DNA of 63,056 nt, the filler included, from Stramenopiles sp. TOSAG23-2 (Eukaryota), in the NCBI GenBank assembly GCA_900128395.1. It is 40 parts of 40 records of this genome, joined end to end, with 100 filler letters (N's around TTAATTAATTAA, not from the genome) between each part and the next. Parts side by side here need not be neighbours in the genome. Positions count along the whole stretch, not along the records: positions 41,343 to 42,698 come from LT653102.1; 39 more parts are not named here. One strand, given 5' to 3'. Below are positions 1 to 63,056 of the stretch, in pieces. Below the pieces are notes generated by a model. That model saw nothing but the letters and a program-made list of their open reading frames with translations. It was not told where the DNA came from and ran no database searches. A program made the translations under genes and the position numbers. The stretch's first letter is position 1; each line of letters starts with the position of its first letter.

Positions 1-272
1 GAATAAATTGTACCAGGGTACAAATCATTATACGACTCACCAAATGCACATTTTAAAGCAAAACGATTATTATAGGCGCAAGTTTTAATAATCGCGGTTT
101 GTATATCTCTACACGTAGTAGAAATCCAATTGGAAGCTGCGAGCTCCTTTACTTCGGCTTTGTTCGAGACTTTTGCAAATTTTGTTTTAGCGATTGCTTT
201 TAAAAAGGTAATAGCAACAGAGCAAAAATTTCCTAGCGTATCGACTGCGAATGGAACTATTGATGCATTAGA
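1..272 (-). mobile_element. 5'-truncated 3' part of an RLE-type (CRE-like) non-LTR retrotransposon ORF
   Basis: 193-272 is near-identical to 42799-42879. My minus-strand translation SNASIVPFAVDTLGNFCSVAITFLKAIAKTKFAKVSNKAEVKELAASNWISTTCRDIQTAIIKTCAYNN stays open to the window edge. Similarity stops abruptly at 272. Confidence 0.75.
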
Positions 273-485
273 GCGATTTTTTATATATATATTATAGCTA
301 GATGGATTCTAATGATACAGTACTGTATATGATATTAATATCTCATATATATTTATAACATTCTGAAGTAAATAAAATCTTTGATATTTATAAATAAGAG
401 AATTTTTTATATGATATACGAGTATATTATAATTTTTACGTAATAATTTGAATATTATCATAATAAAAATATTTTTTGAAATCAT

Positions 486-731
486 TTATCCTGTATTACA
501 AGAGAGTATTTAAATCTTACTTGGGAATGGAAATCCCCCTGCCCCATCCTGACTTTGATATGGAATAGGATTAATACGTACACCTTCTGAACGCGCCATT
601 TCAAAACCTTATCCTGTATTACAAGAGAGTATTTAAATCTTACTTGGGAATGGAAATCCCCCTGCCCCATCCTGACTTTGATATGGAATAGGATTAATAC
701 GTACACCTTCTGAACGCGCCATTTCAAAACC
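486..731. repeat. Tandem duplication, 123-bp unit x2, spanning the PhyH-family stop codon
   Basis: Identical units start at 486 and 609 (TTATCCTGTATTAC...); they explain the spurious 482-727 ORF. Confidence 0.9.
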
Positions 732-1607
732 TGCTAATTGACGAAATCTTTCTGGATTATCACAATCATTTGCAAGTTCTTGATCAAACGAGTTTTGAAT
801 ATCCTCTTGTGATTGAATCATCATATGACGATAATAATTTGCAATCGTCATCCTCAAACCATTTGTTTTTTTTAAGTATGCTCCATGCCACGTTTGACCA
901 TGAAATATGATAACAGATCCAGCTTTACATTCGACTGGTATGGCTTCTCTCTCCGCCTGTGGACCAGGATTGGTATGTCGAAGATGCGATGCAGGTACGA
1001 GTGCAAGTGGGCCATGTTCGGCACTATAATCTGTTAAGCACCAATTGGTGTTAGCAGTTAAAGCATTTCTACCCCAGGGCAGAGGGATACCACCTTGATC
1101 ACAATGCAAACCAAGATTGACAGTACGACCACCTTTCCATTTGACAAAAGAATTATGAGACGAAAAGCGAGTTACATTTGGACCAATCATATGTTCAATT
1201 AACGCAACAGCGACAGGATTTATAGCTAAATCCCGAAATTCTCTATCATAACTGCACAATTGTTGCAATAATATTTGATGTGGAAAATCAACATTATCAC
1301 TTAAACTGGACGCAGGCTTAGCTGGACTTCTTTTATGCTTTGATAAGCTAGAAGCCCCGTCTGGCCATAGCATTTCTTCGCAAGGACCATCTTCAAGCGT
1401 CCATTTTACACCAGTCACTTCTCCAGCTTTTTTCAACAATAAGTTCCTTATTTTCTCCATTTTTTCTGTTGTCATACCAGTAACTTCAGGTGGCACAATA
1501 GTATATCCTGTCACATCAAGTTCAAGTGCATATTTTTCAATGTTCAGCTGCCGCAACTGATTTAAATGCTTCGCCATTTTTCTTTTATTTGCGTATAAAT
1601 ACGACAT
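633..1607 (-). CDS. Phytanoyl-CoA dioxygenase (PhyH) family Fe(II)/2-oxoglutarate dioxygenase
   Basis: Intronless 324 aa; HxD (LHCDQ), distal His (TWHG), GPLALVPASH, GSVIIFHG, and the cosubstrate Arg (NGLR). Confidence 0.88.
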   Translation of the reverse strand: MSYLYANKRKMAKHLNQLRQLNIEKYALELDVTGYTIVPPEVTGMTTEKMEKIRNLLLKKAGEVTGVKWTLEDGPCEEMLWPDGASSLSKHKRSPAKPASSLSDNVDFPHQILLQQLCSYDREFRDLAINPVAVALIEHMIGPNVTRFSSHNSFVKWKGGRTVNLGLHCDQGGIPLPWGRNALTANTNWCLTDYSAEHGPLALVPASHLRHTNPGPQAEREAIPVECKAGSVIIFHGQTWHGAYLKKTNGLRMTIANYYRHMMIQSQEDIQNSFDQELANDCDNPERFRQLAGFEMARSEGVRINPIPYQSQDGAGGFPFPSKI

Positions 1608-1643
1608 AATGTTGTTACTGAGTAATATTTAATAATATTAACG

Positions 1644-1706
1644 GTTAGTTACGAGAGTACTTTACGTGATATCGTTAGTTACGAGAGTACTTAACGTGAT
1701 ATCGTT
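1644..1706. repeat. 30-bp direct repeat x2 just upstream of the PhyH-family gene
   Basis: GTTAGTTACGAGAGTACTT(T/A)ACGTGATATC occurs twice, with one mismatch. Confidence 0.8.
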
Positions 1707-2428
1707 TATGGTTTTATTTGTGATTTATATGGAGTTGTAACTAGATGTACTTGATTAGTGGTGTGTGTGTGTTTGTAAGTGTGCAATAGCTGAGTGTAAA
1801 TTAAAATCGCTTAGCTATCACATTAGACAGACGACTAATATTAATAATACAAAAGGTGTGCCTTATTTTAATTCGTATTTTAATATTCATATCTTATAGA
1901 ATTTGTATTTTCGGATTTTGCATGATTTTGGACTTTTAGATCTGGACATTTGGACTTCTCATCATGTATCATCTCTTTCATCATCTATACTGTATTAGCT
2001 TGCCTTATAGGGCTGGCGTCTATCAAATGACACATCATAAATGTCCATCCAATATAATATCAGAAAAATACTCATATATCAACCTGGATTAATTGATTAT
2101 ATTTTTTATTATATTTTTACATAGCATAGGTAGATCTAGTCTAGTATGTACATGAGCTGATATTTATATGCCTATATAATATGAGTACACTAATATAAGC
2201 GGTAAAATATGTTCAGTACATTAACATATCGGAAGTATCTTAACGGATGGCATATATGCGGAAATTTATTAGAATTTGTGGATCAGCAATTTAAATTAGA
2301 AAAATGGAATAATAAAACAAACAGACTATACGAATTTTCACCCGAAGAAAGTATATATATTGAAAGTAATATATATATATATACATTCAAACAAATTCAT
2401 ACATATAGTTAACAAAAGAATAAAATAG

Positions 2429-2630
2429 TATATTAAACTTTTTACATCTCATTTTTACAAACGATAGATATACTTCATAAGAATTATTTTATATCAACTA
2501 TTACTACCACGGGAAAAAGAAAAAAATTATATATTAAACTTTTTACATCTCATTTTTACAAACGATAGATATACTTCATAAGAATTATTTTATATCAACT
2601 ATTACTACCACGGGAAAAAGAAAAAAATTA
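2429..2630. repeat. Tandem duplication, 101-bp unit x2
   Basis: Identical units start at 2429 and 2530. Confidence 0.88.
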
Positions 2631-2734
2631 AACAATTTTGAACAATAGTCTTCTAGTAAAAATTAATAAATCTTTTTACATTTTTAATAATAATAATAAT
2701 TACTATAAACAAAAAAAAAAAACACATATACAAA

Positions 2735-4234
2735 ATGACGACGTTAGTTAAAGATACGTCACCGGAAATATCCCCTGAATTCATTGAAACTATGTTTGCA
2801 AATTTAACCAATGATGTAGCATATAAAGCAGCAAGAAATGCAGTGGCAGATCATGATGTTTTGGACATCGTGAAAAATCGTGATGTTATACAAAATATGT
2901 CACATACATATTCTAATCAAATATCAAAAGAAGGTAAATGTACTTCACAAAAATCAAGTGGACGTTGTTGGATGTTTGCATTATGCAATGTTATTCGTAT
3001 TGGTATGATGAAAAAATACAAATTACCAAATGATTTTGAATTATCTCAATCGTTTCTCTTTTTCTATGATAAATTAGAACGTGGGAATTATTTCTTAACT
3101 TCAATCATTGAAACAAGAGATCAACCAACATCATCAAGATTGATTTCACATTTATGTACCGACCCGACTTGCGACGGTGGACAATTCGATATGTTGGTCA
3201 ATATAGTTGAAAAATATGGCATCGTGCCAAAGAGTGTGTATCCAGACACAAAATGTTGTGTTGCATCCAGGCGTATGAATTTATTTTTAAAAAATAAATT
3301 ACGTACATATGCATGTGAATTACGTAAACTTGCAAAATCATCAACAGATATTACAGTAGATGATTTGTTTAAGAAAAAAAATGAAATGATGGTAGAATAT
3401 CATCGTATCTTAGCAATTTTCTTTGGAAAACCACCAACAAAAAGTTTTGATTTTAAATTTCGTGATAAAGATGGAAAATTCAAAGTTTATAAAAGCTTAA
3501 CACCGATTGCATTTTATGAAAGATTTGGCAAACCATCATTCGATGTTTCCACAAATATTTCATTGATTAATGATCCACGTAATGAATATTATAAATTATA
3601 TACAGTGGAATATTTAGGGAATGTAATTGGTGGCAAAGCTGTACGTTATATCAATTTACCAATTGATGAGTTGAGAAAAGCAGCAAAACAAACCATTGAT
3701 CAAGATTTACCAGTATGGTTTGGATGTGATGTTGGAAAATCGGAAGATCGTCAAAAAGGATTACTTGATGCAAATTTATATGATTTTAAAAGTATCTTTG
3801 GCACTGGTTTTACAATGAATAAAATGGAACGTTTATTATATGGTGAAAGTTTAATGACACATGCGATGGTATTTACTGCATATGATAATTTAAATGTTGA
3901 AGATGTTGGTTTGGATGAGGAGGAGAAGGATGTTGATAATAATAAATCAGCAGACGAGAAAGACGAAGAAGAAACAAAAAAAGATGCTAGTAAAAAAAGC
4001 AAAAATGCAACTATTACAGATGGTGTTGATGCTATACGTGCATGGCGTGTTGAAAATTCATGGGGAACCGCACGTGGTGACAATGGTTATTTATGTATGA
4101 CAAATGAATGGTTTGGTGAATTTGTATATCAAGTTGTTGTTGATAAAAATTTATTAAATGAAAAGATTGTTGATGTATTGAAACAAGAACCAATTAAATT
4201 GCCGGCATGGGACCCAATGGGTGCATTAGCGTGA
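2735..4234 (+). CDS. BLMH: Bleomycin hydrolase / aminopeptidase C (peptidase C1B)
   Basis: QKSSGRCW (catalytic Cys), THAM (His), ENSWG (Asn), VWFGCDV and the canonical C-terminus WDPMGALA; acidic/Lys-rich insertion before ENSWG. Confidence 0.97.
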   Translation: MTTLVKDTSPEISPEFIETMFANLTNDVAYKAARNAVADHDVLDIVKNRDVIQNMSHTYSNQISKEGKCTSQKSSGRCWMFALCNVIRIGMMKKYKLPNDFELSQSFLFFYDKLERGNYFLTSIIETRDQPTSSRLISHLCTDPTCDGGQFDMLVNIVEKYGIVPKSVYPDTKCCVASRRMNLFLKNKLRTYACELRKLAKSSTDITVDDLFKKKNEMMVEYHRILAIFFGKPPTKSFDFKFRDKDGKFKVYKSLTPIAFYERFGKPSFDVSTNISLINDPRNEYYKLYTVEYLGNVIGGKAVRYINLPIDELRKAAKQTIDQDLPVWFGCDVGKSEDRQKGLLDANLYDFKSIFGTGFTMNKMERLLYGESLMTHAMVFTAYDNLNVEDVGLDEEEKDVDNNKSADEKDEEETKKDASKKSKNATITDGVDAIRAWRVENSWGTARGDNGYLCMTNEWFGEFVYQVVVDKNLLNEKIVDVLKQEPIKLPAWDPMGALA

Positions 4235-4443
4235 AAATGATGCGAGGAGAGATGGTGGTGTGAAAAAGAGGCAGGAAGAGTGATGTATATGTGTGTGTGT
4301 GTGTTGGCAATGTGTCCATATATTAATATAATGGGTGCATTAGCGTGAAAATGATGCGAGGAGAGATGGTGGTGTGAAAAAGAGGCAGGAAGAGTGATGT
4401 ATATGTGTGTGTGTGTGTTGGCAATGTGTCCATATATTAATAT
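4216..4443. repeat. Tandem duplication, 114-bp unit x2, spanning the BLMH stop
   Basis: Identical units start at 4216 and 4330. Confidence 0.9.
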
Positions 4444-4691
4444 ATTTTATATCAGCAGAGAATGATTGTCGTTTTGAAAAAAAAATTATCTTTTTTTAAA
4501 TTTTATTTTTTTAATTCTTCAGTCGTTCTTATTTCGAATTAGTTGTAAATCATCAATAATAATGAATATTCCATTTAAATAATTTGAATGAACTAAGAAT
4601 ATAACTAAAAAAATATGTTGAAGACAAGATTCATATAGATATATATAGATATATATATACATACATACATATATATGTATGCATATACATA

Positions 4692-5649
4692 ATGGCATCT
4701 TTAACCACTAACCAACCACCTACAAAACGACAACGTACAACAAATGAATCCACCTTGGAAGCGTTACAACAAGAACGGGCACCACCACCAATTGAAATTG
4801 GTATATTGCTTTTACCAGCTGGATTTGAGTCTGCTTGCGGTATAATGACAAAAATATTTCTATATTTAGATATTCGATCATTATGTAATGTAAAACGATC
4901 TTCTTTAATACAGCAATGTAGAAAAGCATTTGGATCAGATGATTTTGAGCGTGTACGTAATGAAGCATTGAGTATTGATTATAAAGGTAGAAGAAGTATA
5001 GATGAGATGATACTTTCACATTCAGCGAGAAGACTTTATTTATTAATTGAAAGATATAAAAGAGAGTTTCCACGTGGTACNNNNNNNNNNNNNNNNNNNN
5101 NNNNNNNNNNNNNNNNNNNNNNNNNNNNNNNNNNNNNNNNNNNNNNNNNNNNNNNATGATGTAGAATTATTTATGAATCTTCATCCTTTTCACAACTATA
5201 TTACTAACTGTGATGTGAACGGCTACAGAGATGATGTGACATTGAAAGATATGGTGAGTCAAGTCGGTAAAGATAGTCGTGGTTTTGATTATACACCTTT
5301 AATGATAGCTGCAGGATACGAACATTTCCAAATAGTTAAATATTTGATTGAACAATGTGAAGCTGATCCTAATATTGCAGATAGTGATGAAGAGAATGCA
5401 TTACATATTGCAGCAACTGAGAACAGCACGAATACTGAGTTGATTGAATTGTTATTAGCTAATATGTCTCTTGATAGTATTAATAAGAAGTCCAGTGGGG
5501 GATCCACTCCCCTGGACTCTGCATATCATAATGAAAGTCCAATTCGCCAAGAGATCATTGCACTTTTACGTTCAAAAGGTGGAAAAGCAAATTGTCATGA
5601 TGAAAATGGTAGTGATGTAGAAGAAGGTAATGGTGATTTAAATCATTAA
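4692..5649 (+). CDS. F-box-like + ankyrin-repeat protein (one gene across the N gap)
   Basis: N-part has F-box-like IMTKIFLYLDIRSLCNV and ends KREFPRG; C-part has ankyrin repeats (YTPLMIAAGYEHFQIVKYL, NALHIAA, TPLD). The paralog at 24288-25208 carries KQEFPQGT and the same ankyrin text in one ORF. Confidence 0.75.
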
Positions 5650-5894
5650 AAAAGCAATTTATGAAGGGAAGAAAAGACTAGAAAAATACAACTTGTGGGC
5701 CCGGGTATGTGCGTGTACAAAATATAAAATATATAAATTGTTTTAATATGATGTGTGAGAGATCTTTAAAATAAAATGGCCTCGTAAAGTTAAATTTTGC
5801 ACACAATCTTTTCAGAAGTCCACCAATATTTTTTTACTCGCTCTCTTCAACTTATTTATAAAAACATTTTTTCCCACATTTTCTTCTCATTCAT

Positions 5895-6206
5895 TTACTT
5901 CACCTTCTTCGATGCCGATTGTTGTAATTTCAAACGTTCTAACTTTTTTTGTTCTTTTAACTCTGCTTGACGTTTTTTCTTTTCCTCATATTCAATCCTC
6001 ATGACCTCTAAATGTTTTGCATGGCGTTCGGAATACACTTCATCGCTTAACCCTTCGTCGTCAGTACTATGTCCAACATTTTCACCATCATCATCTCCGT
6101 CTTCAACCTTATGCCATCTTGGTACAAATAAAATTTTCTTCGTTTTTTGCTTCTTCTTCTCATTCGTATTGTTGTTACTATTACTGTTTTTATTATTATT
6201 GTTGTT
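5895..6206 (-). CDS. 3' part of a PEHE-domain-like (MSL1/KANSL1-type) protein, not in the ORF track
   Basis: My translation: KILFVPRWHKVEDGDDDGENVGHSTDDEGLSDEVYSERHAKHLEVMRIEYEEKKKRQAELKEQKKLERLKLQQSASKKVK*. The VP.W...LSDE.Y..RH pattern matches PEHE. Confidence 0.55.
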   Translation of the reverse strand, partial: NNNNNKNSNSNNNTNEKKKQKTKKILFVPRWHKVEDGDDDGENVGHSTDDEGLSDEVYSERHAKHLEVMRIEYEEKKKRQAELKEQKKLERLKLQQSASKKVK

Positions 6207-6207
6207 C

Positions 6208-6307
6208 NNNNNNNNNNNNNNNNNNNNNNNNNNNNNNNNNNNNNNNNNNNNTTAATTAATTAANNNNNNNNNNNNNNNNNNNNNNNNNNNNNNNNNNNNN
6301 NNNNNNN
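6208..6307. other. Artificial contig linker (44N-TTAATTAATTAA-44N); first of 39, spaced about 1.45-1.46 kb apart up to 61605-61704
   Basis: Invariant six-frame stop cassette inside N runs; contig lengths fall steadily from 1363 to 1352 bp. Confidence 0.99.
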
Positions 6308-6576
6308 GAACGATATAAGAGTGCTGATGTTAAACAACTACATGTACATAAATGTATTGCTACTAATGACGTCATATATATAGAGACATCCCATCCATTA
6401 TGTACATCATAATCCCTTTGTAAATTGGACAATGCAAAACCACCTATCAACGCAGCCATAACCCCTGTATTTACGAGATCATTTAACATTTTTTCACGAT
6501 TAATTTTTGGTATTTCCCCCATCGTTGTGTTTTTCTCTTCTCCCGGCGCTACTTGTTTCTGTTCGTCCCGTATCAT
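6308..6576 (-). CDS. 5' part of a membrane protein (Orai/PGG-like TM segments)
   Basis: LVNTGVMAALIGGFALSNL and a second hydrophobic segment; cut by the contig end. Confidence 0.45.
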
Positions 6577-7230
6577 TTAATATGATTGTTACAGTATCAA
6601 AGTGATATGTATCATTGCTTTTTTCAATTAGACGGTTGTCAGTTGTTGTATCGCCATTACACCTTTTGAATGAAACTATAAATAGATTATATATAGAGAT
6701 GTGTCCAAATTTCTGAGTCAAAAAATGCAAAAAAGCAAAAAAAACGTATAGAGGTTACGTTAAGGTAGTTTTAGAAAAGAAGAAGTAAGGAATTCCCACT
6801 GTATATGGATATTTTGTGATATTTTCATTCATGCATTATTATAACCTTAACCAGTGGTAAATCTCATATTTTATGAGCAACCTTTTTCCCATTGTTATAC
6901 GTTTTAAATTTGATATTTATTTATGAATTAGGTTCGTTCTATTTTATAATGGCAGAGCATTGAAAAAATGATGTGCCGATTTGGCACGTCAATCAAATAT
7001 ACCAGGTAATTATGAATGAAATGAATGACAAAAAAATATTAAAAAAAATAATAGAATAGAATAGATGTGTGCATTGATGTGATGGGAATGGTATACATGC
7101 ATATTAATAGTTAAGAGATTGATTGTATGTAATAATTGAAACAGGGAAAACTGTAGAAATATTGTTTTGAACAACCCCACCAACAGGAAATTCTAAAAAA
7201 CGCAAACGAAGTAAAGATGGTGCATCTACT

Positions 7231-7494
7231 ATGATGGTTGAGCTAGAGAAAAACCTGAAACATTTTAAAGAAGTGAAAGAGGAAAAACTTGCTGCTCAAA
7301 ATGAGGTGGAAAGGATCAATGATGACATAGATGATAAATATAAATGTGGAATATGCTTTGATCATGATCGTACAGTAGTATTTCGCCCGTGTAATCATCT
7401 TTATTGCTGTGAAAATTGTGGCATGAGTGATGGTATTCATAAATGTCCAATATGCCGCACGGAAATAGACAGTAAAATAAAAATTTTTATTTGA
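7231..7494 (+). CDS. C-terminal C3HC4 RING (IAP/MGRN1-type) exon, possibly a pseudogene
   Basis: CGICFDHDRTVVFRPCNHLYCCENC...CPICR...KIFI*; an in-frame TGA at 7168-7170 lies upstream. Confidence 0.75.
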   Translation: MMVELEKNLKHFKEVKEEKLAAQNEVERINDDIDDKYKCGICFDHDRTVVFRPCNHLYCCENCGMSDGIHKCPICRTEIDSKIKIFI

Positions 7495-7502
7495 ATATTA
7501 AT

Positions 7503-7551
7503 TGGTTAAAATCTAAGTTATAATAATTTTACTTTCCTGTGTGTTAAATAA
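7503..7551 (+). mobile_element. GATGGTTAAA-family MITE, partial copy
   Basis: TGGTTAAAATCTAAGTTATAATAATTTTAC matches copies at 30987, 42607, 44004, 45397 and 58082. Confidence 0.75.
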
Positions 7552-9233
7552 TTTTTTATCATATATACTGGTATGTAATATATTCAAAATAATTTAATTT
7601 ATAATACGCTTCGTATGTTGTTCACAACAGGATCTTTCACTTCGACAACCTCACCGTTTTCGAATGAATCNNNNNNNNNNNNNNNNNNNNNNNNNNNNNN
7701 NNNNNNNNNNNNNNTTAATTAATTAANNNNNNNNNNNNNNNNNNNNNNNNNNNNNNNNNNNNNNNNNNNNCCCAATGACATTGATGCTTTGGGTAGTTGC
7801 TGCATTCTTGTACTTTTCTACTTTGCTCCGATATTGTATGGCAAAGCCAGAAGATGATAAAGAAGAATAAATGTTATATGGTATTGTGTAAGTTTGGTGT
7901 AGTAGTGTAGGAGATGGTTTCTTTGTTTTTTTTTTTTGATGGGGGTATAATTCATTGAATAATCTCTAGATCAAAGCAAAAAAGTGGGGTTCAAACAAAT
8001 GAAAACGTCAACAAATAAATAAATATATATATATATAATATATATATAATAAGGAGAGACAGAAACAGACGGGGGGGGAATCTGAACATATAAAATATAT
8101 ATCCTATATATCTAATATATTATTAATAATTATTTAAAAAATTTCCCCCTCTAGAAAAAACGTTGGATTCTTTTCCAGGGGGATTTCCAACTCTGTGTGC
8201 CTGCTAAATACCTTAACATTTTTCATCATCAAAAAAAAAAATAAGTAGAAAAAAAGTAGTTGTTGTTTTAATAAAAATTTAAAAATACGTAAAAAATAAT
8301 ATTATTGTTTTGTGAAAACAATGTGTTTATATATATATATATTAATTTTCCAAAAATGTATATTTATATATAACTGGTACGATTGAGAACTTGTTTGTAC
8401 CTTCCTGAACGCCTCGTTTTGAAACGCAATATGTGATGATTGGTCGTCTTTCCCATTAATGAAAAATCTCAGGTGATTGTAAGACAACGGTTTCCGCTTT
8501 CATACTAATTTGTACATCTTTTAAAGGTGGTTTTGAATCATCTTTGACTTCCTCATGCCATACTTTCATATTATTATTATTATTATTTGTTGTTGTTGTT
8601 CGATTTTTTTGTTTCAATCCATCGTGCGTGTTATAATTATTATTATTATTATTCACTGTCTCATTATTATCTACATCCATGATGATTAATTCTATCTGTT
8701 TTTATTTTATCTATTATTGTATTTGTTGTTTGTATATTTGTTTTTTTCATACATATATATTTATATTTTCTATGCACCTCGTCTTCTTCTTTGTCGAAAA
8801 AATGTATTTTTAAATGCTTAGTATACAAAAAGTCGTAGTTAAAGGTATCACAAAATTATTTATGATTTTGTAATTTTATAAAAAAAAATTCATCAAATCA
8901 TCGAATTAAGTATTAGAATTGATGGTTAAGTATAAGAACAAAAGTAAAAAAAAGTGAGAGCAATTGTGTTATATGCGATTATTCGTGTGTACGATCGGGT
9001 ATGTTACATAAATTGTACGAACGTAAATCCTCAATGATGTTGTATACTATATATATATTTTTTTTTATATAAATGTTTTTTCATTCAAAAATACTTGATC
9101 CACGTCTTCTTCTTGCATTGTTAATATCCCCACNNNNNNNNNNNNNNNNNNNNNNNNNNNNNNNNNNNNNNNNNNNNTTAATTAATTAANNNNNNNNNNN
9201 NNNNNNNNNNNNNNNNNNNNNNNNNNNNNNNNN

Positions 9234-10596
9234 CAAGTGTAAGTGGACCTTCTTGAAACATATCGCATGTTGGATTTGCTAAATCAATAGATGGTGATAA
9301 TGAATCATAGACATCAAGAAGTTGATGGCATGATGTAGCTTTGCCCTCAGGGGTATTAATTAAAAAATTTCCTTTGTAATCATGTGGGTCAGCACAAAAG
9401 TTTTCAAATCGATAAGATGATTCGCATACTTTTAACTCTACTAACGGGTTGTTTTCAACGCTAAATGTATATCCAGCCATGCCAAACCCATAGTCAGCAA
9501 CATGGCATTTTCCAGTCTTGTATGCATCAAATTCGTCCCTAGTCCTGATGAAGTCAACTGGGTTGCCAATAAAATTCGTACATTCAGCATTTGAGCATAT
9601 CTTTTCAGTGCGTATAACGTGAGTAGTGTCACACAAAAAGGATTGATGTAATATAGATAGACAGTTGGTTCCAAAGGCAAAATTTGCTTGTATATATTCA
9701 TCATTGTTTGTTCCTGCTATCCATTGACCAATTGAAACGTTTGTTTCAACAACAGCGCCATCGCAATCGCCGGACTGTACACGATCAATAGTCCATAATG
9801 GAGCACTGTTAAATAGTAGAGGCAATGCATTATCTGTTGAATTGTCAGTAAATATTTTACCAATATCTTCACCACAACATGGAGTTAAAAATCCTAACCA
9901 AGACAATAAATTTGGAACTACACGCCCATTAGAATGAGTAGCAGGGTGTCGAAACATCGAGCATCTTGGATTTGATACATCTCGTGCTTGTAATAATGCG
10001 TTGGTGTAACCTAACCATCCCTCGCAAGTTAATTCTGACTGCCCTGTAGGCTCAGTTAGTTTTAAGTGCTCTTTATAATCATTTGGATCGGCACAAAAGT
10101 TTGCAAATTTTGAACAGGAAGTACCTTTATTAAACAATTTATTTGGATCTCCTCCACAGCATGGTGTTAGTATGGGTAAATAATGCAATAAATTAGGAAC
10201 GGTACTGCCATCGTCGTAAGTGGCTGGTTGATTAAATATTTCGCATGTTGGATTTTCTAAATTTAATTCTGGGAATAACGAGTCGAGATGACTTATAACA
10301 GAGTCGCACATACTGTTTCCAGAAGGTGAATGAATCATTAGTTTCCCTTGATAATGGTTTGGGTCAGAGCAAAACCTTGAATAATTACGTGGAGTTGGGC
10401 ATATTTTTAACTCCAATAAAGGGTTATTTCGTCGGCTAAAGGTGTAGCCAAACTGCCCATATCCATAATCAGCAACGTGACATTTGCCTCCCTTTATATC
10501 ATTATATTCCTCCCTGGTGCCAATGAACTCAACCGGGTTGGCAATAAAACTAGTGCATTCAGCATTTGAGCACATCCTTTCTATGCGTATAATATG
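9234..10596 (-). CDS. Internal fragment of a Cys-rich repeat protein, probably extracellular
   Basis: ORF fills the contig; module CSNAECT.FI.NPV.FI.TR.E...GKCHVADYG.G occurs x2 and module FC.DP..Y...NP.C..F..PA...VPNLL..L..LTPCCG x3 (third cut by the contig end). Confidence 0.75.
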
Positions 10597-10696
10597 NNNN
10601 NNNNNNNNNNNNNNNNNNNNNNNNNNNNNNNNNNNNNNNNTTAATTAATTAANNNNNNNNNNNNNNNNNNNNNNNNNNNNNNNNNNNNNNNNNNNN

Positions 10697-12059
10697 GGAA
10701 AATTTTGCATACAAGGTTCCATCAATATCAATTATTCTACCAACTTTAGGTGGAGGAGATCTTATTGTAATGGGTTCGGAGTTTGCTATAACTTCTGACA
10801 ATGACTGGGCAATTAAAATCATAGATACACAAACTAATCAAGTGACGTTGTGTCCTGAAAAAAGTCGCGAATCCTATACAAACTTGAAGTGCACATTCAC
10901 AGATGGTGGTACAGAGGGTGAATGTTTGCAAAAAAATGTTACAGTTGTAATATCGACTTTAAGTAGTAATTCTGTTCAAATATGTTATGGTGGAAATGTC
11001 AATTTGCCAACATCACAACAAATAAACGAAGGTAAATCATATACGTATTCTCTTACATTATCAAGGCAGCCATTACAGTCCGTAACAGTACATATTACAA
11101 GCTCAAGTGCTACCTGTATATTGTCGCAACCTGAAATTACATTTACAAGTAGTAATTATAGTAGTGGATTTGACATTTTAGTCAATGTCATGGACAACGA
11201 TGTGGATGAAGGTACCAATAAAATTTCCTCCGTATGTACAATAAAACATACTATTAATAGTACTGATCCTTTTTTTGAATCCGCAGTTGCTAAAACGTTT
11301 GATATTTCCGTCATTAACCAAGACGAAGCGGATATTAAATTGCAATTACCAACTGATGATAGTAATGATGGGTCATTTGAATATAAATTAAAAGTTCTAG
11401 GACCATTATCTATTATCGAAGGAAATAATGCTTCATATGGAATGATATTGGATTCAAAACCGACATTCAATGTTATTGTCCGTTCATCTGTATCATCCCC
11501 ACGTTTAAACACGCCATTGACAATAACTATAGAACCGCCATTGTTAACATTTACTAGTTTAAATTGGAATATACCACAATCAATCACATTAATAGCAAGT
11601 GGTGATTCTATTGATAATGATATAGATATTGAACGATTTGAAGTTTTATATTATATTCAAACATTAGATACGACTTTTTTCAAGAAAGCAATGAATAATA
11701 CGGTAATTACTCAAGTACAGGACGATGATACAGCTGGTATAATTATGTCAAAAAATAATTTAGATTTATTACAATTAAATGAAGGTGGGATAGCTCAAAC
11801 ATTTATTATACAAGGTCTAGCGTCGCAGCCATTGGATGATGTTTTTGTCTCCATTCCACGTGTATCAAATCTAATCCAAGTAAATCCAGAATCATTTACA
11901 ATTGAAAAATCGGCATGGCAAAATGTTGACAAAATCATAACAGTAAATGCAATTGAAGGCAATTACATTAGTAGTACATTTTCACTTCAAATTTTGACAC
12001 AAAGTACAGATTTGAAATACAATAGTACTGATGCATTTAGTAACGATGCAAAGCAAGTA
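10697..12059 (+). CDS. Internal fragment of a large beta-sandwich (IPT/Calx-beta-like) surface protein
   Basis: Three repeats EG...Y/F...L...P...V.V...P..TF...NW/Y, two ending in acidic D.D/DDD motifs; Ser/Thr-rich. Confidence 0.7.
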
Positions 12060-12159
12060 NNNNNNNNNNNNNNNNNNNNNNNNNNNNNNNNNNNNNNNNN
12101 NNNTTAATTAATTAANNNNNNNNNNNNNNNNNNNNNNNNNNNNNNNNNNNNNNNNNNNN

Positions 12160-13180
12160 ATGCAATTGAAAGAATTTGGTACGGAGGAACATGTAGATGT
12201 TGGAGAGACATATGCTAGAATGGGATGGACATGTAGTAAGATGTCTAAATATGATCTAGCAATGGAATATTGTATGAAAAGTTTAAAAATACGTTTGAAA
12301 GTATTGGATGAAGGTCATGTTGATGTTGGTGATTCGTATAATGGTATTGCAGGAGTTTATTCTGATAAAGCTGAATATGATAAAGCATTAGAATATTATA
12401 ATAAATCATTAGATATTCGTATAAATAAATTAGGCAAAGATCATACTGATGTTGCACAATCATATAATAATATAGCATTAGTTTATCAATCACAAAATAA
12501 ATATGATGAAGCATTAGAATATTATAATAAATCATTAGATATTTTTATAAATAAATTAGGTAAAGATCATACTAATGTTGCAACATCATATAATAATATA
12601 GGTGAAGTTTATCGAGCACAAAATAAATATGATAAAGCATTAGAATATTATAATAAATCATTAGATATTTATATAAATAAATTAGGTAAAATATTATAAT
12701 AAATCATTAGATATTTTTATAAATAAATTAGGTAAAGATCATACTAATGTTGCAACATCATATAATAATATAGGTGAAGTTTATCGAGCACAAAATAAAT
12801 ATGATAAAGCATTAGAATATTATAATAAATCATTAGATATTTATATAAATAAATTAGGTAAAGATCATACTGATGTTGCAACATCATATAATAATATAGC
12901 AATAGTTTATTATTCACAAAATAAATATGATGAAGCATTAGAATATTATAATAAATCATTAGATATTAAAATAAATAAATTAGGTAAAGATCATACTAGT
13001 GTTGCAACATCATATTATAACATTGGTAACTTATATGAAAATCAATCCAAATACAAAGAAGCATTAGAATGTTACAACAAGTCTTACAATATATGGAAAG
13101 ATAAATTTGGTGATGATCATCAATATACAAAATTTGCAGTACAACAAATACAAAATTGTAAGGATGCATTAGGAGTGTAA
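12160..13180 (+). CDS. 3' part of a TPR-repeat protein (42-aa kinesin-light-chain/NPHP3-type repeats), frameshifted by a 172-bp duplication
   Basis: Repeats YDKALEYYNKSLDI.INKLGKDHT.VA.SYNNI; duplicated unit 12518/12690 shifts the frame; repeats continue to TAA at 13178-13180. Confidence 0.85.
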
Positions 13181-13926
13181 AATTAACAAAAAAATTGCAA
13201 TACAGTTGTGGCACATGATGCATGCGCGTATAAAATGAAGTCATTGATGTGCAATCGTGTTTGTGTTTGTGTGTGTTAAGATTTTAATATTTTATATCTA
13301 TTCATCCGTACGCACGTACATCTCTCTACATCTCTTTTTTATCTAGAGAGTAATCTTGAATCTTTATATTAATATTACTGTACGAAACATACGAGTAACG
13401 AGTGACTGTTTTCCTTTTCTTCTTCTTTTAATTCCATCTTTTATGAACAACAGGGGACATTGAATGTACGATATGCATGGTGGAGACGTACCGTTCGTAA
13501 ATACGAAGAAAAGTATGTATAGNNNNNNNNNNNNNNNNNNNNNNNNNNNNNNNNNNNNNNNNNNNNTTAATTAATTAANNNNNNNNNNNNNNNNNNNNNN
13601 NNNNNNNNNNNNNNNNNNNNNNACCATATATATATATATATACGAATATGTACATATCATAAGAATATGATACGTAATGCATATCATAGTAGCTTTCATA
13701 TTATACAGTATGATATCATTTCAAATCATATGATGCCATAAAATAAAAAACAAGGCTAATTCTTATTGAACTATGGTATGATATGACATATGCATATCAT
13801 ATCATACTTCATTCACGTGTGCTTATATATATTATTTATATATATTATTGATATATATCAATATACATGTATATATATATATATCCTATAATATATGACA
13901 CTTAATACATATATAATGTCCCATTT

Positions 13927-14984
13927 TTATTCAATTTCTGAATACACAGGAGCATATCTTTTGCAATATGCTGCACTTACAGGCCTATTTAAATCAAAAT
14001 CATCATCTTGTATTCTGACATAACCACTATAATCTTTACCCAAAATAGCATCACCTCCTGGTGAAAACAATGTTATTTTGAAAATCTCATCAAACTGTTC
14101 TGGGCAATAATCATCAATTATATAAATACGCAATACAGCAGTGTTTTGATTAACACCAAAAGTGATAGTACCAGTTTGCTCTATGTAGTCGCCACATTCA
14201 CCTCTTTCACTTTTGAAAAATTGATGGCATAACTCAACATCTTTTTGTGGCGTACCAATCGCTGTTATGTCACTAGTAGCATATCGAAAGGTCAAAGTTT
14301 TAGATAAGTCTCCCACACGATCAAAAAAAATATCTACAAAGTTCGGATCTTGCTCGCTACTATATTCATTAACTGTTGTTACTGTTTGACGAAAACGCAC
14401 ACGTTCAAATTCTATATTATAAAATGATACTTCTCCAACTTGTTTATGCACTTCTGAGTCCATGCTTGGTTCTTTTGGTGCTCCAGCAAAAACCATATAA
14501 CCTCTTAATGCAACGGAATATCCAAATCTAAAATTATCATCCTTCGTCGGAGATTGCAATTTCATTTTCTCCGTTACATTCCACATACTTGTATCTACAA
14601 TATCACCATTACCAGCTCTGGCCTCCTCTCTGCGCTTGAAAACGTAAACTGACCCAGATCGTGCCGGTTGATCATCTGGCGCAAACCGATGAACAGTACC
14701 GATTCCGGGTGCGCCACCTGTTGGTGTTCTTGAATGTTTACTTTCCGCCGTCGATGGTGCAAAACCACCAGTAGGACGCCATAATTTTTGATTTCTACCA
14801 CCAATAGAATTCCGATTAAAAATATCTACTAGCCTTGCACCTGGTGCACCAACAATGATCATTCCGCTTCCAAAATCAACATCAACGCTGGTACCAAAAC
14901 GATCTAATTCCCGCTTATCCGATGCTTGTAATTTTTGCTCTTCCACCCAATGACAATTTGTAAAACGATCAATATCGCCAATTG
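13927..14984 (-). CDS. 3' part of an FG-GAP repeat + Calx-beta protein
   Basis: FGTSV..IIVGAPG, GSVYVF, FGYSVA..AGAP; then DYIEQTGTITFG, IIDD..EQFDEIFKITL and VRIQDDD. Confidence 0.85.
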
Positions 14985-15084
14985 NNNNNNNNNNNNNNNN
15001 NNNNNNNNNNNNNNNNNNNNNNNNNNNNTTAATTAATTAANNNNNNNNNNNNNNNNNNNNNNNNNNNNNNNNNNNNNNNNNNNN

Positions 15085-15938
15085 AAGCTTTGTTGCCAAA
15101 ATACATTGAACAACAACAAAAACAAGATGTTTCTGCTAATATTACACAAGAATTGCAAGTTTCACTATCAAAAAAAAGAAATGGTTCCTATATTGATAAT
15201 AAGAAGAATGATTATAATGATGATAATAATAAAAATGGTTACAATAATAAGAAATCAAAGAATCATAATAATAATTTGAGTGATAAAAACAATACCAATA
15301 ACGAAAAACAATACGACATCGGGGGATCATCTTCAGCTGAAATTGATGCTATTTTATCACGAACGGATAGTTTATTTGAGAGCATACCAACTTTAAATAA
15401 CTTGGACAAAGTGGAGAAAGAAAAAATGTCTGGATCGGATACAACTACACATACTCCTATTGGAGATGTAAATGACAGCGAAGGGGATGATGATGAAGAC
15501 AACTTGATAAAAGATATTGATACTAATGCAAGTTCATTATTACGATCAAAGAAAAACGATGCTAATGATGATAAAATAACTGCAACTCATGTTTTGCAAA
15601 ATAGCCGTGAATTAAAAGCTAATGAAGAAGTTCCAAACGATTCATATGTTTATATTATCCAAAATCAAGCAATTGGATGGGAATACGTACAAGTGATTGA
15701 ATCCAGGGCAAGTAATTCTGGTAAACTGTATTTAAAATTGAACTTTAATCGAGAAAATGATGATGGGGAGGAGTCGTTATTAAATGGATATTGGTTTGGT
15801 AAAGAGGAACTTTCATTACGCGTCCCTTTAATTACAATTACAGATCCAGATGGTCCTGCGTTAGGTTCAACTTTTCCATCAATCGTCGGTTGTGTACCAG
15901 AAGATTTTATAGCTAGGAAAGGTCGATGTAGTCAATAG
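15085..15938 (+). CDS. Partial hypothetical protein, Asn/Asp-rich with a globular C-terminal part
   Basis: Open frame from the contig start, 282+ aa; no recognised motif. Confidence 0.5.
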
Positions 15939-16545
15939 TGTTTCTAGAATATTTTGGAACATGAACACTTTTTAAGTTCTTGTTTGCTTCATGGATTTTT
16001 AATATGTTTTATAAAATGTATGCGTATCACATAATAGACTATCTATATCATATAAAAAAGTATTTTTTAATAATTTTTCTCCTGTATTTTAATTTTATTT
16101 CAATTTTTTTACTATTTCTTTATTTTTTTTCGATATCTGATATAGGGAGTGATCACTTGTTAGACTAAAAAATACTACGGCGCAACCAAAAGGAGGAAAA
16201 AATAAGAAGAGGTGCACAGGTGCACACCAGGCACACAGCGGGCGGACAGAGTGGAGAATGGTGGTGACAACAAAAGACAAGAAGAAAAAAGATAGTCTAT
16301 AAAATAAGGAATCAAATCAAAAAGTATATTTAATATAGAACTAAATTAATCATAGTGAAAAAGATGTCGTAGTTAGTTCATTTTTTTTTTACAAGAATTT
16401 ACAACAATGACGTCTATGACAACACCACCTCGTACACGAAAACAANNNNNNNNNNNNNNNNNNNNNNNNNNNNNNNNNNNNNNNNNNNNTTAATTAATTA
16501 ANNNNNNNNNNNNNNNNNNNNNNNNNNNNNNNNNNNNNNNNNNNN

Positions 16546-17632
16546 TATTTTCTTGAATACCTTTTGCAATCGCACTTGCACCTTCATCACCAATGTTATT
16601 CTTTAACAAGTTCATCTTTTTCAACGAGGCGTTGACCTTCAGGGCCTTTGCAAGAAACGTTGCACCCACCTTCCCAATTTCTGCACCCTCTACATTCAAT
16701 TCTGTTATCGTTTTGTTCACTCTCAGAGCCCCGGCCAAACGTTCTACATCGCCGTCGCTTAACTTAAAATCGATCGTTAATTCATTGCCTATGTTGTTGT
16801 TTCGGATGGCCTCGATCGGAATACCACCACCAACTTCGAGTAAACCCAACATGTATGACCAGACCGAAATTCCCATTGACCTTGTCACAACAAATAGTTG
16901 AAGGATATGGTACAAGAAATTCAGGGATGAAAATATTAACGACATCAATAGCAAATCGCCATTGTCGACACCATCGCAAGATTCTCCGGCCTCCCACGTC
17001 GATTGGCAGCCAATGTACGTGACTCCTTGTAAAATAATTTGAGGAAAGGCTTCCAGAAAACTTTCCAACATGGTCCGCAGGGCACTGTAAGTCAGCATAA
17101 ATTCGTAAAATTCAGTAGAGCAGCAGCAGAGAAAACCTTTCTTGCATTTGCAGCAGCGTTTCCAGCCAGCCGTGAACGACATTGCAGTGTCGAAAATTAC
17201 AGGCAGAACCAATATACTTGGAACCGGAAACCATATCATAGCAATGATATATCTATTATACACGTCATCCTTATGCGCATGGCACATGTAGTAACCAATA
17301 CCAACGACCACGATCAAGTACGGCAAGGCAACAAATACCGTCATCAGGATTGACAGCGTTGTACCGCCGTAGCGAACAATGGTCAAGATGTCTGTAAACA
17401 GATCGGCGTAGTAAAACAGAACGGAAAAGATTGCTCCGAGCGTGCTTGCAATTAAGACAGACGTTGGATACTTTTCCTTCATGCGGTCGATAAACCCTTT
17501 GCAATCTTTTACGTGGACAGCAACTTCCTGATGGACCTGTTCCGCGTCACGGTTTAAGATTTTGGCACCAACGGCGGCCACGCCAGCCGCAGCAACTGCG
17601 CCCACTTCGATGACTGTCTCTGGGTTCTGCAT
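16546..17632 (-). CDS. XK-related-like multi-pass membrane domain fused to RI/NLRC3-type LRRs (3' truncated)
   Basis: YADLFTDI and LESFLEAFPQIILQ motifs with several TM segments; then ALRVNKTITELN..IGKVGATFLAKALKVNASLKKMNL..NNIGDEGASAIA. Confidence 0.75.
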
Positions 17633-18217
17633 CGTTTATCGCTAAATACAATTCTGATATTTTCAAACGACGGAGTTATTATATTATCTAACTTGCAATT
17701 GTGCTCCTTTTTTCTTTCTTTTGCCAGTAAAAAGAAAGTTGAAGTTAAAAAAATCGGATTTTCAAGAGACAGGAGTGGTTGGAATGATAAATGATTTGCC
17801 AGAGTGCGGTCAATAAAGTTATGTATCTTTACCTATGTTTTGATTTCTCTTTGTGTTGATATATATAATATACATATTCGTAAAATATGAAATATACGAT
17901 TCGTTCNNNNNNNNNNNNNNNNNNNNNNNNNNNNNNNNNNNNNNNNNNNNTTAATTAATTAANNNNNNNNNNNNNNNNNNNNNNNNNNNNNNNNNNNNNN
18001 NNNNNNCAGGTAATGTACACGAGTAATTAATTATATTATTTTTAATATACGTTACCCGGTTGGCATTGAAAGTTATACTTGTTTAGTACGCACGTACGAT
18101 GCTCTTATGGTAATATGGAACGATGAAAGGAAAGGTGGAAAGGTTGCTGTTTTTTTTATATATGTACCATATGATACGATATGCGTGTTTAAAGATGTGC
18201 AAAATTTCTCAACAATT

Positions 18218-19367
18218 TCAATTATCACCACAACAATCAATACATTCGCAATCACCCAACCCGTCAGCTAATGGATCCACGCAATCACACACATCTTCAC
18301 AGCAATCACAGCAATCACAGTCCTCACAGAGTGCTTCTGTTCCTCCTTCGGTCGATATCTCAACCTCAGTCACAATAGAATCCTCTATTAATTCTGCTGA
18401 CATTAGACCCAAAGTTGAAAATCCTATAACACGTTTCAAAACAACGGAACGATATAGCATATACAAGCACATACATAATGCTTTCAACATAAACAAGCAC
18501 GATGTGATAAACGATATATACCCGAATGTCGTTACGGCATTATTTTCAAATTGCCCATATTTTATAACTAGTGAGGGAATGGTTTCAATTCCTAAATCTA
18601 ATGCAATATTTGAAAAACTTGGTTCAATGATAAACCAGTGTAAGTAAGAATCCATATGTTGCGGCATCCTTAAAGACATTCGGCAGGATCCACACGGGGT
18701 CTCGTCGCATCCGCATCCATTATGTACCCAGCAGCCGGAACATTCAGTCCCAGCACTGCAATAAATAAATGGCAAACATTTAGCAAGACAATTCGGCGAG
18801 CACGTCCCTGGCGAGAATGCATATGGTGCAAATATTATAACTAGAAAACGTATTGATGCTAATACACTTGTGCCAATCACTGCAAAAAAAACCCACGAAT
18901 GGTACCATTGTGCAAAGGGTGAGTAGTATAAACCAAGAGAACTATATGTATATATATATATGTAACTCTGCACATATTCCTTCTCATTAACCACTAGTGA
19001 GGGATGCCACTGCCATTGTACCTGGCACGTATTATTCCCACTCATGAAATAAACGTTGTATGCTGAATTGTATTGCCAATCAGGTGGCTCTAACCTCCCC
19101 CGCCAACGTTTATAGAAATCAGTACCACATCCTTTACTAAAATATACCAATACTGACTTGTTGCGATATGTCCAATCAATTATATCACTAATAAAATCTA
19201 AAAGCATAAAAATAGAACAGAAAATATAGAATAATCTATAATGGTAAATAAAAAATAAATCTAGCCTTGATGCAGCATCAGATACTGGTAATGAAATACT
19301 ATAAGAATCATACAAAGGGCTAAAGTATTTGTTTTTGCTATTGTTTTTTTTTGCCTCATCAATCTGA
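18218..19367 (-). CDS. Multi-pass membrane protein (weakly XK-like) with a Cys/Asp-rich tail, 5' truncated
   Basis: LLDFISDI and LGIETIPSLVI, about 4 hydrophobic segments, a Cys-rich loop and tail CEDCDCCDCCEDVCDC...CECIDCC. Confidence 0.6.
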
Positions 19368-20065
19368 NNNNNNNNNNNNNNNNNNNNNNNNNNNNNNNNN
19401 NNNNNNNNNNNTTAATTAATTAANNNNNNNNNNNNNNNNNNNNNNNNNNNNNNNNNNNNNNNNNNNNGAAAGTAAAATTTGATAATACCGTGAAATATAT
19501 TAAAATGAGAGCAAAAGATGACAAAGATACACGTTTCAAAGCGATTATTGGGAAGTAAATTGTTGTTGTTGTTTAAAATATCGTGTGGTGCATATTTTTG
19601 CATTGTGTAGGGATGTGTTGTGTGCAAAATGTATATATACTAATGGTAGAAGGAACAAAAGCGTTTTATCTAGATTATACGAGTCGTAATATATATGAAA
19701 AAGTTGTGGATGGCAAGCGTAAGAGAAGAGAAAGAAAGAAAGAGAAGAGAGAGAAAGTAAAAAAAAAAAGTTTTTTTAAATATAAAAAAGGTAAAAAAAA
19801 ATACGAATATCATTAAAAAAGTGTAAAAATCATTACACGGTATCTACCAAGTTTCTCTCCAGATTAACAAAAAAGAAGAGGATGAAGGACGAGTTGCATT
19901 TTTAACTATATTAATAATTACACCAGTATGATGTACAGAGTAAAAAAAATAAAAATTTTTGTACCCCCCATATTTAATTTAAAATGCACATTGATTCTTT
20001 TTCACTCTCTCTCTCTCTCTCTCTCCCTCCCTGCGTGTGTGTGTGTGTGTGTGTGTGTACAAATC

Positions 20066-20827
20066 TTACAATTCACCTTTCTTACTCTTCAATACAGATG
20101 TAGTAACTGCCCTTTTCCTACCACCACCACTACGTGGTGTAGAACCTTTCAAACGAGACAATGGATTTGCACTTACTAATGAATTTAATAATGCGCCACG
20201 ATTTCCACCGATCAATTCCTCTTGTTCTTCAAACATTGCTAAGGTATTCTTTTTTTTTCCATCAACACCACTTTTATTATTATGTTTCCTTGCTTTTTCT
20301 CTCCATCGTTTTGCTACTTTTTTTGCATTTTCATTCATTCGAAGTAATCGAACAACGGATTGTTTTAAATTTGTAGTAAATTGTGCTAATATACTAGATA
20401 CTTTTGGTATCGGCATATCCCTTGGATCTTCCCCCCAATACCCTGCTAACTCCGTCGCTTTCTGCGTCAACAAATCATTCTTTTTTCGCAATAATAATGA
20501 TTTATTTTGTCCATTACTAGCAAATGTTTGTAAAATATTTGTATCGGCATCATCTGCACCTGTATCACCACCACCTAGCATAACATGAGATTTAAATAAA
20601 CCTTGTGACAATAAGCTATTGTATTTTTTCGTCTGTTGAAATATTTTCAATACTGCATTTTGAAGTTCTCGTTGTGATTCTTCCCTTGCTTTCATTAAAA
20701 TCTTTAAATCGGTATCCACCCATGCAAATGGATTGTGTGTTTCCCTCTCCTCACTTGCATCTCCTGCTTCTTCGCTAAGCGTTTTTTTAAATATCATAGC
20801 AACAACAACATCTAATACCGTCGTCTT
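20066..20827 (-). CDS. 3' part of a formin (FH2 C-terminus)
   Basis: In-frame upstream KTTVLDVVV (FH2 KTTLL motif) and ELAGYWGEDP...ILAQF (Y[FW]GED motif), then a basic tail. Confidence 0.7.
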   Translation of the reverse strand, partial: KTTVLDVVVAMIFKKTLSEEAGDASEERETHNPFAWVDTDLKILMKAREESQRELQNAVLKIFQQTKKYNSLLSQGLFKSHVMLGGGDTGADDADTNILQTFASNGQNKSLLLRKKNDLLTQKATELAGYWGEDPRDMPIPKVSSILAQFTTNLKQSVVRLLRMNENAKKVAKRWREKARKHNNKSGVDGKKKNTLAMFEEQEELIGGNRGALLNSLVSANPLSRLKGSTPRSGGGRKRAVTTSVLKSKKGEL

Positions 20828-21225
20828 TNNNNNNNNNNNNNNNNNNNNNNNNNNNNNNNNNNNNNNNNNNNNTTAATTAATTAANNNNNNNNNNNNNNNN
20901 NNNNNNNNNNNNNNNNNNNNNNNNNNNNCAACAAGCAATGATAATACAACTGGTGATACTAGTACAAACAGTGATGATCAGTAAGATAGTAGAGAGTATG
21001 TTAGATGATATGATATGTACGCGTCAGATTTTTAAATATCATATAAAATTTTCACATGTATGCATAGCACTCGGTACGATATATATATATATATATGTGA
21101 TACGATTTTTTTTATAAAAATATTACTCGTAAAAAAAAGCTGAATATAATTAAAAAGTAATGTGTGTTTTTATTATGATATACCGAGTACGATTCGTAAT
21201 TAATATACTCTGATTTGCATATTAT

Positions 21226-21969
21226 CTAAACTACTTTCGGCTCTCTAATCATAATCCAATTCTTATAACCATTTCCAACAGGGCAATGACATTCATCCAC
21301 AATCTTAAAGCCGAGTCTACCATAAAATGTTACGTTACGACTTTCTTGTGTTCCAAGAATACATGGCAAACCAAGTTTATCGGCCTCGGTTAAAGCTTCG
21401 CGTAAAGATGCTGTTCCAACCCCTTTTCCTTGATAGGATGGTAACACTGTCATCCTTTCTAATCGAATCATCTTTGTATTTTTTCGTTTCAAATTTGTTA
21501 AAACCTCTTGTTCTTTTTCTTCCATCCAGTTTTTCGTTGCTAACATACGATTTACAGTACTAAAACCATAACTCCACAATCCAGAAATCAATCCTACTCG
21601 TAACATATCGCAAAAATTAGGGTGACGAATATCAGGTAATGTAAACATGAAAAAAGAAACCAATTTATTACCATCATAAGTGCATCTACAGCATTCTTTA
21701 TCCATGCGTAGCAAAAAGTTTTTTTCAAACAACCATTTTAAGAATAATATACGTTCCTTCTCATCTCCAGGTAATATTTCTACATAACATGGTGTTTTTG
21801 CAAAAGCAGTAGCAGCGAGCAATGCAGCGTCTTCTAGATTTGTTGTTGTTAAATATTTAAATTGTAATGTATTTATAATTGATTTTGTATTACTTTTTAT
21901 TTTTTTACTAGTTGTCTCATTTTTATCGGTATTTTTTCGTCCGCGTGTTTTTGTACGTTTACTCGGCAT
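21226..21969 (-). CDS. GNAT-family N-acetyltransferase
   Basis: Motif A VLPSYQGKGVGTA; RNVTFYGRLGF. Confidence 0.88.
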   Translation of the reverse strand: MPSKRTKTRGRKNTDKNETTSKKIKSNTKSIINTLQFKYLTTTNLEDAALLAATAFAKTPCYVEILPGDEKERILFLKWLFEKNFLLRMDKECCRCTYDGNKLVSFFMFTLPDIRHPNFCDMLRVGLISGLWSYGFSTVNRMLATKNWMEEKEQEVLTNLKRKNTKMIRLERMTVLPSYQGKGVGTASLREALTEADKLGLPCILGTQESRNVTFYGRLGFKIVDECHCPVGNGYKNWIMIREPKVV

Positions 21970-22388
21970 CTTCCTAAAAAGAAGATTAAGATGAATCAGA
22001 AGAGAACAGAAGAGGCTACATGTTCGATGATAATGTGAATGAACATTTGATCCAAGAGTTATGAACTTATATAATTCAGAAAAACATAAATAATATATAA
22101 TATATATATAGTTTTTCTATATTTTACTACTACTATTATAGTAGTAGTATTTTTATTAAAAATTTTGTAAGTCGTAAAATAAACTATTAGGAAATAGCAT
22201 TGGGGAAGGATAGAAGAAATTGATTTTGGCTTCTCTACATTTCCTATAAATGTTGGTTTTGTACAAATAATTGTAAGTGGTAAACAGCNNNNNNNNNNNN
22301 NNNNNNNNNNNNNNNNNNNNNNNNNNNNNNNNTTAATTAATTAANNNNNNNNNNNNNNNNNNNNNNNNNNNNNNNNNNNNNNNNNNNN

Positions 22389-23216
22389 TTAGTGATTGTT
22401 GAAGTTGGTGCTGGAAAAGGATTTTTAAGCTTAGCAATACAAAAAGCAGTCAATGAAGCAAAGCATTATATACTAGTAGATAATCAGCATTTTCGAAATC
22501 GTGCAGATAAAGCATTAAAAGATTCAAATGCAAAAGTTGAAAGACAATATATTGATTTGAAAAATTTATATTTAGAAAATACAACGAGTTTAAATGATGA
22601 TACAGGAGATAATAATGTTGATAATACCCTTGTTTTTGTCGGTAAACATGTATGTGGTGTTGCAACATGCTATACATTAAATTGCGTGGAACGAATTTTA
22701 TTATTAAAGAAAAAGAACATAAATGTTGGTGGTGCTATCATTGCAAGTTGTTGTCATCACAAATGTGTATGGAATCATTATGTAAATCAAAACTTTTTTT
22801 TACAAAATGGATTTACACCATATGATTTTACAATAATGACACGTATGTCTAGTTGGGCTGTATCAGGTAATCATGATGTTGATGATGAAAAAGTCAATAT
22901 AGTCAAAAAGGATACACATGATGATGGGAACAAGAAGAAAAAGATGAAATATAATACAAATGGTAGTAGTAATAATAATAATGATAATAATAGTGATATT
23001 GGTACCAGTGCTACTAGCAATGACAATACTAATGATGGTGATGATGACAATTGGTGGAGTACAGAGGAAAAAAGGGAAATTGGCAATATGTGTAAGATAA
23101 TGATGGATGTTGGCCGTATATTTTTATTTCGTGATCAAGGTTTTCATGTTGACATAGTGAAATATACTGATGAAAAGACATCCATGGAGAATAGATTGTT
23201 GTGTATAAATGTTTAA
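22389..23216 (+). CDS. TRM13: tRNA:m4X methyltransferase TRM13, 3' part
   Basis: VEVGAGKGFLS, GKHVCGVAT, SCCHHKC, MSSWA, EIGNMCK..D.GR and SMEN.LL. Confidence 0.88.
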   Translation, partial: LVIVEVGAGKGFLSLAIQKAVNEAKHYILVDNQHFRNRADKALKDSNAKVERQYIDLKNLYLENTTSLNDDTGDNNVDNTLVFVGKHVCGVATCYTLNCVERILLLKKKNINVGGAIIASCCHHKCVWNHYVNQNFFLQNGFTPYDFTIMTRMSSWAVSGNHDVDDEKVNIVKKDTHDDGNKKKKMKYNTNGSSNNNNDNNSDIGTSATSNDNTNDGDDDNWWSTEEKREIGNMCKIMMDVGRIFLFRDQGFHVDIVKYTDEKTSMENRLLCINV

Positions 23217-23359
23217 AAAAACACAAAATCTTTTCTGAGAGATCCTGATTTTGTATAAAATTATATTTTTACATACGATCGTAATTTTTTACGAAATATT
23301 AATAATGTACGAAGTACGACGATTCGTACATTTTATAAAGTACGACACACCACACCACC

Positions 23360-23748
23360 TCACAACGGTTTATAATTTTTAAAATCTAAACCACCTCCAA
23401 AAGATGTTATGACACGATCTTGTGAGAAATGTGAAAATTTATTTTTTCCATGTACATTTGGTAAATGTCTTTGCACTGGTTCGATAATACTAGCTTCAAC
23501 AACTGATTTTAATAACAGTGATTTTGTTAAACGTAAAGACGGTTTTTTCTTTTGATTTGGTAATGACATGTTATCGATTGCACTTTGACCCTCACTAACA
23601 CCAAATAATGATGATACACCCATACTACCACCAGTAATTGTATTTCTCCTTAGTGCACTTTTTCTTTGCATAGTCGATGACGATTTCGATCTTTTCATAA
23701 AGTTTTTCTTGCTTTTTGAGCGGTTGCGTGATTTATTAGATTCTATTG
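23360..23748 (-). CDS. 3' part of a hypothetical protein
   Basis: Open frame toward the contig end, convergent with TRM13. Confidence 0.4.
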
Positions 23749-24287
23749 NNNNNNNNNNNNNNNNNNNNNNNNNNNNNNNNNNNNNNNNNNNNTTAATTAA
23801 TTAANNNNNNNNNNNNNNNNNNNNNNNNNNNNNNNNNNNNNNNNNNNNTTGTACTCTGGTATGATTTAAAAGTACTGAGAGCCGGGAGAGGAGAGCGAAA
23901 AAAGAGTTGTGGTGAGAGATTGAATGTAAAATATACATATATACTACACACACACGATCTATATACATACATATATATACTCTTCGTCGTATACACCTGA
24001 TATTTTGTTTATATATATGTTTTTTATAGATCACATTCTCACATCAACAACATCATCATTTACAACTTCTGGCATTTTCATTTTTGATATGTACATATAC
24101 GAAATCGACACTTACACTTACACTGTCATATATGTACGTAATTTAAAACAAAAGAACCAAAAGTAAAATATATACACACAAGTATTAAAAATTTATTTCA
24201 TCATATAATTCACACTATTACGATTTGATAACATTGTGTAAATCATTCAAATCACCATTACCTTTTCCTAAATGTCTACCATTTGCA

Positions 24288-25208
24288 TCATAACTCTCCT
24301 TGACGTTTTCCACCTTTTGAACGTATAAGATCAATGATCTTTTGTTTAATTGGACTATTATTATAATCATATGCCCTGTCCAGGGGAGTGAATCCCCCCC
24401 TGTTCTTCTTATTAATGCTAGTAAGAGGCATATTAGTTAATAACAACTCAATCACCTTCGTATCCTTTTTGTTATTATATGCTGCACAATGTAATGCATT
24501 ATATCCATAACTAATTGCAATATTAGGATCAGCTTCACCTTGTTCAATTAAATATTTAACTACTTGGAAATGTTCTTCTTGTGCAGCTGCATTTAAAGGT
24601 GTCCATTCATAACCACGACTATCTTGACCGACTTGACTCACGTATTCTTTCAATGTCATATTATTATTATTATTACCATTACTACCATTCACATCATGGC
24701 CTATAATCAATAATTTCACATCCTCAAAACGTCCTTTTTCACATGCACATACTATTGGCGTACCTTTTGGAGATTCTGCATAATATTTCTTTTCTACTTT
24801 AGATGCATGAGGATAAATGATCTCAACTAAATATTTAACTATTTGGAAATGTTTGTTCTCTGCAGCTATCAGTAAAGGTGTATAATCATTACCACGACTA
24901 TCTTTACCGACTTGATTCACGTATTCTTTCAATGTCATATTATTATTATTATTACCATTACTACCATTCACATCATCATTATACCCTGTAATCAATAATT
25001 TCACATCCTCAAAACGTCCTTTTTGACATGCACATACTATTGGCGTACCTTGTGGAAATTCTTGTTTATATGTTTTATGTAAATCAGCACCATTATCTAT
25101 CAAGTATTTCTTAATTTTATATGTGCTTGCAGCCATCATTAAAGGTGTATAATCATTACCACGACTATCTTTACCGACTTGATTCACGTATTCTTTCAAT
25201 GTCATATT
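24288..25208 (-). CDS. Ankyrin-repeat protein, paralog of 4692-5649, 5' truncated
   Basis: Three MTLKEYV.QVG.DSRG...TPL units, GTPIVCAC.KG.FEDVKLLI x2, and NALHCAA and TPLD ankyrins. Confidence 0.85.
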   Translation of the reverse strand, partial: NMTLKEYVNQVGKDSRGNDYTPLMMAASTYKIKKYLIDNGADLHKTYKQEFPQGTPIVCACQKGRFEDVKLLITGYNDDVNGSNGNNNNNMTLKEYVNQVGKDSRGNDYTPLLIAAENKHFQIVKYLVEIIYPHASKVEKKYYAESPKGTPIVCACEKGRFEDVKLLIIGHDVNGSNGNNNNNMTLKEYVSQVGQDSRGYEWTPLNAAAQEEHFQVVKYLIEQGEADPNIAISYGYNALHCAAYNNKKDTKVIELLLTNMPLTSINKKNRGGFTPLDRAYDYNNSPIKQKIIDLIRSKGGKRQGEL

Positions 25209-25618
25209 NNNNNNNNNNNNNNNNNNNNNNNNNNNNNNNNNNNNNNNNNNNNTTAATTAATTAANNNNNNNNNNNNNNNNNNNNNNNNNNNNNNNNNNNN
25301 NNNNNNNNAAACATGTTAAGAGATTTAGGAAATGGATTTGTTTGGACATTTGATTGTGAGATCGAGAAGAAGTTAGAGATTGAGAAAGAGAGTATGACCA
25401 TATGTAAAAAGAGAGTAAGTTCGTAAAAAAGCATTTTTTTGTATATCATACGAGTTACACCATTACAAACGTATATTAAATTATATATTATTTTTATTTT
25501 TTAAATATGATACGACGGTTCGTAACACAATGCAATTATTTTTAACAAAAATCCAAAATAATACGTACGGAATAATATTAATTCGTACCCTCCGCTCGCA
25601 ATTTTTTTTTTACTTTTT

Positions 25619-26251
25619 TTACCCGAATATTCTTCTTGCGGTATTTGAAAAAGTTGATTGACGTGGTGATATGGTTTCTTGTATCATTTGTTTATTGTAA
25701 GACCTTTCCACACTTGACATTCTACCTTTTTGTGCTTGTATCGATTGTTTATATTGAGATGCTTGTTGTTTAAGTTCTTGTCCATATTGTAAATTAGCTT
25801 GTCTTCTAGCAATTTGTTGCTCTTGTTCTAAACGTAATGTATATTGCACTTGTTCCATCAAAGCATCGACTTCTTGTACATCTCGTTGTTTTTCTTTTTC
25901 TAATCGTTGTCTTTTTAAGTCTTCTTGTTCTTTTCTGGCTTTAAACATTTGAATTTCTGCCATTTTTCGCCTTGCTTCAGCTTCTTGATCCATTTGTATC
26001 AACTCTTTTTCACGTTGTTGTTGTATTTCATACGCACGCCTTTCATCCTCCTTTGCTTTTTCTGTCACGCCTTTTGCAGCTTTAATAATGGCTTCTGGTG
26101 GTTTATAACTAGTTGCCTTTAATAAATTTGCACGTCGTATTTCATCTTCCTTTTTCAATATTTGTTCCCATTCCAACATTCGTTGTTTATCCTCCTCACG
26201 GTATGTCTGTTTGCTAACATTTGCTATTTTCAATACATAATTGTGTTCCAC
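25619..26251 (-). CDS. Coiled-coil protein (E/K/Q/R-rich)
   Basis: 210-aa heptad-rich ORF; true start unresolved. Confidence 0.6.
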   Translation of the reverse strand: MEHNYVLKIANVSKQTYREEDKQRMLEWEQILKKEDEIRRANLLKATSYKPPEAIIKAAKGVTEKAKEDERRAYEIQQQREKELIQMDQEAEARRKMAEIQMFKARKEQEDLKRQRLEKEKQRDVQEVDALMEQVQYTLRLEQEQQIARRQANLQYGQELKQQASQYKQSIQAQKGRMSSVERSYNKQMIQETISPRQSTFSNTARRIFG

Positions 26252-26767
26252 GATCTAATGCACGATTCCGTAACAATTGTTGTCGTTTCGTGATTTGATC
26301 AGTTAACGTTGCTGGATCCATGATGGGGTACGATGTTTACTAAATACTGTTGTTTTCTTTTTCTGTTTTAATTCCGTAATATACATTACAAGAAATGCAG
26401 TGTGCAAAATGTGTTTTAAATGTTATATATATTTCTATTTTTGATTGATGATCGTTACATAGATAATGCAATGCTATTTGCTTCTGTTTTTATGTACGTG
26501 ATATATACCTGCTAGTATAGTATTATTATTCTAGAATTATGATATCAAAATAGTGCTGGCATACGGCGCGGTTTTTCACAAACGGCGGCGCCGGCGGATT
26601 TAAAATAACAAACGGCGGCACAAACGGGCATTTAAGGTTGTAATGCTATTTCATACTATGATATTTCNNNNNNNNNNNNNNNNNNNNNNNNNNNNNNNNN
26701 NNNNNNNNNNNTTAATTAATTAANNNNNNNNNNNNNNNNNNNNNNNNNNNNNNNNNNNNNNNNNNNN

Positions 26768-27701
26768 GATCTTTCACGAAATATACCATGTCCATTATAT
26801 GGTCTTCAAATAGAAAATGTGGTAGAAGGAAGTACTATTGTTAATTTTTTAGTGCTTGATTCTGACGGGGTAAAAGAAATGGATTTCTTCGATAAAGCTA
26901 CGCAGCTTAAAATAAGAATGGTGGATGATAAATCAGAATACAAAGCTGATTTGGAATTCAAAGCAGAAGCTTTGATCAGGACGCAGAAAATGCAATGGGC
27001 TAATTTGGAGCATTTTTACGGTTACCCGATACAAGCAATAGGACGTTTAGCAACATCGAAGAAAGCACTAAGACTGCGTGGAACTGAAATTGTAGAATCA
27101 GAAGATGAAGATTTTGGAGAAGATGAAGAGGATGGAGAATTGAGCCCAGGCAGCAAGAAAAAGAAAAAGAAAGAGGAAATTGTTGGAAGTGCTGCTATTA
27201 TTATTTCTGGTCAAATCAGTTCGGAGGAAGAACCTAGTGACGATTCATTGGCAGATGATGAAGAGTGGGGTTATGGATTGAAAGGGCAACCGGATGAAAG
27301 GACTTTATCACCTTTCTCAGAAGATGAAGAGAGAAATGCTAATATGTTATTAGACCAAGAAACGCCAGAAATCAAAACCATGTTCAAATCATACAAAGGT
27401 AGTCATGGAAAGGTCAATACATTGTTACAATATCCTGAGCATATTCGTGAAATGATGGCATCGATACAACTTTCAACTTCCCCAATGCGACAAAAACAAT
27501 GTCGTCGTCCATATTGTAGACCCAGGCATACGAATACACCGTGTTCGTCCATGTGTAGAAGGTGAAGAACCGACACCAGGTTTTGATGGTGTCAATGAAG
27601 AGTTATGGACATGTTGTGGACAACCATATATCGATTTCCACAAGGTAAAAATGCAAGGTTCACTTGGGTTACCATGTAAAAAATGTCCACATTGGGGTTG
27701 A
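26768..27701 (+). CDS. 3' part of a hypothetical protein; C-terminal Cys/His finger reached through a frameshift near 27520
   Basis: Track ORF ends at 27565. The alternative frame reads PGIRIHRVRPC...WTCCGQPY...PCKKCPHWG* (TGA 27699-27701), completing a C..(H)PG...W.CC...C...H motif. Confidence 0.5.
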
Positions 27702-27765
27702 GTAAATCTGTGATTTTTCGTATCATATCATAATATTTTACACTTAATTAGAATACCAAAAATTC

Positions 27766-28125
27766 TCATCTGATGATATTTAACAATTCAATTGCATGAT
27801 CTGCTTGTTCTTTTGTTATGCCAATACTTTTATCACATCGTATAAAATTCTTTTCATTAAATATATTATTATCCCATCCTTTTAATTCTGCATCGTCGAA
27901 ACAAATATAACTTTCAATTTCATTATGATGGTCTTTTAAATATTTACATATTTCTTTTGCTCTGTTTTGTGTACCTATACCAAGTATTGTAGTTTTTCCA
28001 ACAATAATATTATCTCCTCCAATTTTATATAAATTTAATTGGTATTTTACCGCATTCGTTCCATAATCTGTTTCTCGCCAAGTACTACTTAAAACAACAC
28101 ATGCACTTGTCTTATCAACAATTCT
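27766..28125 (-). CDS. HAD_SAK_2-like (Swiss-Army-Knife RNA-repair HAD) protein, 3' part, not in the ORF track
   Basis: My translation: RIVDKTSACVVLSSTWR...VGKT...NRAKEICKYL...YICFDD...FIRCDKSIGITKEQADHAIELLNIIR*. The SSTWR, R..EI, DD and G(I/L)T motifs are characteristic. Confidence 0.8.
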   Translation of the reverse strand, partial: RIVDKTSACVVLSSTWRETDYGTNAVKYQLNLYKIGGDNIIVGKTTILGIGTQNRAKEICKYLKDHHNEIESYICFDDAELKGWDNNIFNEKNFIRCDKSIGITKEQADHAIELLNIIR

Positions 28126-28226
28126 ANNNNNNNNNNNNNNNNNNNNNNNNNNNNNNNNNNNNNNNNNNNNTTAATTAATTAANNNNNNNNNNNNNNNNNN
28201 NNNNNNNNNNNNNNNNNNNNNNNNNN

Positions 28227-29585
28227 GAATTTACAAATAAAGAGGATGGTACAATATATTACATCAATCGTGCAACTGGTAAGACAACCCATAAAAGACC
28301 AGCAAATAAAAAAATAGTTAAAGCAAATAGTGATGAACAAGTTCATTATCGCCCAGAAGACTATGAAAAAGATGAAGTAAACATTGATGATAATGTCAAC
28401 ACGACCACTAGTAATATTAATGACAATGATGAATCGGGGGAAACCTTGATAGATAATCATAGCAATCATTTATCTGAAAGCTTCATATCGAAAAATGCTT
28501 ATGGTGATATTATTTCTTCACCAATTGAAGCAGTCATACCTTGGCATATAAAAAAGATTGCAAACGAACCTTGCAAAGTTATGTGTTGCACTATGGGTTG
28601 TTCATGCTTCATGGTTTTCCTATTGTTAATATTAATGGCTACAGGCCTCATTGAATTTGAATTAGATACCGACCCTAATTCATTTAATGTAAAATTTGAT
28701 GACTTAGCAGATAGATATGATGCACAACGTGCAATTAGGGAAAAAACACGTCCAAGTGGTCCCGCAGATTTTGACTTTGAAATGGAGGAACAGTTGGCGT
28801 CGGAGAAAAAAAAAGAAAATGAAACATACATTTTGATGGATGATGATGTCTTCGCTTTTTATTACGAGGTGAAAAATGGAAAAGATCATATACCGGATGG
28901 TGGTGCCGGTGGTAATATTTTTGACGAAGAAAATTTAAAGGAAATTATTGAATTTGAAAATAAGTTATTAAAAATGACGAAATATCGGGGTGCAACTTCT
29001 TCTTCCGAAGATGCCACAGTTGCACCAGATTTCTGTGCTCGAATTGATGATTTATATTCAAAAGATTGTAAGGGATATCTATTATCACCTCGAATGTTTG
29101 CATATAGCACATCAATATCGATGAAAGAATTGAATTTACCATTCCAAAGCTGCTGTGAATGCAGCGGAAATGTTTCTGATGATAAAGTTGCCCCTTGCGC
29201 ACCGAAAACGTTAATTCCTATTTGCATGTACAATAGTTCAAATGCTCCTCATGTAATTAATACATACAATTATGGTGATGGGAATAGTTGGGTCGATGGC
29301 ACTTGGAACGGTGGCAGTTTTACGAAAAATAATTTAAATGGTGTACTTACTTCTTTAGCTGATACATTGTCATGTAAAGAAGATGAAAGGCATCCAGGTG
29401 CTACTTTGTTAAATTTTTTTTTTGAAAAGAAATATTCTAAAAGTAATCCGACAACATCTTGTTCTAGAAGTGTATTGCCATTACAATATTGGATGAAGAA
29501 AAAAGTTCATGATGATTTCTACAATAGTTTAAGTCCAAACTTATCGCAGAAGAAATTTCAAGAATTAGAAGAAGAGTTTTGGAGT
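28227..29585 (+). CDS. Dispatched/Patched-like RND protein N-terminal part, preceded by a WW-like domain
   Basis: Frame is open from the contig start: EFTNKEDGTIYYINRATGKTTHKRP (WW-like), then TM1 and a luminal loop with NIFDEENLKEIIEFENKL...FC. Confidence 0.6.
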
Positions 29586-29687
29586 NNNNNNNNNNNNNNN
29601 NNNNNNNNNNNNNNNNNNNNNNNNNNNNNTTAATTAATTAANNNNNNNNNNNNNNNNNNNNNNNNNNNNNNNNNNNNNNNNNNNNAA

Positions 29688-30764
29688 TTTGTACAGCCAA
29701 ATGGTGAGATATATGCGGGAAATTGGTTCATGGGTAGGCGGGATGGTTATGGAAAGGCTATTTTTTCAAACGGCGATGTGTATGTTGGACAATGGGAACG
29801 TGATAGAGTACTCGGAAAAGGAGTTATGTTTTACAAAGGCTCCGGTAACTTATACGATGGAATGTGGAATAATGGTATGAGAAATGGTTTGGGGATTCTA
29901 AAATTGAAAAATGGCGGTATTTTTAAAGGTTTTTTTAAAGATGGCAGTATTCATGGCCGTGGCATTTTTAATTATGGAAATGGCGATCAGTATAAGGGTC
30001 AATTTGATCGTGGACATAAGGATGGCAAGGGTATATTTAGCTGGGCAAATGGAAATAAATATAATGGTTTTTTTAAAGATGATAAGCTAGACGGGCAAGG
30101 CGAAATGAATTATGCCGTGGGACATCGCTATATTGGAGAATGGAAAAATGGAAAAAAAGATGGCTTTGGCAAATTGTATTACAATGATGGGAATCTGTAT
30201 ATTGGTTGCTGGGATTCGGATCAAAGGCATGGTAAAGGAAAATTTATATGGAACAGAATGCTAAAATCACAAATGGAATTTTATGATGGGGAATGGGTTA
30301 ACGATCGCAAAGAAGGATTTGGTTTGTACAAATATAAGAATGGGTCTACATATGAGGGAAAGTGGGTAAATGGTGTACGCGAGGGGACTGGTATATTTCA
30401 ATACCCTGATGGTAGTTACTATAATGGTAACTTCGTTAATGATAAGCGAAATGGCAACGGGAAATATGTCGCACAAGATGGTACAAATTATACAGGAGAT
30501 TGGAACAATGGTGTAATGGAAGGTAATGGCTGTTTCATCAAAGCTAATGGTGACAAATATGAAGGCGAATTTCTAAGTGGGAAAAAGCATGGTGATGGGG
30601 TTATTACATATGCTGATGGCAATATTTATATTGGGCAATGGCGCGAAGGCAGGAGATATGGGCATGGACAATATTTATATCAAGCTAGAGAAAAGGATTT
30701 AAACAACGAGGAAGCTGATTTTGGTACAAATGGTATCTTGAGAATGAATGTGTATGGTTATTAA
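29688..30764 (+). CDS. MORN-repeat protein, 3' part
   Basis: More than a dozen Y.G.W..G.R.G.G repeats. Confidence 0.93.
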   Translation, partial: FVQPNGEIYAGNWFMGRRDGYGKAIFSNGDVYVGQWERDRVLGKGVMFYKGSGNLYDGMWNNGMRNGLGILKLKNGGIFKGFFKDGSIHGRGIFNYGNGDQYKGQFDRGHKDGKGIFSWANGNKYNGFFKDDKLDGQGEMNYAVGHRYIGEWKNGKKDGFGKLYYNDGNLYIGCWDSDQRHGKGKFIWNRMLKSQMEFYDGEWVNDRKEGFGLYKYKNGSTYEGKWVNGVREGTGIFQYPDGSYYNGNFVNDKRNGNGKYVAQDGTNYTGDWNNGVMEGNGCFIKANGDKYEGEFLSGKKHGDGVITYADGNIYIGQWREGRRYGHGQYLYQAREKDLNNEEADFGTNGILRMNVYGY

Positions 30765-30986
30765 TTACGAAGGTCGTATCATACGACGTATGATTAATTA
30801 AGATACATATATATGATTATGGATAAAAATGCCACGTATATAATAATGTCTTTCTAGGGGGACTTCCAAGGGACAAATAAAATTGTACGAGTATTACATA
30901 CTCTAATAAGTACAAAATTACACATAGTCTTTATAATATTTAGACATGTTTATATAAAAAGTTAAATATGATAATGGTTATAATTT

Positions 30987-31043
30987 GATGGTTAAAATCT
31001 AAGTTATAATAATTTTACACTTCTCGTGTTAAGTAATATGCTC
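30987..31043 (+). mobile_element. GATGGTTAAA-family MITE copy cut by the contig end
   Basis: Near-exact reverse complement of about 45450-45508. Confidence 0.8.
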
Positions 31044-31143
31044 NNNNNNNNNNNNNNNNNNNNNNNNNNNNNNNNNNNNNNNNNNNNTTAATTAATTAAN
31101 NNNNNNNNNNNNNNNNNNNNNNNNNNNNNNNNNNNNNNNNNNN

Positions 31144-32500
31144 ACCAACGTTGCTGGTCATGTAGACGAAAATGCATACGTAGATATGACTCTTAATTCA
31201 AAGTTCGATGAATGTGGTACAGTTTCATCATGGACATTAGTAGGATCCTCTACAGGACAAGCAACGCTTGCAGTATGGAGAAGAATATCAAAAACACAAT
31301 TTAAATTAGTAGGTTCCAATGTAGTAAATATAATAGCGGGTGAACAGACTATTTCTATTGCAAAAGAAAATAGAATTCATGTTGAAGCAGGAGATTGCAT
31401 TGGTGCTTTGAATAGTAATTGTCTTGGAAACAAGCGATCAATTGACAATCTTGCATATCAAACAACTGTTAATGATTGTAAACGTCTTCAGTTAGAAATG
31501 GAGGGACTTGTACGGTTTAATCCAAAATTATGTAAAATTGGATATGCTGTTGTTGCTCATTTTGTCTCAGAAGATGAAGATGAGGATAATTATGAAAATG
31601 AGACTATTTCATACAATGTTGCTGAACAAAATAAAAAAAATGCATTTTTATCAAGCCTTGTTGTAGGTTCCATATCACCGCATAATTTCAGCATGTATGC
31701 AAATGGGGATTACGTTTCATTCATATTGAAACACCATGATAATCGTTTGTATTCATTAGGTGATAACATAAGTAATAATAACATCAATAAAGAATTACGA
31801 ATTATGAGTAGCAAAGAGCAAAGTGAAAAGATGTCTACCAGGTGTCGAAGTTTCTCCATTAGAACGGGTCGTATTGAGTCTGATATATTAGCTTTCAAGG
31901 CGTTTGAAAATTGTATTGGGACATGTTACGATTACGTCAACGGGTGCTTATGGGCTGTTGATTTAGAAAATAATGTTATTAATAAATTTGTTGCTTCAAA
32001 AATTGCACCTTCTTGGACCTTGAGCATTGTGAATGACGGAGTAAAAGACAATTTGAATAGTTCCTTATTATCATCCCTTGCTAGTGATAGTAGAAGGCTT
32101 GCAACGAATTCATTTTTGACGCAATCAGATATTACTTTAAATACCTTATCGGATTACTTGTTGTCGGAAACAGCAAGAATTGCATTGACAATGTCGCCAA
32201 TTAATCCACACGTAAAGAATTTTGATTTAGCATCGAATCAATTGGACAAAGATAATAATGACAATTCCAAAGGCAAAACGGAACAAGTGGATCCGAAGAA
32301 AGAAAGCTATTTACGTCCAGGTATGCCCGTCAGTGCACGCTATGGACCAGGTTGGTTCAGTGGTGAGATAAGTCGCAGGAACGAGGATGGAACATATGTA
32401 GTATTATACGCAGATGGAGATATACGAACAGCTGTTCCAGCTGATAATATCAAAATTTTGCTGGCAGATGGTACAGAGGTTTTGGCAACAAAGATAAAGG
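31144..32500 (+). CDS. Internal fragment of a large protein with a Tudor/Agenet-like domain
   Basis: PGMPVSARYGPGWFSGEISRRNEDGTYVVLYADGD; ORF fills the contig. Confidence 0.65.
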
Positions 32501-32888
32501 NNNNNNNNNNNNNNNNNNNNNNNNNNNNNNNNNNNNNNNNNNNNTTAATTAATTAANNNNNNNNNNNNNNNNNNNNNNNNNNNNNNNNNNNNNNNNNNNN
32601 GATGGGGGGAACGGTGGGTTCATATACTTAGTACTATTATCTATACATCTGTATTTATTTTGATATGTCTTGTATCCACTTTGCTAGTTAGAGATCATAA
32701 AATATATATATTTATCTATTCGTATTCGATCAACAACACTTCTTCTTTTGTTGCTGCTGGCTGCACTGCTGCTGATGCACAACTTCTAGAAGAAAATAGC
32801 AAAAAAAATATAATACTAAATTTCTTCTCAAGTATAAATTATGTGTCATTTGCTAGGCGCCTTTGTCATTTTCACATCACCTAAACTT

Positions 32889-33055
32889 GGATCAAATCAA
32901 AAGGTGTCATAATTGTTTAAAAATATTATAAGTACGAATGTTGTATACTAATTATTCCTATTTGACCAAAAATCACATTGGTAGGAATATTAGTATACGA
33001 AAGTCATACTTATAATATTTTTAAAAAAGTATGACACCTTTTTGATTTTTTATCC
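32889..33055. repeat. Imperfect foldback with ~72-bp arms and a ~21-nt loop (MITE-like)
   Basis: GGATCAAATCAAAAGGTGTCATA...TATACTAATTATTCCTA pairs with TAGGAATATTAGTATACG...TATGACACCTTTTTGATTTTTTATCC. Confidence 0.85.
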
Positions 33056-33071
33056 TTGCGTAAAATGTTAA

Positions 33072-33755
33072 CCTTCTCGTCGGGGGACTTTTTGGATGGA
33101 AGTGGCCAAAAACAGCCACTTCAATTTCCGACATTTTTCGTATGATATTTTACAAACTACCTGCTATTCCCATTATATAAATCCATCTGGAAAACATAAA
33201 TATATTTTAGTTTCGGCAAGGAAAATAGACACTTTTGATAGGGGCGATTTTGTGTAGTCTAATCAATTTACACAAATTATAAAGAAAATACTCATCTTCA
33301 AGTGTATTCTACTACAAAAAATCGTTAAGGATGGGATAAAACCATGCAATAAACCTAAAGATGACTAAAAAGGATTTTCAATAAGATAAATACAGAGCGC
33401 TTAAAGTGGAAGTGGCCAAAAACAGCCACTTCTAATTTGATCAAACAGTATATGTGTGTGGAAATGTATGCATTGTTTTCTGGTCGTTTTTCTGTGAACG
33501 ATATCTACAAGTACGGCCGGGGGATTATTGCTTACATGAAAATAACATGAACAACTACTCAACCTTATACTAAACTTTGGCTACATATAGGCGATTAAAA
33601 ATCGGAAATATTTAATTTAATGTGTTATATTTTTTAATAAATTTTATCAATGCTATTCCATACTGCTTTATTAGAATGGAAATAGCATCAAAAATTCCAT
33701 TTTTTTAAGCAAGTGGCCAAAAACAGCCACTTCTAAAAGTCCCCCGACGAGAAGG
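33072..33755. mobile_element. Non-autonomous piggyBac-type DNA transposon, 684 bp
   Basis: TTAA at 33068-33071 and 33756-33759; perfect 21-bp TIRs CCTTCTCGTCGGGGGACTTTT / AAAAGTCCCCCGACGAGAAGG; three internal (G)AAGTGGCCAAAAACAGCCACTTC stem-loops; no ORF. Confidence 0.9.
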
Positions 33756-34465
33756 TTAAGAAGTGTAGAAGTGTTTAAAAGTGTTTAAGTTGGTATGATA
33801 GACTTAGTCACTTTAACTTAGTCTAGGTCCTATAGACTTTTCAGTAGTATATACAATATCCTTGTAAATGAGCAGGATTGTTAGTGGATTTCAAAACGGT
33901 GCTTAATGTTGTAAGTACTACTTCCACGACATTATTGATAGGAAATGAAAGTAGTATNNNNNNNNNNNNNNNNNNNNNNNNNNNNNNNNNNNNNNNNNNN
34001 NTTAATTAATTAANNNNNNNNNNNNNNNNNNNNNNNNNNNNNNNNNNNNNNNNNNNNACTGATTTAAACTGATTTAAACTACTGTACCAGTATTTTAAAA
34101 TAACATATAGTCATAGCAATAATAATAACAATAAATACGGCAACAGTAGTAGTAGTAGTAGTAGTAGTAGTGGACTTTCCGATTATCGCGGAAGGACACC
34201 ACCATCAGATAATAATCAATATAAATCATCATCTTCATATACGTCTACCTCATCATATTCAAAGTCATATACCAGTTCCAGGGGTGTAAATAGTCTTGGT
34301 GTATATAATAATAACGACAAGCAAGTCTCTTACAAGGAAAATACCCCGCCGCCAACACCACCTGGTATTGGGGATGGTTTTGATAGCCCAACACCACGCG
34401 GATACAAAGGCCATGCAAATAGTTTTGATAATGATTCTACAACGGATCTAGATGATTTATTAGGA

Positions 34466-34969
34466 ATGACAGAACAACTATCAACTAATGATAATACTAA
34501 TAGTAAGAAATCAAACAACAAATATACCAGTCAACGAGGTGTTGCAAAACGTCGTTTTCATGGTGGCCCAATACCAGAAAATACGTTAAGAAGACGTGAT
34601 CACGAAAAACAAAATAGCCGTAAACAAAGTAGTAGTGGGGATAGTGTTGTATTGCTTGGTGGCACAAATTGCGTACTTGGTGATGAACCATCTAAATTTC
34701 GACGTGTTGTTAATGATCATTTATTATGTTTAAAATGTATGTGTGAAGTGGTTAGATTTGAAAATGTGGCATGGTCAAGAGATGCTGATTATATCTTTTT
34801 TCGTAATTTTTGGCCAGATGCTGATCGTTTATGTGAAAAAATGAAGCCTAAAGAAGGTTTTGCTGCATATTGTTGTCAATGCGCTTGGGCAAATGCAGAG
34901 GAGGTAAAACCTATTGATAATTTTTCTTGTGCCAATGGAAATTTAAAATGGAAAACACCTATTTACTAA
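34466..34969 (+). CDS. CFAP418: CFAP418/C8orf37 ciliary protein (frame is open further upstream)
   Basis: CLKCMCEVVRF...WSRDADYIFFRNFWPD..L...G.AAYCCQCAW; DLDDLL lies just upstream in frame. Confidence 0.82.
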   Translation: MTEQLSTNDNTNSKKSNNKYTSQRGVAKRRFHGGPIPENTLRRRDHEKQNSRKQSSSGDSVVLLGGTNCVLGDEPSKFRRVVNDHLLCLKCMCEVVRFENVAWSRDADYIFFRNFWPDADRLCEKMKPKEGFAAYCCQCAWANAEEVKPIDNFSCANGNLKWKTPIY

Positions 34970-35514
34970 AAGAAAAAATATTTAAAAAATAATATATAAA
35001 AATAAAAATGATCAAAATATTTTAATGCATAATAAAATGGTACGACGTATCAGGAAGTTATCAAATATACGTATCATATACCTTATTAAAATAAAAAAAG
35101 TGTGTACACACTCGCAACAGTATATTAATGCAGCATACGAGTATTTAATTAAATCTAGACTTAAATACTATTACGAAAGAGATTTTTTTTAATACAAAGA
35201 GAAAACAAACCACACATCATGACAGCACTTTTCTGGTGCGGGGCGTGGTTCTGTACTCCTCCTCCTGTATTTCTTTTTTTTTAACTCTCTTCCTCATCTC
35301 CTTCTACAATTGCATCTCCAATTGTACTTAATGAACCTTTAGCTTTACTTCTTGAATTTGATCCATCTCCAAATTCATTTGCCTCTGAATGGGCATTACT
35401 TCGTTTCTTTATATNNNNNNNNNNNNNNNNNNNNNNNNNNNNNNNNNNNNNNNNNNNNTTAATTAATTAANNNNNNNNNNNNNNNNNNNNNNNNNNNNNN
35501 NNNNNNNNNNNNNN

Positions 35515-35793
35515 CACGAACAAGCCGCACCCACACCTGTCCAACCACCCGTTCGACCACCTGCGATAGTATTGCCTCCTGGTGTCTTGCAACCCAACCC
35601 CAACCTGAATTCACCCGTTATACCTCCGTGGATCTCAGCACCTACACCAGCACCAGCACCTACACCAGCACCTACACCACCTACATCAGTACCAATTCAA
35701 TCTGGTATTGATTTAAAAACTATTCATATTTCCTTTGATTTGAACGTTGATCAATCTGAAATATCTAATGGAGTGCTAAAGTTTACAAACTGA
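35515..35793 (+). CDS. 3' end of a Pro-rich protein on the viral contig
   Basis: PAPTPAP repeats; stop overlaps the convergent small gene (dense, virus-like packing). Confidence 0.5.
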   Translation, partial: HEQAAPTPVQPPVRPPAIVLPPGVLQPNPNLNSPVIPPWISAPTPAPAPTPAPTPPTSVPIQSGIDLKTIHISFDLNVDQSEISNGVLKFTN

Positions 35794-35965
35794 ATCTATC
35801 TATGAAATGTTTACCTTTTGACATTCTTTTACTTGGTTTCTTTTTTCTAAATTCAAAGGTCTTGTCATTGAGTGTCTTGACTGTCCATCCGGAATGAATT
35901 GCTAAAAGAATGAAAATGTACTTTACAACATTATCTTTTATACTCTCAACTACACAGTTGTCCAT
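35783..35965 (-). CDS. Small NCLDV-type hypothetical protein
   Basis: KYIFILLAIHSGWTVKTLNDKTFEFRKK resembles the K..FI..A...GWTVK...F.KK proteins of Imitervirales, from recall; ATG at 35965. Confidence 0.6.
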   Translation of the reverse strand: MDNCVVESIKDNVVKYIFILLAIHSGWTVKTLNDKTFEFRKKKPSKRMSKGKHFIDRFSL

Positions 35966-36038
35966 ATAGTAAATTACTATAATATAATAATTTACTTTAC
36001 GCAAAAATTCATTTAAAAAAAAATGTACTTATGGTATA

Positions 36039-36871
36039 ATGAGAACAAAGAGAACAACTACAGAAAAACCAAATAAAAATATAAAAACAAAGAATATTCA
36101 TTCAGCTCTAGACCGCCATTACCAAAAACATTTGGAGGAACTAGTCAATGAACAAGGTAGCGTCAACAAGAAGAAGCAACAACTCAAGAAAAAGAAAATC
36201 GAACACAGTACTACAAATAATCGTCAAATCAAGAATAGTATTGAAAACGACATCAAAGAACTTGAAAAGGATATCACTAGCATAGAATCCGGTGACCGTA
36301 TTAACGATTACGTAATGAACGTAATAGGTATAGTTACAGAATACACAGAGATAAACTTGCAAATCAAAACTGCCTCTGAATCAGAATTAAATACACTTAT
36401 AGATCGTAAAGGCTCTCTAGTACAAGAATATCTCGAAAAAATGAATCTCAACACCAGTAGTACCTTTGATGAAACTACTATGATATGTAAGAATTGTCAT
36501 CAAGACGCATTTGATACCATGGAAGGATTTGTCATTTGTACGAATTGTGGTACCACCAAAGTAACCATCGAAACACATTCAAAAATATCCTTCAAAGAAG
36601 CTCAAGAATGCAACTATAAACCAATATTTACATATCAAAAAAGTTCACACTTTCACGACCATATGAGAGCAATTCAAGGTAAAGAAACTCACGATATCCC
36701 ACAAGAAATCATTGACAAAGTATTAAACGAAATAAACAAACTTCGTGTAACAGAAACAAAAGAACTTACATATACATATATGAGAAATATACTCAAAAAA
36801 CTTAATGAACCAAAATATTACAGATCTATCCCCAGAATCATTTACAAAATATCAGGTATGCAACCATTGTA
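36039..36871 (+). CDS. Viral late transcription factor 3 (VLTF3, poxvirus A2-like), 3' truncated
   Basis: CKNC...GFVICTNCG zinc ribbon, FTYQKSSHF...IQGKETHDIP, and RNILKKLNEPKYYRSIPRIIYKISG. Confidence 0.9.
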
Positions 36872-36971
36872 NNNNNNNNNNNNNNNNNNNNNNNNNNNNN
36901 NNNNNNNNNNNNNNNTTAATTAATTAANNNNNNNNNNNNNNNNNNNNNNNNNNNNNNNNNNNNNNNNNNNN

Positions 36972-38328
36972 ATATCGATTATGGATCGACTTAATAATCT
37001 TACATCAAATGATACTAAAAGGTTTAATTCACAAGATCTAGCAAATATATGTAATGCATACGGAAAATTAGCTCTAAAAACACCAAAACCAATCATAGAT
37101 CAACTTTACAATCTTACATCAAATGATGTAAACAATTTTGAAGCACATGCTGTAAGCAATATAATATTTGCTATGATTTTATCAGATAAAATAGCGGTAC
37201 CTAGTACAATAAGCAATTGTATTGTAGACATACCCGCATCTAGTTTTTCCTTGGAAGATAGTACGCAGCTATATACCGCATATTTGTATTCAAAGTACGT
37301 ATCAACTTCCAAATTAATAGACGATAAATTAGAAAGAAAAATTGTAGAAATAGAAAAATATCTGAATATAGAAAAACTAAGAATTGATCTTGATCCACCA
37401 AAGGTTACCAAAACACAAAAAGACGTATACAACGTATTGCAAAATTCATTAGGATATACAACTATCAAAATGGAAGCATGCATTGCAAAAGTTTTCTTTG
37501 TTGATATAGAAATAAAACATCCATCGCATGGTAATATACTATTAGAAATTGATGGTAGTATCCATGAAACAAGTTTGACCAAAAAAATAACAGATAACCG
37601 TAAAACAGAAATATTAAATGCAATGGGTTATACAAATATTATACGTATTACAAATGATGAATGGAATAAACTAGGTAATACTCTTGATGCACAATGTAAT
37701 TTTCTTACAAATAAAATAATAGAAATTGATTTCAATCCAAACAGAAGTGATACAATCATTTCAAATAGGTTTCCGAGATTAGATCAACCAAAAGCAATAC
37801 CAATTACGAATCGACTAAACAATCTTACATCGGATGATACTAAAAGTTTGGATAGTAACCTCAAGTCAAAATTTAATATACGTAGAAGCGTAGACATTAA
37901 TAAAAAAATGGTTCAGTTGGGAAAGGATGACGATTACGTAATGCTGAGAAAGATAGTTACTAATAATATTGGAGATTTTGACGCCATAAATGTTTCTACT
38001 GCATTTAATATATTGTCTTGGTTGTGTGTGAATCACGATATCGATGATAATCTTTTATATCTTTTAGAAAGGAAAATTGAAATTCATATAGATGAATTTG
38101 AGGAACAACATTTAGCAACGATATGCAATGCATGTGCAAAATTAGGTCGACCAATACCAATATCGATTATGGATCGAATTAGTAATCTTACATCAAATGA
38201 TACTAAAAGGTTCACTTCGCAAGGCTTAGCAATGATATCTAATGCATATGCAAAACAAGATCAATCAATACCTATATCGATTATGGATCGACTTAATAAT
38301 CTTACATCAAATGATACTACAAGGTTTA
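36972..38328 (+). CDS. OPR-like 38-aa helical-repeat protein with a RAP domain (internal fragment)
   Basis: 38-aa unit ISIMDRISNLTSNDTKRFTSQGLAMISNAYAKQDQSIP; RAP motif VDI...LLEIDGSIH...K..IL..MGY..IRI..DEW. Confidence 0.8.
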
Positions 38329-38430
38329 NNNNNNNNNNNNNNNNNNNNNNNNNNNNNNNNNNNNNNNNNNNNTTAATTAATTAANNNNNNNNNNNNNNNN
38401 NNNNNNNNNNNNNNNNNNNNNNNNNNNNAT

Positions 38431-39257
38431 GAAGTAATACCAATATTAAACGTAGTTGCTACTGGCGCCTCACAAAACAATGCAACTTCTCAAATTAATA
38501 GTAATAATAATAGTAATAATAATAATAACGACCCGCCACCAATTTTAAATTATGGCATGGCAATGCAAGCACCGCCGCCATTGTTGGGAATGCAGCAGCA
38601 GCAACAACAACAAGGACCACCGCCAATTCTAGGAATGCACCGTGGAGGAGGTTTGCCACGTGGTATTGGTATGCCAATAGTAATAATAATAATAACGACC
38701 CGCCACCAATTTTAAATTATGGCATGGCAATGCAAGCACCGCCGCCATTGTTGGGAATGCAGCAGCAGCAACAACAACAAGGACCACCGCCAATTCTAGG
38801 AATGCACCGTGGAGGAGGTTTGCCACGTGGTATTGGTATGCCATCAAGAGGTAGAGGACGTGGTAGAGGACGTGGTTCAGCCGCAATGATGAAGCCAGCA
38901 TGGATGATTCAGCAAGAAAAAGAAGCAGCAATGAAGGAACAAGAAAGTGGCCAAGGTATGATCGGCAAACCACTTGAAGACAATAGCAATAGCAACGGAC
39001 CTCCACCATCTACTAACAATAACAATAATAATATGCAACAGATGAATCAATTCCAACCACCACCTATAAACCCACAAATGAATCAATTCCAACCTCCGCC
39101 ACAAATGGCTCAATTTCAGCAACAACAATACATGCCACCAATGGGAAATTTCATGCAACAACCTCCGCCACAAATGCCAATGTATGGAATGTATCAACAA
39201 CCGGTACCAATGAATACTAAGAAATATGCACCAGATGTTAGTGATTGGGGAGATTAG
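38431..39257 (+). CDS. 3' part of a Pro/Gln/Met-rich low-complexity protein with RG repeats, interrupted by a 167-bp duplication
   Basis: Removing one copy of the 38509/38676 duplication gives one continuous frame from the contig start. Confidence 0.7.
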
Positions 39258-39458
39258 AAAAATAATATGAATACGTTAATATTATGATATCATATCATAT
39301 ATATATGCATAGTCATATCATAATCAGTTATAACCATCGGAAATATGCACCAGATGTTAGTGATTGGGGAGATTAGAAAAATAATATGAATACGTTAATA
39401 TTATGATATCATATCATATATATATGCATAGTCATATCATAATCAGTTATAACCATCG
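39221..39458. repeat. Tandem duplication, 119-bp unit x2, spanning a stop codon
   Basis: Identical units start at 39221 and 39340. Confidence 0.88.
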
Positions 39459-40377
39459 TATATTTATATGCATATTGTATTCTTTAGAAGAGTATATGAA
39501 TTATCATGAAAGAGTAAATTAAAAAATCTAGAGATCAATGCGTTTAATATTTTAAATAATACTCTGCCAGTCTGATCATATTATGGCACTCTGGATACTC
39601 TTATTTACCTATGAAAAACTGTTTAATGGATGAGCGATCACAAATTTACTCTTTTTGTACGATCGTTTGATATAAGAAATATATACTGTATTGTTAATGT
39701 TTTATGATATTGCCCTCCTCGCTCAAAATTAAATTTCATTAGAAAAACTTTCATTTACATCCGCCATGATTTGATTCATAGTTCTNNNNNNNNNNNNNNN
39801 NNNNNNNNNNNNNNNNNNNNNNNNNNNNNTTAATTAATTAANNNNNNNNNNNNNNNNNNNNNNNNNNNNNNNNNNNNNNNNNNNNATTACATAATGGATG
39901 TGTTGCTTGACAAAAAGGAAGAATAATATTAATGAAAAAAAAAATGAAACATGTAACAAGAAACGTGTTATTCATTTTTTTGCGAATGTATATATACAAT
40001 TATCTATTGTAACTACTTTTTACATTCACATTGTACATATATATATATACAAAATGTAAAAGAGATATGGCTTGCCTTTTTTTATATTGGTGCATTGGCA
40101 CATTGCAATAAAATTTACCGTATTTTATAATTTAAGGATATAGCGTCGTGTGTTCCGACTAATTTAAGGAGGATGTCGATGGAAAGAGAAACCCTGATCG
40201 TAACATGAAAATTGGAGGCGGCCATACCTACTTCTTACTTCATAGAGGCCGAAAATAATGTTATTGTTATGTTATTTTATATATACACCCATATTGTCAT
40301 ATTGTTGTATTGTCATATCGTCGTATCGTTGTATTGTATATGTTAGGTTTTTTAGTGATGTTATTGCAATAGCATTG

Positions 40378-40560
40378 ATCACACATATATGCGAATGCGA
40401 ACATTGCCAAGAAATCATACCTGAATTACCCCCCAAAAGAGAAGACAGAGTGAAAGGTCAAATCTATATAAATAAAAAAGGGGAAAAAGGGATTTGGAAT
40501 GGAAATAGACTTCTTTGCGAACACGGCAGAATAAAATCAAGATGTAAAGAGTGTGGATAC
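40378..40560 (+). pseudogene. Fragment of a CEHxR..CKECG zinc-finger-repeat protein (virus-type)
   Basis: ELPPKREDRVKGQIYINKKGEKGIWNGNRLLCEHGRIKSRCKECG; no credible start and only one complete repeat. Confidence 0.5.
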
Positions 40561-40899
40561 CTGGAGATAAGATATAATGAACATGTTTTGTCAAATTGTA
40601 TACAAAATCTGAAATAAATAACATTAATTTGTGGTAATGAATCAGTTATAAAATTCTTTTATGATGATGAAATATTTGAAAATACTGAAGATTTGCATAA
40701 AACCACTGCAAGAATTTTCAAACAATGTTCAAAAGATCCAAAAAAAATTGGTGGATCAATAAATGTAGATATTATATATATATTTATTATGCATAAATTA
40801 AATTATATTTTTTTTAACAAGATGTGGTGTGTACACCAGTACAGGTACATTTGAGATTTGAGGCAGTGATAGACAAACTTCCCTTTGAATAATTTGTAC

Positions 40900-41190
40900 T
40901 TAAATATTAGATAGTAAAATGACCCTTTCTTAGCATACTAATATTTATACTTATGGAATAAAATCCCAAATAGCAAGCACACAGCAGCACCGGTGCACTT
41001 TGGGCTATTAGTGAAATTAGGGGACATATTGGGATATATTATATTTAAATATTAGATAGTAAAATGACCCTTTCTTAGCATACTAATATTTATACTTATG
41101 GAATAAAATCCCAAATAGCAAGCACACAGCAGCACCGGTGCACTTTGGGCTATTAGTGAAATTAGGGGACATATTGGGATATATTATATA
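40900..41190. repeat. Tandem duplication, ~145-bp unit x2
   Basis: Near-identical units start at 40900 and 41045. Confidence 0.85.
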
Positions 41191-41342
41191 TATTGAAAAG
41201 TTAAGAATGCATCTCTTGGCACGCACACATTTTTTTACACAANNNNNNNNNNNNNNNNNNNNNNNNNNNNNNNNNNNNNNNNNNNNTTAATTAATTAANN
41301 NNNNNNNNNNNNNNNNNNNNNNNNNNNNNNNNNNNNNNNNNN

Positions 41343-42578
41343 AGCAGAAGACGTCATACGAGAAATGCAACAACTGCAAGTAAATATAATTTAAAAGATC
41401 AACAAACTGTTGCGGTGAAAGTAAACTCGCCAAGAAATACTACAACATTTTGTGATATGTACGTGAAAGTTCAAAGTGGAAACGAAAATGGAGATGATTC
41501 GATACAAGTATATTTAGATACAGATGAAACTGGGTCTTGTGTCCTAGTGGATGCGGTTAGTTATGATTTATATACTCAAAGTTATGATGGAAATAATATG
41601 ATTCAACTGACACATGTATTGCGTACTGATGCAGGCGTTGCACCAGTACGTCAAGATCGTGTATGGAGTGTTGAAGAAGTTGATAGAGAATTTAAACAAA
41701 CTTTTCCAGTAAGAACTTTTCCAATTGGCAATACAAAAGGATCGCAGAAAACATATCCTATTGCCGATGACAATGCGGATTCTTTTGGTTTACAAACTTT
41801 AGTTAGCAACAAACATATACATGTTTCACCTGAAGACTTATATGCAATGTTTGGAGATGGGCATCGTTTGACACCTATGAAACCAATTGGTGGTGGGATG
41901 CCAATGATGTTGGCTCGGTTTTTTGGTTTTGCTAGTAAAGAAAAATTAACTATACGCAATATTGAAACTGGACAAGAATTAAATAATGTGACCATTCTTG
42001 GGCCACCACGTGTTCGTACGCAAATTGAATTAGCATATTCTGATTTAGTAGATGTAGGTTTACAAAATGATACACCAACTCGTATTAGTGGTGATAACCT
42101 TTCATCTGGAAAATGTATTTTAATACCGCATAACGATGATGGTTCGTTAAATGAAGAAGGTGCTATTAATTTAAAACAAGGTGCTGTGAGGGCATGGCGT
42201 CATATTCATTATGCTGGTAAAGCTGCACAGGGTGGAGATTTTATGACGGTATGTGTAGAAAGTGAGCATTGTACAACAATGTTTCATGATATATTAGTGC
42301 GAGTTGGACAAGATAAACGTGATGCAAATGCCCCAGATCCGAATCCACCATTTTGGATGAAGGCAGCAAAATATGCAGCTTTATCTATTTTTATGCCAGT
42401 TTTCCTAATGATGGGTGGAAGTATTGGCTTTAACAGTAATATGATTCATGTAGATACAGATGAAGGAAATGCTTGTAATATTGGACAAGCAAAAGGTTTT
42501 ACATTGTACAATCAAGATTTAAAAAGTGGTGAATTGAAATTTATTGGTAGTACGAAAAATAGTATGGCCAAAATGTAA
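41343..42578 (+). CDS. pduL: PduL-type phosphotransacylase, tandem domains, 5' truncated
   Basis: SNKHIHVSPEDLYAMFG.GH.L, VTILGPPRVRTQIELA.SD, P.RISGD, GAVRAWRHIH, FHDILVRV and MIHVDTDEGNA; frame is open from 41343. Confidence 0.88.
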   Translation, partial: SRRRHTRNATTASKYNLKDQQTVAVKVNSPRNTTTFCDMYVKVQSGNENGDDSIQVYLDTDETGSCVLVDAVSYDLYTQSYDGNNMIQLTHVLRTDAGVAPVRQDRVWSVEEVDREFKQTFPVRTFPIGNTKGSQKTYPIADDNADSFGLQTLVSNKHIHVSPEDLYAMFGDGHRLTPMKPIGGGMPMMLARFFGFASKEKLTIRNIETGQELNNVTILGPPRVRTQIELAYSDLVDVGLQNDTPTRISGDNLSSGKCILIPHNDDGSLNEEGAINLKQGAVRAWRHIHYAGKAAQGGDFMTVCVESEHCTTMFHDILVRVGQDKRDANAPDPNPPFWMKAAKYAALSIFMPVFLMMGGSIGFNSNMIHVDTDEGNACNIGQAKGFTLYNQDLKSGELKFIGSTKNSMAKM

Positions 42579-42606
42579 TATAATTATAGTACCTGTACTA
42601 TAATAA

Positions 42607-42672
42607 ATGGTTAAAATCTAAGTTATAAAAGTTATAATAATTTTACTTCTTATTCTCGTGTTAAATAATATG
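42607..42672 (+). mobile_element. GATGGTTAAA-family MITE, partial copy
   Basis: ATGGTTAAAATCTAAGTTATA...ATAATTTTACTTC...CTCGTGTTAAATAATATG. Confidence 0.75.
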
Positions 42673-42798
42673 GGCAAGCCCGGCAAGCGGAACGAAATNN
42701 NNNNNNNNNNNNNNNNNNNNNNNNNNNNNNNNNNNNNNNNNNTTAATTAATTAANNNNNNNNNNNNNNNNNNNNNNNNNNNNNNNNNNNNNNNNNNNN

Positions 42799-43940
42799 AT
42801 TGCTTTTAAGAAGGTAATAGCAATGGAGCAAAAATTACCTAGCGTATCGACTGCGAATGGAACTATTGATGCATTAGAGTGAGAACCGTTAGCACGTGCA
42901 CTTTCATGGCTTCTTTTGTACTTTTGTAATTTTAATTTTGAAGCTTGGAAAATGTGGTTGTTAACGACCATCGTATTCATCAATAGATTTTGGCAGCAGT
43001 CAAGAGCATCATTCTCGACGGTTAATTTTCGTAATTTTGGTATCTTATTTTGGTTTTTGTTTGTAATTGTTGTATCGACATAAAATAGAACTTCATCCGG
43101 CGTCTCTGCAGAGGAAATCGAAATGTCTGTGCGGTTCGTTTCAGTTGAATATGGGTGAGCTTCAATCGCGACTGCTTTGATATTGTCACCATTCAAAGCT
43201 TTAACTAAGGCATTCTGGAGCGTATCATGAAGTGCATATTTCCCACCCTTGGTGCAATTATTGAGGCATCTGCCACCTCGTGCATTTTGGCGGGCATTCG
43301 CGTGAGCTGCACCAGCATGAGTTGCACCAGGACAAAACCCGAGATGGGAACGCTCTTTACAATGTATGCGAAGTTCACGATATTCCTTCAAGAAACGCTG
43401 AAATTTCATGTCCATGGCATGCCAAAAAGTTCTCGAATTGTGGAGTTCCCAGTTTGGTCGATTTGACAGATGGAACAAAGACCATCCTGTTTTGGCGCCA
43501 GATAATGAAGTATACATCAGACTTCGTCTCTCCTTGGACATGGGTTTGTACGAACTTAAAAGTTGAATTGGTTCATCAGATATGCAATCCCGTGGGGAAG
43601 CAAACGTGGAAATATCCGGATATCGATCATCAAGGTAAATGTTCATGATGGAGTCCATGAGGTGTCGTTGCAATATGGATTGCACACGTTTGCGAGGAGC
43701 CAGCGGTTTAAATTGATCGTTACCATCTTCATCAACACCGTCTGGGATGGTATCAATTTTCCAAAAAGGTGCAGATGAGGAACCATCATCATCAAGGCGT
43801 CCTAAGAGCCAGATCAAACATTCTCCGGATGAGAGGTGCTGATCATAAGAAGCTTTTGCAGTTTCAGTCAGAATATGACAAGCACTAGAAGGTATTTTTT
43901 CATATGCAGTTGACTTTTTAAAAGTGCTATGTGCAAAACA
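42799..43940 (-). mobile_element. 5'-truncated RLE-type (CRE-like) non-LTR retrotransposon: zinc-knuckle region + restriction-like endonuclease
   Basis: C..GG...LHDTL, NRTDI...YVDTT, KLKLQKY and VPFAVDTLG...FL; frame is open upstream of the track start to about 43940 with no ATG; more GC-rich than its flank; second copy at 1-272. Confidence 0.78.
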
Positions 43941-44003
43941 TATATATATCTTTAGATTTTATATAAAACATTTCATTTAAATAAAAATATAATTTTTATA
44001 TTA

Positions 44004-44044
44004 AGATTTTAACCATTATTATAACTTTAGATTTTAACCATCAT
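44004..44044 (-). mobile_element. Two adjacent terminal fragments of the GATGGTTAAA MITE
   Basis: AGATTTTAACCAT occurs twice. Confidence 0.65.
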
Positions 44045-44448
44045 TTTATATAAAATAAAAAAATATTTTTGGAACATTTCATTATCGATCTGTCTAAAGA
44101 AAAACACCTTTTTCTTTCTCTGTCGGGTACAAAAATGCATGAGCCACAAATATCNNNNNNNNNNNNNNNNNNNNNNNNNNNNNNNNNNNNNNNNNNNNTT
44201 AATTAATTAANNNNNNNNNNNNNNNNNNNNNNNNNNNNNNNNNNNNNNNNNNNNTACTAACCCTACCATCCTTAATCCGTCCTCAGCCATTTTCCACCAT
44301 CGAATCTCAACTTATATTGATAGAGAAAGCTTCATCGGAGAGAGCACAGGGCAAGCAAGTTACATCAATATTAAATACAAAAAGAGATATTCATATATGT
44401 AGATAGATATATATTTATACACAACACGCTAAAATATAAGTTTGCACG

Positions 44449-45225
44449 ATGTCGACGACGATGAGCGATCCAAAGGCAGAAATGGATGGTGGTAAAAAAA
44501 AACGTAAAAGAAAACGTACGAGAAAAAATAAAAAAAAATTGGAAGAGGAACATGGTAGTGGAGATACTATTGAATCAAATGAACATAATATTAATATTAC
44601 CTCTACGACCATATACGTCGAAGGTATATCATATGATGCATCGGAAGAAGATTTAGAGAGTCATTTTCACTCGGTATGTAATAATATTAAAGAAATACGA
44701 ATGCCGCGTTGGCAAGATTCTGGTAAACCACGTGGTTATGCACATATAGATTTTAATACGGTAGAGGAAACACAAGCTGCACTTAAATTAAATGGAAGTG
44801 ATTTGCTTGGTAGGTATTTAAAAATAGCTGTAGCTAACGATCGACGTAAAATCAATACTGTTGGCCCACGCCCAAAAGGTTGTAAAACCATTTTTGTAAA
44901 AAATTTGCCATATGATGTAACAGAAGAGGATGTGAAAAAAGTCTTTCGAATTTTTGGTGTTGTGAATTATGTACGTTTACCACGTTGGAATCACACTGGT
45001 AGATTAAAAGGTATTGGATATGTCGAATTTAAACGAGAAGATAGTGCTGAAATTGCAGTGAAAAAACGTAGTGATATTCATGTTGGTGGTCGTCCAGTTA
45101 TGATTGATTATGATGATGGTGATGGACCAAAACAAAGTTTTAAAACAAAAGATGGAAGGAAATGGAATAAAGTCAATAAAAAAGGCAGTAAACATAAACG
45201 TTTTAAACGTGGACCTACGTTATAA
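44449..45225 (+). CDS. Two-RRM RNA-binding protein (nucleolin/RBM34-like)
   Basis: IYVEGI / RGYAHIDF and IFVKNL / KGIGYVEF RNP2/RNP1 motifs; basic N-terminal NLS-like stretch. Confidence 0.9.
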   Translation: MSTTMSDPKAEMDGGKKKRKRKRTRKNKKKLEEEHGSGDTIESNEHNINITSTTIYVEGISYDASEEDLESHFHSVCNNIKEIRMPRWQDSGKPRGYAHIDFNTVEETQAALKLNGSDLLGRYLKIAVANDRRKINTVGPRPKGCKTIFVKNLPYDVTEEDVKKVFRIFGVVNYVRLPRWNHTGRLKGIGYVEFKREDSAEIAVKKRSDIHVGGRPVMIDYDDGDGPKQSFKTKDGRKWNKVNKKGSKHKRFKRGPTL

Positions 45226-45396
45226 AACCAAATATGATCAGGTTTAAAACAAAAGATGGAAGGAAATGGAATAAAGTCAATAAAAAAGGCATATAACATA
45301 AACGTTTTAAACGTGGACCTACGTTGTAAAACCAAATATGATCAGGGTATCATATATATGCATATCATACAAACTGGCAAACAAATTTATGCATAT

Positions 45397-45517
45397 TATA
45401 ATAATGATGGTTAAATAGCATGTATTAAATTCTTGCGATTGAGTATTTTGAGCATATTACTTAACACACGAGAAGTGTAAAATTATTATAACTTAGATTT
45501 TAACCATCATTATTATA
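45397..45517. mobile_element. Full-length ~120-bp MITE (GATGGTTAAA family)
   Basis: Perfect 19-bp inverted repeat TATAATAATGATGGTTAAA (45397-45415) / TTTAACCATCATTATTATA (45499-45517); internal sequence shared with the other copies. Confidence 0.78.
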
Positions 45518-45946
45518 TTAAAAAGTTAATATATAGATGTATATGAAATGCAATTTAATTAATTACGAACTCGTACTAAATATTTTATTTTATGATAATT
45601 GTCGTGCAAANNNNNNNNNNNNNNNNNNNNNNNNNNNNNNNNNNNNNNNNNNNNTTAATTAATTAANNNNNNNNNNNNNNNNNNNNNNNNNNNNNNNNNN
45701 NNNNNNNNNNTAAAAAAAAGTTATTATATAATAATTCTAGAATGGCCAATAATAAATTAAATATTATAATATAGAATTTATGATCCTCTACTACAAAACA
45801 CACAGGCCAGCAGGATAATATATTATACATCGATATCATTTCCACAATTAGGTCTACTATGTTTGAGAACGGGGAGAACAAAATACACTATAGAAGAAGA
45901 TTCATTTGAAAATATATATATAATTTTACTTTTACACCAATCACAT

Positions 45947-46939
45947 ATGGCCTCGATAATAAATGATAATAATCATGTCAATAATCAAGATGAAGAAAAG
46001 AAATTAAAAACAGTCCTTGTAGTGGAAGAAACGAAACTTCGAATAGCAAATTATTGCCATTTCCGTTTTAATTCACCATCATATAATATCGGTAGCAAAA
46101 CTAGGTGTAGAAAATTGTTTAAAAATGGTTATATACGATTAAACAATGAACTTGTAGAAACGAGTCGAATCCCTAAAATTGGTGATATAATAAGTATAGA
46201 TTTGGATGGTATTGATTCATTTGATATGAAAAATTGTACAGTATATGATAGAAAAATCGATGTCTTATATGAAGATGAACATTTAGCAGTTGTAAATAAA
46301 CCCGCTGGCTTAATTACAAATGGGAATTTTCGATGTACATTACAGAATTGTTTATCTTCAAATTTAAAAGAATCCAATGAAAAGACAAAATGTATGCCAA
46401 AACCTATGCATAGATTAGATTTAATGACTGGCGGCGTAGTATTAATTGGTAAAACTAGAAATGCATGTATGCATCTAGGTAAACAATTTGAAAATCATAC
46501 AGTAAGAAAAAGATATAAAGCCATTTTAATTGGTTATTTAAATAGTGATTCTGGTACAATAACCAGTGATATAGATGGAAGACATGCCGAGACTTATTAT
46601 AAAGTTGTTTCGCGTACTAAATCATTGCATACAGATTGGATAACTACTGTAGATCTTTTTCCGAAAACTGGGCGTAAACATCAATTAAGAATACATATGG
46701 CAAGAGATTTAGGACATCCAATTGTTGGGGATAAAGTACATACACCAGAAAATAAATTGAAACAATTATACCTTGGTAAGGGAATGTTTTTAAGAGCGTT
46801 AGAAATAAATTTTATACATCCAATTGCTACCAATTGCAAAATGGTAGTAAAGATTGAAATTCCTGAACCAGCAAAATTTGAATATTACAGAAATATGGAA
46901 TTGAAAAGATTTCAAAAATTGAAACAAAATAATCAATGA
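45947..46939 (+). CDS. RluA/RluD-family RNA pseudouridine synthase with an S4-like N-terminus
   Basis: VLYEDEHLAVVNKPAGL, HRLD (catalytic Asp), TGRKHQLRIHM and GHPIVGD; first ATG at 45947. Confidence 0.93.
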   Translation: MASIINDNNHVNNQDEEKKLKTVLVVEETKLRIANYCHFRFNSPSYNIGSKTRCRKLFKNGYIRLNNELVETSRIPKIGDIISIDLDGIDSFDMKNCTVYDRKIDVLYEDEHLAVVNKPAGLITNGNFRCTLQNCLSSNLKESNEKTKCMPKPMHRLDLMTGGVVLIGKTRNACMHLGKQFENHTVRKRYKAILIGYLNSDSGTITSDIDGRHAETYYKVVSRTKSLHTDWITTVDLFPKTGRKHQLRIHMARDLGHPIVGDKVHTPENKLKQLYLGKGMFLRALEINFIHPIATNCKMVVKIEIPEPAKFEYYRNMELKRFQKLKQNNQ

Positions 46940-47601
46940 TTAAAATAAATAACATTGATAAAAAATGTAAAATAATAAGAGGTGGGGTGGAAAATGAAAG
47001 AGATGAAGCATTGAATGAAGCATCTGAGGCTACGAAAATAAAGATAAGGCAGAAGCAGATACAAAANNNNNNNNNNNNNNNNNNNNNNNNNNNNNNNNNN
47101 NNNNNNNNNNTTAATTAATTAANNNNNNNNNNNNNNNNNNNNNNNNNNNNNNNNNNNNNNNNNNNNGCATTAGAAGAGGAAGAAGAAACAATAGAGGAAG
47201 AAGAAATAATAGTGGAAGAAGAAATAATAGTGGAAGAAGCACATGTTGTTCACGAAAAGGAAGGCCAAAAAAAGCAAAGGGAATTTGTGGAAATGATGGA
47301 AATTGCGATAACAGTTGATGAAGATACTATTAAAAGAAGCACAAATGATGTTGATACAAACAGTACTCGTAACGAAGAATGGGATACGGCAATATTGAAT
47401 GATTTGTAGACAAACTATTTTTTATATTATGTACGGGCATATATACTGCATCGGTATGCATATAATATTCCTAAAAATTAATACTCGTGTATAATATACA
47501 CGCGAAATTTTTATATAAATTATCAACTATCATACGATTCGTAATGCATATTATGTATACAAAATACAAACGTCAATATACTTCGTATGATACACTCCTT
47601 T

Positions 47602-48372
47602 TTAGGCTTTATCAAAACCATATTTCTCTCTTATTCTTGGCCAATGTTTGAGGAATTTTTTCTTCTTTTTCTTTGCCCAACTTGGTCTTTCACCTAAACA
47701 CTTACTAGGATCCTTCCCAGCAGTTACAATGATGGGATGTAAAAATTCACGAATATCAGGGTAGTCCTGTTTAATATTATATTTATATTTTAATTCTTTT
47801 TTTAAAGCCAATTCAATATTTAAATCTTCAAATTTCTTATATACAGTTGTTTTGTTGTTACGCGACAAGGCTTTATCCATTAACTTGGCATTTTTATTTG
47901 TTACAAGTGATACATATGTAATCAAATTATCGCTATATTGCGATGGCCCTTTTTTTACTTCTTTCAAAAACTCGACTTGTTCTATATTTAATCCAAACAT
48001 AGAGGATAGTGACTGTTCACATTTGTTATATGCAGTTTCCATAAAATTAAGATTTTCCTCAAAGGCTTGATACAAAGCCTTATCATTTATGAAAAATAAT
48101 GCAGCAACTTTATCCTTTACTTCACGTACTATCCATAATGCAACCCGGCGATTACCCTGCTTCTTGTGTAAGCGAGGGTTATTGTTGTTGTTGTTATTGT
48201 TTATATCAGTATCATACCGAGATAAGATTTTATTTTGACCCATAGTCAATTGTCTATTTGTTAGACGCAAATACCATTTGGAATGTCTATATGAATCAAA
48301 AAAGCTAACCAAGGTAACAATAAAAATAATAAACAAAATTGTTGAAAATCTTGTTGATTTGAAACGATACAT
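47602..48372 (-). CDS. Hypothetical type II membrane protein
   Basis: N-terminal hydrophobic anchor ILFIIFIVTLVSFF; complete 256-aa ORF. Confidence 0.6.
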   Translation of the reverse strand: MYRFKSTRFSTILFIIFIVTLVSFFDSYRHSKWYLRLTNRQLTMGQNKILSRYDTDINNNNNNNNPRLHKKQGNRRVALWIVREVKDKVAALFFINDKALYQAFEENLNFMETAYNKCEQSLSSMFGLNIEQVEFLKEVKKGPSQYSDNLITYVSLVTNKNAKLMDKALSRNNKTTVYKKFEDLNIELALKKELKYKYNIKQDYPDIREFLHPIIVTAGKDPSKCLGERPSWAKKKKKKFLKHWPRIREKYGFDKA

Positions 48373-48622
48373 GTGTATATATACAATTGTATTTTAAAAT
48401 ATATAACTGTTCTATAGACGTATGTATATATATATAATTTTCAATTATGAATAGTCGTCTGGTGTGGTAGTCGTCACCTGTTATTATATATATTTCAAAT
48501 AATATTATCTTCTTATATATTANNNNNNNNNNNNNNNNNNNNNNNNNNNNNNNNNNNNNNNNNNNNTTAATTAATTAANNNNNNNNNNNNNNNNNNNNNN
48601 NNNNNNNNNNNNNNNNNNNNNN

Positions 48623-49800
48623 ACTTTTCTCCGAGAGTTTACATGTATAATTATGTTTTTAAAGAAAAGTGCTGAAAAAAAAATTTTAATCGCACGTTAG
48701 CATGGAGTTAGTATTAGAGCACTTTTTCATCGAAATGGTGAAAATCGAGAAAGGTTGAAAATTTTCATTGAAGTTATTCATATTAGACCTTGAAACGTTG
48801 CATGTCCGTTATTTATTACATATAGAATGTCTGCAGGTTGTGGTCTGGGCAGTTTAGCTGTAGAACCATGCTTATTAAAAATATCGTGCATTTTGATCAT
48901 TTACGTTAGGGTTAGAGATGCTAGCACTACTCAGCATTGCGGGGTCATACCCGTACATGACGGGACCTCTCACTCTATTTTTCAACACCAACATACACTC
49001 ACACAAATGCCATTTCTACACTTTCCCATTATATACAAAGCTGAAACCAATACCTAAAAGTCATATACTAACAAAAATATCGTGCAATTTGATCATTTAC
49101 GTTAGGGTTAGAGATGCTAGCACTACTCAGCACTGTGGGGTCATACCCGTACATGACGGGACCTCTCACTCTATTTTTCAACACCAACATACACACACAC
49201 GAATGCCATTTCTACACTTTCCCATTATATACAAAGCTGAAACCAATACCTAAAAGTCGTATACTGATCCCCTGAACAATCCCCGACCGTTCTCCTGTCC
49301 ATACATCACATATAAGTCGAGCTTGACATCGATATGTAATTTTCAAGATCGGGTTAGTTTAGGGTTACAGACCAAAAAATGACCAAAATATTGAAATTTT
49401 TTCAGAAATATCACCAAAATACAATGTGTCAATTTTTTCTATCTAAATCTTCTACAAATTAATTCGAAATAAGATACATCTCTCAACACATGTCTAAAGG
49501 AAAGAAGTACATGAATATTTTGATCTAATTATGTTTTAAATGAAACTGACAAGGTAACGAATTTTTTTCAAAATGGTGATTTTTTTTTAAATTAGTATGG
49601 ACATAGGCTGGACTAAAAATGAAATATTTGAAAATTACAAAAGGTAGTTTTTTTTATATACAGATACATAATTTCAGCAAAATAAGTATCTACGATCAAT
49701 TTTGATATGCTTGATAATAAATGTACTAGATATCTTAATATTATTGTATCTAATTCACATTTGAATTACCGTTAAAAGTTGAAAAAAACGCGTAACCCTG
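48623..49800 (+). repeat. Non-coding dispersed repeat, copy A, with an internal 196-bp tandem duplication (48877/49073)
   Basis: Colinear with 50416-51429, with scattered substitutions. Confidence 0.88.
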
Positions 49801-50415
49801 TAGCTGTAACTCTACTTGATAGGCGATTTTCACTTGTAGTGTCGGCTCTGTCTTACACTCTTTAGTACAAAATTATTATACTAAATTATTGATAGGTTTC
49901 AATATTCCAAAAACGATATTTATAATTTATGTAAAAAAGTGAATTTCCATCTAAAATATGATATTTTGTATGATTTCANNNNNNNNNNNNNNNNNNNNNN
50001 NNNNNNNNNNNNNNNNNNNNNNTTAATTAATTAANNNNNNNNNNNNNNNNNNNNNNNNNNNNNNNNNNNNNNNNNNNNCATAGTAAGGGTACTTTGACAT
50101 GCAATTGAAACGTCGTTAGTAAAGTATGTTCCTAACACTCAGTTGTCATCAACTTACTCTTAGGTTTGGCTTTATACATGTACAAATGAGAATCGAACCT
50201 ACTTTTGTATTAATATTTTCATTGACTGGAGATATATTGTGTCAACTATACCCCATTTTGCAATGCATTCTCATATGGCTGAAAAAGACCTAGAAATCCA
50301 AACCGATTTTAAATCACAACAATTCTAACAGGAGCTAGAATTCTTCATTTGAAACATGCAACATAAAAAATTTTGATAAAATATCGTAGATTCTATATTG
50401 TAGGTGATATATTTA

Positions 50416-51429
50416 ACTTTTCTCTGAGAGTTTACATGTATAATTATGTTTTCAAACAAAAGTGCTGCAATTTTTTTTTAAATCACACGTTAGCATGGAG
50501 TTAGTATTAGAGCACTTTTCCATCCAAATGGTGAAAATCATGAAAGGTTAAAAACTTTCATTGAAGTTATCAAAATTATTGAAAACTTTCATTGAAGTTA
50601 TTAATATTAGACTTTAAAACGTTGCATATCCGTTATTTATTACATATACAATGTCTGTAGGTTGTGGTCTGGGGAGTTTGAATGTAGAACTATGCTTACT
50701 AAAAATATCGTGCATTTTGATCATTTACGTTAGGGTTAGAGATGCTAGCATTACTCAGCATTGCGGGGTCATACCCGTACATGACGGGACCTCTCACTCT
50801 ATTTTTCAACACCAACATACACTCACACAAATGCCATTTCTACACTTTCCCATTATATACAAAGCTGAAACCAATACCTAAAAGTCATATACTAACCACC
50901 TAAACAATTTCCGATCGTTCTCCTGCCCATGCACCACATATAAGTCGAGCTTTACACTGATATGTGATTTTCAAGATCGGGTTAGTTTAGGGTTACAGAC
51001 CAAAAAAATGACCAAAATATTGAAATTTTTTCAGAAATATCACCAAAATACAATGTGTCGATTTTTTCTATCTAAATCTTCTACAAATTAATTCGAAATA
51101 AGACACATCTCTTAACACATCCCTAAAGGAAAGAAGTGCATACATAATTTGATCTAAATACGTTTTAAATGAAACTTATAATGTAACGAATTTTTTTCAA
51201 AATGGAGATTTTTTTCCAAATTAGTATGGACATAGGCTGGACTACAAATGGAAAATTTCAAATTTACAAAAGGTAGTTTATTATATATAAATATACATGG
51301 CTTTAGCAAAATAAGTATCCATGATCAATTTTGATATGCTTGGTGATAAATATACGAGATATATCAATATTCTTGTTTCGACTTCATATTTGAATAACCG
51401 TTAAAAGTTGAAAAAAACGCGTAACCCTA
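50416..51429 (+). repeat. Non-coding dispersed repeat, copy B
   Basis: Homologous to 48623-49800; one copy of the 196-bp unit; TAGGGTTAC (50988) / GTAACCCTA (51421) inverted pair. Confidence 0.88.
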
Positions 51430-51533
51430 CACTNNNNNNNNNNNNNNNNNNNNNNNNNNNNNNNNNNNNNNNNNNNNTTAATTAATTAANNNNNNNNNNN
51501 NNNNNNNNNNNNNNNNNNNNNNNNNNNNNNNNN

Positions 51534-52888
51534 TTGTAGTATCCAGCCGGAACTAGTTGACTAATATACATTTGACCAGTAGCTGCATCAATGTAAAAGT
51601 AGGCATTTGAATTTCCGGAAATAATTTCAAAAGCATGGTTTTGATTTCGATCTTGATCATAAAATACGATGGGCTTCCCAACTTTACTGCCCGCAGTAGA
51701 TTTACTATAAATACTTCTTTCCTGTACAGCCATCGATGGTTCCTCATTGGCATCTAATAGATGCGTAATAACCTTTGCAGTTGCTTTCAAACCATCACTG
51801 TCTGTTGCAGATACTTCCATATTAAACTTTTTACTTGATGAGGTTTCATAGTCTAAATCACTAGTACCACCACCAGATGCACCAGAAAATTTAACGTTAT
51901 CTATTGCAAACGATTCATCATTTTTATTCTGATTTAATGTTGTATAGACTTTAACCACTGCATTGTTTCTAGTAACTTTGGTACTGCATTTTGCACTTAC
52001 CTTTGAATCTTTCCATCTTTTATTACTTCCAGTTCCACAAACATCGTTTCCATTTCTAGTGTAGATCTTTCTACTAGTCCAACATGTGACACCATTTATA
52101 GAAATTTTAGCTACTTCTCCGTCCCAAGAATCGATTGCAAGTAAATCAAGTGTCAAATCATATATAGTCCCTGCAACTAAACCGGTGAAAGTTTTTTCAA
52201 TTGTCGCATCTTTCCCTTTTTGACCGTAGCCCCCGCAAATGTTACCATAGGAACCGCAACTGGTAATAGCACCACATGACCATCCATCCAAATTGCTATT
52301 TTCAAAATTTGATAGCAAACGATTAGAATTTTTCACAACAAGTTGGCCGCTTGCAGAACCTAATGAAAATGGCACGCCAGATGACTCTAATTTGTACGTA
52401 ATAATTTCATCGTCATCAGGATCAATCGCTTTTATAGGATCCCCAACGTTTACGCCATCCGGTGTATTTTCAAATACAGAATATTCATATTTTTTCAACA
52501 TTGTTGGTGCTTCATTGACATTTAGAATGTACACATTTACTTTTGAAACGGATGTTCTCCGTGGAAAACCGCTATCAATAATTCTTACCTTTAAAGTATA
52601 TTTGTTGATTTTTTCAAAATCCAATTGTTTTACAGTTGCATATAAAAGCCCAGATGATTCATCTATGCTAAATGCATTTTCAACATTTCCGCCAATTAAT
52701 TTATAAGTAATTTGGTTATGGAACATATCAGGATCTACTGCTGAAATTGCTGAGGATACCAATGCAGTGGTATCTGAATTGCATTTTAACAATATTGTTT
52801 TACGATCAATTGTTGATTTGCTTTGGCCACTGACGCATGTATGGTAGTTATTTCCACCCCCTTCAACGTCGCAACCTTTTTCTCCTTT
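51534..52888 (-). CDS. Internal fragment of a cadherin-repeat protein
   Basis: DPD, LDFE/LDYE, NVNEAP/DANEEP and VFEN calcium-binding motifs over about 3 repeats; an inserted Cys/Gly domain containing IDSWDGE. Confidence 0.88.
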
Positions 52889-52988
52889 NNNNNNNNNNNN
52901 NNNNNNNNNNNNNNNNNNNNNNNNNNNNNNNNTTAATTAATTAANNNNNNNNNNNNNNNNNNNNNNNNNNNNNNNNNNNNNNNNNNNN

Positions 52989-53531
52989 ATGAAAGTTCAA
53001 AATATGTTGGGAATACGTTCAACATATGACGTAAAAACAACTGATACAATTGAAGAGTTAATGAAATTAACTAAGGAAGGATCGAAATATGGCGGAGCTG
53101 AACGTATGGCAAGATCTGCTGGTCAAGGGAATCGTGTAATGCGAGGTTTTACAAAAGAACAGAAAGCTCAACCAGTTGTTATTTGGAATTGGTTATTAGC
53201 TGAAAGTGATCAAACAAAAAGGAAAAGTGATCAAGGATATGGTAATCGTATGATGGAAATGCTTGCACAAAATGGTGGTGGGATCATGGATATTGGTATT
53301 CCAATGGCGAATTTACCAGGTGAAAAAATAAATTTAAAATGGTCATCAATTGCGGGTGTACATTATCCAACACGTGATTTCATGGCTGATTTGATACGTT
53401 CTAGATGGATGGTTGGTAATATTCAAACTAAATCATTAGGTGATTCATTGAATTATTTAACCGTCCCGTTTTCTAGTACATTGGATTTAAAAGAACCCTT
53501 ACCAACTTTGCCAATGAGTGCAGCTTTGTAG
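52989..53531 (+). CDS. 3' part of a hypothetical protein
   Basis: Open from the contig start, 180 aa, globular composition. Confidence 0.55.
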   Translation: MKVQNMLGIRSTYDVKTTDTIEELMKLTKEGSKYGGAERMARSAGQGNRVMRGFTKEQKAQPVVIWNWLLAESDQTKRKSDQGYGNRMMEMLAQNGGGIMDIGIPMANLPGEKINLKWSSIAGVHYPTRDFMADLIRSRWMVGNIQTKSLGDSLNYLTVPFSSTLDLKEPLPTLPMSAAL

Positions 53532-53703
53532 AGATGATGTGAGTTTTAGGAGGAGTTGTTGTGTGTAAATGTATTATTGGCCATTATTTAAATTAGGGTA
53601 TAAATATTTATATTTATGTGAAAAAAAAAATATAAATCAAACAATCTATAAAAAACATAAAATTTTACACAGACGCGCGCATTTAAATATTAAAATGTAT
53701 GTG

Positions 53704-54000
53704 CTAAAGTTTGTGAGCTTCAATGTACTGCTGCACTATCACCAGGTGAAAATTAACAAAGTACATAATTTTTTTATCTACGACAAGCGTGCAAGTGCTT
53801 CGATAGCCTATCTCACTAGAAATTGGACATATGAAATGTTCAGGTATTGGTATTGCATTGCCACCATTACTTTGACTATTATTTATCATAGTCGTCGTAG
53901 TCGTTGTAGTGGTAGTAGTAGTCGTCGTCAAATCAATCATCGAAGAGGACGATGAAGATAATGGCATAATTGTAGCAAACACGGATGAAGATGATGCCAT
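53704..54000 (-). pseudogene. U-box N-terminal fragment (first exon or truncated gene)
   Basis: IPEHFICPISSEI, after which U-box similarity is lost. Confidence 0.5.
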
Positions 54001-54574
54001 AGTAGCAAAGCAAATATATCAGTATATATATAGGCGCACAAAATTCCAATATCAATATCAATATATATAACAATCGATGTATACAAATTCTTTTTCTCTT
54101 TCTAATATTTTCATCATTCATCTTCTATATATAGTTTATATAATTTTTAATCATTCAATAATCTTAAAAGAATCTATAACAATTTCTAAATTCATCAACG
54201 AACATCGACGAAATTTTATAAAAATAATAAAATGCACTGCTGACTGAAGTTGATTAGAGCACAATAATTAGAAAATTTCAGATTTGTTTTAGGCAATCCC
54301 TTAAAAAAAACCTCTCCAAAACATATTGCGGATGGAAAGCGNNNNNNNNNNNNNNNNNNNNNNNNNNNNNNNNNNNNNNNNNNNNTTAATTAATTAANNN
54401 NNNNNNNNNNNNNNNNNNNNNNNNNNNNNNNNNNNNNNNNNAGACGATTATATTTCTCTTAAGCAGGTTAGAATGTTGGCCAACCTCTGGCAGGATTTCA
54501 TGGCCAACCTCTGGCAGGATTTCACATTTTTCCAGGATTTTTCTAACAAATGTACTTCTTCTTCAAAAAATCAG

Positions 54575-55521
54575 GCTCCGTATATGCATGGGGATTTTCA
54601 AACCATGGAAAATTAGGTATAGGTGTAATGGAACGTAAAGGCATTGAAAGGCCGTTTAGTAGATTTTTCCCAACACCAATTTTAATAAGTAAATTGCAAC
54701 GTAAACGTGTACGGCAAGTTGCATGTGGTCCAAACCATTCATTGGCATTGACGGATTTAGAAGTTTTTTCATGGGGTAGTGGGGATGGGGGTAGATTAGG
54801 ATTAGGCGATGATAAGGATAGGGGTTTACCTGTATCGATTGAATCCTTGAAAGGTCACATCATTTTGCAAATTTCTGCTGGTAATTGGCATAATGCAGCA
54901 GTTATTTTGATACCACCTATGATAGAAGCAGGATATTGTTACACATGGGGTTCTGGGCATTGTGGACAATTAGGACAAGGTGAAGTAACATTAATGAGAG
55001 AACCAAAATTAGTCAATACATTATTAGATCAACATGTCAATGTTACACGTGTTAAATGTGGTTCCTATCACACTGTATGCATGACAGATTCCGATGAATT
55101 GTATTCATTTGGCAGTAATAAATATGGTGCATTAGGTTGTGAACCGGAAATGGCACCAAAGTTAGGATATACCCCAAAAGCATTGCCAATTCGTAGTTTT
55201 AATACGATGATAAATAGAATTGGACGTGGTGTTGTTCGAGATTTTGATGTTGGTGCATATATGACCGTAGTTTGTACATTTCCATATAATGGACCAACGG
55301 AAGATCAATTATTAGCAATGGAGGAAGAAGCAGAGATGAGAGCAGAGGAAGAAGCTGCTGAACGTGAACGAGAGGAAAGGGAGAAACAACGACAAAAAAT
55401 GAAAACACAACAAGCATTAGAGCAAAAATTAGCAGATGAAGCAAAGATGGCTGAATTGGCTAGGAATACGGAAGATGATAATACGCAAACGATGAGTGAT
55501 AAGCCGATTTATGCGAGGTAA
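54575..55521 (+). CDS. Last exon of an RCC1-repeat protein
   Basis: VYAWG..HGKLG, VACGPNHS, SWGSGDGGRLG and TWGSGHCGQLG; branch-like TTCTAAC at 54541 and CAG acceptor at 54572-54574. Confidence 0.9.
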
Positions 55522-55912
55522 AAGGAAGAGAGAGAGAGACAGGGGTAAAAAATAAATATATGATAAAAAAGTCTTCTTTTGTGTGTTGTTATAACTGCTT
55601 CTTATTCTTTTTTGGATACTAATACGTATCAAAATCCGAACCGCCTATCAAATGACAATAATTTATACTTGAAATGGAAATTAGAATATCAAAAAATTAC
55701 GCATCACAAATGAATTTTGATGAAAATAATTTATTAATAAATACAAAGTTTCTTCAGAGTAAGAGAGATAGTCGTCTATATATGTGTAGATTGTNNNNNN
55801 NNNNNNNNNNNNNNNNNNNNNNNNNNNNNNNNNNNNNNTTAATTAATTAANNNNNNNNNNNNNNNNNNNNNNNNNNNNNNNNNNNNNNNNNNNNCTGTAA
55901 TATATATAATTA

Positions 55913-57247
55913 ATGTCCAATAAATTTTTATCATCACAGGGAAATAATGATATCATAGGTTTTTTAAAAAACAATGTAACGGAAGCTAGAAGTGCTATTC
56001 AATTAATACCTAATGCTCACATTCAAGCTTATGATGCTACTTTACAAAGTTTAGCTAATTTATCGACTACAAATAATAAATTAATTAAGAGCACCGGAAC
56101 GGACCAATTTACTACTATTAGCATTTCAAGTCACGGTGAGACAGCTTTAGTCAGCAATGAAGCCTTATTAACAAATAGTGATTTATCTAATTATGTAACT
56201 TCAACATCATTAACAACGACATTAAATGATTATGTTTTAACGACAGCACTAAATACAACATTAGCTTATTATTCCACTACGGCTAGTATTAATACTACAT
56301 TAAATGATTATGTTTTAACGACAGCATTAAATACGACATTAGCTGATTATTCCACTACGACTAGTATTAATACTACATTAAATGATTATGTTTTAACGAC
56401 AGCATTAAATACAACATTAGCTGATTATTCCACTACGGCTAGTATTAATACTACATTAAATGATTATGTTTTAACGACAGCATTAAATACGACATTAGCT
56501 GATTATGTAACTACTAATACAGCACAAGATATAACAGAAGTGAAAACGATAAAAAATGATTTTGTTATAGACCAAAATAATTCTGGTGAATTACAATTTC
56601 ATTTATCATCAGGCTTACCTCCTTCCAATAAAATAACAAAAATAGTTGCTGTAGAACACGCTTCTACATCTTCCCCAATCACTTTATCTTTGCCCTCTGT
56701 TAAGTCTGGAGCAACAAGCGACCAATTAGTTAGTTTAAATGCTATACAAACATTAACAGGTAAAACATTAACCTCTCCAATTATTTCTGCAATTACAAAT
56801 GGAAGTGCTACATTAACTTTACCAACTTCAACCGGAACAATAGCATTAACAAGTGATATTGGTGGTGGTTTATCCGCAAGTGATAATATAGATTTTACTG
56901 GAACAATAACTTTTACTTCTGCTCCTACCATAAGTGGAAATGCTTTATTAAAAGCAAATGATAATATTAGTTTATTAAACAACAATAGTGGGTTTATTAC
57001 AAATACCGCAAATGCTTTTAGTTATAGTAATTTAAGTGGAAAACCAACTATACCAACTAATAATAATCAATTGACGAATGGTGCTTCTTATATTACAAGT
57101 GCTTCATTAACTAATTATGCTACGGCAAATAATACTTTTACAGGTTCTCATAAAATCAATAATTATGATTTAAATAATAATGCTGAAATAGAGTTTATGA
57201 GTTATACTGCTGGTGTAAATAGTGCGGATAAAGTGGTGTTAAGAAAT
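55913..57247 (+). CDS. Virion fibre/tail-fibre-like protein, 3' truncated
   Basis: 78-bp (26-aa) tandem repeat LNDYVLTTALNTTLADYSTTASINTT x~3.6 from 56222; QTLTGKTLTSP, TLTLPTSTGTIALTSDI and YSNLSGKPTIPTNNNQLTNGASYIT. Confidence 0.65.
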
Positions 57248-58081
57248 NNNNNNNNNNNNNNNNNNNNNNNNNNNNNNNNNNNNNNNNNNNNTTAATTAAT
57301 TAANNNNNNNNNNNNNNNNNNNNNNNNNNNNNNNNNNNNNNNNNNNNGCATGTGATACAATGTGCAAGACAATATATTGAGAAATTCATAAAATAAAATA
57401 TTAAAATATTTTTTTATATATTATATGCCATAATATATATATAAAAATATTTCATAAAAAATAAAATAATATGATAAAAATTTAATATTCCATCTATCAT
57501 ATATATTTACCGTCATTTTGTATTCTCTTTTATATTCCATCTATCATATTTACCTTCATTTTGTATTCTCTTTTATATTTCATATATATGAGAATATCCA
57601 AATATTCTAGTGTGAGATTAGATATTTTACTGCCCCCTCAATTATTATATTCTTTTGAAGGAGTAGGAATTATGATGCCCGGGCATGAGTAAATTAAAAA
57701 ATAAATTTTAATTATGTCCGTAAATTAAAATAATGTAGAATAAATACCCACAATGTTTAGTAGTGATATGTATATATATATATTAAACCTCATCGGTAAT
57801 TCTTATTATACGGGAAGTTATTGACAGATTTTGTGAGATAGGTATTAATAATGATTTAAGTAATTCTCTTATTTATAGTTTAAAGATTTTATTTACTCAT
57901 AAATGTATGTATATAGTCGTAAAGACTATTGAATGGTGAATACTACTAATAGTATTAGTATTATCATGAAGTGAAAGGGAAAGATATAACCAATCCGGAA
58001 AGCCCTGTGAAAGAATTATTCGTGAATAATGATTTAATTTATGCATAATTTATTTTTTAATTTACAAAGATAATAATTAAG

Positions 58082-58168
58082 GATGGTTAAAATCTAAGTT
58101 ATAATAATTTTACTTCCCGTGCTAACCAGCTAAGTAATAGGCTCAATACTCAATCTCAAGAATAATAT
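58082..58168 (+). mobile_element. GATGGTTAAA-family MITE, diverged copy
   Basis: GATGGTTAAAATCTAAGTTATAATAATTTTAC...GCTCAATACTCAATCTCAAGAAT aligns to the reverse complement of about 45428-45508. Confidence 0.75.
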
Positions 58169-58800
58169 TCTATCCTATACTATAGTAAAGCTCTAATGCA
58201 CCTCTGCAAACTAATACTCCACAAGCATGAGTAGGTTTCTATCCTTCCATGCGCACTCGTTGAGCGCGCTGGACATCGAGTTCACTCGAAAACGATATAT
58301 ATACGAATTCGTATTTAAATATTACCTCGTAAATATAATTATTATAAAACACAAATTTTGTTGAAAGATATAAAATAAGAAATCATTCGAAAACGGTGAG
58401 GTTGTCGAAGTGAAAGATCCTGTTGTGAACAACAACCCGGTAGCTATCCGGATAAAGATCTTGAAGTGCACGGTTGTCGGCAAAAAGTCGCGGTAATAAA
58501 TAATATTTTAGGCTCAAACAGTATTATTCTTTTTGAGAAGCTATCATAGGAATTGTCATGGGTAGAAATAAAAAATTAAAATTACGCGTAGTTTATTTTA
58601 TATGTTTTTATAATTAATGCAATAACTTCTTTTTTAATTTACTCAATGATAATTCCTACTCTCCAGAAAGAATACAATAACTGAGACAAATCTATCTCAA
58701 NNNNNNNNNNNNNNNNNNNNNNNNNNNNNNNNNNNNNNNNNNNNTTAATTAATTAANNNNNNNNNNNNNNNNNNNNNNNNNNNNNNNNNNNNNNNNNNNN

Positions 58801-59529
58801 TTGTTGCATTTTCTTTTGAGTCATCTTATTTATTGTCAATGGCAAAGCAACATTTATATCCTTTTTATCATTGTTTTTATTTTGAATATCTACATTTTTT
58901 ATTAACCGTGCTTTAATATCTTTTAAAGTTTCATCACTTGATGCATCATACATAATATTTACAGAGTCCCACTGTTTATACCTTGGTTTTTCACCTTTTT
59001 GAGCTTCTGCTAAAAGTCTGGATTCCAAAAATTTGAAGTATGGACTTTTTTTTAAATTTTCACCATTCAAATTTTTGCCTCTGTAACCTGATGTGAATGA
59101 ATCTCCAATGCATAGTATTGTTTGTCCATGTTTATCATTTGAATTGTTTTTGCCACCTTTGGTTGCTTTATTTACATTTTTTTTATTACTTTTATTAGTA
59201 TTGTTATCATTATTGTACTTTGGAGGATATAAAATAGATTTGCTATTATTTTTAACATTTCGACGCTGATGAGAATTTGGAGGACGGGCTGCTGGCTTAG
59301 GTCCTCGTCTATTATTCGTATACGTATGCCTAGGAGCACTTTTGCAATGCCGTTTCAAAGGTTGAAGAGCTGGAATAGCACTAATATTTGTTGCACCAAT
59401 GGAACCAACATGTGGAGGTCCATAAGTATTTTTCCCAATTTCTTTAAAGCGTTTCCCAGTCTCTTGTATTTCCTTCTGAGCATTCCACGGTCCACCTAAA
59501 GGTTTTTTTAACAATGCATACCCACTCAT
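58801..59529 (-). CDS. 5' part of a protein with an SGNH/GDSL-like block I
   Basis: TILCIGDSFTSGY after a low-complexity N-terminus. Confidence 0.55.
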
Positions 59530-60735
59530 ATTTTATTTCGTGTAGTGGTAGGGGTGGAAATATTTAAAATACTTTTTGTGTGCTCCGATGGAAAATATTT
59601 TATTAAAATTTACATATTGATGGAGTGCAGCGAGTATTTCTTATGATATAAGCTGTATATATATATATAAATTATACTTCAATTATTACTGAGTATAATT
59701 ATTTATACGTTTGCTACCACACTAAAAACACACATTATTAATATTACCAGGATTAATATAAGCTGTATATATATATATAAATTATACTTCAATTATTACT
59801 GAGTATAATTTATACGTTTGCTGGTTTGCTATAATACCACACTATAAACACACATTATTACTACTTGGTATAATATAACATATTATAGTACCACCACCGT
59901 GGTGGCAACGTGCCAACATAAACACAGGAGGGATTTCCATTATTTGTTTTCGAATAGCAAAATAAGAAAGAAGAAAAAAGTCTGTATCCATTTTTTAATA
60001 GCTCTAGCTACTATAGTTACCTGTACTCGATCCCCTCATAAAAAGCGCTATGCTGGGCCTGTGTTTAAGTAGCTAGGAGCTAGCTGGTATGACTCTACCT
60101 ATAGGGGTGCAAAAACCTGGTCCATCGTATTCACCTGCTATAGTGGTATATANNNNNNNNNNNNNNNNNNNNNNNNNNNNNNNNNNNNNNNNNNNNTTAA
60201 TTAATTAANNNNNNNNNNNNNNNNNNNNNNNNNNNNNNNNNNNNNNNNNNNNGTATATATATAATAATATATGGATTAATATTATATCCGTTTTTTATGA
60301 AAATAAAGAAAATTATAAAACACATATAAATCCAATAAATTTCTTATGATTGAATTTACATATTATACATATATCATTTGTAACTATACACTACATACAT
60401 AATATTATATATATAATTTTGTACATATTAAGATATATATTTCCATTAAAATATATTTTTATTGTTTTACCTTTTATTTATAATATCCAAATATATCAAC
60501 TAAACGACTAAAATGACCATTTTGGTACATTTACTATATATGTATATATACAACAAATATATTGAATATATATATTGATAAATTAGTAATTAGTTGTTAC
60601 TTACAGTTAATATAAATATGGATATATATATATATAATACTGGCATTGTTGTACATTTTTTTTTTCCTTGTGGTGAGTGAAATATATCGTATCGTAAAAA
60701 AATAAAAGATATACACATATACAAGCATACACAAG

Positions 60736-61604
60736 ATGGCATCGATTGCAAATACTGCAAATAATAATAATAATAATAATACAGATATTTTCAAAGATAT
60801 TTCCAAATGTAATGAACAATTAATTACAGCACAACAAACCCCAGCGGAAGCATTAATTATTGAAAGATTCCTAGATAAATATCCTTTATCGGCTATATTA
60901 AGTGCCATTGCTGGTACTAGCAGTGAAATTGGGATTGATGAACAAAGGAGAAATGTAAAATTAGTGACAGAATTGTTAAATCGTCTCCTTTTTAACAAAT
61001 GTAATATAACTATAATTTCACCAAATTTAGCTGGAACAATGGATTATTTAACTGCTGGTTTGAGTAGTCCATTTACTGAAATACAAATGTTATCACTACG
61101 TGTGTTAGAAAACGTATTTGAAACTGCTACGAAAGACAAGGAAACGGGAATGTTAAATGAGTATACCCCTGATCCAAAATTTATTCCATATTTAACAAAC
61201 TTACTGGACCATTCTGATGTAAAAGCTGGAAAAGTATTAGTAAGTGTTATGAGTAAATATGGACAATATTGTTCGAAATCAGATCGAGAAACATTATTGT
61301 TGAAATTAATTGAATATTTTCACGCAAAAGATATGACGGATAGCATAGCACATGTTCGTATCCTTGATATTGTAATGCACATTGGCAAATTAAAATTTCG
61401 ATTTAAGCAATGCGTTGACACGGGGGCGATGGATTTGATGGAATCGTTACTATTAGGTGATGATGTACTTGTGCAAATGAATGTATTGGAAATAGCTAAA
61501 TTATTAGCTGCAACTTCACATGGGGTGAAATATTTTTTACAAAATAATTATTGTGAAAGATTGTTTGAAATATTAGGTGTATCCTTCGGTAGTAATAATG
61601 ATAG
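60736..61604 (+). CDS. PSMD5: 26S proteasome assembly chaperone PSMD5/S5b-like, 5' part
   Basis: ARM/HEAT-like Leu-rich sequence; RILDIVMHI...GDDVLVQMNVLEI..LA.TSHGVKYF. Confidence 0.65.
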
Positions 61605-61751
61605 NNNNNNNNNNNNNNNNNNNNNNNNNNNNNNNNNNNNNNNNNNNNTTAATTAATTAANNNNNNNNNNNNNNNNNNNNNNNNNNNNNNNNNNNNNNNN
61701 NNNNATAAGATATTTGATATAACCGATAAAATTGTTGAAAGAGCATTAAAA

Positions 61752-62531
61752 ATGTCTTTTTTCACTGCTATGAACAAGAAACAACAAGATTATGATGAAG
61801 CACGAAAAGAGATTATGAATGGTAATAGGATTACTCGTCATAATAGAACAACAAAAATACGAAGACGTAAGATAAAATCAGCAAGTGCTTACAAAAGGAA
61901 AACAAGGCAACCTATAATACAAATGCGTTTAGGTTCAATTACAAAACGCCCAGCAACTAGTCCGTTAAAACAAAGGAGACACCGTCCACTCAATAATAAC
62001 ATAAATAATGTTGTAAATATACATACACCGGATTATGAAATGAATCCAAAACTTTTACAATACGACGATGATCATACAATTGATAATAGTAGAAAAACAA
62101 TTTCGCCTTCCATCACAAAACACAAGTATAATAATAATAATGGTGATTCATTATTACATGTTATGAAATTATCTTCGAAATTTGATAAAAAAAACAATAA
62201 TAGACCAAGACCTGCCACGACACCTTTTTCAACTAGGAAAAATGGAGGTAAAATAATTAAACATTCACCTAGTTATAATCATTTTAAAAAGAAAAGATCA
62301 CATTCTATTTCTCCCACGCGTTTTAAAAGACATACAGGGGAGTTTTTTCATGTACATCAATTAAGCCCAAGAACATCAGAAACAATGGAAAAATTAATAT
62401 CACCCAGGCCGCCAATGTCGTCAAGAACGAGAAAACAAGGAAGGAAACATCAAAAAGGAAGATTTGTTAAAAAAACTGATAAAAATGATGAAGAACTACA
62501 AAGTTATATACAAAATAAGCGGTTAAATTGA
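61752..62531 (+). CDS. Basic low-complexity hypothetical protein
   Basis: 259-aa ORF with RPAT and SP motifs. Confidence 0.5.
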   Translation: MSFFTAMNKKQQDYDEARKEIMNGNRITRHNRTTKIRRRKIKSASAYKRKTRQPIIQMRLGSITKRPATSPLKQRRHRPLNNNINNVVNIHTPDYEMNPKLLQYDDDHTIDNSRKTISPSITKHKYNNNNGDSLLHVMKLSSKFDKKNNNRPRPATTPFSTRKNGGKIIKHSPSYNHFKKKRSHSISPTRFKRHTGEFFHVHQLSPRTSETMEKLISPRPPMSSRTRKQGRKHQKGRFVKKTDKNDEELQSYIQNKRLN

Positions 62532-63056
62532 TTTTTTCTTTCCAATTGAATGACATTGTTGTCATTGTATTGTACGTTCAGTTAAATTTATACATGTGGG
62601 GTGGGGGGTGTATATACATATATATATAGACTGTTTTAAAAGAGATATTAATGATAATTATAATATAATAATAATTTTTAAAAAATATAAAAATACACGC
62701 GCTTATAAATAAAATATTCTATTTTTTTTTATAAATATATATATATACTCTACTTCATACACACGAGTTCGTACCACCTCGCCTTAAGCTCCCTTGAGCC
62801 TGTTTTTGAAAGACCAACGATGAAACTTTCATGTGTGTTCTTATACGCGCAATATATATAATTTTTTTTACGTTTTTTTTTTGACTTTTTTATTTTCATT
62901 GATATCAAATATATTTTTATTATATGACATATAAATTTAAATATTTATCATTAAATATATGAATAGTTATCGAATCAAACTATTAGCATATTCATCCATT
63001 GCCTCTGCCATTTCAATATCATTTGTACTAATGCCACCACAATCATGTGTAGCTAA

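Follow-up and report, generated by a model that had tools for sequence, protein, structure and literature searches.

The late transcription factor VLTF3 is a zinc-ribbon transcription factor that poxviruses need to switch on their late genes. It serves as a phylum-wide marker of the Nucleocytoviricota, according to passages in PMC13524828 and in two 2026 preprints. Fragments of giant-virus genomes that surface in single-cell or otherwise fragmented protist assemblies are among the few routes by which uncultured viruses can be linked to uncultured hosts. Here, we analysed a stretch of 63,056 nucleotides (the window) from the assembly of the uncultured protist Stramenopiles sp. TOSAG23-2 (GCA_900128395.1), which consists of 40 short contigs with artificial N/TTAATTAATTAA joins between them. 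Positions 35515-36871 are one complete contig of 1357 bp (LT653098.1), number 22 of the 40, bordered on its 5' side (35415-35514) and on its 3' side (36872-36971) by non-biological linkers of 100 nt each (N44-TTAATTAATTAA-N44). It carries a VLTF3-like gene, a small gene and the end of a chitinase-like gene, and these three reading frames are all open across 1.36 kb; an Rfam search of the contig returned zero matches. In our assessment the contig is very likely a fragment of a giant virus (Nucleocytoviricota) genome that was co-assembled with low-G+C eukaryotic cell DNA. The giant-virus origin put forward in the original prediction is upheld, both by the VLTF3 profile match and by the family of the small gene, which adjoins VLTF3 and the major capsid protein (MCP) gene of nucleocytoplasmic large DNA viruses (NCLDV) in IMG/VR contigs.

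The VLTF3-like gene (36039-36871, + strand) is cut by the contig end. Its open reading frame (36039-36869) comprises 277 codons with no stop before that end; full-length relatives are 367-372 aa long, and the window copy stops after 277 of about 370 residues. Pfam PF04947 (Pox_VLTF3) matches with 59.9 bits against a cut-off of 25 (E = 3.2e-16) over profile positions 5-84 of 168, which places the first half of the domain at aa 196-276 (36624-36866, + strand). Directly N-terminal to the domain lies the zinc ribbon (36486-36548, + strand), whose CxxC...CxxC arrangement is intact and whose four cysteines, Cys150, Cys153, Cys167 and Cys170, show no variation in either alignment A1 or alignment A4. 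The identification as VLTF3, which was to be abandoned if no VLTF3 HMM hit was obtained, therefore stands, with a profile match above cut-off and the ribbon present. The TFIIB-type Pfam family Zn_Ribbon_TF reaches 23.6 bits over aa 148-172, short of its cut-off of 29. A weak profile match of VLTF3 to the TFIIB ribbon 1pft (E = 0.076) is the one exception to an otherwise empty search of the PDB by sequence for VLTF3 and the small family. The protein is 59-64% identical to P0004-P0006 across 100% of the query and aligns end to end with environmental VLTF3 proteins of 367-435 aa. In alignment A1 (11 sequences including the window protein) all invariant columns fall in the portion present in the window, and all invariant residues of this covered part are kept. 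In the Atlas, the closest clusters belong to Nucleocytoviricota PF04947 (score 0.93, a lead only). A phage collection searched with VLTF3 gave no match, and a PHROGs search with all three contig proteins yielded nothing meaningful. By analogy with poxvirus work, a role in late-gene activation is predicted for the window VLTF3.

Within the VLTF3 family, the window protein groups with just four environmental proteins (P0004-P0006 and P0192). The resulting five-member clade sits on a long stem (4.16 changes per column in a quick tree), separate from the best 80 IMG/VR relatives, to which the window protein shows best-segment identities of 21-38%. The loci of these 80 relatives come from an alignment-based scan of IMG/VR; a scan with the single VLTF3 protein gave 62 pattern matches, of which 0 were confirmed. 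The window protein and the rest of its clade share 27-29% identity with L057, an IMG/VR locus, in alignment A4, compared to 32-42% for most other clades. The lineage of this VLTF3 is a sparsely sampled one within the Nucleocytoviricota, on a long branch. Since its branch is very long and its position unsettled, placement at the order level depends on the small gene and on weak fold matches; in both its small gene and its gene order, the contig resembles Mimiviridae-like (Imitervirales) viruses.

The small gene (35783-35965, - strand) runs from its ATG at 35965-35963 to a TAA at 35785-35783. The 60 codons of its body (35786-35965) encode a 60-aa protein, and the gene lies head-to-head with VLTF3. 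The divergent GWTVK protein noted in the original prediction is a genuine family member: a family profile built without the window protein recovers it with 34.6 bits (E = 2.5e-10), the runner-up among window ORFs of at least 50 aa reaching E = 0.75. A single-sequence phmmer search detects relatives in 9 of the 80 IMG/VR VLTF3 loci (E = 3.9e-7 to L070), spread over several separate VLTF3 clades, and a word-index search with the small protein returned its self-match only. With the family profile, 942 protein clusters are found at E ≤ 1e-3 and 313 at E ≤ 1e-10, some of the family occurring as tandem two-domain proteins. The window protein is at most 37% identical to any of 120 aligned family members. 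While the gene does belong to a giant-virus family, the label "NCLDV-type" proved too narrow for what is a large unnamed family with a conserved placement beside VLTF3. The family has no Pfam entry, solved relative or name, and our literature search found no name for it or for the VLTF3/small gene/MCP cluster, which is not proof that none exists. The small protein has a pI of 9.9. Its AF2 model (pLDDT 76.5) shows a helix (residues 3-24), a basic, lysine-rich beta-hairpin (27-41) and a further helix. A fold search of the PDB with Foldseek gave no match at E ≤ 0.001. Among solved structures, the top-scoring one (Z 4.4, VIA; METTL16 VCR / KA1 domains) lies within noise and was discarded.

Seven of the nine related loci show the same head-to-head arrangement of the small gene and VLTF3, the two ATGs lying 72-182 nt apart, compared to 73 nt in the window. 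An NCLDV MCP gene (PF04451 + PF16903) follows just downstream on the strand of the small gene in four loci (L016, L072, L018 and L054), and in another (L071) one ORF stands between the small gene and the downstream MCP. A second set of 80 IMG/VR loci was chosen by the small gene, using a scan with a 13-sequence alignment. Here, VLTF3 lies upstream on the opposite strand in 78 of the 80, and an MCP gene lies within 1.5 kb downstream in 71 of the 80, or in 47 of the 49 with enough flank. As the small gene is head-to-head with VLTF3 in its relatives and MCP is usually next, the pair is part of a conserved late or virion gene neighbourhood. No MCP gene follows the small gene on the window contig; a convergent chitinase-like gene is found there instead.

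This gene (35515-35793, + strand) is present as its 3' end only, 92 codons plus a TGA, and is cut by the contig start. The fragment consists of a Pro/Thr/Ala-rich linker followed by a conserved C-terminal tail whose last residues are ...NGVLKFTN. Its counterpart in a 540-aa protein (P0198) spans residues 452-540, the extreme C-terminus, with 51% overall identity and a near-identical tail (...IHISFDLNVD.SEI.NGVLKFTN). P0198 carries PF00704 (GH18) and is named a chitinase by one source. A Pfam scan of the window fragment gave no match, a search of IMG/VR found no homologue of P0198, and in JGI metagenome contigs the relative of P0198 is only 29% identical and has no such tail. The TGA of the chitinase-like gene occupies 35791-35793 on the + strand and the TAA of the small gene 35785-35783 on the - strand, so that the two convergent genes overlap by 11 nt, in line with the overlapping stops described beforehand.

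On the other side of the small gene, the gap of about 70 nt with a TATAATG start context that had been predicted measures 73 nt (35966-36038, 85% A+T), with TATAATG at 36035-36041 running into the VLTF3 start. This divergent region presumably holds the promoters of both VLTF3 and the small gene. A near-palindrome at 35958-36006 overlaps it. The Mimivirus-type early promoter motif AAAATTGA has a lone near-match, AAAATTCA, 35 nt upstream of the VLTF3 ATG. We dismissed this motif as evidence, as it shows no enrichment across the 80 related loci and ranks 120 of 168 among words of the same composition. Together, the 11-nt convergent overlap and the 73-nt divergent gap amount to compact packing.

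With respect to composition, the contig has a G+C content of 0.339, inside the range of 0.258-0.421 across contigs. Among the longest frames of at least 200 aa, one per contig, the VLTF3 frame ranks 1 of 31 in A+C (0.63), the remaining frames averaging 0.514 ± 0.044, and its third-position C is 0.20 vs 0.10 ± 0.05 in the frames of other contigs. The A/C-rich coding strand that had been called unlike host genes is real, but it is a mild outlier of only about 2-2.6 sd in a single gene. A search of the other contigs of the window for MCP, PolB and A32, which had been suggested as a check, comprised a Pfam scan of 36 ORFs drawn from 35 of these 39 contigs and a comparison of all window ORFs with the 80 related loci; it found none of the three genes, no other viral hallmark and no second viral contig. 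The 1357-bp contig itself has no MCP, PolB or A32, VLTF3 being its single hallmark gene and itself truncated. One DNA run (X1) contains 0.43 of the words of the contig, and three short assembled contig pieces of this run cover 36141-36751 and show no differences, joints or loose ends; two runs of the same study contain next to none of the words, which is not proof of absence.

Viral DNA of this kind could also be part of a giant endogenous viral element in the protist nuclear genome, its genes remaining intact through recent insertion or continued use, which we consider possible but unlikely. Many reports describe endogenised giant-virus DNA in protists (PMC12455990), and the G+C content of the contig falls within the range of the other contigs. 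Moreover, the word depth in run X1 is low (2.4-5.8), without the excess of a replicating virus, contig depths being a poor measure. A public contig of 3170 nt records a small protein identical to that of the window, and a 48-aa VLTF3 C-terminus (P0191, 43 of 48 residues identical to P0006) is recorded on a public contig of the same size, 3170 nt. No whole VLTF3 of this virus is present in the protein collection searched, and the short piece may represent a broken gene. Against an endogenous element, neither a host flank nor any intron, repeat or transposon is seen on the contig, its three frames are open, and the VLTF3 part that is covered has lost none of its invariant residues. Furthermore, third-position C and strand A+C are outlying compared to the other contigs, and the gene overlap and the promoter region are undisturbed. 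On the weak basis of the three open frames over 1.36 kb and the mildly outlying composition, we lean slightly towards a viral genome that either is not integrated or was acquired very recently, and away from an old endogenous insert.

Rather doubtful, in our view, is that the viral DNA, though genuine, is biologically unconnected with the cell and stems from a co-sorted or attached particle, from a virus brought in with prey and lying in a food vacuole, or from cross-sample carry-over. Only one of the 40 window contigs is viral, and this contig is short and thinly covered, as such a scenario would predict; yet a 63-kb window of an assembly of unknown total cannot reveal how much viral DNA the assembly holds. 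An origin from a mirusvirus or another non-NCLDV element with a VLTF3-like gene appears exceedingly improbable. The original prediction states that VLTF3 is also present in mirusviruses, and VLTF3 is among the compared hallmark genes in a figure legend of PMC10132985, which names no group that has it. Relatives of both window genes, however, adjoin NCLDV double-jelly-roll MCP genes, the nearest Atlas clusters belong to the Nucleocytoviricota, and passages of PMC13524828 describe Mirusviricota genomes as being without most Nucleocytoviricota hallmark genes. The mirusvirus alternative is hence disfavoured by the double-jelly-roll MCP synteny and by these passages. A contig of 1.36 kb is too short to carry the HK97-fold capsid, portal and terminase module of Mirusviricota.

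Taking the contig as a Nucleocytoviricota genome fragment, a giant virus would here pair VLTF3 with a divergent, basic 60-aa protein across a 73-nt AT-rich region, and the convergent chitinase-like gene with its 11-nt overlap would fit viral gene packing. The small protein may work in dimeric form, binding either nucleic acid or VLTF3, in late transcription or packaging; that it binds nucleic acid is a tentative suggestion, which we would put at somewhat less than even. In the fullest reading, the sequence and the four environmental proteins would form a deep, undescribed lineage of the Nucleocytoviricota, not found in IMG/VR at more than 38% identity and tied physically to an uncultured protist cell. 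The small protein would be a dimeric, nucleic-acid-binding partner of VLTF3, kept head-to-head with it under a shared bidirectional promoter from a time that preceded the divergence of the Mimiviridae-like clades. As a whole, this combination is improbable. If true, late transcription in giant viruses would have a core component, the small protein, that has so far gone unrecognised. As the VLTF3 lineage has almost no sampled relatives, a confirmed host link would provide this lineage with a host. Apart from that, in divergent giant viruses a small unnamed family of at least 942 clusters without a Pfam entry adjoins both VLTF3 and the gene of the capsid protein, and this conserved neighbourhood makes the family a candidate for a missing factor in late expression or virion assembly.

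Compared to the VLTF3 proteins described by PF04947 and GVOGm0890, the window protein agrees in its HMM match above threshold and in the zinc ribbon directly before the domain. It differs in comprising 277 of about 370 residues and in belonging to a long-stem clade of its own with five members. With the giant endogenous viral elements of protists the locus shares the presence of giant-virus genes within a eukaryote assembly, while in the 1.36 kb at hand no host junction, erosion or mobile-element invasion is seen. For the small protein, the top nine BFVD matches of both models include uncharacterised small proteins from Faunusvirus, Indivirus and Bodo saltans virus, and each of those from Harvfovirus and Mimivirus LCMiAC01 is placed fourth by a single model; with Foldseek E values of 0.016-1.3, these matches are leads only. 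These proteins (from Faunusvirus, Indivirus ILV1, Harvfovirus, Bodo saltans virus and Mimivirus LCMiAC01) are 59-104 aa long and thus similar in size to that of the window, and show 17-36% identity in the fold alignments at Foldseek probabilities of 0.33-1.00 (at least 0.91 in all but one). The consensus ...KM.F.YNAL..GW.VKK...Y.F.K.H..KKE...D.YL..F is common to the Mimiviridae-like small proteins and the family. Among these the window protein is the shortest form, its C-terminal helix region (KHFIDRF) being hardly recognisable. Finally, set beside the VLTF3/small gene/MCP neighbourhood of the IMG/VR contigs, the window differs in having the chitinase-like gene in place of MCP and corresponds to it in the head-to-head gene pair with its short AT-rich spacer.

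The window (1-63056; 63,056 bases) is composed of 40 separate contigs and is not one molecule. The contigs are ordered by size (6207 bp first, then 1363 down to 1352 bp), the first one containing an internal 75-N gap at 5081-5155, and are joined by 39 linkers of 100 nt, all identical (44 N, TTAATTAATTAA, 44 N). These linkers are artificial and thus any ORF or feature spanning one of them is an artefact. Positions 35515-36871 correspond precisely to contig 22 (1357 bp), the whole of which is occupied by three reading frames. The analysis drew on this contig, on the other 39 and on public collections. The VLTF3 gene of the original prediction is borne out by Pfam, where the plus-strand frame at 36039-36869 (277 codons, no stop, open into the contig end) matches PF04947 (Pox_VLTF3) with 59.9 bits (cut-off 25; E 3.2e-16). 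The match covers residues 196-276 but only profile positions 5-84 of 168, hence the contig end leaves only half of the domain; at residues 148-172, a zinc ribbon of the TFIIB type scores under its own cut-off. The divergent protein containing a GWTVK motif, which had been noticed as well, is encoded on the minus strand (35965-35786; 60 aa counted from the ATG). The third frame (35515-35790, plus strand) is open at the start of the contig; its product has a stretch rich in Pro, Thr and Ala and then an ordinary C-terminus. Overlapping stops are indeed present, with the small gene and the third frame converging over 11 nt (TGA at 35791-35793, TAA on the opposite strand at 35785-35783), and the gap of about 70 nt with a TATAATG start context measures 73 nt (85% A+T; TATAATG at the VLTF3 start) between the divergent VLTF3 and small gene. 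A near-palindrome at 35958-36006 (24-nt arms, 79% complementary, 1 nt between them) spans the small-gene start and half of this spacer; it may represent a shared promoter or regulatory element.

With the VLTF3 sequence as query, a word index of 5.8 billion proteins gave 679 candidates, of which 10 matched at E<=0.001. Three environmental relatives (P0004-P0006; 367-372 aa) are 59-64% identical along the entire query, the other matches being 24-33% identical, and all contain PF04947. The window protein aligns with its relatives from residue 1 and is short of only the last ~93 residues; in the part that it covers, every invariant column is retained, the four cysteines of the zinc ribbon among them. 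When IMG/VR was scanned with an alignment, at least 480 stretches coding for VLTF3 relatives came up; the best 80 of these, many of them named GVMAG contigs, show 21-38% identity on their best segments. In a quick maximum-likelihood tree of 89 rows, the window protein forms a clade with P0004, P0005, P0006 and P0192, a further environmental relative (SH-aLRT 100). This clade is separated from all 84 other rows by a stem of 4.16 changes per column. The order of the basal branches is not settled by this quick tree, and where the clade branches is not safe with such long rows. In an alignment including the window protein and its relatives, the window VLTF3 and P0004-P0006 are 27-29% identical to the VLTF3 of the IMG/VR locus L057, as against 32-42% for most other clades. 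The safe statement is that the lineage is distinct and thinly sampled.

With regard to composition, the A/C-rich coding strand of the original prediction persists as a genuine yet modest outlier. The VLTF3 frame has the highest A+C (0.63; others 0.514 ± 0.044) of the 31 longest window frames (>=200 aa, one from each contig), and its third-position C is 0.20 compared to 0.10 ± 0.05. The plus strand of contig 22 contains A 0.40, C 0.21, G 0.13 and T 0.26, and its total G+C is unremarkable. The search of the other contigs for NCLDV hallmarks came out negative for 36 scanned ORFs from 35 of the 39 contigs, the remaining four holding short frames only. Instead, peptidase C1-like, PhyH, TPR, XK-related, FH2, TRM13, ankyrin, MORN, RRM, pseudouridine synthase, RCC1, cadherin, FG-GAP/Calx-beta and RING families were found, and when all window ORFs were compared with the 80 viral loci by blastp, only generic RING, ankyrin and MORN matches were added. 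The remainder of the window thus looks cellular and eukaryotic.

Several of these contigs carry features of their own. The cadherin-domain (81 bits; 51536-52888) and FG-GAP/Calx-beta (13930-14982) ORFs occupy two contigs and are adhesion-type extracellular proteins of the cellular part of the assembly. A TPR_12-rich protein (12160-13180) lies in two overlapping frames, 12112-12699 and 12686-13180, with the same units repeated, which points to a frameshift or to a repeat that collapsed during assembly. At 41343-42575, an ORF shows a strong PTAC domain (phosphate propanoyltransferase, PduL-type; 125.9 bits), of a mainly bacterial enzyme family; a bacterial contig or gene transfer is possible. 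The whole-contig frame at 36972-38328 has weak mid-frame matches to the endonuclease-like RAP, DUF559 and REase_MTES_1575 families and 'MDRLNNLTSNDTKRF' motifs repeated at both ends. Another whole-contig frame (55895-57247; 446 aa) contains 3.7 copies of a 78-nt (26-aa) tandem repeat with 96% match (...LNDYVLTTALNTTLADYSTT.SINTT...); it yielded no Pfam or PHROG matches, and its product may be a repeat protein of a surface or fibre-like kind, either viral or cellular.

Taken together, the DNA of contig 22 is very probably of Nucleocytoviricota origin. A passage of one paper treats VLTF3 as a standard Nucleocytoviricota marker (GVOGm0890) and describes most markers of this kind as absent from Mirusviricota (PMC13524828), and excerpts of two 2026 preprints rely on MCP, A32 and VLTF3 as markers surviving even in reduced lineages. 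Giant-virus fragments are to be expected in protist assemblies; the one here comes from a poorly sampled VLTF3 lineage. The third-frame gene has a single significant relative, P0198 (540 aa), which carries a GH18 domain and is named chitinase by one source; no close relative of P0198 was retrieved from IMG/VR or the JGI metagenome contigs. The fragment is 51% identical to residues 452-540 of P0198, with a near-identical extreme C-terminus and the same final four residues before the stop. What makes a viral assignment of the third frame probable is only how tightly it overlaps the convergent small gene.

Concerning its physical state, the DNA could stem from an infecting, an ingested or an endogenised virus, and we lean towards an unintegrated viral genome. 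In one public run, 0.43 of the sampled words of contig 22 are present; assembled pieces of this run over 36141-36751 have a word depth of 2.4-5.8 and no loose ends, which is uninformative on copy number or junctions. An identical small protein (P0014) is found on a 3170-nt public Logan contig. A 48-aa peptide (P0191) corresponding to the last 48 residues of the VLTF3 clade (43/48 identical to P0006) lies on a Logan contig that is also 3170 nt long, and the protein collection searched contained no whole VLTF3 of the contig 22 virus. This oddity points either against an unintegrated genome or to assembly trouble; the gene may be broken, the contig chimeric or the gene call an artefact.

The most useful by-product of the analysis is a conserved, unnamed small partner gene of VLTF3. 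A word-index search with the small protein matched only the protein itself. A phmmer search with this one sequence, run on all 6561 six-frame ORFs (>=40 aa) from the 80 VLTF3 loci, detected relatives in nine loci (E 3.9e-7 to 0.066), which were retained through three rounds of profile iteration and by a deeper profile, and which are scattered across several VLTF3 clades. Seven of these loci have the small gene head-to-head with VLTF3 (ATG-to-ATG gaps 72-182 nt); in L074 the orientation is the same at 679 nt, and in L045 the gene lies downstream of VLTF3. A ten-protein profile matched 942 of 1.84 billion cluster representatives at E<=0.001 and 313 at E<=1e-10, mainly of 60-100 aa, with two matched stretches in a few of 106-225 aa. 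A profile made without the window protein recovers it with 34.6 bits (E 2.5e-10; next window ORF E 0.75). The ten-protein alignment contains no Pfam family, bar one chance-level match, ten looked-up clusters carry no functional name ('hypothetical protein' or no name), and no paper describing the gene was found in the literature searched. The nearest Atlas clusters (100% viral, Nucleocytoviricota; score 0.88) provide a lead only. The small gene is thus a real, widespread, unnamed family linked to VLTF3.

AlphaFold2 with the family alignment models the window protein (pI 9.9) as a helix (3-24) and a beta-hairpin (27-31 / 37-41; pLDDT 76.5), and an 81-aa relative as helix 22-36, hairpin 40-51 and helix 63-73 (pLDDT 81.6, pTM 0.64). 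The hairpin segment is basic throughout, with a median net charge of +4 (range 0 to +9; 109 sequences). No solved structure resembles the models convincingly (no Foldseek match at E<=0.001; top VIA Z 4.4), and a profile-to-PDB search gave no matches. In BFVD, the top nine matches of both models include small proteins, uncharacterised so far, from Faunusvirus, Indivirus and Bodo saltans virus, with Harvfovirus and Mimivirus LCMiAC01 each fourth for one model only; all five are Mimiviridae-type viruses. Foldseek probabilities are 0.91-1.00, except for the Bodo saltans virus match of the window model (0.33), at E values of just 0.016-1.3. Tandem two-domain family members of 120-225 aa with two matched stretches (P0047, P0052, P0065, P0084, P0130, P0162) hint that the single-domain form may work as a dimer.

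Flanking ORFs of the relatives include NCLDV major capsid protein (MCP) genes (PF04451 and PF16903; 148-205 bits). Hereby, MCP immediately follows the small gene on the matching strand in L016 (two tandem paralogues, 3077-5647), L072 and L018, is separated from it by one ORF in L071, and is likewise present in L054 according to a family search of the record. Two of these giant-virus loci hold further genes, namely a class II aminoacyl-tRNA synthetase adjoining VLTF3 (L018:5297-6868; PF00152, 180.7 bits) and, in L057 (6519-7721), a gene of the Porphyromonas-type peptidyl-arginine deiminase family (320.8 bits). A second IMG/VR scan, started from 13 aligned sequences of the small protein, gave at least 548 stretches, the best 80 of which are non-independent since all are close to the L057 type (69-100% identity). 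Of these 80, 78 have VLTF3 upstream on the other strand (28 within 400 nt, 42 at 401-1000 nt, 8 beyond) and 71 have MCP <=1.5 kb downstream; among the 49 loci whose flank extends for 2.5 kb or more, 47 have MCP there. VLTF3, the small gene and MCP therefore constitute a conserved block. Given the basic hairpin, the tandem-duplicated forms and the fixed place between a transcription factor and a capsid gene, we infer that the small protein might be a dimeric accessory protein of the late phase that binds nucleic acid or VLTF3. Compared to the conserved block, contig 22, without the third member, carries the first two, VLTF3 and the small gene.

Follow-up and report, generated by a model that had tools for sequence, protein, structure and literature searches.

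An undescribed two-copy form of the phosphotransacylase PduL in several eukaryote-like lineages

PduL has so far been treated as a bacterial enzyme, mostly linked to microcompartments, and discussions of acetyl-phosphate metabolism in eukaryotes centre on Pta, acetate kinase and phosphoketolase. The Pta-type phosphotransacetylases (PF01515) share the predicted reaction of the protein described here, but belong to an unrelated fold and family; PMC4784909 reports Pta in some eukaryotes, and gives His48, His50, Glu109, His157, His159 and His204 as the metal ligands of rPduL. The closest system with a solved structure is the bacterial microcompartment PduL (PF06130), represented by the Rhodopseudomonas palustris protein (5CUO/5CUP). 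The most similar prokaryotic sequences, on the other hand, are PduLs of planctomycete or verrucomicrobial type. In the one such locus checked, that of Bremerella cremea (L023), PduL is embedded in a microcompartment gene cluster, the gene order being DeoR regulator, PduL, two BMC-H genes, acetate kinase, EutN and aldehyde dehydrogenase. The gene analyzed here shares the conserved core of these proteins but stands alone.

The window, by which we mean the whole stretch of 63,056 nucleotides that was analyzed, consists of 40 unrelated pieces and 39 linkers, each made of 44 N, TTAATTAATTAA and a further 44 N, and the pieces after the first one are ordered by falling size, from 1363 to 1352 bases. 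Because the window is a concatenation, the apparent linkage between PduL and its "neighbouring" genes is an artefact, and the host genes that the original prediction had taken for neighbours lie on other pieces, beyond artificial linkers. In practical terms, concatenated records of unplaced contigs confer a false adjacency on unrelated genes. The features of the PduL contig and of its two borders are as follows.

41243-41342, no strand: artificial linker (44 N, TTAATTAATTAA, 44 N) set between the PduL contig and an unrelated one
41343-42698, plus strand: PduL contig, the real unit, 1,356 bases, GC 0.35
41343-42578, plus strand: 5'-truncated PduL ORF, 411 codons and TAA, residues 110-520 of the 520-aa protein P0002
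41343-41597, plus strand: C-terminal remnant of a degenerate N-terminal PduL copy (custom HMM, P0001 residues 8-79, E 2e-6)
41763-42518, plus strand: intact C-terminal PduL domain with six metal ligands (H267, H269, E338, H396, H398 and H478 in P0002)
42312-42437, plus strand: 42-residue insert directly ahead of the last ligand His (H478)
42576-42578, plus strand: stop codon TAA
42607-42698, plus strand: dispersed MITE-like repeat, incomplete at the contig end, with a 9-base internal duplication relative to other copies
42699-42798, no strand: artificial linker

The PduL frame is open from the first base of the contig to the stop codon, and the contig edge cuts off the 5' end of this intronless gene, of which the first 109 codons are missing and the 3' four-fifths are present in the window. 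The first ~25 bases of the ORF are unlike both L001, a locus of 3.8 kb that carries the whole gene, and a contig of sequencing run X2, which looks like a contig-end error. A GTG at 41415 was considered as a start codon and discarded, since no stop codon closes the frame on the way back to the contig edge and the start in full-length relatives lies 109 codons earlier, and an antisense ORF at 41651-42199 was treated as a shadow ORF opposite PduL. The assignment to the PduL family made in the original prediction stands: the motifs SNKHIH, TQIE, WRHIH and HVDTDEGNA are all found in this frame, and PF06130 is matched by the window copy with E 7.9e-31 (107.6 bits) and by full-length P0002 with E 4.7e-42 (144.2 bits), the Pfam gathering cut-off being 25. 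The Pfam search gave no match to PF01515 (Pta) in the window gene, and a search of the ESM Atlas with P0002 returned no usable match.

What had been overlooked is that the protein, of which the window contains only part, joins a dead PduL and a live one in tandem. P0002 comprises a degenerate N-terminal PduL copy, a linker and an intact C-terminal PduL. In the full-length protein, the N-half is recognized by the custom PduL HMM (E 1.1e-12) and aligns with the same planctomycete PduL as the C-half does (E 6e-14), but it reads RRH-T in place of RHIH and YLDTDE in place of HVDTDE when compared with the live copy. At the ligand positions it has H-I-I, S, H-A-T and Y, so that four of the six metal ligands are lost and two are kept. 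The C-half, for its part, is 33% identical to the planctomycete PduL (alignment E 3e-32) and also matches the 5CUO sequence (E 1.6e-8). Its six ligands occupy invariant columns of our alignment (A1), onto which all six rPduL ligands named in PMC4784909 map, and the further invariant active-site residues R332, Q336, S358 and R395 are retained. The AlphaFold model of P0002 (pLDDT 88.3, pTM 0.89) predicts a two-barrel PduL fold for the C-half, with residues 256-498 superposing on 5cuo_A at 2.1 A rmsd (Z 17.9, 181 of 188 residues aligned), and a Foldseek comparison with the PduL structure gave E 6.6e-15 and a TM score of 0.82.

Compared with the bacterial microcompartment enzyme, the C-half has the same predicted fold, the same six ligands and the SxxHxH, TQxE, RHxH and HxDTDE motifs, at about 29-33% identity. 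The protist-type protein differs in its tandem arrangement with a ligand-poor N-terminal copy, in two inserts, one of them hydrophobic, in the lack of an encapsulation peptide and of shell genes within the 3.8 kb seen, and in its eukaryote-like genomic and RNA context. The larger insert contains a hydrophobic stretch of ~22 residues, WMKAAKYAALSIFMPVFLMMGGSIGF, modelled with low confidence (pLDDT 65-74) as a helix at P0002 residues 446-465; it occupies the same position in every double-domain relative as well as in the single-domain relatives P0006 and P0007, and is missing from planctomycete PduLs. The second insert, of 8 residues, follows the PMKP motif. No encapsulation peptide was found at the N-terminus of P0002, which opens directly in strand 2-6 (pLDDT 97) without any extension. 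A segment of the linker (about residues 216-228, with R224 invariant) can be aligned to the N-terminal part of planctomycete PduLs, and may be a remnant.

In the phylogenetic analysis, seven N-halves, seven C-halves and four single-domain relatives fall on one side of a single branch, which has a FastTree support of 97 against 173 other rows and an IQ-TREE SH-aLRT of 98.6 against 52 other rows. The two halves of the double proteins and the four single-domain relatives make up a single clade, distinct from the bacterial PduLs that were sampled. These single-domain relatives (P0006, P0007, P0114 and P0116) are metagenomic and differ from the double proteins in having one domain and 220-321 aa, P0006 and P0007 having in addition a long C-terminal tail together with both inserts at the positions seen in the double proteins. 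The closest prokaryotic sequences are planctomycete, Planctomycetota accounting for 71 of the 77 prokaryotic tree rows, but the trees are unrooted with respect to the donor and the midpoint root fell within the clade of interest, so that this closeness is a rank of similarity and not a rooted sister relation.

The evidence on the origin of the contig points most likely to an AT-rich, uncultured marine eukaryote, that is, a protist. The original prediction had appealed to the codon style of neighbouring host genes, and the resemblance itself is real: the PduL gene has a GC3 of 0.185 and an RSCU correlation of 0.90 with other window ORFs, among the highest of the 32 compared (three of which are in the wrong frame and are to be disregarded), even if those ORFs are not its neighbours. 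The PduL stretch is present in 20 of the 24 listed sequencing runs, from 14 studies, and the 20 include six RNA runs, four of them from poly-A or oligo-dT libraries. In an oligo-dT (X16) and a poly-A (X19) marine RNA library, contigs at 95-100% identity span 41486-42625; such contigs can neither reveal a tail nor exclude carried-over DNA, and contigs assembled from RNA libraries are no proof of transcription or polyadenylation.

Clustering of the double-domain proteins at 50% identity yields eight clusters, three of which have members in EukProt, whose proteomes can include contaminants. In one EukProt model (P0102), PduL is fused to an upstream SRR1 domain (PF07985, E 3.2e-16). In L001, the gene has AT-rich flanks and a convergent neighbour that encodes a divergent DHH/DHHA2-like protein, K/E-rich and of low complexity, for which the homology search gave only four relatives at E <= 1e-5 and a Pfam DHH match (E 0.013) that does not reach the cut-off. 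In a second locus, L002, the gene is preceded by ~870 AT-rich bases without a supported ORF. Shell genes (PF00936, PF03319) were found neither within the 3.8 kb of L001 nor within 1 kb of L002. In agreement with the original prediction, the literature search brought up no account of a PduL in eukaryotes; the gene reported here represents an undescribed two-copy form of PduL, found in several eukaryote-like lineages. As for the proposal of lateral acquisition by a protist, the protist is the most likely source, but the acquisition is not a recent and private one, given the occurrence of eight double-domain clusters, three with EukProt members.

A second line of evidence comes from the repeat that makes up the final 93 bases of the PduL contig. 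As first noticed, it begins ~30 nt past the stop codon, and its 30-mer core is common to other contigs of the window, in which it has four exact occurrences against none expected (100 shuffles). Other copies are located as follows.

45396-45510, minus strand: fullest other copy, ~100 bases, on a different contig, ~170-285 bases past the 3' side of an RRM-protein ORF
30989-31018, plus strand: exact 30-mer core, on a contig encoding a MORN-repeat protein
7503-7532, plus strand: exact 30-mer core, on another contig
58084-58113, plus strand: exact 30-mer core, on another contig

Additional copies occur in other contexts in runs X2 and X13. The repeat is short, dispersed and multi-copy, and has terminal inverted repeats of 10 bases (GATGGTTAAA...TTTAACCATC), as befits a MITE; these are visible in the 45396-45510 copy only, the far end of the copy on the PduL contig having been lost at the contig end. 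The flanks of the repeat are AT-rich. The original prediction held that this MITE ties the contig to a eukaryotic genome. The sharing of the repeat with eukaryote-like contigs, those of the RRM and MORN proteins, is indirect evidence for this. Independent assemblies back the junction between ORF and repeat only in part: among the contigs of four runs, none joins the ORF through the whole repeat. The X2 DNA contig ends at 42582, 4 bases past the stop codon, the X16 RNA contig tracks the window to 42625, which includes the first 19 bases of the repeat, and then diverges, and the X13 contigs display the repeat only, even though the index word share of this run is 0.72; the contigs pass through a filter by which records are dropped. 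The same repeat was not detected after the stop codon in L001, where the local alignment scores 57.5, no more than shuffled sequence can reach (mean 44.7, maximum 58.5), and only the first 12 bases of the repeat, the 12-mer TGGTTAAAATCT, are held in common; nor was its 30-mer present in any of the 82 loci examined.

Taken as a whole, these results make it probable that we are dealing with a nuclear gene of a protist, encoding a dead-plus-live PduL tandem of ~520 aa and of bacterial descent, which is present in several eukaryote-like lineages. Other sources have nonetheless to be weighed. The gene might stem from a giant virus (Nucleocytoviricota), or from viral DNA inserted in the protist, and not from the core host genome. 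It is intronless, AT-rich and common in marine metagenomes, and both its presence in poly-A libraries and its host-like codons would fit a virus as well, giant-virus mRNAs being polyadenylated; moreover, a window contig (35515-36871) carries a giant-virus-type gene, a VLTF3-like late transcription factor (PF04947, E 3.6e-16). The codon use of that ORF (GC3 0.28, r = 0.63) is nevertheless unlike the host-like pattern of PduL, the repeat is shared with the RRM and MORN contigs, the gene model of a relative adjoins an SRR1 gene, and the non-coding stretch upstream of the gene in L002 is long for a virus. Furthermore, a scan of the 2.9 million contigs of IMG/VR with P0002 found no relative, and the same scan with alignment A1 gave one single-domain match at 33% identity, all of which renders a viral source improbable.

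We give still less credit to an unsampled AT-rich bacterium, whether contaminating the material or living in symbiosis with the protist, for which the terminal repeat would have to be an assembly chimera. As a family, PduL is otherwise bacterial, the contig measures just 1.36 kb and ends within the repeat, and the X2 contig stops almost at the end of the gene. Against this, a near-identical bacterial gene was sought among 185,579 prokaryotic species (one genome per species) and none was found: the best of 576 matches has 36% identity, the best 80 of them, at 27-36% identity, are all single-domain, and the double architecture occurs in none of these genomes. The long AT-rich non-coding flanks of L001 and L002 and the K/E-rich low-complexity neighbour are likewise unlike bacterial gene packing, the sequence occurs in oligo-dT and poly-A libraries, EukProt members fall in three clusters, and in X16 an RNA contig runs on from the ORF into the repeat for 19 bases. 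We consequently deem a bacterial source very improbable.

If the gene is indeed nuclear and derives from an uncultured AT-rich marine protist, its origin would lie among bacterial PduLs, of which the planctomycete or verrucomicrobial ones resemble it most, and the tandem duplication would have followed the split from the bacterial forms, to become common to several eukaryote-like lineages. The N-half may then be a PduL-derived pseudo-enzyme, deprived of four of six zinc ligands, that packs on the live half in the manner of the second subunit of a PduL dimer. The C-half is predicted to be catalytically competent, interconverting short acyl-CoA plus phosphate and acyl-phosphate plus CoA at a two-metal site. 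Catalysis would take place outside any microcompartment, presumably in the cytosol, with acetate kinase or phosphoketolase as putative partners and a direction of flux that is equally conjectural. An alternative on function alone is that the protist gene product is not a soluble acetyl/propionyl phosphotransacylase serving acetate kinase, but works at a membrane, on longer or other acyl groups, or as a buffer or sensor of CoA and acyl-phosphate. In that case, the insert beside the active site and the dead N-half may have redirected the protein. The hydrophobic insert just ahead of H478, with its conserved position, its predicted helix and its absence from planctomycete PduLs, would suit such a change of role, as would the second insert. 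We regard it as unlikely, given that the six ligands and R332, Q336, S358 and R395 are all kept and that the core superposes on 5CUO at 2.1 A. Since an insert within one domain cannot cross a membrane once, the insert would be, at most, a surface-docking element.

Beyond a protist gene for a dead-plus-live tandem, a wider proposal can be advanced tentatively, as possible but doubtful. These proteins might constitute a eukaryote-specific branch of PduL, in which a microcompartment-type gene, acquired by an ancestor from a planctomycete-like bacterium and freed from its shell, became an intramolecular tandem "dimer" with a hydrophobic helix for membrane docking or substrate gating and serves, instead of Pta, as the link between acetyl-phosphate and acetyl-CoA in several abundant uncultured marine protists, acting with acetate kinase (low-oxygen substrate-level ATP) or with phosphoketolase (carbon-saving sugar breakdown). 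Should widespread marine protists have a conserved double PduL, expressed as it appears to be, eukaryotic energy metabolism would include a second phosphotransacylase, unrelated to Pta, and the protein would provide a clean case of a microcompartment enzyme reused without its shell, as well as a natural fusion of pseudo-enzyme and enzyme with which to probe why PduL is a dimer.

With regard to the remainder of the window, at least one contig is of unlike composition (GC3 0.51). Given this contig and the VLTF3 gene, the assembly is not purely that of one genome. The window also encodes a bleomycin hydrolase, the named relatives of which, at only 42-47% identity, include stramenopiles, rhizarians, fungi, animals and two bacterial MAGs.

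The PduL gene of the window, a member of the bacterial-type acyl-phosphate/CoA transferase family, is a real gene, and its product scores 107.6 bits (E 7.9e-31) with the Pfam PF06130 (PTAC/PduL) profile, whose cut-off is 25 bits. The original prediction had assigned it to this family from the motifs SNKHIH, TQIE, WRHIH and HVDTDEGNA, all four of which are intact in the translation. The frame is open from the first base of its contig and runs, intron-free, for 411 codons to a TAA at 42576-42578; a GTG at 41415, given as the start in the ORF list, was rejected, since it is listed only because the frame is cut at its open 5' end. Residue i of the window product corresponds to residue i + 109 of the full-length protein P0002, and hence 109 codons are absent at the contig edge. 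The entire gene is present at 99% identity on a metagenomic contig of 3,795 bases (L001). The contig and its surroundings are as follows:

41343-42698, PduL contig, 1,356 bases, GC 0.35
41243-41342 and 42699-42798, linkers flanking the PduL contig

The window is composed of 40 pieces split by 39 identical 100-base linkers (44 N, TTAATTAATTAA, 44 N), each probably a six-frame stop spacer. The first piece has 6,207 bases, with a 75-N gap at 5081-5155, and from the second piece on the lengths fall from 1,363 to 1,352 bases. The linkers and the falling lengths identify the window as a size-ordered concatenation of unplaced contigs. Since PduL lies on a separate piece between linkers, the adjoining window genes are not its neighbours, synteny read across linkers is artificial, and the proposed linkage to neighbouring host genes gives way to weaker, indirect evidence. 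Other pieces encode eukaryote-type proteins (bleomycin hydrolase, TRM13, a RAP-domain protein, pseudouridine synthase and PhyH), and visual inspection of the translations suggests RCC1-, MORN- and ankyrin-like proteins as well. The named relatives of the bleomycin hydrolase (stramenopiles, rhizarians, fungi, animals and two bacterial MAGs) are only 42-47% identical, and the source organism is therefore without a close named relative here.

The two-metal active site of PduL is complete, lies within a PduL fold and is fused behind a ligand-poor copy of the same domain. Of 2,136 candidates in the homology search with the window product, 86 proteins reached E <= 1e-3; the best relative is P0002 (520 aa, 98% identical, 45-member cluster), followed by P0003 (533 aa, 71%) and P0005 (514 aa, 39%); bacterial PduLs of about 240 aa rank after these and share 27-36% identity with the query across its C-terminal 41-70%. 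One and the same planctomycete PduL aligns with P0002 residues 259-498 (33% identity, E 3e-32) and with residues 20-193 (26%, E 6e-14), and a custom HMM made with 77 single-domain PduLs detects the N-half both in P0002 (E 1.1e-12) and in the relative P0112 (E up to 6.2e-30). In the R. palustris enzyme the first zinc is bound by His48, His50 and Glu109 and the second by His157, His159 and His204, according to the structural description in PMC4784909. The equivalent C-half residues H267, H269, E338, H396, H398 and H478 (P0002 numbering) occupy invariant columns, as do R332, Q336, S358 and R395. The N-half reads H-I-I, S, H-A-T and Y at the ligand positions, with four of the six ligands lost, and degeneration takes different forms in the N-halves of the relatives. 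An AlphaFold model of the full 520-aa P0002 from a 50-row alignment (pLDDT 88.3, pTM 0.89) predicts a defined packing of the two halves; its residues 256-498 superpose on the R. palustris structure 5cuo_A with Z 17.9 and rmsd 2.1 A over 181 of 188 residues, and the Foldseek values are E 6.6e-15 and TM 0.82. The double PduL family differs from planctomycete PduLs by two inserts:

Insert 1, 8 residues following the PMKP motif
Insert 2, P0002 433-474 (window 42312-42437), 42 residues shortly before H478

Within the second insert about 22 residues are hydrophobic, and the model shows a helix there at 446-465 (pLDDT 65-74). The insert may serve in membrane docking or reshape the acyl pocket; having both of its ends in one domain, it cannot cross a membrane just once. 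The C-half would catalyse the reversible conversion of acyl-CoA and phosphate into acyl-phosphate and CoA, with acetate kinase and phosphoketolase as candidate partner enzymes. The N-half would serve as a built-in partner subunit. P0002 has no N-terminal extension (the model begins in a strand at pLDDT 97), so that the double PduL is probably cytosolic. The linker between the halves (P0002 ~216-228, window ~41661-41699; VWSVEEVDREFKQ) can be aligned to the N-terminal part of planctomycete PduLs, the place of the encapsulation peptide, R224 being invariant and E220 nearly so in that alignment; the linker may be a relic of the targeting helix. In P0107 (416 aa, metagenomic, P0004 cluster) an unrelated hydrophobic N-terminus is joined to PduL at an SVEEVDREFKQ linker, which points either to a chimeric contig or to a variant without the dead N-half.

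As the original prediction had noted, a repeat begins at 42607, about 30 bases past the PduL stop. It occurs in multiple copies across window pieces. The 3' flank of PduL matches five other pieces (76-87% identity over 38-79 bases, E 1.6e-9 to 9.9e-6), and the 30-mer core TGGTTAAAATCTAAGTTATAATAATTTTAC has four exact copies on other pieces, where none is expected (100 shuffles); the PduL-side copy carries a 9-base internal duplication relative to the others.

45396-45510, minus strand, fullest repeat copy, about 100 bases, with 10-base inverted repeats GATGGTTAAA...TTTAACCATC at its ends
7503-7532, 30989-31018 and 58084-58113, other repeat copies

The copies stand in AT-rich regions downstream of ORFs. 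Given the size and terminal inverted repeats of the fullest copy, the repeat is fairly termed MITE-like. Two of the four exact 30-mer copies stand on contigs encoding an RRM protein and a MORN-repeat protein. This sharing, together with matching codon use, speaks for a eukaryotic origin of PduL. The GC3 of the gene is 0.185, and its RSCU values correlate at 0.90 with the average over the other window ORFs; few of the 32 ORFs compared score as high, which agrees with the host-like codon style of the original prediction. Three out-of-frame ORFs (c13623, GNAT and Cadherin) slightly contaminate that average and should be disregarded. The junction between ORF and repeat is supported mainly by this assembly. 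A DNA contig of sequencing run X2 (1,538 bases, 11 differences) ends at 42582; an oligo-dT RNA contig of run X16, with the ORF and a 3' UTR with 14 gapped letters, tracks the repeat to 42625 and diverges beyond; and past the stop L001 has only TGGTTAAAATCT in common with the window, with an alignment score inside the shuffle range. Further copies occur in other contexts on X2 and X13 contigs carrying the repeat only. The repeat may be polymorphic between strains, or the end of the PduL contig may be a collapsed repeat.

A bacterial origin of the gene, which the family itself would suggest, is opposed by a scan of 185,579 prokaryotic species, each represented by a single genome. It yielded 576 stretches encoding a PduL relative, the best 80 of which are only 27-36% identical, none of them the near-identical match that contamination would leave; their matches span 465-717 bases and are therefore all single domains. 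The 77 that gave a full domain comprise 71 Planctomycetota, three Verrucomicrobiota, and one each from Lentisphaerota, Pseudomonadota and an unlabelled source. A viral origin fares no better, IMG/VR containing no close relative and one single-domain match at 33% identity. On the eukaryotic side, EukProt gene models fall into the clusters of P0002 (g5511.t1), P0003 (g8124.t1) and P0108 (g1305.t1 and g16071.t1). In g8124.t1 (P0102, 716 aa) an SRR1 domain (PF07985, E 3.2e-16), of a eukaryotic family, runs directly into the PduL start, which places an SRR1 gene immediately upstream in that relative. On L001 the gene has AT-rich flanks and a convergent neighbour:

L001 1982-3673, minus strand, 563 aa, DHH/DHHA2-like

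This neighbour is lineage-restricted and divergent, with a long K/E/R/N-rich low-complexity insert, a weak match to Pfam DHH (E 0.013) and only four relatives at E <= 1e-5, one annotated as a pyrophosphatase/exopolyphosphatase; in feature space the clusters closest to it are DHH/DHHA2 exopolyphosphatases of eukaryotes, which gives no more than a lead. A second contig, L002, has about 870 AT-rich bases upstream of PduL, in which the longest stop-to-stop frame, of 123 codons, has no family support. Among 24 listed runs, 20 contain the PduL stretch; they come from 14 studies and are almost exclusively marine or seawater metagenomes. RNA runs account for six, including four poly-A or oligo-dT libraries. 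X16 contigs cover 41599-42625 and those of the poly-A run X19 four stretches between 41486 and 42460, as assembled RNA-library contigs and not as proof of transcription; nearly all are 95-100% alike to the window, the X16 3'-UTR piece 90-95%.

An exhaustive HMMER search over 1.84 billion representative proteins gave 585 matches at E <= 1e-3, 62 at <= 1e-10 and eight at <= 1e-30. Double-domain relatives, some partial, are P0003, P0108, P0109, P0110, P0112, P0113, P0117 and P0120; AT-poor members with Ala/Gly-rich linkers are among them, and the family therefore spans organisms of widely differing base composition. In a FastTree phylogeny of 191 domain rows, seven N-halves, seven C-halves and four single-domain proteins (P0006, P0007, P0114 and P0116) split off with support 97, the N-halves grouping at 96 and the C-halves at 89. 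IQ-TREE recovered the identical 18-row split (SH-aLRT 98.6) from 70 rows, in which 26 hand-picked loci and 26 random representatives were kept and three long-branch rows left out. This pattern fits a single origin with a later tandem duplication within the lineage. Both trees are unrooted, and midpoint rooting places the root inside the clade, so that planctomycetes are the most similar bacteria and not a demonstrated donor. At the one such locus examined, that of Bremerella cremea (L023), the order is DeoR regulator, PduL, two BMC-H genes, acetate kinase, EutN and aldehyde dehydrogenase; this PduL is embedded in a microcompartment locus, of the kind named PVM-type, with its acetate kinase partner alongside.

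The main idea of the original prediction largely holds, and the window PduL is best described as a new architecture of an already known enzyme family, met in a domain of life where it was not expected. In agreement with the original prediction, which took a eukaryotic PduL to be undescribed, a full-text search covering the main text of open-access papers found no description of one. Two candidate reports were set aside: 'Pdul' in PMC12700378 stands for Pandoravirus dulcis, and the PduL of PMC10579272 comes from a bacterium living in symbiosis with Pelomyxa. In PMC4784909 eukaryotes come up solely in connection with Pta.

The assembly is not pure, containing one VLTF3 piece and one piece with a GC3 of 0.51. 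The former (35515-36871) encodes a late transcription factor of giant-virus/poxvirus type (PF04947, E 3.6e-16) whose codon use fits the other window ORFs less well (r = 0.63), and could represent either viral DNA or an inserted viral segment in the assembly.

35991-36869, plus strand, VLTF3 ORF, PF04947 and a TFIIB-like zinc ribbon

The latter, contig 16546-17906 (GC 0.42; ORF GC3 0.51, codon-use correlation 0.27), is unlike the remaining window and may derive from another organism or carry an unusual gene, for a membrane protein with leucine-rich repeats. A perfect 167-base tandem duplication at 38509-38842 (copies 100% identical), which could be real or an assembly artefact, extends into the start of a Q/N/P-rich ORF (38724-39257), and in the non-coding part of the contig preceding PduL (40884-41173) a 145-base unit occurs twice in tandem at 96% identity. 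The ORF at 55910-57247, with no Pfam family, spans its whole contig, and its 39/78-base tandem repeats encode TTLNDYVLTTALNTTLADYSTTASIN-like units; at 12160-13115 there is a run of 126-base (42-residue) TPR-like repeats (KSLDI.INKLGKDHT.VATSYNNI...).
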